Source of the DNA: Escherichia coli | GTDB taxonomy: Bacteria > Pseudomonadota > Gammaproteobacteria > Enterobacterales > Enterobacteriaceae | Reading direction: 5' to 3' (one strand) | NCBI RefSeq assembly: GCF_048403405.1 | Contig: NZ_CP183129.1 | Length of the DNA: 64,000 nucleotides | Shown here: one piece after another, positions 1 through 64,000 of the stretch | Numbering within the stretch: the first letter of the stretch is position 1 | Layout: every line of letters begins with the position of its first letter | Position numbers and translations under genes: made by a program | The notes under the pieces: generated by a model | Database searches by the model: none | Told to the model about the DNA's origin: nothing | Seen by the model: the letters and a program-made list of their open reading frames with translations, nothing else

Positions 1-15599: not shown

Positions 15600-16391
15600 A
15601 TGGCAACGCCAGTGAAAAAGTGGTTATTGCGCGTTGCCCCCTGGTTTTTACCGGTGGGCATCGTGGCGGTGTGGCAACTGGCCTCCTCAGTTGGCTGGCT
15701 GTCGACGCGTATTTTGCCCTCTCCGGAAGGAGTGGTGATGGCGTTCTGGACGCTCTCCGCCAGCGGCGAATTGTGGCAGCATCTGGCGATCAGCTCCTGG
15801 CGGGCGCTCATTGGCTTTTCAATTGGCGGATCGCTGGGCTTGATTCTGGGACTGATTAGCGGGCTGTCGCGCTGGGGAGAACGGCTGCTGGATACCTCAA
15901 TTCAGATGTTGCGCAACGTGCCGCATCTGGCGCTGATCCCGCTGGTGATTTTGTGGTTTGGCATTGATGAATCCGCAAAAATCTTTCTGGTCGCACTCGG
16001 TACGCTATTCCCCATTTATATCAACACCTGGCATGGCATCCGTAATATCGATCGCGGGCTGGTGGAGATGGCGCGTAGCTATGGATTATCCGGCATACCG
16101 CTGTTTATCCATGTGATCCTGCCTGGCGCCCTGCCCTCAATTATGGTCGGCGTGCGTTTTGCGTTGGGCCTGATGTGGCTGACGCTGATTGTTGCCGAAA
16201 CCATTTCTGCCAATTCAGGCATTGGTTATCTGGCGATGAATGCGCGGGAGTTTTTGCAAACGGACGTGGTGGTGGTCGCCATTATTCTTTACGCCCTGCT
16301 CGGCAAACTGGCTGACGTCAGCGCACAGCTGTTAGAGCGCCTCTGGTTGCGCTGGAACCCGGCTTATCATTTGAAGGAGGCCACGGTATGA
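15600..16391 (+). CDS. ssuC: Aliphatic sulfonate ABC transporter permease
   Basis: 263 aa hydrophobic ORF. Confidence 0.9.
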
Positions 16392-17155
16392 ATACTGCTC
16401 GTCTGAACCAGGGCACACCATTGTTGCTCAATGCAGTAAGCAAACATTACGCGGAAAATATCGTCCTGAACCAACTGGATTTACATATTCCGGCTGGTCA
16501 GTTTGTGGCGGTGGTGGGCCGCAGCGGTGGTGGCAAAAGTACCCTGCTGCGCCTGCTGGCAGGTCTGGAAACGCCAACCGCTGGCGATGTGTTAGCGGGC
16601 ACCACACCGCTGGCTGAAATTCAGGAAGACACGCGAATGATGTTTCAGGATGCGCGTCTGCTGCCGTGGAAATCGGTGATTGATAACGTTGGGTTAGGCC
16701 TTAAAGGCCAGTGGCGCGATGCCGCGCGTCGGGCGTTGGCTGCAGTAGGACTGGAGAATCGCGCAGGGGAATGGCCTGCCGCACTTTCAGGCGGGCAGAA
16801 ACAGCGAGTGGCGCTGGCAAGAGCGTTGATTCATCGACCGGGTTTATTGTTGCTTGATGAACCGCTCGGGGCGCTGGACGCCCTGACGCGACTCGAGATG
16901 CAGGATTTGATTGTGTCACTTTGGCAGGAGCACGGCTTTACCGTACTGTTGGTGACGCATGATGTTAGCGAAGCGGTGGCAATGGCTGACCGGGTGTTGT
17001 TAATTGAAGAGGGAAAAATTGGTCTGGATTTGACGGTGGATATCCCCCGTCCGCGCCGGTTAGGGTCGGTGCGATTAGCGGAGCTGGAAGCGGAAGTGTT
17101 GCAACGGGTGATGCAGCGTGGTGAATCTGAAACTCGCCTGAGAAAACAGGGGTAA
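16388..17155 (+). CDS. ssuB: Aliphatic sulfonate ABC transporter ATP-binding protein
   Basis: 255 aa; Walker [10 protein letters not shown], signature LSGGQKQR. Confidence 0.92.
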
Positions 17156-17158
17156 ATT

Positions 17159-17200
17159 CCCGAATGGCGGCGCTATTGCCGCCATTCGGTTATTTTTTAA
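17159..17200. terminator. Rho-independent terminator between convergent ssuB and pepN
   Basis: Stem CGAATGGCGGC / GCCGCCATTCG (17161-17188) followed by TTATTTTTT. Confidence 0.6.
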
Positions 17201-19809
17201 GCCAGTGCTTTAGTTATCTTCTCGTACAGATCGCCAGAGAGATTTTCCAGCCCTTTCAACTGTTCCAGCGCCGCGCGCATTTTCTCCTGACGTTTGGCAT
17301 CATAACGTTTCAGGCGAATCAGCGGCTCAATCAGGCGCGAAGCCACCTGCGGGTTACGGCTGTTGAGGTCGGTAAGCATTTCCACCAGGAACTGGTAACC
17401 GCTGCCATCTTCAGCATGGAACGCTGCCGGGTTGCTGCCCGCAAACGCGCCAATCAACGAACGAATACGGTTCGGGTTGCTCATGGTAAATGAGCGATGC
17501 TGCAACAGGCCACGCACCGTCTCCAGCACATTCGCCGCCGGGCTGGTGGCTTGCAGGATAAACCATTTATCCATCACCAGACCATCCTGATGCCACTTGT
17601 CGTCGTATTCCTGCATCAGCGCGTCACGGCAAGGCAGCTGTGCAGCAACCGCCGCAGAAAGCGCTGCCAGCGCATCGGTCATATTGTTTGCTTCATGGTA
17701 TTGCTTGCTCACCAGCACGTCAGCCAGATGCGTTTCACCAAAAGCAAGGAAGCGCAGGCAGGCATTACGCAGAGTGCGTTTTGCAATATCTTCATGCTCA
17801 ACACGGTACTCGCTCTGGTAATTCGCGTTGTAAATAGCCAGTAGCTCATCCGCCAGTTCAGTCGCCAGAGTACGAGTGAGTGCTTCGCGTACTTCAGCAA
17901 TAGCAATCGGGTCGATGATATCGAACAGTTCTGCCATTTCATTGACGGAAGGCAGCGTCAGGATTTCTGCCGCCAGTGCCGGATCAATCTTCTCATCAAG
18001 CAGTACCGCGCGGAAAGCATCAGCCACATGCACCGGCAGAGACAGCGGCTGCCCTTGCTGATGACGGGCGACGTTGAGCTTGATGTAGGTTGCCAGCAGG
18101 CTTTGCGCCGCATCCCAGCGGGAGAAATCATTACGCGCATGACGCATCAGGAAGGTCAGTTGCTGATCGCTCCACTTATATTCCAGTTTCACTGGCGCAG
18201 AGAATTCGCACAGCAGCGCAGGCACCGGCTGAAAGTAGACATTATCAAAGACAAAGGTCTGTTCCGCCTGGGTGACGTTCAGCACCGAATTCACCGGATG
18301 ACCGCCTTTCTGCAACGGGATCACTTTGCCTTCGTTGTCATACAGTTCGATGGCAAACGGAATATGCAGCGGCTGTTTTTCTGCCTGATCCGGCGTAGCA
18401 GGCGTGCGCTGGCTGATGGTCAGGGTGTACTGCTCGGTTTCCGGATTATAGTCGTCTTTGACGGTCACAACCGGCGTACCGGACTGGCTGTACCAACGGC
18501 GGAAATGAGAGAGATCGACATTCGACGCATCTTCCATCGCCTGAACAAAGTCGTCGCAGGTTGCCGCGCTGCCATCATGGCGCTCGAAATAGAGCTGCAT
18601 CCCTTTCTGGAAGTTTTCTTCGCCCAGCAGGGTGTGGATCATGCGAATCACTTCCGCGCCCTTCTCGTAAACGGTCAGGGTGTAGAAGTTGTTCATCTCA
18701 ATGACCATATCCGGGCGGATCGGGTGCGCCATCGGGCTGGCGTCTTCCGCAAACTGCAATCCGCGCATGGTGCGCACGTTGTTGATACGGTTTACCGCGC
18801 GAGAACCAAGGTCAGAGCTGAATTCCTGATCGCGGAAGACGGTTAAACCTTCTTTCAGGCTGAGCTGGAACCAGTCGCGGCAGGTCACACGGTTACCGGT
18901 CCAGTTGTGGAAATATTCGTGACCAATAACACGCTCAATATCGAGGTAATCTTTATCGGTGGCGGTGTCGGTACGGGCCAGCACATATTTGGAGTTAAAG
19001 ATATTCAGACCTTTATTCTCCATTGCGCCCATATTGAAGAAGTCCACCGCGACGATCATATAGATGTCGAGGTCATACTCCAGGCCGAAGCGTTCTTCAT
19101 CCCATTTCATGGAGTTTTTCAGCGAGGTCATCGCCCACGGCGCGCGGTCGAGGTTGCCGCGATCGACGTACAGCTCCAGCGCCACTTCGCGACCAGAACG
19201 CGTGGTGAAGGTGTCGCGCAGCACGTCGAAGTCGCCTGCAACCAGCGCAAACAGGTAGCACGGTTTAGGGAACGGGTCCTGCCACTGTACCCAGTGACGT
19301 CCGTTTTCCAGTTCGCCTTGCGCAACGCGGTTACCGTTGGAAAGCAGGAAGGGATATTTGGTTTTATCGGCAATAATTTTGGTGGTAAAACGCGCCAGTA
19401 CGTCCGGGCGGTCAAGATAATACGTAATATGGCGGAAACCTTCGGCTTCACACTGAGTGCAAAGCGCATCGCCTGACTGATAAAGCCCTTCCAGCGCGGT
19501 ATTCGTCGCCGGGCTAATTTTATTAACGATCTTAAGCGTAAAACGCTCCGGCAAATTACTGATGACCAGTGCGCCCTCTTCTTCTTTCCAGGCGGTCCAA
19601 GGCTCATCATTAATATGAACAGAAACCAGTTTAAGATCTTCGCCATCAAGACGAAGCGGAGCATCTGATGCACCATGACGGACAGCCTGGCTGACCGCGG
19701 TAACGACCGTCTTTTGCGCGTCCAGGTCAAAGGTCAAGTCAATATCAGTAATCTGGTAATCCGGCGCACGATAATCGTGACGGTATTTGGCTTGTGGCTG
19801 TTGAGTCAT
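17197..19809 (-). CDS. pepN: Aminopeptidase N
   Basis: 870 aa ORF starting MTQQPQAKYRHDYRAPDYQITDIDLTFDL; M1 zinc peptidase motifs HEYFHNWTGNRVT and GAMEN. Confidence 0.95.
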   Translation of the reverse strand: MTQQPQAKYRHDYRAPDYQITDIDLTFDLDAQKTVVTAVSQAVRHGASDAPLRLDGEDLKLVSVHINDEPWTAWKEEEGALVISNLPERFTLKIVNKISPATNTALEGLYQSGDALCTQCEAEGFRHITYYLDRPDVLARFTTKIIADKTKYPFLLSNGNRVAQGELENGRHWVQWQDPFPKPCYLFALVAGDFDVLRDTFTTRSGREVALELYVDRGNLDRAPWAMTSLKNSMKWDEERFGLEYDLDIYMIVAVDFFNMGAMENKGLNIFNSKYVLARTDTATDKDYLDIERVIGHEYFHNWTGNRVTCRDWFQLSLKEGLTVFRDQEFSSDLGSRAVNRINNVRTMRGLQFAEDASPMAHPIRPDMVIEMNNFYTLTVYEKGAEVIRMIHTLLGEENFQKGMQLYFERHDGSAATCDDFVQAMEDASNVDLSHFRRWYSQSGTPVVTVKDDYNPETEQYTLTISQRTPATPDQAEKQPLHIPFAIELYDNEGKVIPLQKGGHPVNSVLNVTQAEQTFVFDNVYFQPVPALLCEFSAPVKLEYKWSDQQLTFLMRHARNDFSRWDAAQSLLATYIKLNVARHQQGQPLSLPVHVADAFRAVLLDEKIDPALAAEILTLPSVNEMAELFDIIDPIAIAEVREALTRTLATELADELLAIYNANYQSEYRVEHEDIAKRTLRNACLRFLAFGETHLADVLVSKQYHEANNMTDALAALSAAVAAQLPCRDALMQEYDDKWHQDGLVMDKWFILQATSPAANVLETVRGLLQHRSFTMSNPNRIRSLIGAFAGSNPAAFHAEDGSGYQFLVEMLTDLNSRNPQVASRLIEPLIRLKRYDAKRQEKMRAALEQLKGLENLSGDLYEKITKALA

Positions 19810-20027
19810 AAATAACCTTTAGCATCTTTTATAGAGTCTGGTGTTCAGTCTATTCCTGTTGCGTAAATCGCGCTATGCAGAATCTTCATCTTTTCAGGTA
19901 CAAACGCCTTTATTGCTACATTTTTATAACATACACCGCGTAATGCCATCGACCAGAAAGGTGGCATATGGTGTGATCGGGGTTCAATAAATTGCGAAAC
20001 AAGGTATACTCCAGCAGTTCCTGAAGA

Positions 20028-20045
20028 TGTTTATTGTACTAAACG
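20028..20045. promoter_or_regulatory. Candidate NadR operator (NAD box) in the pncB promoter
   Basis: Inverted repeat TGTTTA-ttgtac-TAAACG about 30 bp upstream of the pncB ATG, with a TATACT -10-like hexamer at 20004-20009. Confidence 0.55.
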
Positions 20046-20074
20046 CTCCTGTACGAGGACGCTACTGCGCACCT

Positions 20075-21277
20075 ATGACACAATTCGCTTCTCCTGTTCT
20101 GCACTCGTTGCTGGATACAGATGCTTATAAGTTGCATATGCAGCAAGCCGTGTTTCATCACTATTACGATGTGCATGTCGCGGCGGAGTTTCGTTGCCGA
20201 GGTGACGATCTGCTGGGTATTTATGCCGATGCTATTCGTGAACAGGTTCAGGCGATGCAGCACCTGCGCCTGCAGGATGATGAATATCAATGGCTCTCAG
20301 CCCTGCCTTTCTTTAAGGCCGACTATCTTAACTGGCTACGCGAGTTCCGCTTTAACCCGGAACAAGTCACCGTGTCCAACGATAATGGCAAGCTGGATAT
20401 TCGTTTAAGCGGCCCGTGGCGTGAAGTCATCCTCTGGGAAGTTCCTTTGCTGGCGGTTATCAGTGAAATGGTACATCGCTATCGCTCACCGCAGGCCGAC
20501 GTTGCGCAAGCCCTCGACACGCTGGAAAGCAAATTAGCCGACTTCTCGGCATTAACCGCCGGTCTTGATATGTCGCGCTTCCATCTGATGGATTTTGGCA
20601 CCCGCCGACGTTTTTCTCGTGAAGTACAAGAAACCATCGTGAAACGTCTGCAACAGGAATCCTGGTTCGTGGGCACCAGCAACTACGATCTGGCGCGTCG
20701 GCTTTCCCTCACGCCGATGGGAACACAGGCACACGAATGGTTCCAGGCGCATCAGCAAATCAGCCCGGATCTAGCCAACAGCCAGCGAGCTGCACTTGCT
20801 GCCTGGCTGGAAGAATATCCCGACCAACTTGGCATTGCATTAACCGACTGCATCACTATGGATGCTTTCCTGCGTGATTTCGGTGTCGAGTTCGCCAGTC
20901 GCTATCAGGGCCTGCGTCATGACTCCGGCGACCCGGTTGAATGGGGTGAAAAAGCCATTGCACATTATGAGAAGCTGGGAATTGATCCACAGAGTAAAAC
21001 GCTGGTTTTCTCTGACAATCTGGATTTACGCAAAGCGGTTGAGCTATACCGCCACTTCTCTTCCCGCGTGCAATTAAGTTTTGGTATTGGGACTCGCCTG
21101 ACCTGCGATATCCCCCAGGTAAAACCCCTGAATATTGTCATTAAGTTGGTAGAGTGTAACGGTAAACCAGTGGCGAAACTTTCTGACAGCCCTGGCAAAA
21201 CTATCTGCCACGATAAAGCGTTTGTTCGGGCGCTGCGCAAAGCATTCGACCTTCCGCATATTAAAAAAGCCAGTTAA
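20075..21277 (+). CDS. pncB: Nicotinate phosphoribosyltransferase
   Basis: 400 aa from [24 protein letters not shown]; internal Met of track ORF 20027..21277. Confidence 0.93.
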
Positions 21278-21445
21278 TATCATCAGGGAGCTAATCGGCT
21301 CCCTTTTTTTACCTTTAATTCCGAAATCTTTCGCTGCATTTGCGAATTCTGCTTGTCTGATTGCAGATGCCAGGTAACATAGGTATCCCCCCATTTACGG
21401 GTGGACAAGTGTTTATTTTTTCCGACTATTAACAGAGAGAATATT

Positions 21446-22846
21446 ATGAGCGTTGTGCCTGTAGCCGACGTACTCCAGGGCCGCGTAGCCGTTGACAGCG
21501 AAGTCACCGTGCGCGGATGGGTACGTACCCGCCGAGATTCAAAAGCTGGCATCTCCTTCCTCGCCGTTTATGACGGTTCCTGCTTTGATCCTGTACAGGC
21601 TGTCATCAATAATTCTCTGCCCAATTACAATGAAGACGTCCTGCGTCTGACCACCGGTTGCTCGGTCATTGTGACGGGTAAAGTCGTGGCATCGCCGGGC
21701 CAGGGGCAACAATTTGAAATTCAGGCCAGCAAGGTTGAAGTTGCTGGTTGGGTTGAAGATCCAGACACTTACCCGATGGCGGCAAAACGCCACAGCATTG
21801 AGTATCTGCGTGAAGTCGCTCACCTGCGTCCGCGCACAAACCTGATTGGTGCCGTCGCGCGCGTTCGCCATACGCTGGCGCAGGCGCTGCATCGCTTCTT
21901 TAACGAGCAGGGATTCTTCTGGGTTTCAACGCCACTGATTACTGCGTCTGATACCGAAGGGGCTGGCGAAATGTTCCGCGTTTCTACGCTGGATCTGGAA
22001 AACCTGCCGCGTAACGATCAGGGCAAAGTGGATTTCGACAAAGACTTCTTTGGTAAAGAGTCTTTCCTGACCGTATCTGGCCAGTTGAACGGCGAAACCT
22101 ACGCTTGCGCATTGTCCAAAATTTATACCTTCGGCCCGACTTTCCGTGCTGAAAACTCCAACACCAGCCGTCACCTGGCGGAATTCTGGATGCTGGAGCC
22201 GGAAGTGGCGTTTGCTAACCTGAACGATATCGCGGGTCTGGCTGAAGCCATGCTGAAATATGTCTTCAAAGCGGTTCTCGAAGAACGCGCTGACGACATG
22301 AAATTCTTCGCTGAACGCGTAGATAAAGATGCCGTTTCACGTCTGGAACGCTTCATTGAAGCCGATTTTGCGCAGGTGGATTACACCGACGCAGTGACCA
22401 TTCTCGAAAACTGCGGCAGGAAGTTTGAAAACCCGGTTTACTGGGGCGTTGATCTCTCTTCTGAGCATGAGCGTTATCTGGCGGAAGAACACTTTAAAGC
22501 ACCGGTAGTGGTTAAAAACTATCCGAAAGATATTAAAGCGTTCTATATGCGCCTTAACGAAGACGGTAAAACCGTTGCGGCTATGGACGTTCTGGCTCCG
22601 GGCATCGGTGAGATCATTGGTGGCTCCCAGCGTGAAGAGCGTCTGGACGTGCTGGACGAGCGTATGCTGGAAATGGGCCTGAACAAAGAAGATTACTGGT
22701 GGTATCGCGATCTGCGTCGCTACGGTACTGTTCCGCATTCCGGTTTCGGTCTTGGTTTTGAACGCCTGATTGCTTACGTAACTGGCGTGCAAAACGTGCG
22801 TGATGTGATTCCGTTCCCACGTACTCCGCGTAACGCCAGCTTCTAA
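21446..22846 (+). CDS. asnS: Asparagine--tRNA ligase
   Basis: 466 aa from [13 protein letters not shown]; class II aaRS motifs; internal Met of track ORF 21401..22846. Confidence 0.95.
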
Positions 22847-22857
22847 TTTAGCGTCTT

Positions 22858-22888
22858 CAAGAGCCAGCGCCCGCTGGCTCTTTTTTTA
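22858..22888 (+). terminator. asnS rho-independent terminator
   Basis: GAGCCAGCG-cc-CGCTGGCTC hairpin followed by TTTTTTT. Confidence 0.65.
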
Positions 22889-23237
22889 TCCTTTCTGTCA
22901 AGTTATCTGTTTGTTAAGTCAAGCAATCTATTTGCAACCCCACCATAACGATCATCCTGTTACGGAATATTACACTGCAACATTTGCGCACAAAAAATAA
23001 TCCGCATTCTTATTGCGGATTAGTTTTTTCTTAGCTGATAGCACAATTTTCATACTATTTTTTGGCGTTCTGGATGTCTGAACGAGGATTTAGTGCCAGG
23101 TCGATAAAGTTTCCATCAGAAACAAAATTTCCGTTTAGTTAATTTAAATATAAGGAAATCATATAAATAGATAAATATTGCTGTAAATATCATCACGCTT
23201 CTATGGAAATATGACGGTGTTCACAAAGTTCCTTAAA

Positions 23238-23302
23238 TTTTACTTTTTGTTACATATTTTTTCTTTTTGAAACCAAATCTTTATCTTTGTAGCACTTTCA
23301 CG
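23238..23302 (+). promoter_or_regulatory. ompF upstream OmpR-binding region
   Basis: TTTACTTTTTGTTACATATTTTTTCTTTTTGAAACCAAATCTTTATCTTTGTAGCACTTTCACGG, recognised from memory as the ompF F-box region; within a ~600 bp AT-rich leader. Confidence 0.6.
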
Positions 23303-23448
23303 GTAGCGAAACGTTAGTTTGAATGGAAAGATGCCTGCAGACACATAAAGACACCAAACTCTCATCAATAGTTCCGTAAATTTTTATTGACAGAACTTAT
23401 TGACGGCAGTGGCAGGTGTCATAAAAAAAACCATGAGGGTAATAAATA

Positions 23449-24522
23449 ATGATGAAGCGCAATATTCTGGCAGTGATCGTCCCTGCTCTGTTAGTAGCAG
23501 GTACTGCAAACGCTGCAGAAATCTATAACAAAGATGGCAACAAAGTAGATCTGTACGGTAAAGCTGTCGGTCTGCATTATTTTTCTAAAGACAATGGTGT
23601 AAACAGTTACGGCGGAAACGGCGACAAAACTTATGCCCGTCTTGGTTTTAAAGGGGAAACACAAATCAATTCCGATCTGACCGGCTACGGTCAGTGGGAA
23701 TATAACTTCCAGGGTAACAACTCTGAAGGCGCTGATGCCCAGAAAGGTAACAAAACTCGTCTGGCATTCGCAGGTCTGAAATTCGCTGATGCGGGTTCTA
23801 TCGACTACGGTCGTAACTACGGTGTGGTTTACGACGCACTGGGTTACACCGATATGCTGCCTGAGTTTGGCGGTGACACGGCATACAGCGATGACTTCTT
23901 CGTTGGTCGTGTAGGCGGCGTTGCTACCTATCGTAACTCCAACTTCTTCGGTCTGGTTGACGGCCTGAACTTTGCCGTTCAGTACCTGGGCAAAAACGAA
24001 CGTGCTGGTATTCCTGAGCGTTCCAACGGCGACGGCGTCGGTGGCTCTATCAGCTACGAATTCGAAGGCTTTGGTATCGTAGGTGCTTACGGTGCAGCAG
24101 ACCGTACCGACGCCCAGGAAGCCGAATTCCGCGGTCAGGGTAAAAAAGCTGAACAGTGGGCAACTGGTCTGAAGTATGACGCGAACAACATCTACCTGGC
24201 AGCGAACTACGGTGAAACCCGTAACGCTACGCCAATTGAAGGCGGCTTCGCCAACAAAACGCAAGACGTTCTGTTAGTTGCGCAATACCAGTTCGATTTC
24301 GGTCTGCGTCCGTCCATCGCTTACACCAAATCTAAAGCGAAAGACGTAGAAGGTATCGGTGATGTTGATCTGGTGAACTACTTTGAAGTGGGCGCAACCT
24401 ACTACTTCAACAAAAACATGTCCACCTATGTTGACTACATCATCAACCAGATCGATTCTGACAACAAACTGGGCGTAGGTTCTGACGACACCGTTGCTGT
24501 GGGTATCGTTTACCAGTTCTAA
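23449..24522 (+). CDS. ompF: Outer membrane porin OmpF (variant allele)
   Basis: 357 aa, [22 protein letters not shown] signal, C-terminal ...VGIVYQF; differs from my recollection of the K-12 protein in several predicted loop segments. Confidence 0.93.
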
Positions 24523-24546
24523 TAGCACACCTCTTTGTTAAATGCC

Positions 24547-24578
24547 GAAAAAACAGGACTTTGGTCCTGTTTTTTTTA
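24547..24578 (+). terminator. ompF rho-independent terminator
   Basis: AAACAGGAC-tttg-GTCCTGTTT hairpin followed by a T8 run. Confidence 0.7.
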
Positions 24579-24706
24579 TGCCTTCCAGAGCAATCTCACG
24601 TCTTGCAAAAACAGCCTGCGTTTTCATCAGTAATAGTTGGAATTTTGTAAATCTCCCGTTACCCTGATAGCGGACTTCCCTTCTGTAACCATAATGGAAC
24701 CTCGTC

Positions 24707-25897
24707 ATGTTTGAGAACATTACCGCCGCTCCTGCCGACCCGATTCTGGGCCTGGCCGATCTGTTTCGTGCCGATGAACGTCCCGGCAAAATTAACCTCG
24801 GGATTGGTGTCTATAAAGATGAGACGGGCAAAACCCCGGTACTGACCAGCGTGAAAAAGGCTGAACAGTATCTGCTCGAAAATGAAACCACCAAAAATTA
24901 CCTCGGCATTGACGGCATCCCTGAATTTGGTCGCTGCACTCAGGAACTGCTGTTTGGTAAAGGTAGCGCCCTGATCAATGACAAACGTGCTCGCACGGCA
25001 CAGACTCCGGGTGGCACTGGCGCACTACGCGTGGCTGCCGATTTCCTGGCAAAAAATACCAGCGTTAAGCGTGTGTGGGTGAGCAACCCAAGCTGGCCGA
25101 ACCATAAGAGCGTCTTTAACTCTGCAGGTCTGGAAGTTCGTGAATACGCTTATTATGATGCGGAAAATCACACCCTTGACTTCGATGCACTGATTAACAG
25201 CCTGAACGAAGCTCAGGCTGGCGACGTAGTGCTGTTCCATGGCTGCTGCCATAACCCAACCGGTATCGACCCTACGCTGGAACAGTGGCAGACACTGGCA
25301 CAACTTTCCGTTGAGAAAGGCTGGTTACCGCTGTTTGACTTCGCTTACCAGGGTTTTGCCCGTGGTCTGGAAGAAGATGCTGAAGGACTGCGCGCTTTCG
25401 CGGCTATGCATAAAGAGCTGATTGTTGCCAGTTCCTACTCTAAAAACTTTGGCCTGTACAACGAGCGTGTTGGCGCTTGTACTCTGGTTGCTGCTGACAG
25501 TGAAACCGTTGATCGCGCATTCAGCCAAATGAAAGCGGCGATTCGCGCTAACTACTCTAACCCACCAGCACACGGCGCTTCTGTTGTTGCCACCATCCTG
25601 AGCAACGATGCGTTACGTGCGATTTGGGAACAGGAGCTGACTGATATGCGCCAGCGTATTCAGCGTATGCGTCAGTTGTTCGTCAATACGCTGCAGGAAA
25701 AAGGCGCAAACCGCGACTTCAGCTTTATCATCAAACAGAACGGCATGTTCTCCTTCAGTGGTCTGACAAAAGAACAAGTGCTGCGTCTGCGCGAAGAGTT
25801 TGGCGTGTATGCTGTTGCTTCTGGTCGTGTGAACGTAGCCGGGATGACACCAGATAACATGGCTCCGCTGTGCGAAGCGATTGTGGCAGTGCTGTAA
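24707..25897 (+). CDS. aspC: Aspartate aminotransferase
   Basis: 396 aa from [39 protein letters not shown]-lysine region SYSKNFGLY. Confidence 0.95.
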
Positions 25898-25910
25898 GCG
25901 TTAAACACAA

Positions 25911-25940
25911 TGAAGCCCGCTTAAAAAGCGGGCTTTTTTA
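25911..25940. terminator. Terminator between convergent aspC and gloC
   Basis: AAGCCCGC-ttaaaaa-GCGGGCTT hairpin followed by TTTTTT. Confidence 0.65.
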
Positions 25941-25947
25941 TGCGCCT

Positions 25948-26595
25948 TTACCAGACGGGCATTTCGTCTTGCAGGAAGGGATTATGCAGGCGCTCATAAC
26001 CAAGTGTGGATAATGGTCCGTGACCCGGAATAAATGTCACGTCATCCCCCAGTGGCAGCAACTTATCTTTGATTGAAGAAATCAGTTGATTATGATCGCC
26101 ACGCGGGAAGTCACTGCGCCCTACTCCGCCTTTGAAAATAACGTCGCCAGAAATCAGCAGCTTTGCCCGATCATCAAAAAACACGACATGACCCGGCGTA
26201 TGCCCAGGGCAATGTAACACCTGTAAAGCCACATTCCCTATGCTGATGGTATCGCCTTCGTTCAGCCAACGATCCGGCGTCAGCGGCTGGCACTCTTCCA
26301 GACCAAACATACGACTTTGCGCAGGCAAGCCTTGCAGCCAGAACTCATCTTCTTTTTCCGGGCCAAAAACCGGCACGCCGTAATGTTGCGCCAGTTCCGC
26401 CGCTGCACCAACGTGGTCCAGATGACCATGCGTCAGCAGGATCTGCATCAGTGTCAGGCCGCTGGCGTCAACTTCCTGTTTGATTTTTTCCGCATCGCCG
26501 CCAGGATCGACCAGTGCGGCCAGTCGGGTTTGTTCACACCAGATCAATGAACAGTTCTGGGAGAATGCGGTGACCGGAATAATACGATAGTTCAT
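25948..26595 (-). CDS. gloC: Metallo-beta-lactamase-fold hydroxyacylglutathione hydrolase
   Basis: 215 aa; THGHLDH metal-binding motif. Confidence 0.88.
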
Positions 26596-26621
26596 ACTGC
26601 CCCTGTTTCGTTAAGCAATTA

Positions 26622-27170
26622 CTACCAGTGCCGTGCTGGCCCGGTATCAATATGCACAAAGTTACTACGTGGGTAATATCCTACACCACCTGCGCGCATA
26701 GATAACGCGGCTTTGCGAATATTGCTTAACGCGATACCTTCAATATGGAAATCCATCGCCTGCCCTTTCGTGTGATAGCTTTTCTTCGCTACTCCACGGC
26801 TGCGGGCGCGTAGTTCATTGTTGGTATCAATGGAACGATAACCGGAAATGAGTTGCACCGGTTTGCGGGTACCTAATAACCCTTGCAGGCGATACAACTG
26901 ATCGAACAATCCTGGGTCGATGGACTTTATTTTGTTCGCGCGGTAATCGCGGAAAAAATGGTTAAGTTTTGCCAATTCTTCCTGAATATAGCCTCTGCCA
27001 TCGAAAAACTCCGCTTTGATTGACTCTCCGGTATGAAGATTATTGAGTGTCAAAATGCGCGGGCGTGGGGTAGAGAGTGTTGCAAACGCAGGGGTCGGCA
27101 GGATGGCGGCACCGAGTGCAACGCCACCAAGCGCCAGCAGTTTGCGGCGATTAGCGTCGAATTTGTCCAT
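26622..27170 (-). CDS. mepK: Tat-exported peptidoglycan L,D-endopeptidase family protein (YcbK/MepK)
   Basis: 182 aa from MDKFDANRRKLLALGGVALGAA (twin-arginine signal); internal Met of track ORF 26622..27179. Confidence 0.85.
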   Translation of the reverse strand: MDKFDANRRKLLALGGVALGAAILPTPAFATLSTPRPRILTLNNLHTGESIKAEFFDGRGYIQEELAKLNHFFRDYRANKIKSIDPGLFDQLYRLQGLLGTRKPVQLISGYRSIDTNNELRARSRGVAKKSYHTKGQAMDFHIEGIALSNIRKAALSMRAGGVGYYPRSNFVHIDTGPARHW

Positions 27171-27350
27171 GATAATCAAGTCTACAGGTCAATGTTATCG
27201 TTTATATGCACTTCTGGCGCACAAGAGGCACCTTAACCGCCCGTAAAGCAGACGTCAAGATGACTCAACCCCAGCAGTGACGGGGGCTGCAGAGAATCGC
27301 CCCCAATCATGCTAATTATTACGACAACTGATTTCCCCGAACTGCTTCAT

Positions 27351-29198
27351 TTACCTGATTAATTGTTCCGCTTTCGATACGATTTGCGAGCTGGATCGCG
27401 CAGGCAGATCATAATTGTAAATATCTGTACGATACTGGGTACGACCATCTGCACCAACAAAGGCCGTCAGGTAGTAGAGATTCACCGGAATCGACTGCCG
27501 AATATTGACGTAACGCGTATCGCCTTGCTTCAGCGCATCAGAAATACGTTTGTCATTCCATCCTGCATCCTGCAACAGCATATTCGCCAGATCGGAAGCT
27601 TTATTCACTCGTACACAGCCTGAGCTCAATGCGCGTGTATCACGCTTGAACAGATTGTGGTTCGGCGTGTCATGCAAATAAATGGCCTCTGAACTCGGCA
27701 TATTGAATTTATAGCGCCCCAGCGAGTTCCGTGGGCCTGGAGCCTGCTGGAAGCGGAACGGTAAATTCGAGGCCGTGATTGTAGACCAGTCAACCTGCCA
27801 TGGGTCAATCGCTTCTCTGCTGTTCCAGCCGCGCATCACCGTATAGCCATGGCTTTCGAGATATCCCGGATCGTTGCGCACTTTCGGCAGAATATCTTTG
27901 CGTGCCAGAGTTGGTGGTACGTTCCACGGCGGGTTTACCACTACGTTGTTAAGTGCACTGCTCATCATCGGCGTTTTGCGATCGGGGCGACCGACAATGA
28001 CTCGCGAATCCAGCACCTGATTGCCGTTCTGATAGTAGACCAGCGAATAGGCCGGAATGTTAACCATGATCCCGGTAGAAAGCTCTGTTGGCAGCAAGCG
28101 CAATCGCTGGATGTTGAGTGCCAACACGCCAGCACGCTGGGCGGGCGTTACGTTTAACCAGTCACGCGTTGCCGGGCCAATAGCGCCATCTGCTCCCAAT
28201 CCTTGCCATGCCTGAAAACGTTTTACGGCTTCCACCAGTTCATTATCGTAGGCGGCACGAACGGCAGGCGCAGGTTTACTACGAGACGTCGTTTGCTTGT
28301 CCATCGGCTTAGTTTCTGCTGTTTCAACAGTAACAGCGGATGGGCTGACTACTGCGTCAGTTGGCGTGTCATCGCCAGGGAGAGTAATTTTTGGCCCCCC
28401 GTCCAACATGCCTGTGCGTTGCAATATTTCGCGCAACGCCGGTACGTCGTTACTCCACTGCCCTGGGCGCAACGTTGCTTTACCGGTCAGTTGAGGCCAC
28501 GGTTTGGTGTCACTGAGTAAGGCCAGTAACGATTCATGCATCGCCGCATATTGCGGATGCTGCGGTGCCAGTCCTGCAACAAACGTCGGCAATTGATCTT
28601 TATCCAGCGCCAGCTGCCATTGGTTAATCACCGAAAGCGGCGGCGTTGCAAGCGCATAAGGTTTACTGCTATATAGCCAGCGAGTGCCTTTGACCGGAAT
28701 ATTTGCAATGAAATGGAGATAGCCCATCATCGCATCAGAGAGCACGACGTCGCGTGCCATCCCGTTAACACCAGGATCGGTCAGTAACTCTACCCATTTA
28801 TTAAACTGCGGCTGGAAACCGGCAATCGCCACCTCTGCCAGCTGTTGCTGGAAGGCTTTAACAGCATCACGGTTTTCCCACATGGGTTGCATATCGCGTG
28901 CGGCATACAACAGTTGAAGCTGGTTAAGATAAACCGGCTTGTAACCTGCGGGTAATTGAGATTCGATTTGCGTGCGGGCTTTTTCTGCCGCACCTTCAGG
29001 CAATGGCTGGATCCCCGCCATTATTGCCGTGGCTTGCGCCTGCGGCAGTGCCTCGCCCTGTTCACTGACAGCCACCGGGCTGTCGCCAGGGATTACTTCA
29101 GGCTCATCGGCCTGCGCATTGAACAGTGGAGCGAATGTTACGGCCAGGCACAAACTGATTGCCGACAGCCGACGACCACACATCATATTAAGCAACAT
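27351..29198 (-). CDS. ldtD: L,D-transpeptidase LdtD (YcbB)
   Basis: 615 aa with signal peptide and YkuD-type catalytic region (...HDTPNHNLF...SSGCVRV...). Confidence 0.9.
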
Positions 29199-29417
29199 CC
29201 CTTGCCCCCTGTTTTTATCATACTCTGAATAGCCAGGCTGTTATTTTACGACTTGCCTGTACAACGCCAATACTCACGAAAGTATGACGAGCAAGCCTGT
29301 TACTCATCAGGCTTATCTTCAGTATATAAACGCCGATACGTTTTTACATAACCTAATGTAAAGAAGTTTAAAGAAAAGCGCGCCGTAATGTGCCACTTTT
29401 TTAGTGCAGAAACGGAG

Positions 29418-29455
29418 TTTTCGGAAAAAGAAAAGGCGGCATTGCTGCCGCCTTC
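29418..29455 (-). terminator. mukB rho-independent terminator
   Basis: GGCGGCA-ttgc-TGCCGCC hairpin 4 nt downstream of the mukB stop, followed on the minus strand by CTTTTCTTTTTCC. Confidence 0.65.
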
Positions 29456-29458
29456 ATT

Positions 29459-32400
29459 TTAACTCGCCTGGGAAGGCGCTTCGTCACTTCCTGGAAGCGT
29501 TTCAGGGAGTTGCGGCGCAAAGCCACGCAGGCCGACGACGTGAACGTGTTCGGTATTCTGGAAGACTTTACGTACCAGTTTATAGGTGGTGCCTTTCTCC
29601 GGGCTGATATTTTCCGGCGCTGCGATGATGAGCTGCATTTGCAAACGCTCACACAATTCAAACAGCGTGGCGATAGAACGAGCATCCAGTCGCGCTGCTT
29701 CATCGAGGAACAGCAGGCGGCAAGGAGAGATATCTTTACCGCGCAGGCGGCGAGATTCATCTTCCCAGCTTTGTACCACCATCACCAGAATCGACATACC
29801 GGTACCAATCGCCTCACCGGTCGACAGAGCGCCAGATTCTGCGCGCAGCCAGCCATCAGAACCACGGTTAACCTCAACTTCCATTTCCAGATAGTTGCGG
29901 TAATCCAGCAGTTCTTCGCCAATGGTCTGCGGCGTGCGCTGCCCCATATCAATCTGCGGATTAAGACGCTGATACAGTTTCGCCAGCGCTTCTGAGAAGG
30001 TCAGACGGTTGCTGTTAAACAGATCCTGATGTTGCTCATGCTGTTCAGAGAGCACATCCAGCAGCATGGCGTGCGTTTCACGCACGTTCACGTTGAGACG
30101 CACGCTGTTCACCTGGCCAAACGATACGCTCTGCAAGCCCTGGTTGAGCATACGGATACGGTTCTGCTCGCGCTGAATGGTTTTGCGAATAATGTTCGCC
30201 ACGCTGCGGGAACTGATCGCCAGTTTCTGTTCACGGGAGGTTAACTCTTCGGTCAGACGGCTAAGTTCGATCTCCATCTGTTCGATAGCTTCCACCGGAT
30301 CATCGGTACGAATAATATCCTGACGAATACGTTCACGCAGATGCTGATAAACCGCCACGAAGAACTGAATTTTACGCTCCGGACGTTTCGGATCTTCCGA
30401 CATCCGCAGCACGTCGCGCAGATGTTCGTTATCCGCCACCGCCAGACGCAGCGCACCCAATGCCTTATCCGACATGGAACGCAAATCATCAGCGGAGAGA
30501 TAAGCCAGCTCACGACGGTGTAAGCGGCGTTCAACGCCGTTATCTTTCACCATGCGCATGACTGCACACCAGCCCGCTTTCGCGGTCACTACCTGCTCGC
30601 GCATCTCAAAGTAATCACGCTCCAGCTTGCGCAGTTTGCGGGTCAGGTTGTCCATCTCTGCTTCGCAGAAGGTAAGCGCTTTTTCCAGTTGATTGCGGCG
30701 TGAACGGTTATTGCTCAGTTGCGCGTGCAGCTCGTCACGGCGAATACGCGCCCGCTCTTCTGCCCCGCTATCAGCTCGCACGCCGATATCCTGCAATTCA
30801 CGTTGCAGATCATTGAGTAGCTCTTTTTTGGTGTCGTAAGAACTTTTCAGCGAAGCCAGCACCTGGTTGTACTGACTCAACTGCGCTGCGTGTCCGCGCA
30901 ACGCTTCACGCGCGCGGGTACGCTCCGCTTCCGCCTGTTCCAGACGTTCACGCAGTTTTTCGTTGAGATCGCTGTTACCGCTAAGCATTTCTGCCGAGTC
31001 AGAGTAGCTAAAGTGCGCACGACGCTGCACCACTTCCGTCAGGGCAAACGCCTGCTGACGGGCATCGCGCTGCATCTGCTGAGAGTACGCGTAATCTTCT
31101 TTTAACTGTTCGAACTGTTCCGGGTCGCTCTGCAATACCGAAACGATCGGTTCCAGTTTCGCCAGTTGATTGCCAAACTGCTGAACAAAACGCGAGGCCT
31201 CCTGGGCTTCATCCAGACGTTCGCGGATTTCATCGACGCGATCCGCCAGGCTGTCATCAGCCAACAGGTTGAGACGCGGCAGAATGCGGTTCAGCGCCGT
31301 AACACCCTCTTTCGCCTGCTCAAACTGAATACGCTGCTGCTGGTTATCATTTTCATGATTACTCAACGCCCGCTCCAGTTCGACGCGACGGCTGTTCAGT
31401 TGACGGATTTCGGCTTCCGGATCAGACTCAAACGCCACCGCCAGATGACTACCGATAAAGCGGCTGAACGCCTGATGCAGACGCTGGGTTTTCTGTACAT
31501 CAAAGGAGAGCGTGGCGAAGCGTTCGGAAAGCACTTCACGCTCGGCATGGAGGCTTTCGATGCGGCTTTCGCGCGCCGCGCGTCCAAACAGCGGCACTTC
31601 CGGGAAACGTGAATAACGCCACTGACGATCGGCGATTTTCACCACTACCGCTTTTTCCAGCTCATCAACGCTGAACACGCTGTCATCGAATGACTGCGGA
31701 TCCCCTTCGATCAGATAGAGATCTTCCGGGCAATCGGTCAAGCCTTCCAGGTGTTCGGTTACCTGTGACAGATCTGGCACCACGATGGCATGGCGGGACG
31801 GGCCATACAGCGCCGAGAAGTACGGCGCATCTTCCAGGCTAACGTCGTCATAAATTTCTGACAGCAGCACGCCGCCAAAACGCTCCGCCAGCGCATTCAA
31901 ACGCTGGTCTTCAGAACCACCTGGCTGGCTTAAACGTTCGATCTCTTCATCGACGGCGTTTTTACGCGCGCCTACTTCATCGCGTTCAACAATCGCCTCG
32001 CGCTCACGCTCCAGCAACTGTTGCAGATATTCAGTGACGTCCTGGCTGGAGGTGAACTCTTCGCCGCACTGTTCGCTCAACTGGTTGAGACTGTTTTGCG
32101 CTGCCAGCCAAACCGGCGCACGCTGCATCAAACTCTGAATGCGAGACTGCAGCTGTTCCTGTTCCTGGCGCAGTGCCATGCGCTCTTCGCGGGCGTTAGA
32201 CACGCTATCGGAAAGAGAGGCAATGCGTGCTTCCAGCTCCTGATGCAGAGCTTCCAGTTCATCAATATCAAAATTCTTGCCCTGACGTTTGCAGAAATCT
32301 GCCAGCAGGCGTTCGGCTTCTTGCTGCTCGCGCAGACGCTGTTCCAGTTCGCTTAAGCGCATCCGCAACGGTTGAACCTGCTCTGCCAGGTGACGCTGAT

Positions 32401-33919
32401 CGACCCCTTCGCGCAATAGTTCGCGAGCGACATCCCACGCCTCGTTACGCGCCAGCGGGCCATTAATTGCCACCACCAGCTGATAAGCCTGCTCAAACTG
32501 GCTGTGTGCGGTTTGCGCCATGCTCATTTTCTGCTCAAGAGAGAGCATTTTTTCAGTCGCTTCCAGCTCTTTCGCCTGGAAGGTTTCCAGCCATTCGGCG
32601 GCGCTGTCGGCGGTTAAGTCCGGCAGATGGCACAGTTCTTTGGCACGATTAAGCGCAGCAATCGCCTGGTTATACTGGATCGCGCGCGTTTGCTGGACGT
32701 CCAGCGCCTGCTGATAGTCAGCAAGCTGGCTTTTCAGCTCGTCCACTTCCAGTTCGGCAGCTTCCGCACGAGCCTCGTTCTCTTCCTGGCGTTCGATGGC
32801 TTCTGCCACCACTTCGTTTTGCTCTTCCAGACGGATCTGCAGCTCATCGAGATCCGCTTCGTAACGTTCGATCTTCTCCTGCTGACGCAGTGCGGTTTGC
32901 ACCAGGTTCAGGTGATCGCTGGCCGCCTGATAATCCGCTTCCAGATCGCCTTCGGCACCGTTGTGCTCTGCCAGCTCACGCGCCATATCGACGTGTTTGT
33001 ACTGCTCAGCCGCCAGTTGCTGACGCGAAGTGTGTAGCTCGCGACGAAACTCCAGGGCTTTGTCGAGATGGACACGGCGCTCGTTGGCGTGACGCATGTA
33101 GTCCGCCGCCACGTAGTTGGTGGCTTCGCTGATCAGATGCTTAAACAGGTCACGGTCCGACTGGGTGACACGAATCGCTTCCAGCGTCATGCGGTTTTCG
33201 CGCAGCGCCGCTTCCATGTCCTGGAACGCTTTCCGCACGCCGCTGTTTTCCGGCAACAGGTAGTCGCGCAGAGAGCGCGTAATGGCGCTGGAGATCCCGC
33301 CGTACAGCGAAGCTTCGATCAGACGATAGAATTTGCTACGGTCAGACGCTGAGCGCAGACGACGCGCGATGATGCCCAGATCGAACATCAGCGAGTGGTA
33401 ATCGGTAATGGAGTTGAACTGCTTAAACTGCACGCCTTCCATCGCCTCGAGCTTGTCTTTCAGCTCGTTCAGCGGCAGTACACGCGCCTGGCGTTCGTTG
33501 AGGGTTTCGGTCACCAGCTGCGTCGGCAGCACCGACATCGGCAGGCCCTGAATGGCAAACGGTTTGATATCGACTTTACGATCGCGTCCGGCAACCTGTT
33601 GCAGACGCACACCGACCACCACACGCTGGTGGCGCGAGTTAATGGTGTCGAGCATCGAATAACAGACACCCGCTTTCAGCTTACCGTGCAGACCTTTATC
33701 GCGCGAACCGCTGGTGGCCCCGGCTTCCGTGGTGTTACGGAAATGCAGCAGGGTCAGGTCGGGGATCAGCGCCGTAACGAACGCCGCCATGGTGGTGGAT
33801 TTACCCGCCCCGTTACCGCCGGAGAGCGTCGTAACCAGCTCATCGAGGTCAAAAGTTCGGGCAAAAAAGCCGTTCCAGTTAATCAGCGTCAGTGAGCGAA
33901 ATTTACCGCGTTCAATCAT
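29459..33919 (-). CDS. mukB: Chromosome partition protein MukB (SMC-like condensin)
   Basis: 1486 aa; N-terminal Walker [10 protein letters not shown], long coiled coils, C-terminal head. Confidence 0.95.
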
Positions 33920-34623
33920 TATTCTTCCTCTCCGCTATCTGGCTGACTCTCTTCGGTTTCATCGTTGAGTTGCAGATGATTTTCAATCGGCATTGCTTCG
34001 CCATCACGAATCAGGCGACGCTGTGCTTCACGGGGATCGTCGCCAGCACGCACATCGGCTCCGAAGCGGAACACCGATTCGGTAATGCGGAACTTGCTGC
34101 TGTCGTGGCCCATAAACCACACCATGCCCAAACGACGCAGACGGTTGAGCGAAGAACGTACTTTCTCCTGCAACTTCTGCCGGTCAACGTCTGAACCGGT
34201 TGAACGGTTGTTCACCAGTTTCAGCAGTTTCGCTTCATCGGCCAGGGTGAGCAGTTCGTCGTACAGTTCCTGTTGAGTAAAAATCCCCTCATTCGCCAGC
34301 CGTTCCGGGCTGAGATAGAGATAACAGAGGATTTTCCCGACCATCATATCCAGTTCCGACAAGACAGAACGAGGGATCAGCGTGGTGGAACGTGGGCGTA
34401 AATAGAAGAACCCTTCCGGTGCACGAATAAGCTCAACGTTATAACGCGCGTAAAACTCTTCCAGATATTCCTGAAAATCCATCAGGAATGCATGATTATC
34501 CAGTTCGTCGAGGCCAATATGGCGGCCTGAACGTAAGGCGCTATCCAGCGCCGGAAATAACGGATTCGCCAGCGCCTGCGCCAGCTTAACCGGCATCACT
34601 TGTTCAATATTTGTCGATGACAT
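33919..34623 (-). CDS. mukE: Chromosome partition protein MukE
   Basis: Track ORF 33919..34650; start placed at the Met giving 234 aa ([16 protein letters not shown]...); the start choice is uncertain; overlaps the mukF 3' end and the mukB start. Confidence 0.85.
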
Positions 34624-35926
34624 GCGCCTGTACCTTGGCTCCGTAATCATTAATCGGCTGCCATTTCGCTGGCAGTCCGGTGAAATCTGCTTGCGCTACG
34701 CCAAGACGTACCGCCTGATCAATAACAATGCGCGCAACGTCAAAGTGACGTGCACGCGGATACTGTGACAGATATTCGCGTACCACCAGACCAAGATCCA
34801 GCGGCACTTGTCTGGTTTTGTACACGGCGAGTTGTTCTTCGATGATCGCCGCCAGCTGTTCGCGGATCTCGTTAAACTCTTCGTATTCCAGATCCTCAGG
34901 AAGTTCCCCAGTCACTTCTTCATCGCGCAGTGCCATCTCTTCGTCACGCATATCCAGCAGACGATCGGCATTGGCATAAGTTAGCGCCCACGGCTCATCA
35001 AAATAGGTTTGTACCGACTGACGTAACCGCTGAGCAAAGACACGGTTTTTATCCATATCGATAGCGGTACGGATAAATTTATGTACGTGGCGGTCGTAGC
35101 CAATCCACAAATCGATGGATTGCTGGCCCCAGCTGATAATACGGTCAAGTTTGCTCTGCAGATCGAATACCAGACGATCGACAAAATGCAGATCGTCATG
35201 GGTCATCGTCGCATCCTGAATGCGCAACAGATTAGCCTGCAATTTGTCGCCTGCCGCTTCCAGCGTATCCTGCAATTCACGCAGCGTTCCGGAAGTTTCC
35301 GAAAGCAACAATTCACAGCTGGAGATCGCCGCCCGCCAGTCTTTGTTCAGCAACTGGGCGATATCGTCCTTCACCTGCTGCTGCTGTTCGTCCATCAGAC
35401 GTTGCGTCAGGTCGATACTGTCGAAAATTTCTGCTACCGAATATTTCAGTGGCGCATAAACATTACGGTGCCAGTGAAATTCATCACCGCCCTCTTCGGC
35501 GGCATCTGCCGCGCGTTTGAGCTCACCCGCCACAATCGACAACTGCATAGAAAGGCGCAGCGTAGAAAACTCGCGCTGACGGATGTAATAGTCAGTAATG
35601 CCGATGCCGAGCGGCGTCAGACGGTAAATTGCGTTCCCTTCCGCCTGCTCGCTGGTAAAGCGGTTCAGCAGACGTTGACGCACCATGTCGTTGATCGCGT
35701 TGTTGGCGCGCACGCCGATGGTTTCGCTGGTTTGCTCAAACGCATCACTCACATGGCGGAATGCATCCACCAGCTCGCCTTCACTCATCTCACCATCCAG
35801 ACGCTCGCCGTTCAGCGTGGCAACCGCCAGCAGAAAAGAGAGTCGGTCTACCGGCAGCGAGATGGAGAAGTCATTTTTTCTGGCCCAGGCAACCAGTTCG
35901 GGGACTGTCTGGGAAAATTCACTCAT
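34604..35926 (-). CDS. mukF: Chromosome partition protein MukF (kleisin)
   Basis: 440 aa from [33 protein letters not shown]. Confidence 0.95.
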
Positions 35927-36708
35927 ACTTTATCCTTGCTCTGCGGTTTGCGCGCGGTGACATGAATATAACGCCCCAGGGTAATATACGGTTCCTGACG
36001 GCAATAACGCGTTTCTAATTCAAGTAATGCTTCATAGCAGTCGCGCTGCTGGTGCTTCTCGCGCAGATAATCATGAAACACGCGAACGCCTGTCTTACCC
36101 ATAATTTGCCAACCAGCTTCTTCCAGCCACAGATAAACCTGCGCCGGGTCGCGTGGATAATCTGGCGAAAGCGTCCGTTTTTTCTTTTTCGGCATTCCCG
36201 CCTGCACGTAATCAAAATTCCCGGCGACCATGTTATGCATCAGCAAGCCGTGCGCATTGTAGAACATTAACGACAACACACCGCCTGGACGCAACACTGA
36301 CCACAGGGTCTGTAATACGCTGCGGGGATCGGCCACCCACTCGAGCACCGCATGGAACAATATCAGATCAACGGGCGTTTCCAAATGCGAAGCAACATCC
36401 TGAGCGGCGCAATGTATAAATTGCATGTTGTCGCTCACACCTTTTGCTTCTGCCGCCTGTTTTGCGCGGTCGATCATCTGCGCAGAAAGATCGCATAAAA
36501 TGACCTGATGCCCACGCTCGGCCATTTTGATTGCGGTCTGCCCTTCTCCACCGCCAGCATCCAGCACACGCAGTTTTTGCGGGCCCATTTCCGCCAGCAC
36601 GCGATCGAGATCCTGCCACAGAATAGCCTGTCGAAGCTGCCCTTTGGTGGTGCCGTAAATGTTACGGGAAAACTTTTCCGCAATATCATCAAAATTGCGA
36701 TCCTGCAT
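35923..36708 (-). CDS. cmoM: SAM-dependent methyltransferase SmtA/CmoM
   Basis: 261 aa from [25 protein letters not shown]-binding motif; 4-nt overlap with the mukF start. Confidence 0.88.
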
Positions 36709-36843
36709 TGCTTTCTCCACCGGTTGGCTAAGACGTTTTCTGATAAAGACGCTATTTTGTCACAGCCACGGCGAGAATGAACCCGTCTGGTGTAATATCG
36801 CTGGCGATCCCTTGCTATATGGTTAAAAAAGGAACCAGAAAGG

Positions 36844-37623
36844 ATGCTTTTTACACTGAAAAAAGTGATTGGCAATATGTTGCTGCCACTTCCGCTGATG
36901 TTGTTGATTATTGGCGCTGGCCTGGCGCTGCTGTGGTTTAGCCGTTTTCAAAAAACCGGGAAGATTTTTATTAGCATTGGGTGGCTGGCGCTCTTGTTAT
37001 TGAGTTTGCAACCGGTAGCCGACCGCCTGCTGCGTCCCATCGAAAGCACCTATCCGACATGGAATAATTCGCAAAAAGTGGACTATATCGTGGTGCTCGG
37101 AGGTGGTTATACCTGGAACCCGCAGTGGGCACCAAGCTCGAATTTAATCAATAACAGTCTGCCCCGCCTGAATGAAGGTATTCGCTTATGGCGCGAAAAT
37201 CCGGGATCAAAACTGATCTTCACGGGAGGCGTAGCAAAAACCAATACGGTGAGTACAGCCGAAGTAGGTGCCCGAGTTGCGCAATCGCTGGGCGTGCCGC
37301 GCGAGCAAATTATCACTCTGGATTTGCCAAAAGATACCGAAGAAGAAGCTGCGGCAGTGAAACAGGCGATTGGTGACGCCCCTTTCCTGCTGGTGACATC
37401 CGCGTCTCATTTGCCGCGGGCGATGATCTTTTTTCAGCAGGAAGGGTTAAATCCGCTGCCAGCCCCGGCGAATCAGTTGGCCATCGACTCGCCGCTTAAC
37501 CCGTGGGAACGGGCAATCCCTTCTCCGGTCTGGTTGATGCATAGCGATCGTGTTGGCTATGAAACGCTTGGCCGTATCTGGCAGTGGCTAAAAAGTTCGT
37601 CAGACGAGCCACGGCAAGAGTGA
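36844..37623 (+). CDS. elyC: Envelope biogenesis factor ElyC (DUF218)
   Basis: 259 aa with N-terminal transmembrane segments; divergent from cmoM. Confidence 0.85.
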   Translation: MLFTLKKVIGNMLLPLPLMLLIIGAGLALLWFSRFQKTGKIFISIGWLALLLLSLQPVADRLLRPIESTYPTWNNSQKVDYIVVLGGGYTWNPQWAPSSNLINNSLPRLNEGIRLWRENPGSKLIFTGGVAKTNTVSTAEVGARVAQSLGVPREQIITLDLPKDTEEEAAAVKQAIGDAPFLLVTSASHLPRAMIFFQQEGLNPLPAPANQLAIDSPLNPWERAIPSPVWLMHSDRVGYETLGRIWQWLKSSSDEPRQE

Positions 37624-38493
37624 TTTTGATGCCAGATCGAAGTTGCGCCGACTAAATCGTCCGGTATTAACCAGTTGCGCAACTTCATCCCATAACACAT
37701 ACAACCAACGCCGCCAGATGAATGACTCCGCCACTGGCGCGCGTTGCAGGTAACTCCAGAGCAAATCTTCCGCCAGAGAATTATCCATTAGTCGGAACAG
37801 TTCGTATTCTCGCGGTGCCCAAAGCATTAGTCCCGGCCCGACCATCGCCAGTAACTGATCGCTGCGCGAATCTTTCAGCATGCTGCGTAAACAGAAGTTA
37901 CCGTGAATCAGCACACAATTGTCGTTAAAGCCTTCAAATAATGCCGGGAGACATTCGCGAGTACGAAACAGGATCCGCTTATCCTGCATCGTTAGCCCGG
38001 TGTTATTGAACTGATTGAGCGTAGTCCATAGCACTTCAACATGTTGCCGGTACCATGAGGGCCAGAAATTTTCCTGAGTATTGTCGACCGCGCCGACGCA
38101 ACCGCGACTGTCCTGACGGTGCCAGGCCAGTAAGGCTTCAACGATTTGATCTTTGAGTTGTTCCCAGCGTTCTGGTGTTCGGGCTGGTGCCTCCACCGAA
38201 ACACCACGCATCCGCTCCAGTAGCAGGACATCGGGGCCGGGGTGTTCTTCATGCGTCATCACACCATAAATAGTCGGCATACGGACAGTTCCACTTCTTG
38301 CCAGCATGGTGGTTTTCCATGCCAGTTGTCGGGCTTTTCCGGGCGTACTAAAGCTTCTTGCCATTAACGGCATTGGGTTTCCCTGGCTGTCATACAAAGC
38401 CCACAACGCCGTATCCGCTTTTTCATTGACGCACTCAATACGACTGAGTTTTTCGCCCAGTAAATGGCTTAATTCGGCACGCAGCTGTTCCAT
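37600..38493 (-). CDS. ycbJ: Putative phosphotransferase/kinase-fold protein YcbJ
   Basis: 297 aa from MEQLRAELSHLLGEKLSRIECVNEKADTALWALY; convergent 24-nt overlap with the elyC 3' end. Confidence 0.8.
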   Translation of the reverse strand: MEQLRAELSHLLGEKLSRIECVNEKADTALWALYDSQGNPMPLMARSFSTPGKARQLAWKTTMLARSGTVRMPTIYGVMTHEEHPGPDVLLLERMRGVSVEAPARTPERWEQLKDQIVEALLAWHRQDSRGCVGAVDNTQENFWPSWYRQHVEVLWTTLNQFNNTGLTMQDKRILFRTRECLPALFEGFNDNCVLIHGNFCLRSMLKDSRSDQLLAMVGPGLMLWAPREYELFRLMDNSLAEDLLWSYLQRAPVAESFIWRRWLYVLWDEVAQLVNTGRFSRRNFDLASKSLLPWLV

Positions 38494-38646
38494 TCAGATT
38501 ACCCTCATAAAAGCTACTGCTTTCATAATGAGCGCCAATATAAAAGATGTCACCTGAATGAGATCAATTGTTGAAAAGAAAAATTGAGGAAAATCGTAAC
38601 GGTACGACACTCCTCCCAAAATTGGCTGGAGTGTCGTGAAGTGAAA

Positions 38647-39572
<926 letters not shown>

Positions 39573-39623
39573 AGTTCCTCCAGATGGATCGGGTTATGAA
39601 TGCATAAATCTTATCATAATCAT

Positions 39624-40856
39624 TTATGCGACGGGGTCTATTTCCCAGCCGGTGCGGCAATCAGTAAAGAGGCCTTGCGGGCAGCGTCCTAATGTCACCC
39701 GCGTTGCCTGCTGCCAGTTAGCGAAATCAGTAATCGCCTGACGTAACCCTTTTTGCAGCGTTGTCGTTGGTTTAATGCCTTCTTGTAACCACAGAGAGAT
39801 AACTTCAAGGATGCCTGTCTGGCGATGCATTTTGGCATCCATTCGCCCAACTAATTGCCCACGATGTAATAACGGCAGAACAAAATAGCCATACTGGCGT
39901 TTCGGCGCTGGGGTATAGCACTCCAGCCGGTAGCTAAAATCAAAAAGCTGCTCTGCGCGTTTGCGATCCCAGACAACAGGATCAAAAGGCGAAAGTACCG
40001 CGCTGTGCGTTGCAGTGAGCTTTCCGGCCAGCGCACGCTCGAGTAGCGGCAGCAAATCAGCATGCAGCCAAAGATTGCCCAATTTTTCAACATGCACAGC
40101 AATGATTTGCTGCTGTTCAGCCCTCGCTTCGCGCCAAACCGCCAGTGCCGGACGTTTCAGCCGATAGTAATCTGCCAGCCACTGTTCGCGGAATATGCCA
40201 AGGCTACGCGCACTGTTATCCAGCATGATGATTTCTGCTTCTGTTTGCGAAACGAGATCGCGCTCATCATCCCAGTCAGGCATGACACGATGGGTTAAAT
40301 CATAAACGCGCTGGAAGTTGCGCCGTTCAATCACCATCACTTTCCCGGCAGTAAATAAACCTTCCAGATGCCGTTTATGCGGCTTCCATTCCCACCAGCC
40401 GCTTGCACCTTTACGAGGATGCTCAAAATCGGCTGAACGTACCGGCCCCTTATCATGAATATGCTGAATTAACTGTGCAATTTCCGCCGCATGTTCCTGC
40501 ATCCAGGCGTCTTTGTATTTCCAGCCCATTTTTTCAGGTGCCAGCATGCGGTGGCGAATAAGACGAAAGTCGCTACGCGGCATAAAGCAGGCTTCATGCG
40601 CCCAGTATTCCATTAATTCGCCACGCGCCAGAGACTCATCCAGCCACTGGGCAGGATAATTTCCCAGACGACTGAAAAGCACCAGATATGGACTACGGGC
40701 AACAATATTAATGGTATCGATTTGCAGCAAGGACATTCGGGAGATCGTTGCCGGAATATCCTCCAACGACGCTCGACGGCGGGGTTTGTTTAACAGGCCT
40801 TGCGCGGCGAGGTGAAGATTACGCGCATCAGCAAGAGAGAGGTGCGGCAGCGACAT
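39624..40856 (-). CDS. ycaQ: Winged-helix DNA glycosylase-like protein YcaQ
   Basis: 410 aa from MSLPHLSLADARNLHLAAQGLLNKP. Confidence 0.85.
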   Translation of the reverse strand: MSLPHLSLADARNLHLAAQGLLNKPRRRASLEDIPATISRMSLLQIDTINIVARSPYLVLFSRLGNYPAQWLDESLARGELMEYWAHEACFMPRSDFRLIRHRMLAPEKMGWKYKDAWMQEHAAEIAQLIQHIHDKGPVRSADFEHPRKGASGWWEWKPHKRHLEGLFTAGKVMVIERRNFQRVYDLTHRVMPDWDDERDLVSQTEAEIIMLDNSARSLGIFREQWLADYYRLKRPALAVWREARAEQQQIIAVHVEKLGNLWLHADLLPLLERALAGKLTATHSAVLSPFDPVVWDRKRAEQLFDFSYRLECYTPAPKRQYGYFVLPLLHRGQLVGRMDAKMHRQTGILEVISLWLQEGIKPTTTLQKGLRQAITDFANWQQATRVTLGRCPQGLFTDCRTGWEIDPVA

Positions 40857-40892
40857 TCATGACTCCATCAATCGAACGCTGCCGCGGCGTAA

Positions 40893-41879
40893 CTAGTTGC
40901 CAGAAGCCAGCGAGGTTAGTTGCGCAAGCAGTTTCGCTGGTTCATCACCTGAAAGCTGTGCGTCTACAGGCAAATACCACCAATTTTCTTCTGCAAAGGC
41001 CCGGCATTTCACCGCATCTTTTTCAGTCATTACCAGCGTTTGCCCGGCGTTTACCAACGCACTAACATCCGCATGGTTCAAAGACTGATGATCGGCCAGT
41101 GGTACACATTTTTCCGGTTGTACGCCGCACATCTTCAGCGTGGCAAAAAAGCGCGGCGGATGCCCAATCCCTGCCATCGCCACCACATGTTCAAGCTGAG
41201 CAACGTCACAACGCATACCGGTACGCAAATTCACCGCCTGACCCGGCAGCAGATGCATGGGGATTTCACCGCTGCGTGGGACACCGCCGTTGACGATTAC
41301 CGCATCAACCGACTTTAAGCGCCCCGCTCGCTCACGCATTGGCCCCGCCGGCAACCACCAGCCATTGCCAAAGCGACGCACACCATCAATAACGACGATT
41401 TCCATATCACGCGCCAGACGATAATGCTGTAAACCGTCGTCGGTTACGATGATCTGCACATCAGGGTGTTGCGCCAGAATGGCTTTTACCGCATCAGAAC
41501 GCACGGGAGAAACCGCAACAGGCGCATCAGTGCGTTGATAAATCAACACAGGTTCATCACCCGCCTGTGCTGTGGTGGTATCTGCCGACAATAACAGCGG
41601 ATAAGATTCAGCCTTACCACCATATCCCCGCGATACGACCCCCACGCGAATACCGCGCTGTTGCAGCTGTTCCACCAGCCAGATAACGACCGGGGTTTTT
41701 CCGTTGCCGCCTGCGGTGAGATTACCAACCACGACAACCGGTACGGGGGCACGCCAGGCGCGCTTCAGTTTTAGTTTATAGCAAAGACGGATCGCGCCAC
41801 TCACCAGGCCATACAACCAGGAGAGTGGCAGCAATAGCCGCCACAAAGGGGATTCACCAGACCAGATTTTTTCGATCAT
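40893..41879 (-). CDS. lpxK: Tetraacyldisaccharide 4'-kinase
   Basis: 328 aa; P-loop [12 protein letters not shown]. Confidence 0.93.
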
Positions 41880-43624
41880 TGACCAAACTGCATTTTGTGA
41901 AGTTGCGCGTAAACGCCACGGTGCTCAAGCAAATCGTTATGCGTACCGCGTTCCACAATGACACCATCCTCGACGACCACGATTTCGTCTGCCTTTTCAA
42001 TGGTAGACAAGCGGTGGGCAATCACCAGAGAGGTACGGTTTTTCTGCAACTCATCCAGTGCCGCCTGAATCGCACGTTCGGATTCGGTATCCAACGCCGA
42101 GGTAGCTTCGTCCAGAATCAGAATCGGGCTATCACGCAACAAGGCTCGAGCGATAGCAATACGCTGACGCTGACCGCCAGAGAGCAGCACGCCGTTTTCA
42201 CCAATCACTGTATCGAGACCGTTATCCATCTTATTGATGAAGTCCATGGCGTAGGCCATACGCGCCGCTTCTTCAATTTGCTCACGGCTGTACTGTTCAG
42301 TCCGTGCGTAAGCAATGTTGTTAGCAACCGTATCGTTAAACAGATGGACATTCTGCGACACCAGAGCAACCTGGTTACGTAACGACGCCAGGGTATACTC
42401 GCGCAGATCGTGACCATCCATCAGAATTTCGCCTTCATCAATATCGTAAAAACGCGTGATCAGGCTGGCGATGGTTGATTTACCCGAACCAGAGCGTCCA
42501 ACCAGAGCAACCGTCTTCCCTGCCGGAATTTTCAGGTTGATGTTACGCAATGCGGGTACGTCACGTCCCGGATAAGTAAAGGTGACATTGCGGAATTCCA
42601 CGTCGCCAGTCGCACGCTCGATCACGCGCTTACCTTCGTCTTTCTCCTGCTCACTGTCCAGAATGGTAAACAGCGTCTGACAAGCCGCCATACCGCGCTG
42701 GAACTGGGCGTTAACGTTGGTCAGCGATTTCAGCGGACGCATCAGTGCAATCATTGAAGAGAAAACAACGGTAATCGTACCGGCAGTCAGGTTATCCATA
42801 ACACTTGGGAAGCTCGCCGCATACAGAACAAACGCCAGCGCCAAAGAGGCGATCAGCTGAATGATCGGATCAGAGATGGAAGAGGCTGAAACCATTTTCA
42901 TCCCCTGAAGACGCATTCGGTTACTGACTTTATCGAAGCGTTTCGTTTCCACTTCCTGACCACCGAAAATCAATACTTCTTTGTGGCCCTTCAGCATTTG
43001 TTCTGCGCTGGTGGTTACCTGCCCCATGGTGTTCTGCATGTTTTTACTGATATTGCGAAAACGCTTCGATACAACGCGAATCGCAATCGAAACAATCGGT
43101 GCCAGCACAATCAAAATGATCGACAGTTGCCAACTGTAATAGAACATCATGATGAACAGGCCGATGATCGACGCACCTTCACGCACAACAGTAATCAGTG
43201 CGCCGGAAGAGGAAGAAGCAACCTGTTCGGAATCGTAGGTGATACGTGACAACAGCGTACCCGTTGACTGTTTGTCAAAGAATGAAACCGGCATTCCCAT
43301 CATGTGACCAAACAGGCGGCGACGCATGGTCATTACCACCTTTCCTGATACCCAGGAGATACAGTAGCTGGAGACATAGCTGGTGATACCACGTAAAATC
43401 ATCAGCCCGATCACCACCAGCGGCATCCACACCAGCACGGAGCGATCTGTTTTACCAAAGCCATCATCAAGAAGTGGCTTAAGGAGCGATAACATGAAGG
43501 TATCGCTGGCTGCGTTGAGGATTAACGCTACGCCCGCCACGATCAGACCCGCTTTGAAAGGCGCAATGGTTGGCCACAGTCGGCGGAATGTCTGCCACGT
43601 AGAGAGATCTTTGTCGTTATGCAT
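41876..43624 (-). CDS. msbA: Lipid A/LPS flippase ABC transporter MsbA
   Basis: 582 aa; six transmembrane segments then Walker [10 protein letters not shown] and LSGGQRQR. Confidence 0.95.
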
Positions 43625-43660
43625 TCAAAAAACCAGCATTTGTTGAAATAGCCGCATATT

Positions 43661-45925
43661 CTACCCGTTATCCACTGGCACGCCAAACCACTGATGATAC
43701 CAACGAGGTAAAATTTGCTCCCTGAAGCTGCTAATCCGCCAGCCTTGCGCTGAAAAATTGACCGTCATTTGCCCCTGATGAGGAGTATCAAGCCACTTAT
43801 AACCCTGTTGTTGATAGCGATGTTTAACTTTGCTTGAGGGCAGTCGCCATGCGTTATAGCGCGATGCCGATGCGAGTGCCACTTTTCCATTCACTCGCTG
43901 AATTAATGGCAACGATGATGAGGTATTACTGCCATGGTGAGGTACCTGAAGTAATGTTGCCTGCATTTGCTGCCAGTAACGGCTTAGCATCTTTTGTTCA
44001 GCGGGGGCTTCAATATCACCGGTTAGAAGAATGCTATTCGTCCCGTCATCAATCTTAACCACACAGGAATGGTTATTTCCTTTATCGTTGCTACCTTGTA
44101 AAGGCCAGTGCGCGCTGAAACTCAATCCTTGCCATTGCCACGCTTCGCCACGCACACAGGGCTGATGATGTTCCCAGTTTAACGGACTTCTGATCCATAA
44201 CATCGGCCATGTATGCAATATTGAGTCCAGCCCTCCCCGGTGATCCAGATGTTCATGACTCAGAATAACGCCTTCCGGTTCAAGATTATGCCAGTGGAGC
44301 CAGGGGATAATCAGTTGTTGCCCACTATCCCCTTCGGGCCAGGCCAGTCCCGTGTCATAGAGAATCGCTTTGCCGTTTCTGGCTATCACCATTGCCAGCC
44401 CTTGCCCGACATCAAGCATGTACACTTGCCACTCGTCAGGTCGAGGTTTTTGCCACAGCGGCCAGCACATCAGCAAGCCTACAGCCACACACATTGCTGG
44501 CAACGTTCGCCAGGCGTTTAATCGCCATACCACCAGTAAGAACCATGGGGAAAATGTTAGCCATTGCCAACGTTCAGCAATGTTGATCCACCCTTCCGGC
44601 AAACTCTTTAACCCCCAGAAAAGTAAAGCCAAAGACCGGTCGGCAAGAAACCATAATCCTTGTTCCAGAATAAGCGGCCCGCTTAAATGCACAACCATCG
44701 CGGCGAGGATCAACGGAACCGTGATAAATGTCACCAGGGGAATTGCAAAAAGATTTGCAATAAACGAGGTCAGACTAATGCCATGAAATATGACGATTTG
44801 CACGGGCATAAGCAGGAGGGTGATTCCCAGTTGCAGATGGATGAGGGAAACAACCGCACGCAATACCGGCGGCAGCTGCCACTCAGGACAGGGAAACCAC
44901 TGATACCAAAAAATCAGTGCCGCGACCGCAGCGGCAGAGAGCCATAAACTTTGCGAGAGAATGGCAACAGGATCCATCAACAAAATTGCCGCCAGACAAC
45001 ATATCCATACATCCCAGCCACTCCATTGTCGCCCACTTAACTTAAGCATTCCCCACATGGCAAGCGCCACCACGGTACGCAATGCAGGAGGTTGCATCCC
45101 AGTCAGCCAGGCATAAAAAGCAGCACAGCAGATTCCGCCAATTAATGGCATTTGCCATTGGATCCAGCGCCCGGGCAGAAAAACTTGCCCACCGCGAATG
45201 AGTCCGGCAGCCAGCAACGCCGCAAAAGCGATATGCAATCCCGATATCGCCATTAAATGCGCCGTTCCAGTATCGCGCATGATATTTTTGATTTCTTTGG
45301 GAACGGATAACCGTTCCCCCATACCTAAACCAAGAATAACCGCATTCCACATATAGGGTTGCAGCGTTGTTTGTAGTGACGCCAGATACTGTGCACGCAG
45401 GCTACAATTCGGTTCAATGACACTTGCCTGCAGAAATCGGCCGGTGAGCGGCTGATGCTGGGCAATGGCATAACGCTGGCTATCAAAGCCGCCATCATTA
45501 AGTTGGCCATGAACTGCACGAACTTTGAGTTTCATTGACCACAGTTGTCCAGCACAAACCGCTTGCGGAAGATATTCGCCATACAGCACGAGGCCTGGCG
45601 CAGGGAATATACGTCGACCTTGTAGATGAGTAATTTGACCGTAATGAGTGGTCATACCGTCAGTAGCAGTGATCTCAACAATTGCATCCTGCGTCGCGCC
45701 AGTTAACGTTTCTCCTGCCCACAAAATTTGCTTTGCTGCTAATATGCCCCAAACGAAAAACAGCAACGTCAGCGCGATATAACGGACAGTTTTAAAAGGG
45801 ATAAATACCAGTACGCAGGCGAAGACGGTCAGAGACGCAAGGGTTAATGTCCCAGGCAATTGTGGCAAAACCAGCAACGGAAAAATTCCGCAAATTATGC
45901 ATACGCCGACTGTCGTTATTTTCAT
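43661..45925 (-). CDS. ycaI: ComEC/Rec2-family inner-membrane protein
   Basis: 754 aa from MKITTVGVCIICGIFPLLVLPQLP; polytopic membrane region plus C-terminal metallo-beta-lactamase-like domain; internal Met of track ORF 43661..46003. Confidence 0.85.
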   Translation of the reverse strand: MKITTVGVCIICGIFPLLVLPQLPGTLTLASLTVFACVLVFIPFKTVRYIALTLLFFVWGILAAKQILWAGETLTGATQDAIVEITATDGMTTHYGQITHLQGRRIFPAPGLVLYGEYLPQAVCAGQLWSMKLKVRAVHGQLNDGGFDSQRYAIAQHQPLTGRFLQASVIEPNCSLRAQYLASLQTTLQPYMWNAVILGLGMGERLSVPKEIKNIMRDTGTAHLMAISGLHIAFAALLAAGLIRGGQVFLPGRWIQWQMPLIGGICCAAFYAWLTGMQPPALRTVVALAMWGMLKLSGRQWSGWDVWICCLAAILLMDPVAILSQSLWLSAAAVAALIFWYQWFPCPEWQLPPVLRAVVSLIHLQLGITLLLMPVQIVIFHGISLTSFIANLFAIPLVTFITVPLILAAMVVHLSGPLILEQGLWFLADRSLALLFWGLKSLPEGWINIAERWQWLTFSPWFLLVVWRLNAWRTLPAMCVAVGLLMCWPLWQKPRPDEWQVYMLDVGQGLAMVIARNGKAILYDTGLAWPEGDSGQQLIIPWLHWHNLEPEGVILSHEHLDHRGGLDSILHTWPMLWIRSPLNWEHHQPCVRGEAWQWQGLSFSAHWPLQGSNDKGNNHSCVVKIDDGTNSILLTGDIEAPAEQKMLSRYWQQMQATLLQVPHHGSNTSSSLPLIQRVNGKVALASASRYNAWRLPSSKVKHRYQQQGYKWLDTPHQGQMTVNFSAQGWRISSFREQILPRWYHQWFGVPVDNG

Positions 45926-46080
45926 GCACCCCTCCCTGTTTATGGAAAGTGTGCAACTTTGTTGAGCGGTTGTCTGGTGGGAGTTTTGCGTTCCCCGAGG
46001 CACGTTCAGAAGAATTTAACGAGAGGGTGAAAACTGTTCAAAACTCTGCGAGGCTGCTTCCAGTTCCAGATTAGAGAAAT

Positions 46081-46104
46081 GAAAAAAGCACCCGACAGGT
46101 GCTT
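46081..46104 (-). terminator. ihfB rho-independent terminator
   Basis: Minus strand reads AGCACC-tgtcg-GGTGCT then TTTTTTC, about 28 nt after the ihfB stop. Confidence 0.6.
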
Positions 46105-46131
46105 TTCTCGCGTTCAAGTTTGAGTAAAAAC

Positions 46132-46416
46132 TTAACCGTAAATATTGGCGCGATCGCGCAGTTCTTTACCTGGTTTAAAGTGAGGAACGTATTTTCCTTC
46201 CAGTTCTACTTTATCGCCAGTCTTCGGATTACGTCCGGTACGTGGTGCGCGGTAGTGCAAAGAGAAACTGCCGAAACCGCGGATTTCAATACGCTCGCCC
46301 TGCGCAAGAGTCGAGGCCATATGCTCCAGCATCTCTTTTACTGCATCTTCAACCGTCTTGGCGGGAATGTGCGATTGCTGGGTGGCAAGTCTTTCTATCA
46401 ATTCTGACTTGGTCAT
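46132..46416 (-). CDS. ihfB: Integration host factor beta subunit
   Basis: 94 aa, [34 protein letters not shown]... Confidence 0.95.
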
Positions 46417-46575
46417 GATTCCTCCGGTTCCTTAAAGGCAAATTAAGCGGCTGCTGTTGCTGCATTGATTAAGGGCGGCCGTAGCCGCCCTTAGTGCTTG
46501 ATTACAGGACGAAACCTGCAATCTGTCAAGTAAACTCAACAAACTTCGGAATAAAAATCCCGAAGAGTCAGAGAA

Positions 46576-48249
46576 TTACTCGCCTTTAGCTGCTTTGAAA
46601 GCTTCAGCCATTGCGTTGTTGGAGAAGTTTGCATCTTCCTGTTTGTTAACAGTTGCGATTGCATCTTTCTCGTCAGCTTCGTCTTTCGCACGAACAGACA
46701 GGCTGATTGCGCGGTTTTTACGATCAACGCCGGTGAATTTAGCTTCAACTTCGTCGCCAACGCTCAGAACCAGGGTAGCGTCTTCAACGCGGTCACGGGA
46801 TGCTTCAGAAGCACGCAGGTAACCTTCAACGCCGTCAGCCAGTTCTACGGTTGCGCCTTTAGCGTCAACTGCAGTTACTTTACCGGTTACGATAGCGCCT
46901 TTCTTGTTCAGAGCAACCCAGTTGTTGAACGGATCTTCTGCGAGCTGTTTAACGCCCAGGGAGATACGTTCACGTTCTGCGTCAACCTGCAGAACAACTG
47001 CAGCGATTTCGTCGCCTTTTTTGTATTCACGAACTGCTTCTTCGCCTGCAACGTTCCAGGAGATGTCAGACAGGTGAACCAGGCCGTCGATGCCGCCGTC
47101 AAGGCCGATGAAGATACCGAAGTCAGTGATAGACTTGATTTTACCTTCAACACGGTCACCCTTGTTGTGGGTTTCCGCGAACTGCTGCCACGGGTTAGCT
47201 TTGCACTGTTTCAGACCCAGGGAGATACGACGACGTTCTTCGTCGATATCCAGAACCATAACTTCCACTACATCGCCAACGTTAACAACTTTGGACGGGT
47301 GGATGTTTTTGTTGGTCCAATCCATTTCGGAAACGTGTACCAGGCCTTCAACGCCTTCTTCGATTTCAACGAAGCAGCCGTAGTCGGTCAGGTTGGTCAC
47401 GCGACCAGTCAGTTTGGTACCTTCCGGATAACGTTTAGCGATAGCTACCCACGGATCTTCGCCCAGCTGTTTCAGGCCCAGGGATACACGGGTACGTTCG
47501 CGGTCGAACTTCAGCACTTTAACAGTGATTTCGTCGCCAACGTTGACGATTTCGCTCGGATGCTTAACGCGTTTCCAGGCCATGTCAGTGATGTGCAGCA
47601 GGCCGTCAACGCCGCCCAGATCAACGAATGCACCGTAGTCAGTGAGGTTCTTAACGATACCTTTAACTTCCATGCCTTCCTGCAGGTTTTCCAGCAGCTG
47701 ATCGCGCTCTGCGCTGTTTTCGGATTCGATAACGGCACGACGAGAAACAACAACGTTGTTGCGCTTCTGATCCAGCTTGATTACTTTGAATTCAAGCTCT
47801 TTGCCTTCCAGGTGCAGAGTGTCACGCACCGGACGAACGTCTACCAGAGAACCTGGCAGGAACGCACGAATACCGTTCAGCTCAACAGTGAAGCCGCCCT
47901 TAACTTTGCCGTTGATAACACCGGTAACAGTTTCAGCATCTTCGTAAGCTTTTTCCAGCGTGATCCAGGCTTCGTGACGTTTAGCTTTCTCACGGGACAG
48001 CAGAGTTTCACCGAAGCCGTCTTCTACTGCGTCCAGAGCAACGTCAACTTCGTCACCTACCTGGATTTCCAGCTCGCCCTGGGCGTTTTTGAACTGCTCA
48101 GCCGGGATGGCGGACTCAGATTTCAGACCAGCGTCAACCAGTACTACGTCTTTGTCGATAGCAACAACAACGCCACGAACGATAGAACCCGGGCGGGTTT
48201 CGATTTCTTTTAAGGACTCTTCAAAGAGTTGAGCAAAAGATTCAGTCAT
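46576..48249 (-). CDS. rpsA: 30S ribosomal protein S1
   Basis: 557 aa, repeated S1 domains, starts [21 protein letters not shown]. Confidence 0.97.
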
Positions 48250-48359
48250 GTTTAATCTTCAGGTTTATATTTAACGTCCACCTGGCTCCATGCCGGATGG
48301 GGTTGTTTAACATACCCGCTGTCATTCCATTGCAACGGGGGTACTGCAAATTCGGTCGC

Positions 48360-49043
48360 TTATGCGAGAGCCAATTTCTGGCGCGCGTATTGTAGCGCTT
48401 TTTCAATCACTTGCTCAATGCTTAAGGTGGTGGAATCCAACACTAAAGCATCGGCTGCCGGAACCAGTGGCGCTACCGCTCGGTTACGATCGCGGTCGTC
48501 GCGTTCTTTGATCTCGGCCAAAAGGCGCTCAAAGTTAACACTAAAGCCCTTCTCCTGCAACTGTAGCATGCGGCGATGCGCACGTTCTTCCGAGGAGGCG
48601 TCAAGGAAAATTTTCACTGGCGCATCAGGGAATACCACCGTTCCCATATCGCGGCCATCGGCAATCAAGCCTGGTAATTCGCGAAACGCGCGTTGGCGAC
48701 GCAATAATGCTTCACGAACGCGTGGGAATGCCGCGACTTGTGAAGCAGCATTCGCCACTTCCTGAGTACGAATTTCGCCGCTGACATCTTCCCCTTCGAG
48801 GATCACTTCCAGATTGCCATTGGTCGACACAAAACGTACATCCAGATGGGATGCCAGCGGCACGAGCGCATCTTCCGATGCAACATCAACATGGTGATGT
48901 AATGCCGCCAGTGCCAGTACGCGATAAATTGCACCCGAGTCCAGCAGATGCCATTGCAACGCTTCCGCCATAGCCTTACACAAGGTGCCTTTCCCTGCAC
49001 CGCTTGGGCCATCAATGGTAATAACCGGGGCAATTGCCGTCAT
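48360..49043 (-). CDS. cmk: Cytidylate kinase
   Basis: 227 aa; P-loop GPSGAGKGT. Confidence 0.95.
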
Positions 49044-49215
49044 CTTTATCTCCTTAAAACAGGCGTACCGTTAACATAACCGCGCGCATTATACGCGCCG
49101 ACGCCCCAAATCGTTAACGTTGTGTGCAAAAACCAGTTTTGTCTGTATTCAGATGGGGATTTATTGCGCAATTATAGCGGGCTGGCAGAAGACCAGCCCG
49201 AAAGATGACAATGAT

Positions 49216-49980
49216 TTACTTACCAGAGGCGATACGATCACGGATGTGTTGCGCACGCTCTGTTGATGGTGGGTGAGAGTCAAACATGGACTGGGTACGA
49301 CCGCCATCCAGGCTGGCCAATTTTTCAAAGCTGCCAACCAGCCCCTGGGTGCTGATGCCACGTTTCTTCAACAGATCAAAGGAGAAATCATCTGCTTCGG
49401 ACTCTTTATCGCGGGAGTATTTAGCATTGATCGCGCCTTCTGCGATATCACCTAATTGTGAGCGAGAAAGCTGGGAAGCCACACCGCTGGTAGCGGAAAT
49501 CGCATCACGTGCGGCAACGATCGCATAAGAAGCTTTCATTTCAGCCAGCGAGTGACCCAACGCGACGTGGCCCAGTTCATGACCCAGAACGCCTTCAATT
49601 TCGTTGTCGTTCATCATGTCCATCAGGCCACTGTAGACACGAACACAGCCGTTCGCCATCGCCCATGCGTTGACGTCGCTGGTCATATAAACCTTATAGT
49701 TGACCGGCGTGCCATTAATATTGTTACCCAATGCTTTGGCGATTTTTGCCAGACGTTTACCGTACTTGCTGGATTTACTTGCGACTTTATTGCCGCTGTC
49801 CATTTCGACACAGCCCTGATTGGCAATCGCTTTTGCATCAGCATCGCTTAACGTTGCTGCTTTATAGGCATTTAAACCTGAGCTGATAGCCATATTGGTA
49901 TCAATACCGTGGGTATTTTGACACCCTGTCAGTAATGCTGCAGAGGCCGCAATCGCCAGCAGTAATTTAGTATTCTTCAT
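49216..49980 (-). CDS. ycaL: M48-family metalloprotease lipoprotein YcaL
   Basis: 254 aa from MKNTKLLLAIAASAALLTGC (lipobox); HELGH zinc motif; internal Met of track ORF 49216..50004. Confidence 0.85.
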   Translation of the reverse strand: MKNTKLLLAIAASAALLTGCQNTHGIDTNMAISSGLNAYKAATLSDADAKAIANQGCVEMDSGNKVASKSSKYGKRLAKIAKALGNNINGTPVNYKVYMTSDVNAWAMANGCVRVYSGLMDMMNDNEIEGVLGHELGHVALGHSLAEMKASYAIVAARDAISATSGVASQLSRSQLGDIAEGAINAKYSRDKESEADDFSFDLLKKRGISTQGLVGSFEKLASLDGGRTQSMFDSHPPSTERAQHIRDRIASGK

Positions 49981-50148
49981 GTGAATCATCCGTTGATTAA
50001 TCATATATAAATATTATGTATCAACAACTTACATTGACAAGCGACGCTACCATTAATCAAAATGACTCACAAGGTCCGAAAAAAAACGCCGACAATGTGC
50101 CGACGTTTTGATAAAGAAAGATTTGGCTATTTATTGCCCGTTGTTCAT

Positions 50149-51432
50149 TCAGGCTGCCTGGCTAATCCGCGCCAGCTGCTCGAAATAATCCGGAAATGTT
50201 TTGGCCGTACATTTGGGATCAAGAATCGTCACTGGTGTATCTGACAACGCCACCAGCGAGAAACACATCGCCATCCGGTGATCATTGTATGTCGCGATCT
50301 CGGCAAAGTTCAGTTTTTCCGGTGGAGTGATACGAATGTAATCGTGCCCCTCTTCTACTTCCGCACCAACTTTACGCAGTTCTGTTGCCATCGCAAACAG
50401 GCGATCGGTCTCTTTAACACGCCAGTTATAGATATTGCGCAGCGTGGTGGTGCCTTTTGCAAATAACGCCGCCGTGGCAATGGTCATCGCCGCATCGGGA
50501 ATATGGTTCATATCCATATCAATAGCGTTCAGTTCACCACGCGTGCAGGAAATATAATCGTCGCCCCAGCAAATAGTCGCGCCCATTTTTTCCAGCACAT
50601 CAGCAAAGCGAATATCACCCTGCATACTGTTGCGTCCAATGCCGGTCACTTTTACAGTGCCGCCTCTGATTGCTGCTGCTGCCAGGAAGTAAGAAGCCGA
50701 AGATGCATCGCCTTCGACCAAATAAGTACCCGGAGACTGATAAGACTGCCCGCCTTTTACGACAAATTGTTGATAGTGCTGATTTTCAATTTCAACACCA
50801 AACGTCTTCATCAGATTGAGTGTGATGTCGATATAAGGTTTAGAAACCAGATCGCCTTTAATACGAATAACCGTATCTTCCGGCGCAAGAGGCGCAGTCA
50901 TTAATAGTGCGGTGAGGAACTGGCTGGAAACGGAGCCATCAACGTCAACGTTGCCGCCAGTAAAGCCGCCCTGTAAACGCAATGGTGGATAATTTTCTTG
51001 TTCCAGGTAAGTGATCTTCGCTCCGCCCAGGCGCAGCGCATCCACCAGATGACCAATCGGGCGCTCTTTCATACGCGGCTCACCAGTCAGCACAATATCA
51101 TTGCTACCCAGACAAAGAGCTGCCGCCAGCGGGCGCATTGCCGTTCCGGCGTTTCCGAGGAACAACTCCAGGGCACCTTCTGCGTGTAATGGACCGCCGT
51201 TACCGATAATTTCGCAACGCGTACGATCAGCTGAAAGCGTATAGCTTACCCCTAACGCTGTTAATGCATTCAGCATATGGCGCACGTCATCGCTATCCAG
51301 CAGATTGGTTAATACTGTTTTGCCGTGTGCTAATGCCGCCAGCAATAAAGCGCGGTTAGAAACGCTCTTGGAACCGGGCAGATTAATAGTGCCATCGACA
51401 CGAGCGATGGGTTGTAACGTCAGGGATTCCAT
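50149..51432 (-). CDS. aroA: 3-phosphoshikimate 1-carboxyvinyltransferase (EPSP synthase)
   Basis: 427 aa from [35 protein letters not shown]. Confidence 0.96.
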
Positions 51433-51451
51433 GAACTCAACTCTCTACAAC

Positions 51452-51484
51452 AGAAATAAAAACCCCACAGGCTGGCTGTGGGGA
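51452..51484 (-). terminator. Intercistronic terminator-like hairpin between serC and aroA
   Basis: Minus strand reads CCCCACAG-ccagc-CTGTGGGG then TTTTTATTTC within the 70-nt serC-aroA spacer. Confidence 0.55.
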
Positions 51485-51502
51485 TTATGCAAAATTTCGA
51501 CA

Positions 51503-52591
51503 TTAGCCGTGACGGCGTTCGAACTCAATCATGAAGTCTGTCAGCGCTTTAACGCCTTCCAGTGGCATGGCGTTATAAATGGACGCGCGCATTCCGCCGA
51601 CCACACGGTGACCTTTCAGTGCATGAAGGCCAGCAGCAAAAGACTCTTCAAGGAACAATTTGTCAAGCGCACTGTCCGCCAACTGGAACGGCACGTTCAT
51701 CCGCGAACGGTTAGCTTTCGCCACGTCATTGCGGTAGAAATCGCTGTTATCAATCACCCCATACAGCAGTTCTGCTTTTTGCTGATTGATTTTATCCATT
51801 GCAGCTACACCGCCGTTCGCTTTCAGCCATTTAAAGACCAGACCAGACAGATACCAGGCAAATGTCGGCGGCGTGTTAAACATGGAGTCGTTATCGTTGA
51901 GAATGGAATAATCCAGAATCGACGGACACGCGATATTCGCTTTGCCCAGCAAATCTTCACGAACGATGACGATTGTCAGGCCAGCCGGGCCGATATTTTT
52001 CTGCGCGCCAGCGTAAATTACACCATAACGGCTGACGTCAATCGGACGGGAAAGAATGGTTGAAGAGAAGTCGGCGGCGACCACCACATCTTTGCCGAAG
52101 TCTGGCGTTTCGTCGATAGCGATACCGTCGATGGTTTCATTCGGGCAGTAATGCATATAAGCAGCATTATCAGAGAGTTGCCATTCGCGCATTGGCTTAA
52201 CCGCGCGCAGACCATCAACAGTCACTTTGGCGTCGAAGACATTAGGCGTGCAATATTTTTTCGCTTCTTTAATGGCACTTGCCGCCCAGTAACCGGCATC
52301 AACATAATCTGCGGTGGTTTTATCACCGAGAATATTCAGCGGAACAGCAGCAAACTGACCGCGACCGCCGCCATGGCAGAACAATACCTTGTAGTTGGAG
52401 GGGACATTAAGAAGATCGCGAAAATCCTTCTCGGCTTCCTCTGCAACCTGAATGAACTCTTTGCCACGGTGACTCACTTCCATCACCGACGTACCAAGAC
52501 CGTTCCAGTCGCGCAGTTCCTGTTGAGCCTGTTTAAGCACCTCTGCCGGTAGCATTGCCGGACCAGAACTAAAATTGAAGATTTGAGCCAT
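51503..52591 (-). CDS. serC: Phosphoserine aminotransferase
   Basis: 362 aa from [26 protein letters not shown]. Confidence 0.96.
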
Positions 52592-52789
52592 TTCCCCTCA
52601 CCACGTTGCGTTGCTATTAACCCGCGGTCAATCGATTGCGACCACAGGTAATACATTATTCCTGTGGCTATCGGTTTTATCATTCAGTGACACACATCGC
52701 AATGAGTAAAACCGTTGAGGGCAAAAATGTGGCTTGCATCACACAAAAGAATCTCTTGGATTATTAGCAAAAAGCCGATGTTTTTACTG

Positions 52790-53482
52790 TCACGTCACCC
52801 GTTTTGCCCGACTTGCCTTCGTCCATTCTGGATTTGCACAGCGCGGACATAATTGTTTTTCCCCCGCGTTCATATGAATGATTTCACTGCAACGAATGCA
52901 GGCATAGTCCGCCGACTCGGGTACCACTTTGTAACGCTGAGTACAGTCACTGGGTAAAATAAGTAAGCCCGGTTTCACCTTGTCATCTTCAAAGAAATAG
53001 ACACTGATTTGCCCGTTGGTTTCGAGAATCGCCAGACGTACTTGCCCCAACTGCTCTACACCGCGCAATCGTAGCTCCATAAAGAACTCAAATTCCGTCA
53101 TGTTGGAGTTATTGAGTTTCGACCAGGCCAGCTCGCCATCTTCAATAATGACAACCGGCTTACCTTCCAGAAGATCTTCCAGTTTTTCACTGTGTGCCAT
53201 CAACCACATTACCAGGCGGTATAACAACGCCAGAGTAATAAAGACGATAAGTACCGGGACCATCGGCACATCATCATAAAACGCCACATCTCCCGCCGCT
53301 GATCCCAGCGTCAGAATGATTAACACTTCAAAAAGCGACATCTGCCGCACACCGCGTCTTCCGGTCATTTTGAGGAACAAAAAAACCAGTACAAAGGTAT
53401 AAAGACTACGTAGTGCCACTTCGCCAAGGAAATCAAAAGGCACTTTATCAAATGCCATACGGTGGAGATCAAACGCCTTCAT
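52790..53482 (-). CDS. ycaP: DUF421 inner-membrane protein YcaP
   Basis: 230 aa with N-terminal transmembrane segments; divergent from ycaO. Confidence 0.85.
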   Translation of the reverse strand: MKAFDLHRMAFDKVPFDFLGEVALRSLYTFVLVFLFLKMTGRRGVRQMSLFEVLIILTLGSAAGDVAFYDDVPMVPVLIVFITLALLYRLVMWLMAHSEKLEDLLEGKPVVIIEDGELAWSKLNNSNMTEFEFFMELRLRGVEQLGQVRLAILETNGQISVYFFEDDKVKPGLLILPSDCTQRYKVVPESADYACIRCSEIIHMNAGEKQLCPRCANPEWTKASRAKRVT

Positions 53483-53611
53483 TTTTATGCTCTTATCGTG
53501 GTTTATCCACTAAAAGCATAGTCAACAGTTCATCGGCATGGCGGCGGTGATAGCGCCTTTGAGATAAAACCCGTATTATTGCGCGCTTTCCGTACGACTA
53601 AAGTGATTTTC

Positions 53612-55372
53612 ATGACGCAAACATTTATCCCCGGCAAAGATGCCGCACTGGAAGATTCCATCGCTCGCTTCCAGCAAAAACTTTCAGACCTCGGCTTTCA
53701 GATTGAAGAGGCCTCCTGGCTGAATCCGGTGCCTAACGTCTGGTCTGTACATATTCGCGACAAAGAGTGCGCACTGTGTTTTACCAACGGTAAAGGCGCA
53801 ACCAAAAAAGCGGCGCTGGCTTCTGCACTCGGTGAATATTTCGAGCGTCTCTCAACCAACTACTTTTTTGCTGATTTCTGGCTGGGCGAAACCATCGCCA
53901 ACGGTCCGTTCGTGCATTATCCCAACGAAAAATGGTTCCCACTGAGCGAAAATGACGATGTGCCAGAAGGGCTGCTCGATGACCGTCTGCGCGCATTTTA
54001 CGATCCGGAGAATGAATTGACCGGCAGTATGCTGATTGACCTGCAATCCGGTAACGAAGATCGTGGTATTTGCGGTCTGCCGTTTACGCGCCAGTCCGAC
54101 AATCAGACCGTTTATATTCCGATGAATATCATTGGTAACCTGTACGTTTCTAACGGTATGTCCGCTGGCAATACCCGCAACGAAGCACGCGTTCAGGGGT
54201 TGTCCGAAGTTTTCGAACGCTACGTGAAAAACCGCATTATTGCTGAAAGCATCAGCTTGCCGGAAATCCCGGCAGACGTGCTGGCGCGTTACCCAGCGGT
54301 GGTTGAAGCCATCGAAACGCTGGAAGCAGAAGGTTTCCCAATCTTTGCTTATGATGGTTCGCTTGGCGGCCAGTATCCGGTGATTTGCGTGGTACTGTTT
54401 AATCCTGCTAACGGCACCTGCTTTGCCTCTTTCGGTGCGCATCCTGATTTTGGCGTAGCACTGGAACGTACCGTGACCGAGCTGCTGCAAGGTCGTGGCC
54501 TGAAAGATTTGGATGTGTTTACTCCGCCAACCTTCGATGATGAAGAAGTTGCTGAACATACCAACCTCGAAACGCACTTTATCGATTCCAGCGGTTTAAT
54601 CTCCTGGGACCTGTTCAAGCAGGATGCCGATTATCCGTTTGTGGACTGGAATTTCTCCGGCACCACGGAGGAAGAGTTTGCTACGCTGATGGCTATCTTC
54701 AACAAAGAAGATAAAGAAGTTTATATTGCCGATTACGAGCATCTGGGCGTTTATGCTTGCCGAATTATCGTGCCTGGCATGTCCGATATTTATCCGGCTG
54801 AAGATCTGTTGCTGGCGAATAACAGTATGGGCAGCCATTTACGTGAAACGATTCTTTCGTTACCAGGCAGCGAGTGGGAAAAAGAAGATTACCTGAACCT
54901 CATCGAGCAACTGGATGAAGAAGGTTTTGATGACTTTACCCGCGTGCGTGAGCTGTTGGGTCTGGCGACCGGGTCGGATAACGGTTGGTACACCCTGCGT
55001 ATCGGTGAATTAAAAGCCATGCTGGCGCTGGCTGGTGGCGATCTGGAACAGGCTCTGGTCTGGACCGAATGGACGATGGAGTTTAACTCATCAGTATTTA
55101 GTCCGGAACGCGCCAACTATTATCGCTGCCTGCAAACGTTGTTATTACTGGCGCAGGAAGAAGATCGCCAGCCGCTGCAATATTTGAATGCGTTTGTTCG
55201 CATGTACGGCGCAGATGCCGTGGAAGCCGCCAGTGCGGCAATGAGCGGCGAAGCGGCGTTTTATGGCTTGCAACCAGTAGATAGCGATCTGCACGCGTTT
55301 GCAGCACATCAGTCGTTGTTGAAGGCCTACGAAAAGCTGCAGCGCGCCAAAGCAGCATTCTGGGCAAAATAA
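53612..55372 (+). CDS. ycaO: YcaO-domain protein (ribosomal protein S12 methylthiolation accessory factor)
   Basis: 586 aa from MTQTFIPGKDAALEDSIARFQQKL; internal Met of track ORF 53579..55372. Confidence 0.92.
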   Translation: MTQTFIPGKDAALEDSIARFQQKLSDLGFQIEEASWLNPVPNVWSVHIRDKECALCFTNGKGATKKAALASALGEYFERLSTNYFFADFWLGETIANGPFVHYPNEKWFPLSENDDVPEGLLDDRLRAFYDPENELTGSMLIDLQSGNEDRGICGLPFTRQSDNQTVYIPMNIIGNLYVSNGMSAGNTRNEARVQGLSEVFERYVKNRIIAESISLPEIPADVLARYPAVVEAIETLEAEGFPIFAYDGSLGGQYPVICVVLFNPANGTCFASFGAHPDFGVALERTVTELLQGRGLKDLDVFTPPTFDDEEVAEHTNLETHFIDSSGLISWDLFKQDADYPFVDWNFSGTTEEEFATLMAIFNKEDKEVYIADYEHLGVYACRIIVPGMSDIYPAEDLLLANNSMGSHLRETILSLPGSEWEKEDYLNLIEQLDEEGFDDFTRVRELLGLATGSDNGWYTLRIGELKAMLALAGGDLEQALVWTEWTMEFNSSVFSPERANYYRCLQTLLLLAQEEDRQPLQYLNAFVRMYGADAVEAASAAMSGEAAFYGLQPVDSDLHAFAAHQSLLKAYEKLQRAKAAFWAK

Positions 55373-55703
55373 AATCAAATAGCCTACGCAATGTAGGCTT
55401 AATGATTCGTCTGAGTTATATTACGGGGCGTTTTTTTAATGCCCCGCTTTACATATATTTGCATTAATAAAATAATTGTAATTATAAAGTTAAATGTCGG
55501 TAATTTGTATTTAATAAATACGATCGATATTGTTACTTCATTCGCCTGGTGCTCCCTTTTAATTAACTGTTTTAGCGGAGGATGCGGAAAAAATTCAACT
55601 CATTTGTTAATTTTTAAAATTTATTTTTATTTGGATAATCAAATATTTACTCCGTATTTGCATAAAAGCCATGCGAATTACGGGCCTATAAGCCAGGCGA
55701 GAT

Positions 55704-55717
55704 ATGATCTATATCAA
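55704..55717. promoter_or_regulatory. Candidate FNR box in the focA-pflB promoter region
   Basis: ATGAT-ctat-ATCAA (9/10 to TTGAT-N4-ATCAA), centred about 30 bp upstream of a TAGTAT -10-like hexamer at 55741-55746 and about 65 bp upstream of the focA GTG. Confidence 0.5.
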
Positions 55718-55777
55718 TTTCTCATCTATAATGCTTTGTTAGTATCTCGTCGCCGACTTAATAAAGAGAGAGTTAGT

Positions 55778-56635
55778 GTGAAAGCTGACAACCCTTTTGA
55801 TCTTTTACTTCCTGCAGCAATGGCCAAAGTGGCCGAAGAGGCAGGTGTCTATAAAGCAACGAAACATCCGCTTAAGACTTTCTATCTGGCGATTACCGCC
55901 GGTGTTTTCATCTCAATCGCATTCGTCTTCTATATCACAGCAACCACTGGCACAGGAACAATGCCCTTCGGCATGGCAAAACTGGTTGGCGGCATTTGCT
56001 TCTCTCTGGGGCTGATTCTTTGTGTTGTCTGCGGAGCCGATCTCTTTACTTCCACAGTGTTGATTGTTGTTGCTAAGGCGAGTGGGCGAATCACCTGGGG
56101 TCAGTTGGCGAAAAACTGGCTAAATGTCTATTTTGGCAACCTGGTCGGCGCACTGCTGTTTGTACTTTTAATGTGGCTTTCCGGCGAGTATATGACCGCG
56201 AATGGTCAATGGGGACTAAACGTCCTACAAACCGCCGACCACAAAGTGCACCATACTTTTATTGAGGCCGTCTGCCTTGGTATCCTGGCAAACCTGATGG
56301 TATGTCTGGCAGTATGGATGAGTTATTCTGGCCGCAGCCTGATGGATAAAGCGTTCATTATGGTGCTGCCGGTCGCGATGTTTGTTGCCAGCGGTTTTGA
56401 GCACAGTATCGCAAACATGTTTATGATCCCGATGGGTATTGTAATCCGCGACTTCGCATCTCCGGAGTTCTGGACCGCTGTCGGTTCTGCACCGGAAAAT
56501 TTTTCTCACCTGACCGTGATGAACTTCATCACTGATAACCTGATTCCGGTTACGATCGGTAATATTATCGGCGGTGGTTTGTTGGTTGGGTTGACATACT
56601 GGGTCATTTACCTGCGTGAAAACGATCACCATTAA
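55778..56635 (+). CDS. focA: Formate channel FocA
   Basis: 285 aa from GTG (V/MKADNPFDLLLPAAMAKVAEEAGVYKATK...); track ORF 55439..56635 is an upstream extension into the AT-rich promoter region. Confidence 0.93.
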   Translation: MKADNPFDLLLPAAMAKVAEEAGVYKATKHPLKTFYLAITAGVFISIAFVFYITATTGTGTMPFGMAKLVGGICFSLGLILCVVCGADLFTSTVLIVVAKASGRITWGQLAKNWLNVYFGNLVGALLFVLLMWLSGEYMTANGQWGLNVLQTADHKVHHTFIEAVCLGILANLMVCLAVWMSYSGRSLMDKAFIMVLPVAMFVASGFEHSIANMFMIPMGIVIRDFASPEFWTAVGSAPENFSHLTVMNFITDNLIPVTIGNIIGGGLLVGLTYWVIYLRENDHH

Positions 56636-56689
56636 TGGTTGTCGAAGTACGCAGTAAATAAAAAATCCACTTAAGAAGGTAGGTGTTAC

Positions 56690-58972
56690 ATGTCCGAGCT
56701 TAATGAAAAGTTAGCCACAGCCTGGGAAGGTTTTACCAAAGGTGACTGGCAGAATGAAGTAAACGTCCGTGACTTCATTCAGAAAAACTACACTCCGTAC
56801 GAGGGTGACGAGTCCTTCCTGGCTGGCGCTACTGAAGCGACCACCACCCTGTGGGACAAAGTAATGGAAGGCGTTAAACTGGAAAACCGCACTCACGCGC
56901 CAGTTGACTTTGACACCGCTGTTGCTTCCACCATCACCTCTCACGACGCTGGCTACATCAACAAAGCGTTGGAAAAAGTTGTTGGTCTGCAGACTGAAGC
57001 TCCGCTGAAACGTGCTCTTATCCCGTTCGGTGGTATCAAAATGATCGAAGGTTCCTGCAAAGCGTACAACCGCGAACTGGACCCGATGATCAAAAAAATC
57101 TTCACTGAATACCGTAAAACTCACAACCAGGGCGTGTTCGACGTTTACACTCCGGACATCCTGCGTTGCCGTAAATCCGGTGTTCTGACCGGTCTGCCAG
57201 ATGCTTATGGCCGTGGTCGTATCATCGGTGACTACCGTCGCGTTGCGCTGTACGGTATCGACTACCTGATGAAAGATAAACTTGCACAGTTCACCTCTCT
57301 GCAGGCTGATCTGGAAAACGGCGTAAACCTGGAACAGACTATCCGTCTGCGCGAAGAAATCGCTGAACAGCACCGCGCTCTGGGTCAGATGAAAGAAATG
57401 GCTGCGAAATACGGCTACGACATCTCTGGTCCGGCTACCAACGCTCAGGAAGCTATCCAGTGGACTTACTTCGGCTACCTGGCTGCTGTTAAGTCTCAGA
57501 ACGGTGCTGCAATGTCCTTCGGTCGTACCTCCACCTTCCTGGATGTGTACATCGAACGTGACCTGAAAGCTGGCAAGATCACCGAACAAGAAGCGCAGGA
57601 AATGGTTGACCACCTGGTCATGAAACTGCGTATGGTTCGCTTCCTGCGTACTCCGGAATACGATGAACTGTTCTCTGGCGACCCGATCTGGGCAACCGAA
57701 TCTATCGGTGGTATGGGCCTCGACGGTCGTACCCTGGTTACCAAAAACAGCTTCCGTTTCCTGAACACCCTGTACACCATGGGTCCGTCTCCGGAACCGA
57801 ACATGACCATTCTGTGGTCCGAAAAACTGCCGCTGAACTTCAAGAAATTCGCTGCTAAAGTGTCCATCGACACCTCTTCTCTGCAGTATGAGAACGATGA
57901 CCTGATGCGTCCGGACTTCAACAACGATGACTACGCTATCGCTTGCTGCGTAAGCCCGATGATCGTTGGTAAACAAATGCAGTTCTTCGGTGCGCGTGCA
58001 AACCTGGCGAAAACCATGCTGTACGCAATCAACGGTGGCGTTGACGAAAAACTGAAAATGCAGGTTGGTCCGAAGTCTGAGCCGATCAAAGGCGATCTCC
58101 TGAACTACGATGAAGTGATGGAGCGCATGGATCACTTCATGGACTGGCTGGCTAAACAGTACATCACTGCACTGAACATCATCCACTACATGCACGACAA
58201 GTACAGCTACGAAGCCTCTCTGATGGCGCTGCACGACCGTGACGTTATCCGCACCATGGCGTGTGGTATCGCTGGTCTGTCCGTTGCTGCTGACTCCCTG
58301 TCTGCAATCAAATATGCGAAAGTTAAACCGATTCGTGACGAAGACGGTCTGGCTATCGACTTCGAAATCGAAGGCGAATACCCGCAGTTTGGTAACAACG
58401 ATCCGCGTGTAGATGACCTGGCTGTTGACCTGGTAGAACGTTTCATGAAGAAAATTCAGAAACTGCACACCTACCGTGACGCTATCCCGACTCAGTCTGT
58501 TCTGACCATCACTTCTAACGTTGTGTATGGTAAGAAAACTGGTAACACCCCAGACGGTCGTCGTGCTGGCGCGCCGTTCGGACCGGGTGCTAACCCGATG
58601 CACGGTCGTGACCAGAAAGGTGCAGTAGCCTCTCTGACTTCCGTTGCTAAACTGCCGTTTGCTTACGCTAAAGATGGTATCTCCTACACCTTCTCTATCG
58701 TTCCGAACGCACTGGGTAAAGACGACGAAGTTCGTAAGACCAACCTGGCTGGTCTGATGGATGGTTACTTCCACCACGAAGCATCCATCGAAGGTGGTCA
58801 GCACCTGAACGTTAACGTGATGAACCGTGAAATGCTGCTCGACGCGATGGAAAACCCGGAAAAATATCCGCAGCTGACCATCCGTGTATCTGGCTACGCA
58901 GTACGTTTCAACTCGCTGACTAAAGAACAGCAGCAGGACGTTATTACTCGTACCTTCACTCAATCTATGTAA
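56690..58972 (+). CDS. pflB: Pyruvate formate-lyase (formate C-acetyltransferase 1)
   Basis: 760 aa; active-site ACCVSPM and C-terminal glycyl-radical motif RVSGYAVRF. Confidence 0.97.
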
Positions 58973-59010
58973 TTAGATTTGACTGAAATCGTACAGTAAA
59001 AAGCGTACAA

Positions 59011-59041
59011 TAAAGGCTCCACGAAAGTGGGGCCTTTTTTA
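59011..59041 (+). terminator. pflB rho-independent terminator
   Basis: AGGCTCCAC-gaaa-GTGGGGCCT hairpin followed by TTTTTT; a second GAGAGCCTTTTTTG element follows at 59046-59059. Confidence 0.7.
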
Positions 59042-59163
59042 GCACGAGAGCCTTTTTTGTCAGCTATCTATACTTTAAGGTGACTGCCAAAACAGACTCG
59101 ACGTAGCCTTCGAGCTGCGCACCAACACGGCCTCAGATGGGCCACATCTGGAGAAACACCGCA

Positions 59164-59190
59164 ATGTCAGTTATTGGTGACATTTTTTGA
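59164..59190 (+). pseudogene. pflA: 5' remnant of pflA (PFL-activating enzyme) truncated at a prophage junction
   Basis: ATG TCA GTT ATT GGT (MSVIG, the pflA N-terminus as I recall it) sits at the expected position after the pflB terminator with its RBS (GGAGAAACACCGCA), then reads GAC ATT TTT TGA (stop) and continues into phage DNA. Confidence 0.65.
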
Positions 59191-59251
59191 TATCTAATTA
59201 CATGAAATAAAAGGATTTATTTCTTGTCACGTCCACACATTGACCACATCG

Positions 59252-59278
59252 ACAAAAAAGCCCCTCGACTGAGGGGCT
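59252..59278 (-). terminator. ogr rho-independent terminator
   Basis: Minus strand reads GCCCCTC-agtc-GAGGGGC then TTTTTTG, about 10 nt after the ogr stop. Confidence 0.7.
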
Positions 59279-59290
59279 TTCTGTTTGTAA

Positions 59291-59509
59291 TTACATCCAC
59301 ATAATTTGCTGTCCTGATGGCAACGGGTGCGGCCTTACGGCGTGGACTTCTCCCGGCTTCACGATGTATCGCTGTACCGACTCATAAGTGATGAACGTGG
59401 CGCTGCAATTCACGTTCTGGCACTGATGATAACGCTCTTTTGTCGTGTCAGTGATATAGCGACTTGTACGCGCATGTGCGGCATGCTGGCATAAAGGACA
59501 ATGAAACAT
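59291..59509 (-). CDS. ogr: P2 Ogr-type zinc-finger late-gene transcription activator
   Basis: 72 aa MFHCPLCQHAAHARTSRYITDTTKERYHQCQNVNCSATF... with a C-X2-C...C-X4-C zinc finger; internal Met of track ORF 59291..59572. Confidence 0.9.
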   Translation of the reverse strand: MFHCPLCQHAAHARTSRYITDTTKERYHQCQNVNCSATFITYESVQRYIVKPGEVHAVRPHPLPSGQQIMWM

Positions 59510-59590
59510 CGCGAGCACCTCTTCCGGTTTTGTTGATGGTGCCATTTTAGTTAATTTATCCTTACAAAACAAACAGATAAAACAAAAACA

Positions 59591-60754
59591 TCACTCATCA
59601 TCTTCTGTTTCGTACTCCACATCAGAAAGCCTGACCTCAAGCTCTAAGGACGTCGTGAAGCCGCTATTATTCAGAAAATGTGTCACCTTAGTGATTGTCC
59701 AGTCCTGCTCGTCTATGACGCGCTTAAAGCCAGACACTTTGACCGGTGTTTCCGTGTAAATATCTGCCCGACCGGTAGCCAGGCTGATGGAGAACTCCGC
59801 AACGCCCCGTTGCAGTTTATCCCACTTCGCCTGAGCGGCGCGCATGGCCTGCGCTTTCGTGGCATATACCGTGGTCAGGGCAAAAACGTTGTCAGCCTCA
59901 CCGGCCATGTATTCACCTTCACGCGCTTCCGGTACTTTAGGCGCTTTCTTCTGCCTGACCGGTTTCGCTTTCGGGTGCTCCAGTGCGCGCAGGTGTTTCT
60001 CTTTCTTTTTGCGTTTCAGTTTTACCTTCTGCTTTTGAGGCTTCGGGTCTTTGGTGTGTAGCCATTTTGCCGTTACACCGGTGTAGGCTCCACGGTCAGC
60101 AATCGCAAAATGATGGCGGTCGCCGTCGCTGCGGGTTATGGTGACCTGCGGGATTTTTTTACCGCTGGCCGTCACTCCCTGCCCCGCTTTGAGAAACAAC
60201 AGTTTTCCCATTTTTACCGACACCTCCCCGCCGTTGCGTTCAGCAAGGCGGGTCAGGAATTTTGCATCAGACTCCTGCGACTGGTCGATGTGCGGGATTT
60301 TAATTCCGGCCAGTGACGGCGCGACACTGGCTTCCAGCCTGTTACGGGAGGCTATCACCTCAACAATCGCACCGAGCGTGGTGTCATGCCAGGAGCCTTC
60401 ACTGCGGGAATTGAGCGTCCCGCGAAAATCTGCACTCCGGGCGCGGATGGTAACCACATCCGGCGCGCCCCGGTGTTCAACCTCATCAACGGTAAATTTC
60501 CCTTTGCATACCAGGGCAAAACCTTTCCAGCCGATATACACCGTCAGGACAGCGCCACGAACCGGCAGCCCGACCTGCCCGTCGGCATCGTTCAGTTCAA
60601 TATCAAGCTGGTCAGCCTCAAAGCCCCGGTTATCCGTCAGGGTCATGCTCATCAGACGGTCGCTGATATTGCCGGTAATATCCCTGCTGTCGAGCATCAG
60701 CATGTAATCCGGCGTCAGCGTACTGCCTGCATCAAATGTCAGCGCATCCAGCAT
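59591..60754 (-). CDS. D: P2 gpD-type tail protein
   Basis: 387 aa; position between U and ogr and length as in P2; lysine-rich central segment. Confidence 0.85.
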   Translation of the reverse strand: MLDALTFDAGSTLTPDYMLMLDSRDITGNISDRLMSMTLTDNRGFEADQLDIELNDADGQVGLPVRGAVLTVYIGWKGFALVCKGKFTVDEVEHRGAPDVVTIRARSADFRGTLNSRSEGSWHDTTLGAIVEVIASRNRLEASVAPSLAGIKIPHIDQSQESDAKFLTRLAERNGGEVSVKMGKLLFLKAGQGVTASGKKIPQVTITRSDGDRHHFAIADRGAYTGVTAKWLHTKDPKPQKQKVKLKRKKKEKHLRALEHPKAKPVRQKKAPKVPEAREGEYMAGEADNVFALTTVYATKAQAMRAAQAKWDKLQRGVAEFSISLATGRADIYTETPVKVSGFKRVIDEQDWTITKVTHFLNNSGFTTSLELEVRLSDVEYETEDDE

Positions 60755-61233
60755 TATCCCGCCCCCGTCATACCCGTGAATCTGGTCGCCATACTGCCAG
60801 CCTTACCGATGAGCGATTCCGCCTGTTTACCGATATCGCCATAAAGCGCGGCCAGTGATTCATCAACGCGGGTGAGCGACAGCGTAAAATCAATTTTCCG
60901 GGGTGTGCCGTCTGCAAAGAAAATACTCCCTGTTTCACTCACCCTGCTGATGACATACATGCCGTAAATCATGCCGGTGCCATCCAGCAACGGCCACGCC
61001 CGACCTTCCTCTGCCATCAGCCTGAGCGTGGTCATCGTCAGCTTTCCGCCTGTCAGTTCGGGATAAAGCACACCGGCAAGCGTAATGTTTTCCTCACCCA
61101 CACCGAGAAACTGAAAGGCATCCCGTTTACCGATACGGGAATTTGACGGCCAGCGATAATCTGATTCACGCTGCATGGTCTGGTGTGGCAGCGTCTGGCG
61201 CATAAAAACAAACATACCTAACGCGAGCATCAT
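60754..61233 (-). CDS. U: P2 gpU-type tail protein
   Basis: 159 aa; 1-nt overlap with D; between T and D as in P2. Confidence 0.85.
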   Translation of the reverse strand: MMLALGMFVFMRQTLPHQTMQRESDYRWPSNSRIGKRDAFQFLGVGEENITLAGVLYPELTGGKLTMTTLRLMAEEGRAWPLLDGTGMIYGMYVISRVSETGSIFFADGTPRKIDFTLSLTRVDESLAALYGDIGKQAESLIGKAGSMATRFTGMTGAG

Positions 61234-61247
61234 TTTTCGTCACCTCC

Positions 61248-63695
61248 TTAACCGTCATGCATCATGCTGGCACGGGCGCGCGCACGTTTATCCCGCTCGT
61301 ATTTTTCGAGCGCATCCTGTAACTGGCGGTCGAGCTGAGTCCCCGGTGCAGTACCGCCCGTCAGACTGATGTGATATTCGTTTTTACTCTGGTCCACATA
61401 AGAGCGGCCAGCCGGTGCCGTAACCGGCTGATAAGCCTGATAGCCTGCATAAGAGCTGGTCGCCGGAATATAACCACCGCTGCCATACGTGGCGGCTTGA
61501 GTTCTGGCGGCGGTCTGGTCAAGTGCGTCAGACTCTTTGTTGATGACCCCGAGCTTTTCCAGTACCCAGTCAATACCGCTGCGCAGTTTGTTGAACGCAT
61601 TAAGCGGCAGCATCAGCGCGTCAGCCAGTGCCTGCCCGAACATGACGCCCGTGTCACGGCAACGATTCAGGGTGTCCTGGGTGGCTTTAACCGGGGCAAT
61701 CAGGTTTTTAAACCACTGCCACGCGGCCTGTAACTTTTCGCCCAGCCAGTCAAACACCGGTTTCAGTGGCGTGAACAGCTCCCCCACCGGCGCAAATGCC
61801 GCTTTCAGCCCTTCAACCACACCGCCAAAGAATGCGCTGACAGGCTCCCAGTATTTACGGATAAGCAACGCCCCGGCGACAATGGCAGCCACCACGGCCA
61901 CAACCGGCCAGCTAATCGCCCCGATGGCCGTCATAATGGCACTACCAACCGTCGTGAAGATTGCACCCATTGCGCCTGCTGCCGCGATGATGGCATTGAT
62001 GCCGGTGATAACCGGCCAGGCTACGAGGCCAATGGCACCGATGACACCAGTCAGCGCCAGTGCACCACCGACAATGATGCCGATGGTTGACGCCAGTGAT
62101 TTGTTTTTCTGTATCCAGCCGTCGAGTTTTAACACATACTTTGTGGCCGTCTGCGTGAGCTTACGCAGCGCGCCTTCCTGCTGGTCAAACAGGTCAGTCC
62201 CCACCGCCTCATAAGCGGACTGAAACTCCTTAAAGTCACCGCCGAGGTTGTCCTGCATGATATTTACCAGCTCCGCGGTCTTCCCGTCTGAGGCTTTAAA
62301 CGCAGCGGTCAGTTTGTCCAGCTTTCCGGTTGAGGCGGCAGTCATCAGCACGGCGGCGGCTGAGCTGGCCTCCTCCCCGAAAATGGTTTTCATGTATTCA
62401 GCCTGCTGGGCAGTACCGAGCCGGTTTTTCTCAAAACTGGCCTGCATTTCTTTCAGAATTGTAAATACTGGTCGGGTGTTTCCCTTGCTATCTGAGGTTT
62501 TCACTCCAAGCTCTTTGAGTGCATCCCATGCTTTTCCCGTCGGTGCCTGCAGGCGACTTAACACGGCACGGCTTCCCGTCCCCGCCATTGAACCGGTAAT
62601 TTTTGCATCATGCAGCGCCCCGACCATTGCGGCGGTTTCTTCAATGCTGACACCGGCATTTTTTGCCACAGGTGCGGCATAGGTCAGCGCATCGCTCATA
62701 CCGTCAAAATCGGCGGCGGTTTTGTTCATCGTCATGGAGAGAACATCCCCGATATGAGCGACCTTATCGTTTGAAAGCTGAAAGGCGGATTTCATCCCCA
62801 TCAGCAGGGCGGCGTTTTCTTCCATCGTGCGACGGTTCGCCAGCGCCATATTCAGCGTGACCGGCGTTGCCGCCTGAATGGCATCAACATCCCCACCGGC
62901 TTTCGCAATAATAATCTGAGCACCGGCTGCATCATCTGCCGAGGCTGCGGTATTGTCGCCGAGCTGGCGCGCCTGCTTGCGGAGCGCGGCCATTTCGGCG
63001 GAGTCTTTTGCCACACCGAGCACGGCCTGCAATTCTGAGTTTTTCTGCGCAAACTCATAACCGGGCATCAGCAACTTAACTCCGGCCATCGTTCCCGCAG
63101 CAGCAATCCCCACACCGGCAGCGCCCACTGAGGCCATATTTCCGGCCAGTTCCTTTCCGGCCTGATAACGCTGTTTGACTGCGTTAAGTTTTGCCTGTTG
63201 CGCACTGACACGCGCCAGCGCGTCACGCTGCCGGTTAAGCTGGGCGGTGGTTTCACTGATACGGTTTTTCAGTCCCTGCTCATCATGTGCAAGATTGCGG
63301 GTATTAATTCCCACAACGGCCAGTTCCCGCTGCTGGCGTTTAACGGAATCCGTCAGGCGGTAATATTTCGCCTGTAAGTCCTCCGCCGCACGCTTCGCGG
63401 ATTCCAGCACTTTCGCCTTAGCACGTGTCGGACGTTCGGTGTTTTTAAACTGTGTTGCAAGGGCTTCGGCCTCCTGCCGTGCCTTTTCAAGTGCATGACC
63501 AGTCACGGCGAGCTGTGCACTGGTCTTGCGAAATCCCTCAATACGGGATGCGTGACCGTTCAGCTCGCGCAGTGATTTTTGTGTTTCCCGGATATCCCCC
63601 GACAGCGATTTGCTCGCTGTGCGGATGGATTTAAACGGGCGGGATGCCTGGTCAACAGCCCTGAGCAATACCTGTAATTTTACATTGTTACTCAT
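61248..63695 (-). CDS. T: P2 gpT-type tail tape measure protein
   Basis: 815 aa; N-terminal coiled-coil-rich region, central Ala/Gly-rich hydrophobic segments; start ATG overlaps the E' stop (ATGAGTAA). Confidence 0.88.
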   Translation of the reverse strand: MSNNVKLQVLLRAVDQASRPFKSIRTASKSLSGDIRETQKSLRELNGHASRIEGFRKTSAQLAVTGHALEKARQEAEALATQFKNTERPTRAKAKVLESAKRAAEDLQAKYYRLTDSVKRQQRELAVVGINTRNLAHDEQGLKNRISETTAQLNRQRDALARVSAQQAKLNAVKQRYQAGKELAGNMASVGAAGVGIAAAGTMAGVKLLMPGYEFAQKNSELQAVLGVAKDSAEMAALRKQARQLGDNTAASADDAAGAQIIIAKAGGDVDAIQAATPVTLNMALANRRTMEENAALLMGMKSAFQLSNDKVAHIGDVLSMTMNKTAADFDGMSDALTYAAPVAKNAGVSIEETAAMVGALHDAKITGSMAGTGSRAVLSRLQAPTGKAWDALKELGVKTSDSKGNTRPVFTILKEMQASFEKNRLGTAQQAEYMKTIFGEEASSAAAVLMTAASTGKLDKLTAAFKASDGKTAELVNIMQDNLGGDFKEFQSAYEAVGTDLFDQQEGALRKLTQTATKYVLKLDGWIQKNKSLASTIGIIVGGALALTGVIGAIGLVAWPVITGINAIIAAAGAMGAIFTTVGSAIMTAIGAISWPVVAVVAAIVAGALLIRKYWEPVSAFFGGVVEGLKAAFAPVGELFTPLKPVFDWLGEKLQAAWQWFKNLIAPVKATQDTLNRCRDTGVMFGQALADALMLPLNAFNKLRSGIDWVLEKLGVINKESDALDQTAARTQAATYGSGGYIPATSSYAGYQAYQPVTAPAGRSYVDQSKNEYHISLTGGTAPGTQLDRQLQDALEKYERDKRARARASMMHDG

Positions 63696-64000: not shown

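Follow-up and report, generated by a model that had tools for sequence, protein, structure and literature searches.

The window analysed here, a stretch of 64,000 nucleotides of Escherichia coli DNA read on one strand, contains pncB, whose product carries the NAPRTase_N and NAPRTase domains (Pfam); asnS follows pncB, and the divergently transcribed pepN lies on its other side. The intergenic region between pepN and pncB (19810-20090) is 100% identical to that of K-12 MG1655. The list of open reading frames opened the pncB frame at an upstream in-frame ATG (20027), within the region of the palindrome described below; we placed the start instead at ATG 20075, in keeping with the RefSeq coding sequence of a 100% identical strain and with the conserved N-terminus MTQFASP. 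In related genera a single-nucleotide indel falls immediately before ATG 20075, which indicates that the stretch upstream of this ATG is non-coding. The features of the locus are collected in Table 1.

Table 1. Features of the pepN-pncB region, given in window positions.
Feature	Position	Strand	Basis or remark
pepN, aminopeptidase N, divergent from pncB	17197-19809	-	265-bp intergenic region between both genes
Weak -35-like TTCAAT (3/6 matches, 16-bp spacer)	19983-19988	+	Placed by spacing only
Half-site-like GAAACA between -35 and -10	19996-20001	+	Comparison of genera
-10 hexamer TATACT (-12 to -7)	20005-20010	+	Sequence, mapped TSS, conservation
pncB transcription start site (TSS), G	20017	+	PMC3415461, transferred to the window; intergenic region identical to K-12
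pncB 5' leader, 58 nt	20017-20074	+	Mapped TSS, RefSeq start
NAD box (predicted NadR operator)	20028-20045	.	Sequence, conservation, PMC2330245 consensus
NAD-box left half-site TGTTTA	20028-20033		
NAD-box spacer TTGTAC, exactly 6 bp	20034-20039		
NAD-box right half-site TAAACg	20040-20045		
Shine-Dalgarno-like GAGGA, 15 nt before ATG	20055-20059	+	Conserved across Enterobacterales
pncB, nicotinate phosphoribosyltransferase, 400 aa	20075-21277	+	RefSeq of a 100% identical strain; Pfam

Several observations concern the pepN side of the intergenic region. Three pepN starts in the K-12 TSS list correspond to window positions 19809, 19840 and 19916 on the minus strand (7, 7 and 12 reads, respectively), and one of the three is leaderless, falling exactly on the pepN ATG. 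An inverted repeat, ATGCCA-N13-TGGCAT, occupies 19943-19967; in related genera GGCA-N5-TGCC is found near that position in its stead. The pepN leader (19780-19907, minus strand) produced a match to the PepN_thermometer family (RF02779) that scored 21 bits, where the gathering score is 83 (E = 0.24), and this sub-threshold match is probably due to chance.

The K-12 TSS map of Kim et al. 2012 reports a pncB start with 180 reads and a 58-nt 5' UTR (PMC3415461, supplementary file 2), the upstream sequence of which ends ...GGTATACTCCAGCAG; since the intergenic region of the window is identical to that of K-12, this start maps to G20017. A consensus sigma-70 scan of 19780-20120 (4-of-6 rule) returned zero promoters because the -35 of pncB is weak, and the promoter was then assigned via the published TSS. 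A conserved block that spans the -35, TGTGATCGGGGTTCAATAAA (19972-19991), is kept as far as Yersinia and Erwinia, and is possibly an activator site or an UP-like element. Its conserved TGTGA (19972-19976) makes the block resemble a CRP half-site, and a class II CRP site was considered there and rejected; the right half agreed at only 2 of 5 positions and its centre would lie at -37.5 rather than -41.5. Between the -35 and the -10, positions 19996-20001 read GAAACA in the window, TAAACA in other genera that carry the NAD box and TAATCA in Enterobacteriaceae that do not; an auxiliary NadR half-site at this position would be a speculative reading, and the difference could simply be clade-specific drift.

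NadR of E. coli and Salmonella is a NAD-responsive repressor which reads TGTTTA-N6-TAAACA by means of a helix-turn-helix (HTH) domain at its N-terminus (PMC2330245). The first-pass annotation had proposed a NAD box, TGTTTA-N6-TAAAC, between the TATACT and the start of pncB, and had described it as positioned over the pncB promoter. The pattern is present at 20028-20044 and its placement was borne out, with the ATG at 20075; the 18th base, at 20045, is a non-consensus G. The complete 18-bp inverted repeat, TGTTTA-TTGTAC-TAAACG (TGTTTATTGTACTAAACG), agrees with the NadR consensus at 11 of the 12 specified positions, its sole departure being position 18, where the consensus has A. Counted from the mapped start, the box extends from +12 to +29 (centre +20.5), and it begins 47 nt before the ATG; it is thus not over the promoter in the sense of the -35 and -10 hexamers and lies in the initially transcribed region, as the placement between TATACT and the pncB start in the first-pass annotation already implied.

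The exact pattern TGTTTA-N6-TAAAC occurred once in the 64-kb window against 0.01 expected, and the full consensus with at most one mismatch also occurred once against 0.16 expected; after shuffling of the window, 15 of 100 sequences contained at least one match of the latter kind. At the level of two mismatches there were six matches in the window against 2.4 expected, the other five being near chance. By itself, then, the motif is only modestly unlikely in 64 kb and is not decisive, so that the case for an operator rests on its context, the 58-nt leader of a NAD salvage gene, and on its conservation across genera.

The K-12 nadA operator, TGTTTAGCATATAAAACA, has one mismatch to the consensus; the nadB operator is a perfect TGTTTAGTAAATTAAACA, the end of which lies 6 nt before the nadB ATG, and a second, weaker nadB box, TGTTTAGCAACTGTAACA (two mismatches), lies 74 bp upstream. 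Comparison with these two operators, which the first-pass annotation had put forward as a check, favoured the assignment; the half-sites of the pncB box equal theirs, save for G in place of A at position 18, and its spacer, TTGTAC, is its own. The operators of nadB and nadA-pnuC in E. coli and Salmonella have the same 18-bp palindrome architecture and half-sites and belong to the same NAD regulon (PMC2330245, PMC12421817). Shared half-sites combined with unlike spacers would be explained by the reading of all these sites by the same dimeric HTH protein. Unlike nadB, which has an additional upstream box, pncB has at most the half-site-like GAAACA between its -35 and -10. Because the nadB box ends only 6 nt before the ATG, it would likewise lie at or downstream of its TSS; the K-12 list of Kim et al. 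contains only a minor start for nadA (5 reads) and none for nadB.

Within the species, the region was matched in 5425 of 5426 complete E. coli genomes, and the 80 bp from 20001 to 20080 were identical in at least 5404 of these 5425 (>99%), whereas the surrounding 1.1 kb reached an identity of at least 99% in only 721 E. coli genomes. The regulator, a trifunctional protein of Enterobacterales that is both NAD repressor and salvage enzyme, is encoded outside the window; nadR was found in 5424 of the 5426 complete genomes, and in K-12 NadR an HTH_3 domain (residues 7-59) precedes the NMN-adenylyltransferase and kinase regions. At the species level, E. coli thus encodes a NadR with an N-terminal HTH domain, and the box lies in the leader of a NAD salvage gene.

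For comparison across genera, a degenerate pattern of the conserved PncB N-terminus (12 residues) was used to retrieve at least 120 loci, one genome per species, and the region upstream of pncB was extracted from 118 of the loci listed. At least 24 loci, with 23 unique sequences among them, had a NAD box 46-47 nt before the ATG; they represent about ten genera, those listed being Escherichia, Citrobacter, Enterobacter, Kluyvera, Leclercia, Kosakonia, Pluralibacter, Phytobacter and Pseudocitrobacter, together with some MAGs. Salmonella and Klebsiella were not among the loci listed, and we infer the presence of their pncB boxes from phylogenetic position and the literature. Both half-sites were invariant among the 23 unique sequences listed, in which 16 of the 18 box columns did not vary; in the box-bearing loci listed the -10 block was likewise invariant (10 of 10 columns), as TATACT also was in most of the box-less Enterobacterales listed. 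The spacer TTGTAC was near-invariant in the box-bearing loci listed (majority fraction 0.97), and the linker of 14 nt that separates the box from the TSS region had a majority fraction of only 0.63 among the loci listed. The retention of this spacer contrasts with the different spacers of the nadA and nadB operators and with the free variation of the adjoining linker. Among the loci listed, the length from the -10 to the box was 17 nt in 18 loci, 18 nt in two, 15 nt in one and 7 nt in the Enterobacter cloacae group, so that the box of that group must begin about 10 bp nearer to the promoter and not far from where transcription is predicted to start. The position of the operator therefore tolerates shifts within about +1 to +13.

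The promoter and distal leader are kept and the palindrome is missing in other Enterobacteriaceae, for example in Pseudescherichia, one Cedecea species, Siccibacter, Shimwellia and Mangrovibacter. In other taxa boxes were found at other distances upstream of pncB: Cedecea neteri and one further locus (L012) have a perfect TGTTTAGTACTCTAAACA (-196/-197), and there are boxes at -220 in Dickeya (two loci), at about -250 in Serratia (three loci), at -158 in Proteus and at -66 in Tatumella ptyseos. Serratia has about 2.3 kb inserted between pepN and pncB, so that its box may belong to another gene; Dickeya also retains a degenerate box of the E. coli type, TGTAAATTGTATTAAACG, at -36. Among the loci listed, those of Aeromonas, Vibrio, Photobacterium and Orbaceae had no box at up to two mismatches in the region upstream of pncB, and NadR of these lineages is without a DNA-binding domain (PMC2330245). 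DNA-binding NadR is restricted to Enterobacterales, where nadA-pnuC forms the conserved core of the regulon and pncB is a member in some genomes (PMC2330245, PMC5343134); in one set pncB belonged to the regulon in 6 of 11 Enterobacterales genomes and pnuC in all 11 (PMC5343134). The clade-restricted distribution of the pncB box agrees with this published membership, and across the loci listed the site recurs at orthologous promoters of related genera with a DNA-binding NadR, several other Enterobacterales having a box elsewhere upstream of pncB or none at all, and is missing where the HTH domain is missing. The pncB NadR site of the regulon reconstructions (Gerasimova and Gelfand 2005; the RegPrecise-based set, PMC5343134) is the same object as the box described here and not an analogue of it.

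These patterns bear on two alternatives. A functionless palindrome that arose by chance in an AT-rich leader would fit the recurrence of one-mismatch matches in the shuffled windows; against it stand half-sites that do not vary in the 23 unique sequences listed beside a linker that varies freely, the identity of the region in more than 99% of E. coli genomes, and the assignment of the leader to a gene of NAD salvage for which regulation by NadR is described in the literature, and we regard it as extraordinarily improbable. The conserved block TGTGATCGGGGTTCAATAAA leaves room for further factors at the promoter, and one of these rather than NadR might bind the palindrome; the identity of the motif with the NadR consensus and with the nadA and nadB operators, and a taxon distribution that tracks the lineages with a DNA-binding NadR, make this highly improbable. 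From its sequence and conservation, the palindrome at 20028-20045 is very probably the NadR operator of the pncB promoter.

The pncB leader consists of a variable linker of about 10 nt, the NAD box, and a conserved distal part, ACGCTCC-N5-GAGGA-YGC-N4-6-GCRCC, in which GAGGA is the sole Shine-Dalgarno-like sequence of the leader. This distal part (20041-20077), AAACGCTCC-N5-GAGGAYGC-N4-6-GCRCC(T)ATG, is kept across Enterobacterales, species without a NAD box included; in Enterobacterales without the box the homologous position reads ...GGAAACGCTCC-N5-GAGGATGC... The ACGCTCC that the right half-site overlaps is thus older than the operator, and its earlier presence probably explains why position 18 is G rather than A.

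Since the box is itself transcribed (+12 to +29), and since the leader is conserved throughout from the box to the ATG, spacer included, the palindrome might act not as a DNA operator but as an element of the pncB mRNA, such as a hairpin, that affects stability or translation. Folding of the leader RNA was no better than that of shuffled sequence (z = -0.05), however, and in the minimum-energy fold of the leader the two half-sites were unpaired; an Rfam scan of 19700-20300 returned no family above threshold, and hence neither a riboswitch nor a known leader. The arms do not vary, and zero compensatory changes in favour of a stem were therefore observed. Identical half-sites are also present at nadA and nadB, where the sequence context is unrelated, and the box-less Enterobacterales retain the distal leader without the palindrome. 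Together these data render an RNA-level role in place of the operator very unlikely. For the segment from the Shine-Dalgarno sequence to the AUG, RNAalifold gave a weak hairpin (-3.1 kcal/mol), in which the GG of GAGGA pairs with the CC before the AUG; all changes in it were one-sided, with zero compensatory pairs, and this hairpin was too weak to be put forward as a claim. The distal leader may be a translational element.

The near-invariance of the spacer and flanks goes beyond what the NadR consensus needs, and a second constraint may thus act on the same bases. One candidate is a minor divergent promoter embedded in the NadR site; read on the minus strand, the spacer region contains TACAAT (20033-20038), which lies at -13 to -8 of a start at 20025 (-), listed by Kim et al. 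with 5 reads on the pepN strand and assigned to pepN with a 216-nt leader. NadR would then also gate an antisense or long pepN leader transcript by occluding that start, and TTGTAC would be held near-invariant even though the nadA and nadB operators carry other spacers. The 5 reads, against 180 for pncB, are close to noise, the -35 is unrecognisable (CGTCCT), stronger pepN starts exist elsewhere (window 19916, 19840 and 19809), and the conservation of the spacer may instead reflect tuning of affinity or a function in the leader; such a second role for the NadR site is unlikely. A broader proposal, which we hold to be doubtful, is that the operator was built onto an older, order-wide leader element, (G/T)AAACGCTCC...GAGGAYGC...GCRCC-AUG, which possibly sequesters the Shine-Dalgarno sequence, and that its spacer serves in addition as the TACAAT -10 of a NadR-gated divergent promoter. 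If this were true, the same ~50 bp would serve to control transcription by NAD, the translation of pncB and a transcript on the pepN side.

Returning to the palindrome as a NadR operator, its distance from the hexamers means that simple occlusion of the promoter is not self-evident as a mechanism. In the open complex the DNA is covered by RNA polymerase as far as about +20, so that its downstream contacts should clash with a NadR dimer bound from +12 to +29. With ample intracellular NAD, NAD-liganded NadR would occupy the TGTTTA/TAAAC half-sites through its N-terminal HTH domains, on a site that overlaps the downstream DNA which the polymerase needs in the open complex; bound NadR would, on steric grounds, keep the polymerase from binding stably or from escaping the promoter, or would stop it early in elongation as a roadblock. 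That the distance of the box varies among genera is more in keeping with steric hindrance than with a precise protein-protein contact. Lower transcription of pncB would in turn reduce the salvage of nicotinate into NaMN. The arrangement resembles that of lac O1, in which a dimeric HTH repressor likewise binds a palindrome in the initially transcribed region that overlaps the downstream footprint of RNA polymerase; unlike lac O1, which is centred at +11, the E. coli pncB box has its centre further downstream, and pncB gave no sign of auxiliary operators or looping. A 2025 EMSA study found that c-di-GMP weakens the binding of NadR at the nadB and nadA-pnuC promoters, the only ones assayed. Upon a drop in NAD, or a rise in c-di-GMP as in that report, NadR would leave the DNA, and pncB would be derepressed together with nadB and nadA-pnuC.

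The first-pass annotation had read the box as consistent with repression of the salvage enzyme by NadR, and this reading gained support from the consensus match, the likeness to nadA and nadB, the conservation of the site and the listing of pncB as NadR-repressed. NadR represses nadB, nadA, pnuC and pncB (PMC12421817, which cites Tritz and Chandler 1973, Foster et al. 1987, Penfound and Foster 1999 and Grose et al. 2005), with repression of pncB known from both E. coli and Salmonella (PMC12421817, PMC2330245). This very box is presumably the one described in the primary work on the operator of pncB (Penfound and Foster 1999; Vinitsky 1991; Wubbolts 1990). In other bacteria genes of NAD synthesis and salvage are controlled by the repressors NiaR, NrtR and NadQ, some of which control pncB (PMC2330245, PMC2330246, PMC5343134); these belong to families unrelated to NadR, have other operator motifs and effectors, and are irrelevant to E. 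coli.

The NadR operator of pncB is thus already described; it is real, conserved and ordinary. Textbook regulation can here be read directly from sequence, which establishes nothing scientifically new and would not surprise a specialist; the additions, namely the position of the box relative to the mapped TSS, its distribution among clades and the origin of the non-consensus base, are incremental. Control of pncB by NadR is one lever that sets the NAD pool of E. coli, and deletion of nadR is routine in strains for the production of NAD or NMN (PMC12143786). With the operator at +12 to +29, replacement of the promoter alone would leave repression in place, whereas replacement of the promoter together with the leader would remove it.

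Follow-up and report, generated by a model that had tools for sequence, protein, structure and literature searches.

The ompF gene of the window, a stretch of 64,000 nucleotides of Escherichia coli DNA (contig NZ_CP183129.1, assembly GCF_048403405.1), is very likely a functional gene of a non-K-12 type that belongs to the standing allele class found in strains CE10, IAI39 and 042, and that combines a mosaic structure and an altered outer surface with a conserved pore. In this interpretation, the promoter-proximal region, the signal peptide and the initial strands match K-12, as does the final quarter of the gene, and a 674-bp block covering loops L1 to L6 would have a much older and separate ancestry. 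The allele itself is ordinary, catalogued and common in nature, and both its class and its evolutionary mode have already been described. The present analysis adds the sharp boundaries of the mosaic, a silent divergence of the block that reaches the level seen between species although no donor was sampled, a probable reversal of polarity for the length difference in L6, the population frequencies of both whole and partial modules, and the R167E substitution.

Gene identity and genomic context

An intact open reading frame of 357 codons plus a stop codon is present in the ORF listing; the encoded protein of 357 residues starts with MMKRNILAV and ends with VGIVYQF. The NCBIfam equivalog model for porin OmpF (NF007446) scores this protein at 751.9 bits, above the cutoff of 583, whereas the models of two paralogs remain below their own cutoffs (PhoE, 486 bits with a cutoff of 599; OmpC, 465 bits with a cutoff of 484). 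The score of the Pfam Porin_1 model is 456.9 bits. The signals for both export and assembly are present, as the first 22 residues match the K-12 signal peptide exactly and the C-terminal residue is Phe (...VYQF). The genes asnS, ompF and aspC follow one another on the plus strand (Table 1), and the same order is found in IAI39 and in K-12, where it is read from the opposite strand; thus, the gene occupies the orthologous position.

An error of sequencing or assembly, a pseudogene, or a paralog (ompC, phoE or ompN) mistaken for ompF would account for the difference in length from K-12 OmpF and for nothing else. It is contradicted by the intact reading frame with its signal peptide and C-terminal Phe, by the conserved position between asnS and aspC, by the model scores and by the occurrence of the same DNA in many independent complete genomes, and we regard its probability as negligible.

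Table 1. Coordinates of ompF, its segments and adjacent elements in the window, with the comparison to K-12
Feature	Coordinates	Strand	Observation
asnS	21446..22846	+	
Region taken to be promoter-proximal region and 5' UTR	23249..23448	+	100% identical to K-12; the nearest upstream difference is one base at 23248
ompF coding sequence	23449..24522	+	General porin; protein identical to RefSeq WP_000977905.1; DNA 100% identical to the annotated ompF of IAI39, CE10 and others
Signal peptide, 22 codons	23449..23514	+	Protein and DNA identical to K-12; mature PDB chains (1opf, 340 residues) begin at query residue 23
Divergent block, 674 bp, β2 through L6	23568..24241	+	Holds 106 of the 107 alignment columns that differ from K-12
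L1, codons 47-59	23587..23625	+	2 substitutions (G48D, E51V); adjoining residue M60K
L2, latching loop, codons 89-101	23713..23751	+	1 substitution (T99K); E71 and R100 (mature numbering) kept
Periplasmic-side cluster, end of β5, turn and start of β6	23782..23802	+	Y112F, V115A, F118I; conservative, off the surface
L3, constriction loop, codons 125-153	23821..23907	+	Protein identical to K-12; 7 codons differ silently; dS 0.47, dN 0
L4, codons 181-195	23989..24033	+	K-12 counterpart NER-DTARRS; 4 substitutions and 1 insertion; includes R167 (mature) to E
L5, codons 219-232	24103..24144	+	K-12 counterpart RTNLQEAQPLGNGK; 6 substitutions
L6, codons 259-269	24223..24255	+	K-12 counterpart NATPITNKFTNTSGFAN; 6 residues shorter (6 indel columns), 2 substitutions
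3' end of the gene, β13-β16, L7, L8, C-terminal Phe	24242..24522	+	Protein identical to K-12; one silent difference at 24483
Hairpin AAAACAGGAC-TTTG-GTCCTGTTTT with a T run after it; likely the intrinsic terminator for ompF	24550..24577	+	Read by eye from the letters
aspC	24707..25897	+	

The assignment of the promoter and the untranslated region follows our understanding of the K-12 ompF locus and is an assumption on our part. A consensus scan for promoters and terminators did not recover the weak ompF promoter and did not flag the hairpin downstream of the gene, and an Rfam scan of positions 22800-24750 returned no family at threshold. The single base at 23248 is T in the window, G in K-12, 042, A29 and TUM9812, and A in IAI39. 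The surrounding stretch, TTTACTTTT[G/T/A]GTTACATATT, is presumably the OmpR F1 binding box, and this three-state polymorphism might affect OmpR-dependent activation.

Protein differences from K-12 OmpF and their location

As a reference we used the ompF gene of K-12 (NC_000913.3), which encodes 362 residues, and PDB entries 3hw9 and 1opf served as independent checks. The two proteins are identical in 336 of the 363 alignment columns; the other 27 columns comprise 20 substitutions, one additional residue in the window protein (A186, in the L4 region) and a six-residue gap opposite K-12 TNKFTN in the L6 region. Overall identity is 91.9% at the nucleotide level (8.1% difference) and ∼92.6% at the amino-acid level. 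The sequence-only reading had described a divergent allele with 357 rather than 362 residues; both lengths are correct, the four segments that it quoted are all found verbatim in the window protein, and the presence of the same DNA in many independent complete genomes shows that the divergence is not noise.

For the location of these differences, 46 enterobacterial homologs were aligned, and the loops were delimited by the DSSP strands of an AlphaFold (AF2) model, which stands in for a crystal structure of this allele. The model has a mean pLDDT of 85.7, a pTM of 0.81 and alternating strands. In a Foldseek comparison with the PDB, the best matches are all E. coli OmpF (TM-score of 0.88 by query and 0.92-0.93 by target; rmsd ∼2.1 Å), and the protein is thus predicted to adopt a 16-stranded β-barrel fold like that of the solved OmpF structures. 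Loops L1, L2, L4, L5 and L6 contain 22 of the 27 changed columns, whereas the remainder of the mature protein has 5 changes in 223 columns (Fisher exact test, p = 3e-7). The proposed concentration of changes in surface loops therefore holds when the differences are mapped through the model that superposes on the OmpF crystal structures.

The accompanying statement that the barrel core and the termini are identical to K-12 was slightly overstated: the signal peptide and the C-terminus are indeed unchanged, but five substitutions lie outside the loops. These are M60K at the edge of L1 and β3, Y112F, V115A and F118I in the periplasmic-side cluster, and Y205F in β9, at its periplasmic end. The cluster at 112-118 corresponds to the non-extracellular hypervariable region 'HVR2' of a previous study (10.1101/2021.09.21.461324).

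The pore-forming elements are conserved. No substitutions and no indel columns were found in L3, L7 and L8. The eyelet and basic-ladder residues K16, R42, R82, R132, D113, E117, G119, G120, D121 and S125 are the same as in K-12, where the acidic D113 and E117 of L3 face the basic ladder of K16, R42, R82 and R132 (PMC3617542), and the L2 latch pair E71/R100 is the same as well. The mature protein carries a net charge of -14 in the window and -12 in K-12. Among the changed positions, R167 in L4 is the single one with a documented role in permeability; it is replaced by Glu in the window, an assignment made in an indel-containing part of the alignment and anchored solely by the ungapped right flank RSNGDG.

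Mosaic structure of the gene

Identity to K-12 in 100-bp bins of a 10-kb alignment is 98-100% on both sides of the gene and falls to 79-94% only from approximately 23500 to 24300. Within the gene, the 100-bp identity is 79-94% inside the divergent block versus 99-100% outside it. The borders of the block are sharp: perfect identity to K-12 extends over the 319 bp before it, namely 200 bp upstream of the coding sequence and the initial 119 bp of ompF, and over the 241 bp after it.

The silent differences have the same distribution, as 49 of the 50 codons that differ from K-12 purely silently are inside the block. Silent divergence from K-12 (dS, Nei-Gojobori method) is 0.51 in the block, 0 in the first 39 codons and 0.016 in the last 92 codons, and in the neighboring genes asnS, aspC, pncB, gloC and mepK it is 0.05-0.08, so that the divergence of the block from K-12 exceeds that of its flanking genes by a factor of 7-10. 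Inside the block, dS is 0.36 in the strands and turns and 0.47 in the invariant L3; the dN/dS ratio (ω) in the variable loops is 0.16.

The strong enrichment of amino-acid changes in the loops would also be expected from recent point mutations fixed by positive selection on a K-12-like gene, without recombination, and ompF appears on the lists of positively selected genes from earlier genome scans, as cited in a passage of 10.1101/2021.09.21.461324. Such a history is difficult to reconcile with the many silent differences spread through the block, strands and invariant L3 included, with the low ω in the loops, with sharp borders beyond which identity is perfect, and with the far lower divergence of the flanking genes. 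The high silent divergence in the strands and in L3, together with the ω of 0.16, rules out in our analysis that positive selection acted recently on a gene like that of K-12, and we consider the point-mutation history very improbable.

The gene therefore contains a bounded segment that is discordant with its flanks, and recombinant combinations of segments are found in the population (see below). By the evidence of its sequence, ompF is a recombinational mosaic in which the ancestry of the block is distinct from, and much older than, that of the rest.

Distribution of the allele and its modules

The population set comprised 5,426 complete E. coli genomes. Identity to the window ompF has a clean two-class distribution, being at least 99% in 484 records, 95-99% in 2, and 89.8-91.7% in the rest. 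DNA identity of 100% over the 1074 bp of the gene was found in IAI39, CE10, MS 69-1 and many other independent complete genomes. The search for the closest allele yielded an exact protein match, WP_000977905.1, in annotated E. coli genomes that include IAI39, 042 and a Swiss deer isolate (deer strain 48); the 042 gene encodes this same protein with 2 silent differences from the window. IAI39, CE10 and 042 are extraintestinal and enteroaggregative pathogens.

The flanking DNA is more variable than the allele. IAI39 has 0 differences from the window in the 1074 bp of ompF and 1.25% over 11 kb of flanks, and the flanks of 042 differ from those of the window by ∼0.6%. The downstream 24.4 kb of the window are 100% identical in TUM14771, 4621, MS 69-1, TUM1226, OX030728 and GN02461, and 99.1% identical in 042; identity of at least 99% over this region was observed in only 251 genomes, fewer than the number that have the allele. 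Judging from these matches, the allele is not confined to one genomic background. The sequence-only reading had also concluded that the host is not K-12, and this is borne out by the silent divergence of the flanking genes from K-12 and by the six non-K-12 genomes that share the downstream region.

The segments of the block have different distributions. In 479 genomes the L1/L2 segment is at least 99% identical to that of the window, and 285 more have it at 95-99%; the L4-L6 segment is present at 95% or above in 488 genomes. Strain A29 from a capybara (locus L086, 701-1789) has the L1 sub-block of the window at 100% identity (D48, V51, K60) on a K-12-like remainder, and strain M7424, a close relative of the window with 99.0% identity in the flanks, has an L4-L6 segment of the K-12 type. 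The A29-type alleles and the 285 genomes are, by the identity of their segments, direct evidence of module shuffling inside ompF.

Two records differ in the integrity of the gene. The annotation of FXCREC004 (locus L088, 701-1781) lists ompF as a pseudogene with a frameshift. In EBJ003, which has the allele class of the window, the match extends over 1073 bp of the record rather than 1074; this gene may also be frameshifted, and such cases could represent porin loss in clinical isolates.

Origin of the divergent block

The donor search covered one genome per species and gave 80 listed loci, among which E. fergusonii, E. marmotae and E. ruysiae are not represented. The nearest of the listed loci are those of E. 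albertii, of the divergent 'E. coli' SCPM-O-B-8794 (L074) and of Citrobacter spp.; more distant genera are also included. In the block, dS from the window is 0.66 for L074, 0.84 for E. albertii and 1.04 for Citrobacter, and the lowest value, 0.51, is that for K-12. No donor was found among the 80 listed loci, none of which is closer to the block than K-12, and none of the 90-bp windows of the block is clearly nearest to a listed outgroup.

Strain SCPM-O-B-8794 (NZ_JAATUR010000002.1) represents a species of its own in the genome collection, and the dS of its whole ompF gene from K-12 is 0.27. The label E. coli is thus probably wrong for this strain, and a cryptic Escherichia clade is its likely placement.

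Several states of the block are shared with the outgroups. F90, A93, I96, F182 or D198/A199 (mature numbering) are common to several of them, and the F..A..I states of the 112-118 cluster also occur in L074. The short L6 is present in all of these outgroups (E. albertii, L074 and Citrobacter). Because the nearest outgroups have the short L6, the six-residue difference is probably an insertion of TNKFTN in the majority K-12-type alleles and not a deletion in the window allele. The segment that the sequence-only reading had called shorter is therefore six residues shorter than its K-12 counterpart, but the change itself probably took place in the K-12-type alleles.

An import of the block from another named species (E. 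albertii, a cryptic Escherichia clade or Citrobacter) would be in line with these shared states, short L6 included, and with the fact that the block is as diverged from K-12 as K-12 is from E. albertii (dS of 0.51 and 0.53, respectively). This origin is opposed by the larger distance of the block from every sampled outgroup than from K-12 and by the results for the 90-bp windows within the sampled set, and it appears rather unlikely.

An old polymorphism of E. coli itself, kept by balancing (negative frequency-dependent) selection exerted by phages or immunity, with recombination homogenizing the ends of the gene, comes close to an even chance in our judgment but falls short of it. The bimodal identity distribution with almost nothing between the classes, the deep silent divergence with no closer outgroup among those sampled, and the reshuffled modules of the A29-type recombinants all agree with it. 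The low diversity within the class across phylogenetically separate hosts (IAI39, 042 and the window) points in the same direction, but it fits a recent horizontal spread too, and the frequency of the allele, 9%, comes from a biased sample of sequenced genomes. Because no donor was found, import and a long-maintained polymorphism are not separable here, and the source of the block would be either an unsampled donor or an old within-species polymorphism.

Comparison with known systems

The window gene shares with K-12 OmpF (P02931; PDB 2OMF, 1OPF and 3HW9) the locus and gene order, the 16-strand fold, the L3 eyelet, the basic ladder, L7, L8, the termini and the 5' DNA. It differs by the 20 substitutions, one residue more in L4 and six fewer in L6, Glu in place of R167, and nucleotide differences concentrated in the 674-bp block. 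With the CE10/IAI39-type allele class it shares the protein WP_000977905.1 and the set of hypervariable regions (HVRs), and it differs in the flanking DNA and the base at 23248 only, with no difference in the protein.

Mosaic evolution of E. coli ompF has been described previously, with HVRs located at loop apices and one HVR that is not extracellular, and with a CE10-type group (10.1101/2021.09.21.461324); a follow-up to this study lists ompF among 21 mosaic families of outer-membrane proteins (OMPs). The same work reported ∼5 major groups of ompF versus 15 of ompC, whereas the genome set analyzed here is dominated by essentially two classes of ompF. A conserved barrel with loop modules swapped by intragenic recombination is common to ompF and other mosaic genes, namely ompC, ompA, fhuA and lamB of E. 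coli, ompF of Yersinia and porB of Neisseria. In mosaic surface genes in general, the variable loops are targets of phages and of immunity. Two of the window substitutions, E51V and M60K (precursor numbering), were also reported in clinical and adherent-invasive (AIEC) isolates, in a study that correlated them with adhesion indices only and did not address the mosaic structure (PMC6691688).

Predicted functional consequences

The phenotypic consequences considered below are all ones that we infer from the observed sequence differences, their location, the mosaic structure, the frequency of the allele and the fold. With its fold, its L3 eyelet, its basic ladder and the latch residues of L2 all kept, the protein is expected to function as an ordinary trimeric general-diffusion porin, and its bulk permeability should be near that of K-12.

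The outer surface would be different, with L1, L2, L4, L5 and L6 changed and L6 six residues shorter, and given this altered surface, recognition by OmpF-binding phages, bacteriocins, effectors of contact-dependent inhibition (CDI) and antibodies may plausibly differ from that of K-12 OmpF. E-group colicins may be unaffected, since the part of OmpF through which they thread is the conserved lumen.

Published data on ligands concern several of the changed loops. OmpF and OmpC loops vary among isolates under the pressure of phages and immunity (PMC5056734), and T2-like phages recognize porin loops through their Gp38 adhesins. The binding loops of phage K20, L5 and L6, are the sites of HVR4 and HVR5 (10.1101/2021.09.21.461324), and a requirement of this phage for L5-L7 is cited in a passage of PMC12032242. 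In laboratory experiments, the single changes S53R, E93K and G347D (in L1, L2 and L8) switched susceptibility to OmpF-using variants of phage 21 (10.1101/2023.04.13.536812). On the other hand, CdiA-EC536 does not discriminate among the OmpF proteins of K-12, E. coli 536, Salmonella and Enterobacter (PMC5056734), and thus large loop differences have not always changed recognition.

A secondary and smaller effect may arise in the electrostatics of the vestibule. The change of R167 to Glu and the shift of -2 in net charge may modestly alter ion selectivity and the pre-orientation of antibiotics. At this position, R167S was found to raise permeability, as reported in the part of PMC4690030 that cites Ziervogel and Roux, and R167 is one of the two residues that set apart the 'pre-orientation' fields of OmpF and OmpC (PMC7730927). 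R167E is a readily testable candidate for a natural difference in how antibiotics permeate.

It can further be speculated that the block is a long-lived, possibly trans-specific balanced polymorphism of the OmpF surface, held at ∼10% in E. coli by frequency-dependent selection from phages, and that R167E measurably alters the entry of β-lactams or fluoroquinolones in the clinically important carrier lineages of phylogroups D/F; we consider this extended proposal improbable. For the standing CE10/IAI39/042-type class as described above, the practical implication is that an assumption of a K-12 surface in predicting phage-therapy host range, in targeting by colicins or nanobodies and in the design of porin vaccines would misjudge about one in eleven sequenced E. 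coli.

Other observations in the flanking regions

The distal part of the asnS-ompF intergenic region (22891-23199) has 15 differences from K-12 in ∼310 bp (∼5%), well above the level of the flanking genes. A terminator-like palindrome, which reads alike on both strands, is located at 22998-23022, and the asnS terminator is at 22859-22882. The GTG start at 21401 called for the asnS reading frame lies 45 nt upstream of the ATG at 21446, the annotated start in K-12, and was rejected as an artefact of ORF calling. Downstream of ompF, the aspC-gloC intergenic region (∼25898-25947) is 50 bp long in the window and in 042, 49 bp in IAI39 and 221 bp in K-12; the ∼173 additional bases of K-12 are probably an insertion of the REP/BIME type.

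Follow-up and report, generated by a model that had tools for sequence, protein, structure and literature searches.

The rpsA-ihfB spacer lies within a 64,000-nt stretch of the Escherichia coli contig NZ_CP183129.1 (assembly GCF_048403405.1), referred to below as the window, in which cmk, rpsA, ihfB, ycaI/comEC and msbA follow one another on the minus strand. Co-transcription of ihfB with rpsA, together with a separate ihfB promoter, is textbook knowledge. The spacer is 159 nt long, and the comparison with K-12 that the initial annotation had proposed returns 100% identity to MG1655 963,664-963,834. This identity makes K-12 RNA-end maps transferable to the window, where the MG1655 v3 coordinate equals 1,010,244 minus the window coordinate. 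The 801 bases around the hairpin described below find a match of at least 99% identity in 5425 of 5426 complete E. coli genomes. Among 5432 matches to the rpsA-ihfB region, four are held by plasmid-typed records, and some genomes contain two copies. As RNA, the whole spacer folds far better than shuffled sequences (z = -5.8) and forms four hairpins: hairpin 1, a weak hairpin 2, hairpin 3 and hairpin 4, the last being the rpsA-ihfB hairpin with which this analysis is concerned. The features are collected in Table 1.

Table 1. Features in and around the rpsA-ihfB spacer, in window coordinates.
Feature	Position	Strand	Details
rpsA CDS (ribosomal protein S1)	48249..46576	-	
Hairpin 1	46544..46565	-	CUUCGGGAU-UUUU-AUUCCGAAG then UUUGUUGAGU; begins 10 nt past the rpsA stop
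ihfB promoter, -35	46524..46529	-	TTGACA; read from the sequence, within the Kim 2012 promoter string
Hairpin 3	46500..46523	-	GAUUGCAGG-UUUCGU-CCUGUAAUC; overlaps the ihfB promoter spacer and -10
ihfB promoter, -10	46501..46506	-	TGTAAT, 17 nt after the -35; start 8-9 nt downstream
ihfB transcription start	46492..46493	-	MG1655 v3 963,751/963,752; first base of the stem
rpsA-ihfB hairpin (hairpin 4)	46470..46493	-	mRNA strand UAAGGGCGGC-UACG-GCCGCCCUUA; 10-bp perfect stem
RNA 3' end	46467	-	MG1655 963,777; ...GCCGCCCUUAAUC-3'; Term-seq and SMRT-Cappable-seq
ihfB CDS (IHF beta subunit)	46416..46132	-	
ihfB terminator (canonical; internal comparison)	46081..46109	-	GC stem then UUUUUUC

The initial annotation described a perfect 9-bp inverted repeat with a cgta loop, placed between the two genes, after rpsA and before ihfB in the direction of transcription. 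The repeat is present as described, and the minus-strand orientation of all the genes confirms its placement. On the plus strand the 9-bp core reads AAGGGCGGC (46471-46479), cgta, GCCGCCCTT (46484-46492), and one further pair extends it to a perfect 10-bp inverted repeat, TAAGGGCGGC (46470-46479) and GCCGCCCTTA (46484-46493), around the same 4-nt loop. The repeat is real and not a product of chance: the window holds six perfect inverted repeats of at least 10 bp with loops of 3-8 nt, where first-order Markov simulations expect 0.3, and the rpsA-ihfB hairpin is a single-copy element among them. On the mRNA strand, the stem contains seven G-C pairs among its ten and is capped by a UNCG-type tetraloop with a C-G closing pair, a loop that exists on this strand only. 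The predicted free energy is -20.1 kcal/mol for the mRNA strand and -18.3 kcal/mol for the opposite strand, and the stem-loop appears in both the minimum-free-energy and the centroid folds of the spacer as well as of the ihfB 5' UTR.

The hairpin starts 83 nt past the rpsA stop codon and is followed by AUCAAUGCAG. The tail past its GC core, UUAAUCAAU, holds four U in nine nucleotides, which bears out the earlier remark that no U-run follows the palindrome. The element thus possesses the GC-rich stem-loop of an intrinsic terminator and lacks the approximately five or more U among the eight nucleotides directly after the stem, and a consensus terminator scan did not flag it. The hairpin has no curated-model match in Rfam at the gathering score, and a permissive scan of 45800-48600 returned no credible family. 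The best overlap, a PhrS fragment that scored 16.8 bits where the gathering score is 37 (E = 0.3), was rejected as a chance match to a GC hairpin. A REP/BIME-like repeated element was likewise rejected, the hairpin being single-copy in the window and in genomes; by eye, its sequence also appears unlike the REP consensus. Directly past the hairpin, an AUG at 46465 opens a 38-codon reading frame (MQQQQPLNLPL..., 46349-46465, minus strand) that extends over the start of ihfB in a different frame. Its AUG is kept only in the E. coli/Citrobacter/Salmonella-like group, and the frame was rejected as a gene on account of this poor conservation and of the lack of a Shine-Dalgarno sequence by eye.

Published RNA-end maps of K-12 place a 3' end and a transcription start on the hairpin, so that the initial annotation's refuting condition of an element devoid of RNA ends does not hold. 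Term-seq gives a curated 3' end at 963,777 on the plus strand of MG1655, 51 nt upstream of the ihfB ATG, with the sequence ...GGGCGGCTACGGCCGCCCTTAATC (Adams et al. 2021, PMC7815308). This is the sole curated 3' end from the rpsA 5' UTR to the ihfB terminator at 964,165, and it is supported by an average of 9925 reads in LB at OD 0.4 and 5221 reads in M63 at OD 0.4, while it is absent from the list for LB at OD 2.0 (PMC7815308). Its Rho score of 1.34 is not significant and it lies outside the significant Rho termination regions, so that the end is bicyclomycin-insensitive, and its intrinsic-terminator score, at 14.4, exceeds the threshold of 3 (PMC7815308). Counted from the 10-bp stem, the position lies 3 nt further on, and counted from the GC core, 6 nt, compared with 8 nt from the core for the mapped 3' end of the ihfB terminator (964,165 / 964,164).

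SMRT-Cappable-seq, whose full-length reads link 5' and 3' ends (Yan et al. 2018, PMC6131387), agrees with Term-seq on the position and adds the proportion of transcripts concerned. From the rpsA start at 961,720, 109 reads stop at 963,777, 67 pass it and 9 stop within 50 bp downstream; from the start at 961,861, the corresponding counts are 38, 15 and 0 (PMC6131387). Of the rpsA-promoter transcripts that extend as far as the hairpin, approximately 60-70% thus stop at this position and the remainder continues into ihfB, in keeping with the rpsA-only and rpsA-ihfB variants given in that work (PMC6131387). Two methods thus agree on an in vivo 3' end that is independent of Rho, although either one registers an end alike whether it arose by termination or by processing. 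The initial statement that the palindrome is no canonical intrinsic terminator stands as far as its weak U-tract is concerned; in vivo, the element is terminator-like.

Hairpin 1 presents the opposite case. With a 9-bp stem, it is terminator-like in sequence and was flagged by the terminator scan, yet no curated Term-seq 3' end and no transcript end in the SMRT-Cappable-seq entries retrieved falls on it. That the more canonical-looking hairpin is the one without a mapped 3' end indicates that sequence-based expectations are unreliable in this spacer. Relatives, including presumed Salmonella, keep hairpin 1 and do not keep its T-run. Hairpin 3 can form only on read-through rpsA RNA; across 12 genera 84% of its cells pair, with changes from G.U to A-U, and no significant covariation was detected in that set.

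The initial annotation overlooked a near-consensus sigma-70 promoter for ihfB directly upstream of the hairpin. TTGACA-17-TGTAAT was found by eye on the minus strand between hairpins 1 and 4; a consensus promoter scan found nothing in the spacer, as its rule demands that the second base of the -10 hexamer be an A and so passes over TGTAAT. Three published datasets confirm the promoter, placing the start of ihfB transcription at the edge of the stem: 962,974 in v2 coordinates (Kim et al. 2012, PMC3415461), 962,975 in v2 with a relative read score of 365 by Cappable-seq (Ettwiller et al. 2016, PMC4782308), and 963,751 in v3 by SMRT-Cappable-seq (Yan et al. 2018, PMC6131387). As checked on the K-12 sequence, window position 46493 is the U that opens the 10-bp stem and 46492 the A that opens the 9-bp stem. 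Because the start is the first base of the stem, monocistronic ihfB mRNA has the hairpin as its 5' end, and in the folded ihfB 5' UTR this hairpin is fully paired at the 5' terminus. These start sites and this fold place a hairpin at the extreme 5' end with few unpaired nucleotides, as in ompA-type stabilising structures. The earlier proposal of an RNA element tied to rpsA read-through holds in that the hairpin bears on how much rpsA transcription reaches ihfB, but it left out this second transcript.

A second, fairly strong Cappable-seq start lies at 46445 on the minus strand (MG1655 v2 963,022), 29 nt upstream of the ihfB ATG, with a relative score of 112 and an enrichment of 7.6 (PMC4782308); it is absent from Kim 2012 (PMC3415461). 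No recognisable -10 precedes it, and the base itself varies between T and A in E. coli and E. albertii.

Conservation of the hairpin was followed in 80 gamma-proteobacterial ihfB loci with spacers of 60 to 240 nt. All of the 12 Enterobacteriaceae genera compared share AGGGCGGC-U(A/U)(C/U)G-GCCGCCCUU without change, and the eight inner stem pairs never vary in a covariation count. Both ihfB promoter hexamers are invariant in 10 of the 12, and in those ten the gap from TGTAAT to AAGGG is a constant 8 nt. The two U next to the stem are likewise invariant across the Enterobacteriaceae genera compared. The rest of the tail differs: UUAAUCAAU is found in E. coli, E. albertii and Citrobacter, while most relatives in the family carry the more U-rich UUGUUUAAU or UUGUUCAAG, which at five to six U in nine are borderline. 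Within E. coli, strain CT282 carries a C-to-U change in the 3' arm that turns a G-C into a G.U pair, so that pairing is kept on the mRNA strand only.

Beyond the family, structure is retained more faithfully than sequence. A stable spacer hairpin occurs in every one of 29 Enterobacterales, built from 21 different 7-bp inner helices. The longest perfect inverted repeat per spacer has a median of 8 bp, against approximately 4.2 in shuffles (73 spacers), a statistic that is a lower bound only, as stems with G.U pairs are under-counted. In 27 Enterobacterales loci, the nine nucleotides past the GC core contain a median of three U at the spacer hairpin and seven at the ihfB terminator of the same loci (paired Wilcoxon p = 8e-5); a normal U-run often follows the spacer hairpin in Vibrio, Pseudoalteromonas and Colwellia. 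Yersinia, Rahnella and Budvicia, with 60-nt spacers, place the hairpin about 5 nt past the rpsA stop, with no promoter recognisable by eye before it. The presence of the hairpin without a promoter in these short-spacer genera points to an ancestral role tied to rpsA or to read-through RNA. In short-spacer Enterobacterales, a motif, ACGGTAGTT(T/A)AGCTG, is conserved 1-10 nt past the U-poor hairpin (loci L016, L021-L026, L030-L032 and L041, in Yersinia, Rahnella, Hafnia, Edwardsiella, Pectobacterium, Photorhabdus, Proteus and Arsenophonus). The motif may serve as a promoter element or as a processing site.

Taken together, the hairpin is probably a leaky, U-poor terminator or 3'-end hairpin of rpsA that doubles as the 5'-terminal stem-loop of ihfB mRNA. 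On RNA from the rpsA promoters, it would most likely act as a weak Rho-independent terminator whose degenerate U-tract lets roughly a third of polymerases continue into ihfB. Such partial read-through would set a high ratio of S1 to IHF-beta transcripts while keeping ihfB coupled to rpsA, and the hairpin, once formed at the 3' end, would also protect rpsA mRNA against 3' exonucleases. Decay that depends on the 5' end proceeds through RppH and the 5' sensor of RNase E. RNA from the ihfB promoter would begin with a fully paired stem-loop, with zero single-stranded 5' nucleotides, and by analogy with ompA this stem-loop should impede RppH and 5'-end-dependent RNase E and prolong the life of the ihfB mRNA. 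Half-lives from Salmonella give such stabilisation indirect support: as cells move into stationary phase, that of ihfB mRNA increases from 3.5 to 4.9 min, compared with 2.2-2.8 min for ihfA throughout (PMC8942017). In an ORF swap at 7 h, the message with the ihfB UTRs was the more stable (3.38 vs 2.64 min; PMC8942017), a result that is only suggestive because the 3' UTR, promoter and chromosomal position change as well. Loci encoding the T21A variant of IhfB, presumed to be Salmonella, have the identical promoter and hairpin.

Termination is the preferred origin of the rpsA 3' end, but some of the evidence is shared with a different mechanism. The U-tract is poor and escaped the consensus scan, and an end so close to the stem, nearer the core than at the ihfB terminator, fits trimming equally well. 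The hairpin could then be a barrier to 3' exonucleases, at which ends or cuts made downstream are trimmed back by PNPase or RNase II to leave a stable rpsA mRNA. Trimming back to a stable hairpin is reportedly an established route to processed 3' ends, according to work attributed to Dar and Sorek in 2018. Besides the short distance from stem to 3' end, the tails of most Enterobacterales are even poorer in U than that of E. coli (GAAACGG, GUAACGG and similar), and the median read-through length of 149-192 nt means that many read-through reads end inside ihfB. It is this short distance and the very U-poor tails of other genera that keep the trimming model alive. Against it, read-through is not raised by bicyclomycin and the published terminator score is high; the close relatives carry the near-canonical UUGUUUAAU tail, and the two stem-adjacent U, those most important for termination, do not vary. 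A barrier of this kind is a possible but lesser explanation. It is still less likely that the function resides at the 5' end only, with the hairpin capping monocistronic ihfB mRNA against RppH and RNase E and the rpsA 3' end arising as a by-product. The coincidence of the start with the first stem base in three datasets, the invariant spacing from promoter to stem, the 5'-terminal position of the hairpin in the UTR fold and the Salmonella half-lives all agree with a 5' role. An exclusive one is at odds with the abundance of the 963,777 end in exponential growth, and the promoterless hairpins of Yersinia, Rahnella and Budvicia make it unlikely as the ancestral function.

The initial annotation also entertained a protein-binding site, for which no support was found. 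On this view, the palindrome would be a DNA operator for a dimeric protein at the ihfB promoter, for example in autoregulation by IHF through AATCAA motifs. The palindrome does cover +1 to +24 of the ihfB promoter, its sequence is invariant across the 12 genera, and it has on either side a copy of AATCAA, which forms the core of the IHF consensus WATCAANNNNTTR. The two copies, both on the minus strand, lie at 46498-46503 and 46465-46470, and the upstream one extends into the -10/+1 region. In place of a proper TTR, the upstream copy is followed by TAA and the downstream copy by GCA, and the downstream copy is missing in most relatives. An operator is made very improbable by features that belong to RNA: the UNCG tetraloop is confined to the mRNA strand, the hairpin recurs in distant genera although its sequence there is unrelated, the G.U pair of the natural variant can form in RNA alone, and RNA ends map precisely onto the structure.

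A more elaborate form of the two-transcript reading was also considered, in which the hairpin is a bifunctional switch point between two routes of ihfB supply according to growth phase. During fast growth it would end most rpsA transcripts and meter how many continue into ihfB; in stationary phase, a hairpin-capped and therefore longer-lived ihfB mRNA would come from the promoter that is nested 8 nt upstream. The hairpin may in addition terminate some ihfB-promoter transcripts at +26/+27, a self-attenuation that would release an RNA of 26-27 nt. If true, one structure would provide a compact means of shifting ihfB between its two supply routes, but this extension is tentative and on balance doubtful.

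The leaky terminator with a second role at a 5' end has relatives among known elements. The rplL-rpoB attenuator and T1 in rpsU-dnaG-rpoD are leaky intra-operon intrinsic terminators, and the rpsA-ihfB element resembles them in its GC hairpin between co-transcribed genes with a 3' end just after it, in its independence of Rho, and in a read-through, here of approximately 30-40%, that would set unequal levels of the upstream and downstream genes. It departs from them in its degenerate tail, which fails the consensus scan, and in the promoter embedded just before it, whereby the hairpin forms +1 to +24 of another transcript. The 5'-terminal stabilising stem-loops of the ompA and papA mRNAs, reportedly described by Emory, Bouvet and Belasco in 1992, likewise provide a stable hairpin from the first transcribed nucleotide with no single-stranded 5' segment. 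In ompA, however, the leader is longer and includes further determinants. The ihfB hairpin also belongs to the 3' end of the upstream gene's mRNA, and its stabilising effect would follow by analogy. Finally, among 3' hairpins that block exonucleases, REP elements and trimmed Rho-dependent 3' ends likewise place a stable stem-loop at the mature end of an mRNA with no U-run behind it; the rpsA-ihfB hairpin differs in being single-copy and in a 3' end that is not bicyclomycin-sensitive.

Both RNA ends were already on record for K-12 in public datasets, under the labels 'orphan' 3' end and 'novelTTS'. A literature search with the hairpin sequence, rpsA-ihfB, and ihfB stem-loop or mRNA stability retrieved no dedicated study and none discussing the double use; a Reg-Seq preprint, a ProQ paper and an mRNA-concentration paper had no bearing on the hairpin. 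The double use is a modest inference from known kinds of element, and the hairpin is an ordinary, largely known one. It opens no new question, and its use for annotation is as a caution: the principal 3' end in vivo lies at a hairpin that fails sequence-based terminator rules, and none lies at the more canonical-looking one 70 nt upstream. S1 and IHF-beta are produced at very different levels from a single operon, and the hairpin would be the point at which this difference is set at the level of RNA.

Follow-up and report, generated by a model that had tools for sequence, protein, structure and literature searches.

In the E. coli window (the whole 64-kb stretch of DNA that was analysed), serC and aroA are both encoded on the minus strand and are separated by an intercistronic spacer of 70 nt (51433..51502). 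The first gene of the operon, serC (51503..52591), encodes a phosphoserine/phosphohydroxythreonine aminotransferase of 362 aa (NF003764, E 2.9e-167; TIGR01364, E 2.1e-154) and ends in a TAA stop codon at 51505..51503; the distal gene, aroA (50149..51432), encodes an EPSP synthase of 427 aa (TIGR01356, E 2.2e-139) and opens with an ATG at 51432..51430. The sole minus-strand promoter-like match that a consensus scan found upstream of the operon is located at 52655..52683 (ATGATA-17-AATAAT; 9/12, a consensus match only), and on the minus strand between 51433 and 52591, which covers serC plus the spacer, the consensus scan found no promoter-like match.

aroA is cotranscribed with serC and dependent on it: where serC is targeted by GcvB, the aroA mRNA level tracks that of serC, and deletion of serC lowers aroA expression (PMC11878033; PMC3010111). 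Across 48360-53482 the gene order on the minus strand is a ycaP-like ORF, serC, aroA, ycaL/loiP and cmk, and the serC...aroA...cmk(-rpsA) synteny, described as the remnant of an ancient supraoperon (PMC1173090), is retained in the window. The ORF at 52790..53482 (230 aa) had no NCBIfam match, and the K-12 gene immediately upstream of serC is annotated as the DUF421 protein YcaP.

A hairpin and U-tract in the serC-aroA spacer

Read on the minus strand, the spacer runs UGUCGAAAUUUUGCAUAAU-CCCCACAG-CCAGC-CUGUGGGG-UUUUUAUUUC-UGUUGUAGAGAGUUGAGUUC and then the AUG of aroA. Its central part is a stem-loop on the transcribed strand (CCCCACAG-CCAGC-CUGUGGGG; 51483..51463) with 8 bp, six of which are GC pairs, and a 5-nt loop. 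The 5′ arm CCCCACAG (51476..51483) begins 19 nt past the serC stop codon and is followed by the loop CCAGC (51471..51475), the 3′ arm CUGUGGGG (51463..51470) and the U-tract UUUUUAUUUC (51453..51462), which is the expected release site. The run UUUUUAUUU starts at the base right after the stem and has 8 U in 9 bases. The folding free energy of the isolated hairpin (ΔG) was −13.4 kcal mol−1, and in 150 nt of native context each pair of the stem had a probability of 0.98-1.0. Further downstream, the aroA Shine-Dalgarno sequence GAGAG (51441..51445, minus strand) is positioned 8 nt before the ATG, with GAGA invariant in the 80-species alignment.

All sequence features of an intrinsic terminator were present, namely a GC-rich stem-loop, an adjoining U-tract, the sense orientation and a position past the stop codon that is clear of the terminating ribosome. 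Transcript 3′ ends would be expected at the U-tract, and that of the terminated serC mRNA is predicted to fall around 51454-51458. The K-12 equivalent of 51453-51458 is at about 958,787-958,790 on the plus strand of NC_000913.3. The sequence-only reading of the window had placed a GC-rich hairpin with a T-run on the transcribed strand, at 51452-51484, between two co-oriented genes 70 nt apart, and on each point it was borne out: the stem is at 51483..51463 and the U-tract at 51462..51453, both genes are on the minus strand with the spacer at 51433..51502, and the coordinates bracket the element with one extra base on each side. A bidirectional terminator was considered separately and rejected, as no gene converges on the site and its 5′ flank is not rich in A.

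The quality of the site was compared with chance expectation by two scans. Under strict criteria (a perfect stem of ≥8 bp, of which ≥6 are GC pairs, a loop of 3-8 nt, and ≥7 T among the 9 bases that follow), four distinct sites were found on both strands of the whole 64-kb window, versus a mean of 0.025 in first-order Markov simulations; the quality of the site is far beyond chance. In 4.5 kb, a permissive terminator scan found 8 sites where 4.8 ± 2.5 would be expected, a count that is not significant alone, with the serC-aroA site being the best of them. The only other strict-quality hairpin sites in the 64 kb, at 22861-22880 (+), 25915-25933 (+) and 29433-29454 (−), are presumably ordinary gene-end terminators.

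Conservation of the element within E. coli

The 351 nt around the site matched 5425 of 5426 complete E. coli genomes, at 100% identity for several chromosomes, with serC and aroA annotated at the matching region. The 31-nt hairpin plus U-tract was identical in 5411 of the 5426, while the flanking 351 nt were merely 95-99% identical to most E. coli genomes. The 31-nt element is single copy, found at a median of one place per genome (maximum two). Hairpin and U-tract of K-12 are base-for-base the same as in the window, and K-12 and the window differ at only three bases, all within the 19 nt that precede the hairpin. Among the serC-aroA junction matches in the E. coli RefSeq set, five were on plasmid-classed records, and a few genomes had two copies.

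Covariation of the hairpin across Enterobacteriaceae

The cross-species sample consisted of the 80 closest species listed by one SerC scan, all of them Enterobacteriaceae, from genera that include Escherichia, Salmonella, Citrobacter, Enterobacter, Klebsiella, Raoultella, Kluyvera, Kosakonia, Lelliottia, Trabulsiella and Mangrovibacter. At all 80 loci aroA is the next gene after serC, with spacers mostly of 66-77 nt, and no two of the 81 spacers, counting that of the window, are identical. In the spacer alignment, which leaves out one locus (L069), the first 15-20 nt past the stop codon are variable and are followed by a conserved hairpin, the T-run and the ribosome-binding region GAGAG..ATG.

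A hairpin was found at the same position in 80 of 80 aligned Enterobacteriaceae species, located in the relatives 12-33 nt past the stop codon (median 17) and a median of 32 nt before the aroA ATG, with a ΔG that ranged from −19.0 to −8.0 kcal mol−1 (median −14.7). For the 8-bp stem, 98.3% of the 640 cells in the 80 spacers form standard pairs, and compensatory double changes were found at five of the eight stem pairs (43 cells): for example, the fifth pair changes from G-C to A-U in 25 species, and the seventh from A-U to G-C or C-G in 11. None of 500 column shuffles matched the observed stem pairing or covariation, and sliding the 3′ partner by 1-3 columns reduced pairing to 42-58%. In an independent run of RNAalifold, the consensus structure predicted for the spacer consisted of the terminator hairpin alone. 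Loops vary freely among the relatives, both in sequence and in length (3-7 nt), and TTTTT directly follows the stem in 61 of the 80 species (the T-run is exactly five in 57). As the stem covaries, the loop is free and the U-tract is conserved, selection acts on the structure together with the U-tract, which is the signature of an intrinsic terminator and not of a mere stabilizing hairpin.

At three loci (L061, L063 and L069) the hairpin is kept and the U-tract is weak or displaced, thus the U-tract is not absolutely needed in every lineage. The locus from the MAG UBA5654 (L069; 3589-3712) has a spacer of 123 nt into which a further hairpin of ~50 nt is inserted; its terminator stem is shortened, and its T-run is shifted by ~7 nt. 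The two LSJC7-like loci (L061 and L063; spacers about 3589-3655) combine a very stable hairpin (−18 to −19 kcal mol−1) with an only weak U-tract. Such natural variants could be used to gauge the amount of termination required.

Several entries in the sample call for comment. One locus (L034; CACSKA010000002.1) is titled Chryseobacterium sp. 18061, yet carries an enterobacterial serC-aroA locus with a SerC 90% identical to that of E. coli and a Citrobacter-like spacer, and probably derives from a mislabelled or contaminated assembly. At two others the aroA frame from the conserved start closes early, after 62 codons (L021) and 103 codons (L070), which suggests frameshifts or assembly errors.

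The hairpin downstream of aroA

A second terminator-like hairpin is located at the end of the operon, after aroA (50079..50109, minus strand; AAAACGUCGGCA-CAU-UGUCGGCGUUUU followed by UUUU). In E. coli this post-aroA terminator is clear, with a 12-bp stem that includes A-U pairs and with eight consecutive U. A simple scan of the 130 nt past aroA, covering the 78 loci with enough flank, detected a hairpin plus T-tract in only 42, and their sequences are heterogeneous. Judged by these scans and alignments, the internal serC-aroA terminator is more uniformly conserved across genera than the one after aroA. A contrast between a 'leaky interrupted U-tract' inside the operon and a 'perfect U8' at its end is true in E. 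coli and does not generalize; it was not relied on because the post-aroA terminators are heterogeneous or undetected in many genera.

Discussion

The element is best read as a constitutive, leaky Rho-independent terminator inside the serC-aroA operon that gives higher expression of serC than of aroA, a reading to which we assign a probability of roughly 0.9. RNA polymerase starting from the serC promoter would transcribe serC, and the nascent RNA, 19 nt past the stop codon, would fold into the 8-bp GC-rich hairpin adjoining UUUUUAUUU. Most polymerases would then release at the U-tract and leave a monocistronic serC mRNA, while a minority would read through, and only their transcripts would carry aroA, which would have no promoter of its own. 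The outcome would be a fixed excess of SerC, serving serine and vitamin B6 synthesis, over AroA of the shikimate pathway from one promoter. The aroA Shine-Dalgarno sequence is used only on read-through transcripts. By its sequence the terminator looks strong, and its leakiness, which cannot be read from the sequence, follows only from the need of aroA for read-through: as aroA expression requires it, the terminator must be partial.

The element is already known and not new. The serC-aroA operon was reportedly established by Duncan & Coggins in 1986 and, in Salmonella, by Hoiseth & Stocker in 1985, and a terminator between the two genes is said to have been described by Duncan & Coggins in 1986 and by Man, Pease & Winkler in 1997. 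By RNase T2 protection, the latter reportedly found single-gene mRNAs to make up 80-90% of serC transcripts, ended likely by Rho-independent termination between serC and aroA, and cotranscripts to end at a second terminator after aroA, which we take to be the window hairpin at 50109..50079. The element in the window is this decades-old Rho-independent terminator, the one between serC and aroA in E. coli K-12. A full-text literature search, with two primary papers beyond its reach, found no paper describing the serC-aroA terminator, and the searchable text of the Adams 2021 supplement gave no match to serC, aroA or the coordinates.

The sequence-only reading had proposed a partial terminator or attenuator that sets the aroA:serC ratio. 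The first half of that proposal stands, on the strand, the terminator features, the covariation, the U-tract and cotranscription, whereas the second, taken as a regulated attenuator, is not supported, as no anti-terminator, leader peptide or aptamer was found. In such an attenuator, read-through would be conditional, under the influence of a factor, a metabolite or a ribosome that completes serC, and aroA would be uncoupled from serC in some conditions; differential control would make sense for two genes in different pathways, and modulation mediated by a protein or an elongation factor is compatible with the evidence. However, there are only 19 poorly conserved nt between the stop codon and the hairpin, which leaves no room for a leader ORF or an aptamer, and the hairpin, which begins 19 nt past the stop codon and 22 nt from the first base of that codon, would be out of reach of a ribosome stopped there. 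Rfam returned no match at E<=1 in 50000-53000, and RNAalifold found no conserved alternative helix or anti-terminator among the 80 species. With the 3′ arm withheld, the 5′ arm in E. coli has a pairing probability of only 0.33 and stays largely unpaired (a weak thermodynamic test), and the 5′-arm pairing seen in some of the other 80 species is not conserved. Regulated attenuation is accordingly considered improbable. It is a similarly long shot that read-through varies with conditions (for example, NusA/NusG, nucleotide pools or growth rate) and that the interrupted U5-A was selected for tunability; if true, the site would be a regulatory valve between serine/B6 and aromatic biosynthesis.

An excess of serC mRNA could also arise after transcription, if full-length RNA were made, its aroA part degraded 3′-to-5′ and serC protected by the hairpin as a stabilizer or decay barrier. 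Any stable 3′ hairpin protects against 3′ exonucleases, and protection of the 3′ ends of terminated transcripts is probably a secondary effect. A decay barrier needs no U-tract, yet 61 of the 80 species have TTTTT adjoining the stem. The element, being single copy, is not a REP/BIME repeat, a candidate that was rejected on this ground; decay as the source of the serC excess is thus very improbable. The practically negligible case of translational control, in which the hairpin lies at the centre of a larger fold, with an outer helix between the 5′ part of the spacer and the aroA Shine-Dalgarno region, draws on such a helix in the minimum-free-energy fold of the E. coli spacer, but this helix is paired in 39.3% of cells across the 80 species versus 98.3% for the terminator stem, is no better than slid controls (43-50%, whole structure), includes three G-U pairs in E. 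coli and was rejected on its cross-species pairing.

A leaky internal terminator would explain how one promoter yields much more SerC than AroA in an operon of mixed function. It bears on strain engineering for shikimate, aromatic amino acids and vitamin B6, and on how the polarity of serC mutations on aroA is read. The comparative data add that compensatory evolution maintains the internal terminator in every Enterobacteriaceae genus sampled. The additions are modest, being the quantitative covariation and the better conservation relative to the post-aroA terminator, and nothing in them is new biologically.

Several known systems share parts of this architecture. Leader-type attenuators (trp, his, pheA and pyrBI) and riboswitch terminators likewise place a hairpin plus U-tract upstream of a biosynthetic gene, but they have a mutually exclusive anti-terminator and a sensor (a leader peptide, an aptamer or a protein site), none of which was found for the serC-aroA element. 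REP/BIME stabilizers such as that of malE-malF are likewise intercistronic hairpins with more of the proximal than of the distal product, yet they are present in many copies, have no U-tract and affect decay, whereas the serC-aroA terminator is a single-copy element whose U-tract is conserved. The classic partial intra-operon terminators of E. coli are the rplL-rpoB attenuator of rplKAJL-rpoBC and the internal terminator of rpsU-dnaG-rpoD, where, by the same logic, an intercistronic intrinsic terminator keeps expression of the distal genes below that of the proximal ones. Both differ in locus and sequence from the serC-aroA element, to which they show no homology, and their read-through is reportedly responsive to factors or conditions. 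Functionally, the serC-aroA element belongs with these partial intra-operon terminators and not with leader-type attenuators or riboswitches.

Follow-up and report, generated by a model that had tools for sequence, protein, structure and literature searches.

The control region of the Escherichia coli focA–pflB operon is already known, being a classic oxygen-regulated promoter with a textbook FNR site, and it can be compared with two sets of described regulatory sites. Class II FNR promoters such as those of dmsA and narG (Myers 2013, Table 1) carry a TTGAT-N4-ATCAA-type inverted repeat 40.5–41.5 bp before the transcription start and a weak −10 element without a recognizable −35 hexamer, and the locus described here shares all of these features; it differs from them in its left half-site, which reads ATGAT in 79 of 79 loci, and in an extra consensus −10 element, TATAAT, that precedes the FNR-dependent one by 13 bp. 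With the multirepeat operators of ArcA-P (Park 2013) the locus shares four TGTTA-type direct repeats, spaced ~11 bp apart under a ChIP peak; unlike those operators, the focA ArcA site is reported to be an activator site, located at or over the distal promoter. The mechanism of this activation is stated to be unknown (Park 2013; PMC3798270), and focA was omitted from the position analysis of the same study because it has multiple start sites.

The pfl region of E. coli K-12 agrees in locus, gene order and length with the DNA analyzed here, a 64,000-nucleotide stretch of E. coli (contig NZ_CP183129.1 of RefSeq assembly GCF_048403405.1; herein referred to as the window and numbered from its first letter). 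K-12 and the window show no difference in the FNR site, both proximal −10 hexamers, the 5′ untranslated region, the GTG start, an IHF-like core or the hexamers of the distal promoter. Positions 55440–55777, between the probable terminator of ycaO and the focA GTG, are almost certainly the promoter-regulatory region of the focA–pflB operon, and no observation speaks against this identification.

The focA–pflB locus and its correspondence with K-12

In the window, ycaO, focA and pflB are consecutive genes on the plus strand, in the same order as in E. coli K-12 (table 1), and the spacer that precedes focA is unusually poor in G+C: positions 55440–55777 contain 30.8% G+C against 51.1% for the window as a whole, values below 31% occur in just 0.44% of the window's 338-bp segments, and the ycaO–focA spacer is one of three such AT-rich places in the 64 kb. 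The two further strongly AT-rich islands are located at ~12431–12970 and ~22881–23480. Positions 55373–55790 are matched by megablast in 5423 of 5426 complete E. coli genomes, and among the matches listed the sole annotation beneath the match is focA beginning at the GTG, the start that RefSeq gives alike in K-12 and in the nearest genome. When the spacer is aligned with the ycaO–focA spacer of K-12 MG1655 (NC_000913.3, ~954467–954871), 7 of 405 bases differ, there are no insertions or deletions, and the two sequences show zero differences across 55678–55777.

An earlier description of this DNA, made without database searches (herein the sequence-only reading), had remarked on the AT-rich stretch before the focA GTG, which the base composition bears out, and had recognized in it the anaerobically induced, multi-promoter pfl control region, naming alignment with the characterized K-12 region as a check; the identity with K-12 and the published FNR ChIP-seq site both uphold this view. 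Its use of "leader" for the whole ~340 bp holds for the ~26–37 nt that precede the GTG on proximal transcripts and not for most of the stretch, which consists of regulatory sequence farther upstream. Transcripts begun at the distal promoter would have ~295 nt ahead of the GTG. That reading made no mention of the distal promoter or of the ArcA, NarL and IHF-like elements that take up the remainder of the stretch.

All of the binding and start-site data considered below come from K-12 and were mapped onto the sequence of this strain. Coordinates in U00096.2 (x) were converted to window positions as 55778 + (953689 − x), a formula that is validated by two published site sequences falling exactly at their predicted positions; because the spacer is nearly identical to that of K-12, published K-12 data can be transferred to it by coordinate. 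Conservation was assessed in focA loci from the genomes of 80 species belonging to ~40 enterobacterial genera, which yielded 79 usable loci; the phylogenetic footprint was computed on 76 genomes and the alignment on 23 genera. Both resolve the spacer into discrete conserved blocks with free-running sequence between them, and several of these blocks coincide with published elements.

Table 1. Features of the ycaO–focA–pflB region, in window coordinates.
Feature	Position	Strand	Basis or remark
ycaO end	55372	+	
First hairpin after the ycaO stop, AGCCTACGCAATGTAGGCT	55381–55399	+	−11.7 kcal/mol, z = −4.0; terminator scan lists the minus strand
Hairpin of the putative ycaO intrinsic terminator, CGGGGCGTT-TTTTT-AATGCCCCG	55424–55446	+	−15.7 kcal/mol, z = −3.7
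Spurious 113-codon N-terminal extension of the focA frame	55439–55777	+	Multiple tests
Distal sigma-70 promoter, TTTACA-17-AATAAT	55448–55476	+	Promoter scan, 10/12 positions
ArcA-P site, four direct repeats ~11 bp apart (TGTAAT, AGTTAA, GGTAAT, others)	55465–55518	+	Park 2013
Conserved block TGTTAC...TGCTCC.TTTTAATTAAC	55531–55567	+	At least 85–95% conserved, 76 genomes
Conserved AAAAATTCAAC, then A+T tract TAA.TTTTAAAATTTATTTTTA	55588–55631	+	Phylogenetic footprint; NarL heptamer CAACTCA at 55596
Match to IHF core consensus, AATCAAATATTTA (WATCAANNNNTTR)	55637–55649	+	Exact, sequence alone
Conserved block CGGGCCTATAAGCCAGGCGAGAT	55682–55703	+	Directly upstream of FNR site; 76 genomes
FNR binding site, ATGATCTATATCAA	55704–55717 (center 55710.5)	.	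Sequence confirmed; Myers 2013 ChIP-seq
TATAAT, −10 of overlapping FNR-independent promoter	55727–55732	+	Invariant in 23 genera
TAGTAT, −10 of FNR-activated promoter, start ~55751–55752	55740–55745	+	Geometry; Myers 2013, −40.5; invariant in 23 genera
Purine-rich ribosome-binding region, AAGAGAGAG	55764–55772	+	Conserved
focA CDS, GTG start, 285 aa, formate channel	55778–56635	+	RefSeq annotation in nearest genome and K-12
pflB	56690–58972	+	
SNP vs K-12, in-frame TGA of K-12 to TGG, creating the long ORF	55549		
SNPs vs K-12, inside ArcA four-repeat site	55488, 55496		
SNPs vs K-12, at poorly conserved positions	55408, 55539, 55668, 55677		

The upstream boundary is set by the probable intrinsic terminator of ycaO, a strong hairpin whose GGGGC...GCCCC stem is conserved in 23 genera with a T-run after it in most of them; the terminator scan missed it because the T-run of E. 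coli is only CTTTACAT, which is weak. Beyond the operon the window departs from K-12: where K-12 has pflA 191 bp downstream of pflB, the window has a P2-like prophage, so that the two pfl genes are not adjacent in this lineage. The prophage genes start ~320 bp past pflB and occupy window positions 59291–64000, with ogr (59291–59572) and gpD (59591–60754) both on the minus strand. In TUM14771, which is the nearest complete genome, a P2-like prophage of at least ~30 kb sits at the same place.

The FNR site and the proximal promoters

The sequence-only reading had placed ATGATCTATATCAA at 55704–55717, as a candidate pair of FNR half-sites followed by −10-like hexamers. The motif is present at exactly that position, where it agrees with TTGAT-N4-ATCAA in 9 of the 10 specified bases, the hexamers TATAAT and TAGTAT do follow it, and K-12 ChIP-seq data raise it from a mere candidate to an established site. 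In Myers 2013 (PMC3688515, Table S6), U00096.2 953750 is given as a predicted FNR site with the sequence TTGATATAGATCAT and a PWM score of 14.37, and this sequence is the exact reverse complement of ATGATCTATATCAA at the matching coordinate. The same study reports FNR ChIP peaks at 953741/953746, describes focA–pflB as "directly activated" with two sites and a position of −40.5 (Table 1), and classes it as "Activated" in the comparison of wild type with Δfnr (Table S8); focA is also among the FNR ChIP-chip targets of Grainger 2007. These K-12 data, mapped here, show that FNR occupies ATGATCTATATCAA in vivo, ~41 bp 5′ of the proximal start, and that expression of focA–pflB is FNR dependent.

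The center of the FNR-type 14-mer lies 67.5–69.5 bases 5′ of the GTG in 79 of 79 loci. Its positions 1–6 and 11–14 are invariant and position 10 is an A in 76 of the 79; variation otherwise falls at spacer positions 7–9, of which position 8 is an A in 78 loci. Constrained half-sites around a variable spacer are the pattern expected of an inverted repeat bound by a protein. Further one-mismatch 14-mers of the FNR type occur in the window at 11336, 20277, 28593 and 32258. A search of the region for a second FNR site returned only candidates with three mismatches (55454, 55505, 55604 and 55626), none of them convincing. We also considered GATAATCAA (55634–42) as an FNR half-site serving the distal promoter and rejected it; it is an exact match to the IHF core and has no left half-site.

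The spacing of the FNR site agrees with class II geometry, in that 41.5 bases added to its center at 55710.5 lead to 55752, six bases past TAGTAT. An 8-bp spacer after TATAAT puts the start of the overlapping promoter at ~A55741. We take the TATAAT promoter to be P6A and the TAGTAT promoter to be P6. No −35 hexamer was found by the promoter scan for either of these proximal −10 elements. The TATAAT promoter has been used in vitro as the focA promoter in a study that describes an 8-bp gap between −10 element and start and a sigma-70-dependent pause, and that made a 2-bp deletion mutant in GCTTTGTT (Sun 2021). TAGTAT may act as a −10-like sigma-70 pause element for transcripts begun at 55741.

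Directly upstream of the FNR site, the conserved CGGGCCTATAAGCCAGGCGAGAT block falls inside a ~105-bp reporter fragment that runs from 55672 to the ribosome-binding site and that has been reported, in a lacZ comparison with lac, to have activity ~5-fold lower in air and 2.5-fold higher without oxygen. The block includes a −10-like TATAAG. At the other end of the proximal region, AGAGAGAGTTAGT ahead of the GTG is invariant in the 79 loci, in all of which the start codon is GTG.

The distal promoter and the elements between

In the sigma-70 scan TTTACA-17-AATAAT is the sole promoter match, with an expected start at ~55483. The same hexamer pair has been described as the promoter of focA–pflB for RpoD holoenzyme (Shimada 2014), and a sigma-70 ChIP-seq peak at 954032/954040 (Myers 2013; PMC3688515) converts to window positions 55427–55435. 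On our reading of the columns of Table S2 in Myers 2013, this distal peak and a proximal one (~55770) are both several-fold higher without oxygen. The K-12 data thus show sigma-70 RNA polymerase at two places, a proximal one at ~55770 and a distal one at ~55430 beside the promoter at 55448–76, and both are more occupied when oxygen is absent. The distal promoter of the window is probably P7, the upstream promoter of pfl.

The ArcA site of Park 2013 (PMC3798270, Tables S3/S4; 953949–954002, ChIP peak focA2) is identical in sequence to window positions 55465–55518 except at 55488 and 55496, and its repeat cores TGTAA, GTTAA and GGTA are kept in 76 genomes; as mapped from K-12, the data show that ArcA-P occupies this four-repeat site. 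The two differing positions are of opposite kinds: at 55488 the window has A, as does the majority in the 23-genus alignment, and at 55496 the majority base is the A of K-12. Farther downstream, the conserved block at 55531–55567 may hold further ArcA-type sites, to judge from its resemblance to the TGTTA/GTTAATTAA repeat.

Nine NarL heptamers are listed for focA from RegulonDB (MotifAdjuster; PMC2718512). Eight map to the window at 55462, 55478, 55513, 55522, 55596, 55647, 55711 and 55728, and the SNP at 55496 destroys the remaining one, TATCGGT, in this strain. With SNPs in the ArcA site and a NarL heptamer lost, quantitative regulation could therefore differ from that in K-12.

The putative IHF site is one of four exact core matches in the window against 2.5 expected, which is nonsignificant alone; its core bases are conserved in the 76 genomes and a conserved A+T tract adjoins it. 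A published paper names IHF in connection with pfl in its title, and in Table S4 of Myers 2013 we found no IHF ChIP-chip coordinate within 953600–954099. A scan of 55300–56800 against Rfam gave no match at E ≤ 1, a repeat search returned nothing beyond the terminator hairpins and some short palindromes of A+T, and small ORFs of at least 20 aa are few on either strand.

These elements suggest how the region may work. Without oxygen, dimeric [4Fe-4S] FNR bound at −41.5 would replace the −35 element and recruit RNA polymerase to TAGTAT, a weak −10, in class II style. The same bound FNR would lie over the −35 position of the TATAAT promoter (~−30.5 from its start) and shut that promoter; from the 13-bp offset between the two −10 elements, one bound FNR is expected to activate one start and to block the other. 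An IHF-type bend at ~55637–49 and ArcA-P bound to the distal repeats may jointly raise transcription from the distal promoter and couple it to the proximal region, and the NarL heptamers spread across both promoters would bring about nitrate repression. FocA would then be translated from the GUG at 55778 behind the conserved purine-rich ribosome-binding site.

Alternative explanations and the start of focA

One alternative holds that ATGATCTATATCAA arose by chance from the AT-rich composition, or serves another regulator of the CRP/FNR family, and has no role in oxygen control. The motif gives this idea some footing, in that the window contains five one-mismatch FNR-type matches against 2.7 expected, a count reached in 14 of 100 shuffles, and in that the left half-site is ATGAT instead of TTGAT. 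Since the motif match is nonsignificant when taken alone, the case for a real site is made by its constant position, by conservation across 79 loci and by ChIP data from the literature: an FNR ChIP-seq peak covers the identical K-12 sequence and expression is FNR dependent, position and half-sites are kept across loci while the spacer varies, and an invariant −10 stands behind the site with the expected start 41.5 bp away, all of which make a chance match or a foreign regulator extremely unlikely. Nor do we favor the proposal that the spacer is mainly a nonspecific, H-NS-coated "promoter island" with many unproductive polymerase-binding sites and no organized control region. An entry 953696_434 focA/ycaO does appear among published promoter islands (Panyukov and Ozoline 2013), and anaerobic H-NS ChIP-chip regions (Myers 2013, Table S3) convert to 54810–55492 and 55614–56296; however, the discrete conserved blocks match ArcA, FNR and −10 elements with unconserved DNA between them, and sigma-70 forms two defined, oxygen-responsive peaks, so that an island in place of a control region is very unlikely. 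The island description can be compatible with an organized focA–pflB control region and fails just as a replacement for it. The K-12 H-NS regions flank the spacer on both sides and extend into ycaO and focA.

The remaining alternative concerns coding, in that the ORF list gives a 398-aa frame that opens with an ATG at 55439, passes through the focA GTG in phase and ends at 56635, and strains with the TGG allele might make a 398-aa FocA from this ATG or from an internal in-frame TTG. The frame has no stops in its 113 upstream codons at 31% G+C (p ~1.5e-4 from base composition) where the other two frames hold 10 and 13, ~14% of complete E. coli records (742/5421) are identical over the 60 bases around the TGG, and an automatic gene caller has produced the 398-aa form on two contigs (P0002). 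Against this, the ATG at 55439 sits within the 3′ arm of the putative ycaO terminator hairpin and upstream of all mapped or predicted focA promoters, and no ribosome-binding site or Shine-Dalgarno sequence was found before it. K-12 has an in-frame TGA 76 codons before the GTG where the window has TGG (55547–49), which is the only reason that the frame is open in this lineage, and another E. coli has a TAG 48 codons before the GTG. Compared with K-12, all six differences in the extension are nonsynonymous (one being the stop change) and all 17 in focA are synonymous; likewise, all five amino acid differences from the 398-aa call of P0002 sit in the extension. The corresponding frame holds a mean of 6.1 in-frame stops in 76 other genomes, without frame-specific depletion in the unconserved distal part, and GC3 is 0.29 in the extension against 0.55 in focA. 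Solved FocA chains have 285 residues, PDB 3KCU aligning over 1–285 from ORF residue 114. We give the long form practically no credence.

Across the 79 loci the open run upstream of the GTG varies from 4 to 86 codons. Hidden coding as the cause of the missing stops was considered and rejected, given the ~6 stops in other genera and the absence of a distal frame bias. Pfam finds no match in the 113-aa extension and places PF01226 (FNT family) in focA at 2e-78; no exact copy of the 398-aa protein occurs in a collection of 15 billion sequences, and the 285-aa protein is exactly FOCA_ECOLI. The true translation start is the GTG at 55778 and the ATG at 55439 is no start codon; the 113-codon extension is an artefact of ORF listing, and its freedom from stops is a lineage-specific accident. 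The sequence-only reading had already called the listed start almost certainly wrong, and the K-12 TGA, the nonsynonymous changes, the stops of relatives and the FocA structures bear this out. The ORF list also starts ycaO at a TTG (53579), 11 codons before the RefSeq ATG at 53612, another overextension of the longest-ORF kind.

The start of focA may be under constraint of a further kind. Positions 55719–55803, which take in the proximal promoters, the 26–37-nt leader and the first focA codons including their synonymous positions, are near-totally invariant in more than 20 genera, and this invariance exceeds the needs of two −10 hexamers and a ribosome-binding site. Third-codon-position entropy in the 76 genomes is 0.52 for focA codons 1–15 (55778–55822) and 0.45 for codons 271–285 (56588–56632), against 0.7–1.4 elsewhere, which suggests constraint at the RNA or DNA level at both ends of the gene; at the 5′ end it could stem, for example, from translation start or pairing with a small RNA, and at the 3′ end from signals for the expression of pflB. 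The focA start is embedded in GTGTGA (55776–55781), where an out-of-frame GUG–UGA start–stop overlaps the true GUG, and this arrangement is invariant in the 79 loci. A paper on initiation at GUGUG reportedly mentions focA. In a separate study, focA mRNA was recovered in a pull-down with RprA (PMC5861431). A posttranscriptional throttle on FocA, acting on top of the known promoter by competition between start codons, by pairing with the small RNA RprA or by pausing of sigma-70, is an idea that we put forward tentatively and consider rather improbable, and parts of it may already be published.

For annotation, the value of the comparison is that one TGA-to-TGG change in this lineage makes a longest-ORF track start focA 113 codons too early; with focA and ycaO (11 codons) both overextended, starts taken from such a track are untrustworthy across AT-rich spacers. 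For the organism, the ArcA-site and NarL-site SNPs of this lineage might shift the tuning of the operon a little, and because gut colonization selects regulatory mutations upstream of focA (PMC5094792), such tuning is possibly relevant.

Follow-up and report, generated by a model that had tools for sequence, protein, structure and literature searches.

We examined a 64,000-nucleotide stretch of the Escherichia coli chromosome (contig NZ_CP183129.1 of assembly GCF_048403405.1; the whole of it is called the window below), near the right end of which the gene pflB is followed by the first few codons of pflA and then by the ogr end of a P2-like prophage. The features that bear on this junction are as follows, in window coordinates.

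56690–58972, + strand: pflB (formate C-acetyltransferase), intact; a 760-aa ORF, annotated pflB in a matching genome
59015–59040, + strand: pflB terminator hairpin GGCTCCAC-GAAA-GTGGGGCC, then a T run; read from the sequence
59041–59163, + strand: native pflB-pflA intergenic DNA, now apart from the pflA body; the same as the K-12 sequence
59164–59190, + strand: stub ORF MSVIGDIF-stop, with five codons from native pflA, three from the phage and then a stop; read from the sequence
59166–59178, no strand assigned: attR copy of the 13-bp common core GTCAGTTATTGGT, from a four-way comparison of attB, attP, attL and attR
59179–59256, no strand assigned: ogr-side arm of the phage attP, nearly the same as P2 from about 59203 on
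59231–59239 and 59242–59249, no strand assigned: putative arm-type Int repeats on the ogr side, GTCCACACA and GACCACAT
59257–59280, no strand assigned: Rho-independent terminator of the ogr/F operon, from a terminator scan; the P2 homologue is annotated as a terminator
59291–59509, - strand: ogr (late-gene activator), an ORF; ogrK in the matching genome, coordinates mapped by alignment
59591–60754, - strand: gpD tail protein, an ORF and annotation of the matching genome
60754–61233, - strand: gpU tail protein, an ORF and annotation of the matching genome
61248–63695, - strand: gpT tape measure protein, an ORF and annotation of the matching genome
63688–63843, - strand: gpE tail assembly protein, an ORF and annotation; the prophage runs on beyond the window end

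The host side of the junction is nearly that of K-12. An alignment with K-12 covers window positions 58544–59184 at 99.5%, and in a base-by-base reading the first base at the junction that departs from K-12 is 59179. K-12 carries the same pflB terminator hairpin, with one substitution nearby; the hairpin at 59015–59040 is absent from the output of our terminator scan, which missed it because the stem was probably extended into the T run. The pflA ribosome-binding site (Shine-Dalgarno GGAG, 59150–59153) and the native start codon (59164–59166) are both present, and the native intergenic DNA presumably also holds the pflA promoter, as in K-12. From that start codon the stub frame reads ATG TCA GTT ATT GGT GAC ATT TTT TGA, with its stop at 59188–59190, and a 27-codon ORF that spans attP in the free phage ends in the same last eight codons. 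Alignments of the window with free phage genomes (P24A7b, S164 and others) begin at 59162. We also note an Rfam PyrD leader match at 5660–5733 on the minus strand (97.9 bits), in which there is nothing unusual and which fits the window being a K-12-like pyrD-to-pflB chromosomal segment.

On the phage side, positions 59203–59700 are 99.6% identical to P2, and the P2 stretch equivalent to the ogr-side arm is annotated with IHF and Int P-arm sites in the P2 record. The ogr/F-operon terminator lies about 80 bp past the switch from host to phage DNA. Its hairpin is symmetric and has a T-rich tail on either side, so it may also keep host transcripts from running antisense into the late genes. The colinear ogr-D-U-T-E block and the full P2 gene set annotated in the matching genome identify the element as P2-like (Peduovirus), with a gene order, C-int-attP-ogr-D-U-T, like that of P2. 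A Cox family protein, a helix-turn-helix (HTH) C protein and int also stand in P2 order, in a face-to-face switch with int downstream of C; the C protein has the GQIAPALA motif, which has been described before (PMC3448106). In the genome GN02461 (L001), which differs negligibly from the window over 24.5 kb, the prophage measures 35,623 bp from core to core. Its defence-type cargo, which lies beyond the window end, occupies two positions (L001 12478–16716 and 32137–34768), one with retron Ec48 (a reverse transcriptase and a membrane effector) and a DUF7380 protein and the other with a Lit-family exclusion protein and a DUF2634 protein.

We compared the four att sites in one alignment, taking attB from K-12, attP from phage P24A7b, attR from the window and attL from GN02461. 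The longest, and indeed only, ungapped identity between attB and attP is the 13-bp GTCAGTTATTGGT, which is found once in the window, where 0.07 matches are expected by chance. In attR the host T is kept at 59165 (within ATG) and phage GA stands on the right side, and in attL the phage A is kept (AAG, so that the native ATG is lost) and host CG stands on the right side; since the left and right bases switch source in this way, the crossover lies inside the 13 bp. The attP core sits within a perfect dyad, ACCAA-N8-TTGGT, the halves of which are putative core-type Int sites. On the int side there are two GTCCATAA repeats at a spacing of 11 nt, which overlap the int stop, and their P2 counterpart is an Int arm site that overlaps the P2 int stop, so predicted arm-type repeats flank the attP core on both sides, as for a heterobivalent integrase. 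The att region of the phage also includes the stretch ACCAAGTCAGTTATTGGTGAC. The layout as a whole (arm repeats over the int stop, core, IHF/arm region, terminator) is like that of P2 attP, but the common core is 13 bp here and the attP core feature in the P2 record is 27 nt, and the P2 record, unlike the phage here, has no ORF annotated between int and ogr across attP.

The integrase (Int; 331 aa, WP_000023395.1) has the domains Int_N (PF24624, 5e-22) and Phage_integrase (PF00589, 2e-17), and its segments LRHTFATHF and TYAHF align with P2 Int and supply the RHxxR...Y signature of the heterobivalent tyrosine integrases. It is 53% identical to P2 Int, and the P2 core AAAAAATAAGCCCGTGTAAGGGAGATT (27 nt) has no match anywhere in the window with up to three mismatches allowed; the specificity is thus not that of P2 for locI, a site that lies between genes. 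A matching attP is present in 19 phage records at ≥98.5% identity. Phage P88 and its relatives share the int 3′ end only and have a different att region, and they were set aside as not relevant. On all these points the original prediction stands: it had host sequence continuing through the pflB terminator, the pflA ribosome-binding site and MSVIG, a switch to phage DNA at about 59,179 with a stop three codons on, the ogr terminator 80 bp beyond, no canonical P2 core, and an integrase specificity different from that of P2.

The int-proximal junction had been expected 30–35 kb past the window, and the GN02461 prophage puts it about 30.8 kb past the window end. There attL reads ...gaagcgatATGagtaatttaactaattgtaatacaacagaaaataccgctacggcgggggctaccaaGTCAGTTATTGGTcgcattcac..., in the order int stop, 31 nt and a 798-nt pflA, and pflA from codon 6 onward is found in frame with a start codon, in a complete ORF of 265 codons. 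The encoded protein (265 aa, WP_000067979.1) starts MSNLTNCNTTENTATAGATK-SVIGRIHSFESCG, where MSNLTNCNTTENTATAGATK is a 20-codon leader that is followed by SVIGRIHS..., so that a phage Met and 19 further residues replace Met1. MS 69-1 has the same Int (WP_000023395.1) and the same PflA (WP_000067979.1) as GN02461. Residues 21–265 match the crystallised PFL activase chain (3C8F/3CB8) at 100% identity, so pflA is not truncated, and with the NCBIfam PflA equivalog, for which the cut-off is 375, the fused protein reaches 523 bits. In every genome inspected the ORF at attL is intact, with a full pflA in the same orientation at the other end of the prophage. Thus, pflA is not lost, since the integrase-side end of the prophage gives it a new start codon and a 20-codon leader, and the earlier claim that pflB is left without its activase gene has to be withdrawn. 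The other possibility then raised, that the int-proximal junction supplies a replacement pflA 5′ end, was right in that a complete in-frame pflA lies there, but that end is a phage ATG and 19 codons and not a copy of the native start.

The free-phage ORF of 27 codons from which the leader comes starts 31 nt after the int stop and ends in MSNLTNCNTTENTATAGATKSVIGDIF and a stop. From the sequence, SNLTNCNTTENTATAGATK is a tryptic peptide of the leader-bearing PflA N-terminus. Between the leader ATG and the Fe-S cysteine motif, no in-frame ATG, GTG or TTG was found in the leader-bearing sequences. When the fused PflA was modelled with AlphaFold2 from an alignment of 13 sequences, the mean pLDDT was 55.6, with residues 1–98 below 50, and because these values are too low we draw no conclusion on the structure of the leader. 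Downstream of pflA, where ycaK and ycaN follow in K-12, the window's lineage is missing ycaK and most of ycaN (L001 5386–5496; L024 2866–2976), and only a 111-nt LysR-family pseudogene is left before ycaM.

The attachment site itself is already known. The sequence records of the P2-like coliphage PhiD145 are AM158280, AM159077 and AJ298559, and the site-specific recombination of PhiD145 and PhiD160 is reportedly treated by Karlsson et al. in 2006 (J Bacteriol 188:3923) and Mandali et al. in 2010 (Virology 408:64). Both of these phages integrate at MG1655 coordinate 950293, and prophage PhiECA29 of Pectobacterium has the same site identity as PhiD145 (Nilsson et al. 2011, PMC3448106). In the current K-12 record, NC_000913.3, pflA occupies 950340–951080. 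We take the offset between the MG1655 genome versions to be 777 bp, by which 950293 in the old numbering becomes 951070 and pflA in the old numbering runs from 949563 to 950303. With this offset, 950293 is pflA nucleotide 11, within core nucleotides 3–15, and we count the site as known because it coincides with the published coordinate; the att site here is accordingly the known PhiD145-type site, assigned by coordinate and not by comparison of Int or attP sequences. The prophage here has a P2-type C/Cox switch and P2-type arm repeats, as PhiD145 and PhiD160 do, and unlike them it has its own cargo, including retron Ec48 and the Lit-like protein. Among open-access papers, our literature search found none linking pflA with a P2-like prophage. 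Prophage PhiECO5 of UTI89 (911–948 kb), which we had suspected of lying at pflA, is actually between serS and dmsA.

Elements of other families restore the genes that they enter. The dusA islands restore dusA, and phage 21 and e14 do likewise in icd; the dusA-specific integrases target the dusA 5′ end (Farrugia et al. 2015, PMC4482086). As in those cases, the att region of the element here restores an intact ORF after integration. It differs from them in that the new 5′ end is a foreign 20-codon leader and not a near-copy of the displaced end, so that the native start is lost, and in that the restored pflA sits directly behind int.

The arrangement is common. Among 5426 complete E. coli genomes the attR (pflB-ogr) junction is present in 402, about 7.4% (counted at ≥80% coverage of an 801-nt query), and the attL junction in 404. 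A 24.5-kb part of the window is 100% identical in four genomes (strains 4621, MS 69-1, TUM1226 and OX030728), the exact fused PflA is found on at least 1000 contigs, and the same leader is also present in Klebsiella pneumoniae. These numbers, together with the catalogued PhiD145/PhiD160 site, do not agree with the earlier description of the integration target as unusual; the junction is real but largely ordinary.

How the fused gene might be expressed can be considered from its surroundings. Along the coding strand from C through int to pflA, our scan found no terminator-like site before the native pflA terminator. In P2, C and int follow Pc (P2 record), and by analogy fused pflA could be the last gene of a lysogenic Pc-C-int transcript. 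Immediately before the leader, in the DNA of the arm repeats, there is a promoter-like site, TTAACC-16-CATAAT, but promoter-like sites in the region are no commoner than in shuffled sequence, so we claim no promoter there; this site is not conserved in the Salmonella remnants described below. The Shine-Dalgarno match of the leader ATG is weak, with a duplex energy of -2.1 kcal/mol versus -6.4 for native pflA.

The leader is also found well outside this prophage. Nine leader-bearing sequences (E. coli, E. albertii, a C. portucalensis prophage, C. freundii, four Salmonella and one unassigned contig) differ in amino acids, but every leader is exactly 20 codons long with no stop and no indel. The C. 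portucalensis sequence (L015 4870–6061) belongs to an intact prophage with an Int that is 79% identical, and its 20-codon leader is MSNLTHCKDKENTAITAPVK-AVIG. A homologous 20-codon leader also heads pflA in genomes that have no prophage there, namely the type strains of S. enterica subsp. arizonae and diarizonae, C. freundii M-21 and three more isolates of S. enterica (two with one contig sequence in common), where the leaders are MSNLNDCIKKENTAAAAEKK-PIIG, MSNLTDCITNESVAVTADKK-PVIG, MSNLTDCIKKENIAVTADKN-PLIG, MSNLTNCITKENVAVTADEK-PVIG and MSNLMPNTETESAVVADDKK-PTIG. Each of these is preceded by gaagcgatATG, which includes its start codon, with about 190 nt of a decayed int 3′ end further upstream. 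The int remnants in these prophage-less genomes are pseudogenes with stops and frameshifts; the Salmonella remnant reads ..HTFAVYFILNRGKIAPLQYILEQSHIL-stop-SKIYARS.. against ..RHTFATHFIMNGGNIITLQRILGHSNIQQTMTYAHF.. in Int, and in C. freundii M-21 (L011 6700–7100; leader MSNLMPNTETESAVVADDKK) the fragment matches Int residues 269–311 at 56% identity (tblastn E = 2e-11).

Additional sampling gave little more. The S. enterica species representative has no match to the exact 21-nt pattern, and a scan of IMG/VR with the initiation-region pattern returned five E. coli-type copies and two chance matches, with no new variants. A protein search with the 60-residue N-terminus returned short fragments only, among them the extra leader variants P0031 and P0067. 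A Logan contig from SRR2175557 (L014 2043–2841) has the 20-codon leader MNKITDCITTDPSDLVEDKK-PVLG, a pflA that is split by an apparent frameshift, and a glycosyltransferase family 25 gene upstream of pflA.

Within the Salmonella sequences conservation is highest in the initiation region (-35 to +12), at 96.8%, and lowest in the middle of the leader (codons 5–20), at 81.9%. We also note that, in an alignment from about -200 to +60 of the leader ATG, the non-coding int remnant is 92.7% conserved, which is more than leader codons 5–20; either the remnant DNA may by now have become the promoter region of pflA, or the leader may be drifting freely. Since there is no alternative in-frame start before the Fe-S cysteine motif, the leader ATG is most likely the functional pflA start in the prophage-less lineages, and this would make the fusion compatible with function.

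In Salmonella the spacer between pflB and pflA (L005 2394–4060; L007 2360–4040; L009; L010) holds sopD2 on the opposite strand, the PhiD145-type int fossil and then the leader-headed pflA; there is no native pflA ATG and no prophage, sopD2 ends right after the pflB terminator, and a deletion has removed the attR side together with the native start of pflA. The sopD2 protein scores 660 bits with its NCBIfam equivalog. To judge from its sequence, the Salmonella pflB-pflA islet looks like the fossil of a P2-like prophage, and that sopD2 arrived as phage cargo is a guess. P2-like Salmonella phages with type III effectors (the SopE-phi and Fels-2 group) give a precedent for effector delivery (PMC3448106); unlike the sopD2 locus, that group is integrated in ssrA, and the sopD2 locus has no recognisable phage genes but the ~190 nt of int 3′ end. 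Our literature search found sopD2 linked neither to pflA nor to an integrase remnant, and the papers that name STM0971 say only "not in COGs". The fossil leaders of Salmonella and Citrobacter may be the new part of this result.

The account that we consider probable as a whole is that window positions 59166–59178 form the attR core of a P2-like (Peduovirus) prophage, complete and 35.6 kb long, at the PhiD145-type pflA site, and that the 265-aa fused PflA at attL would have its transcript from phage DNA, start its translation at the leader ATG and be active. The tyrosine integrase targets the first pflA codons in place of P2 locI, with recombination within the 13-bp identity, so that the first 20 codons of the free-phage ORF (MSNLTNCNTTENTATAGATK) are joined in frame to pflA codon 2 at attL, and the presumed native promoter, the ribosome-binding site and the first five codons are left at attR, where the eight-codon stub runs into the ogr terminator. 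Transcription of fused pflA would come from read-through of the lysogenic Pc-C-int transcript or from a weak promoter overlapping the int-proximal arm sites, and with translation from the leader ATG PflA would stay active and pyruvate formate-lyase activation would be retained.

Several other explanations were weighed against this one. That the junction is an artefact of assembly or concatenation, which the original prediction had kept in view for this window, has nothing in its favor except the abruptness of the homology switch; the identical junction in 402 complete genomes, its reciprocal in 404 and the matching attP of the 19 phage records reduce its chance to practically nil, and the frequency of the junction and the existence of identical genomes are the reasons why we exclude it. 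Loss of pflA function on integration, with lysogens unable to activate pyruvate formate-lyase, would fit the separation of the native ATG, ribosome-binding site and promoter region from the gene body and also the weak Shine-Dalgarno match at the replacement start. Yet the ORF at attL is complete and in frame in every genome inspected, the complete E. coli genomes with this arrangement, about 7.4% of the total, come from many sources, and the leader frame has been kept in prophage-less Salmonella and Citrobacter despite the decay of the adjacent int, so we think such a loss quite unlikely. Less likely still is active lysogeny, in which pflA would be off while the prophage is integrated and restored on its excision. 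From the anatomy of the att sites, excision would regenerate native attB and hence native pflA, but with an intact fused ORF at attL no on/off switch is needed, and the fixed fossil leaders cannot excise.

The least improbable of the alternatives, though still unlikely, is that the leader ORF is incidental: Int-arm and Cox binding alone would have shaped the stretch from int to the core, and fused pflA would be expressed from some other non-canonical start or at an irrelevant level. The equivalent P2 DNA does hold P′ arm and Cox sites, the two GTCCATAA arm-type repeats overlap the int stop here, and the middle of the leader is poorly conserved in amino acids. Against this, the remnants have no use for recombination sites, yet in them the 20-codon frame is intact and, in Salmonella, the initiation region is the best-conserved part (96.8%); no alternative in-frame ATG, GTG or TTG precedes the Fe-S cysteine motif; and a G-rich, Shine-Dalgarno-like run near the junction in the E. 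coli phage has no start codon after it and is not conserved.

Together with the phage-headed and active pflA that we favor, the fossils suggest a broader reading, which we judge to have about an even chance of being correct. Here attP would carry a dedicated restart cassette, consisting of the conserved initiation region and the 20-codon leader, that re-heads pflA behind C-int under phage transcription; this graft would have become fixed in Salmonella, beside sopD2, and in C. freundii, with the decayed int 3′ end as its sole other trace, and the sopD2 islet would be the fossil of a P2-like prophage.

For annotation, these results mean that a P2-like prophage abutting pflB should not be read as loss of pflA, and that in about 7% of complete E. 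coli genomes PflA is a 265-aa protein whose N-terminus comes from a phage. As regards physiology, the prophage would supply the transcription and translation signals for the activase of a key anaerobic enzyme, and pflA expression may follow the phage lysogenic promoter and not the native one. The D145 att site has been used for chromosomal integration plasmids of the pIT5 series (PMC12765450). Integration of such a plasmid would change the pflA 5′ end, which is relevant to fermentation work. If the fossils are confirmed, a phage-supplied start codon and leader became the permanent 5′ end of a core metabolic gene, and the sopD2 locus of Salmonella would be tied to a vanished P2-like phage.
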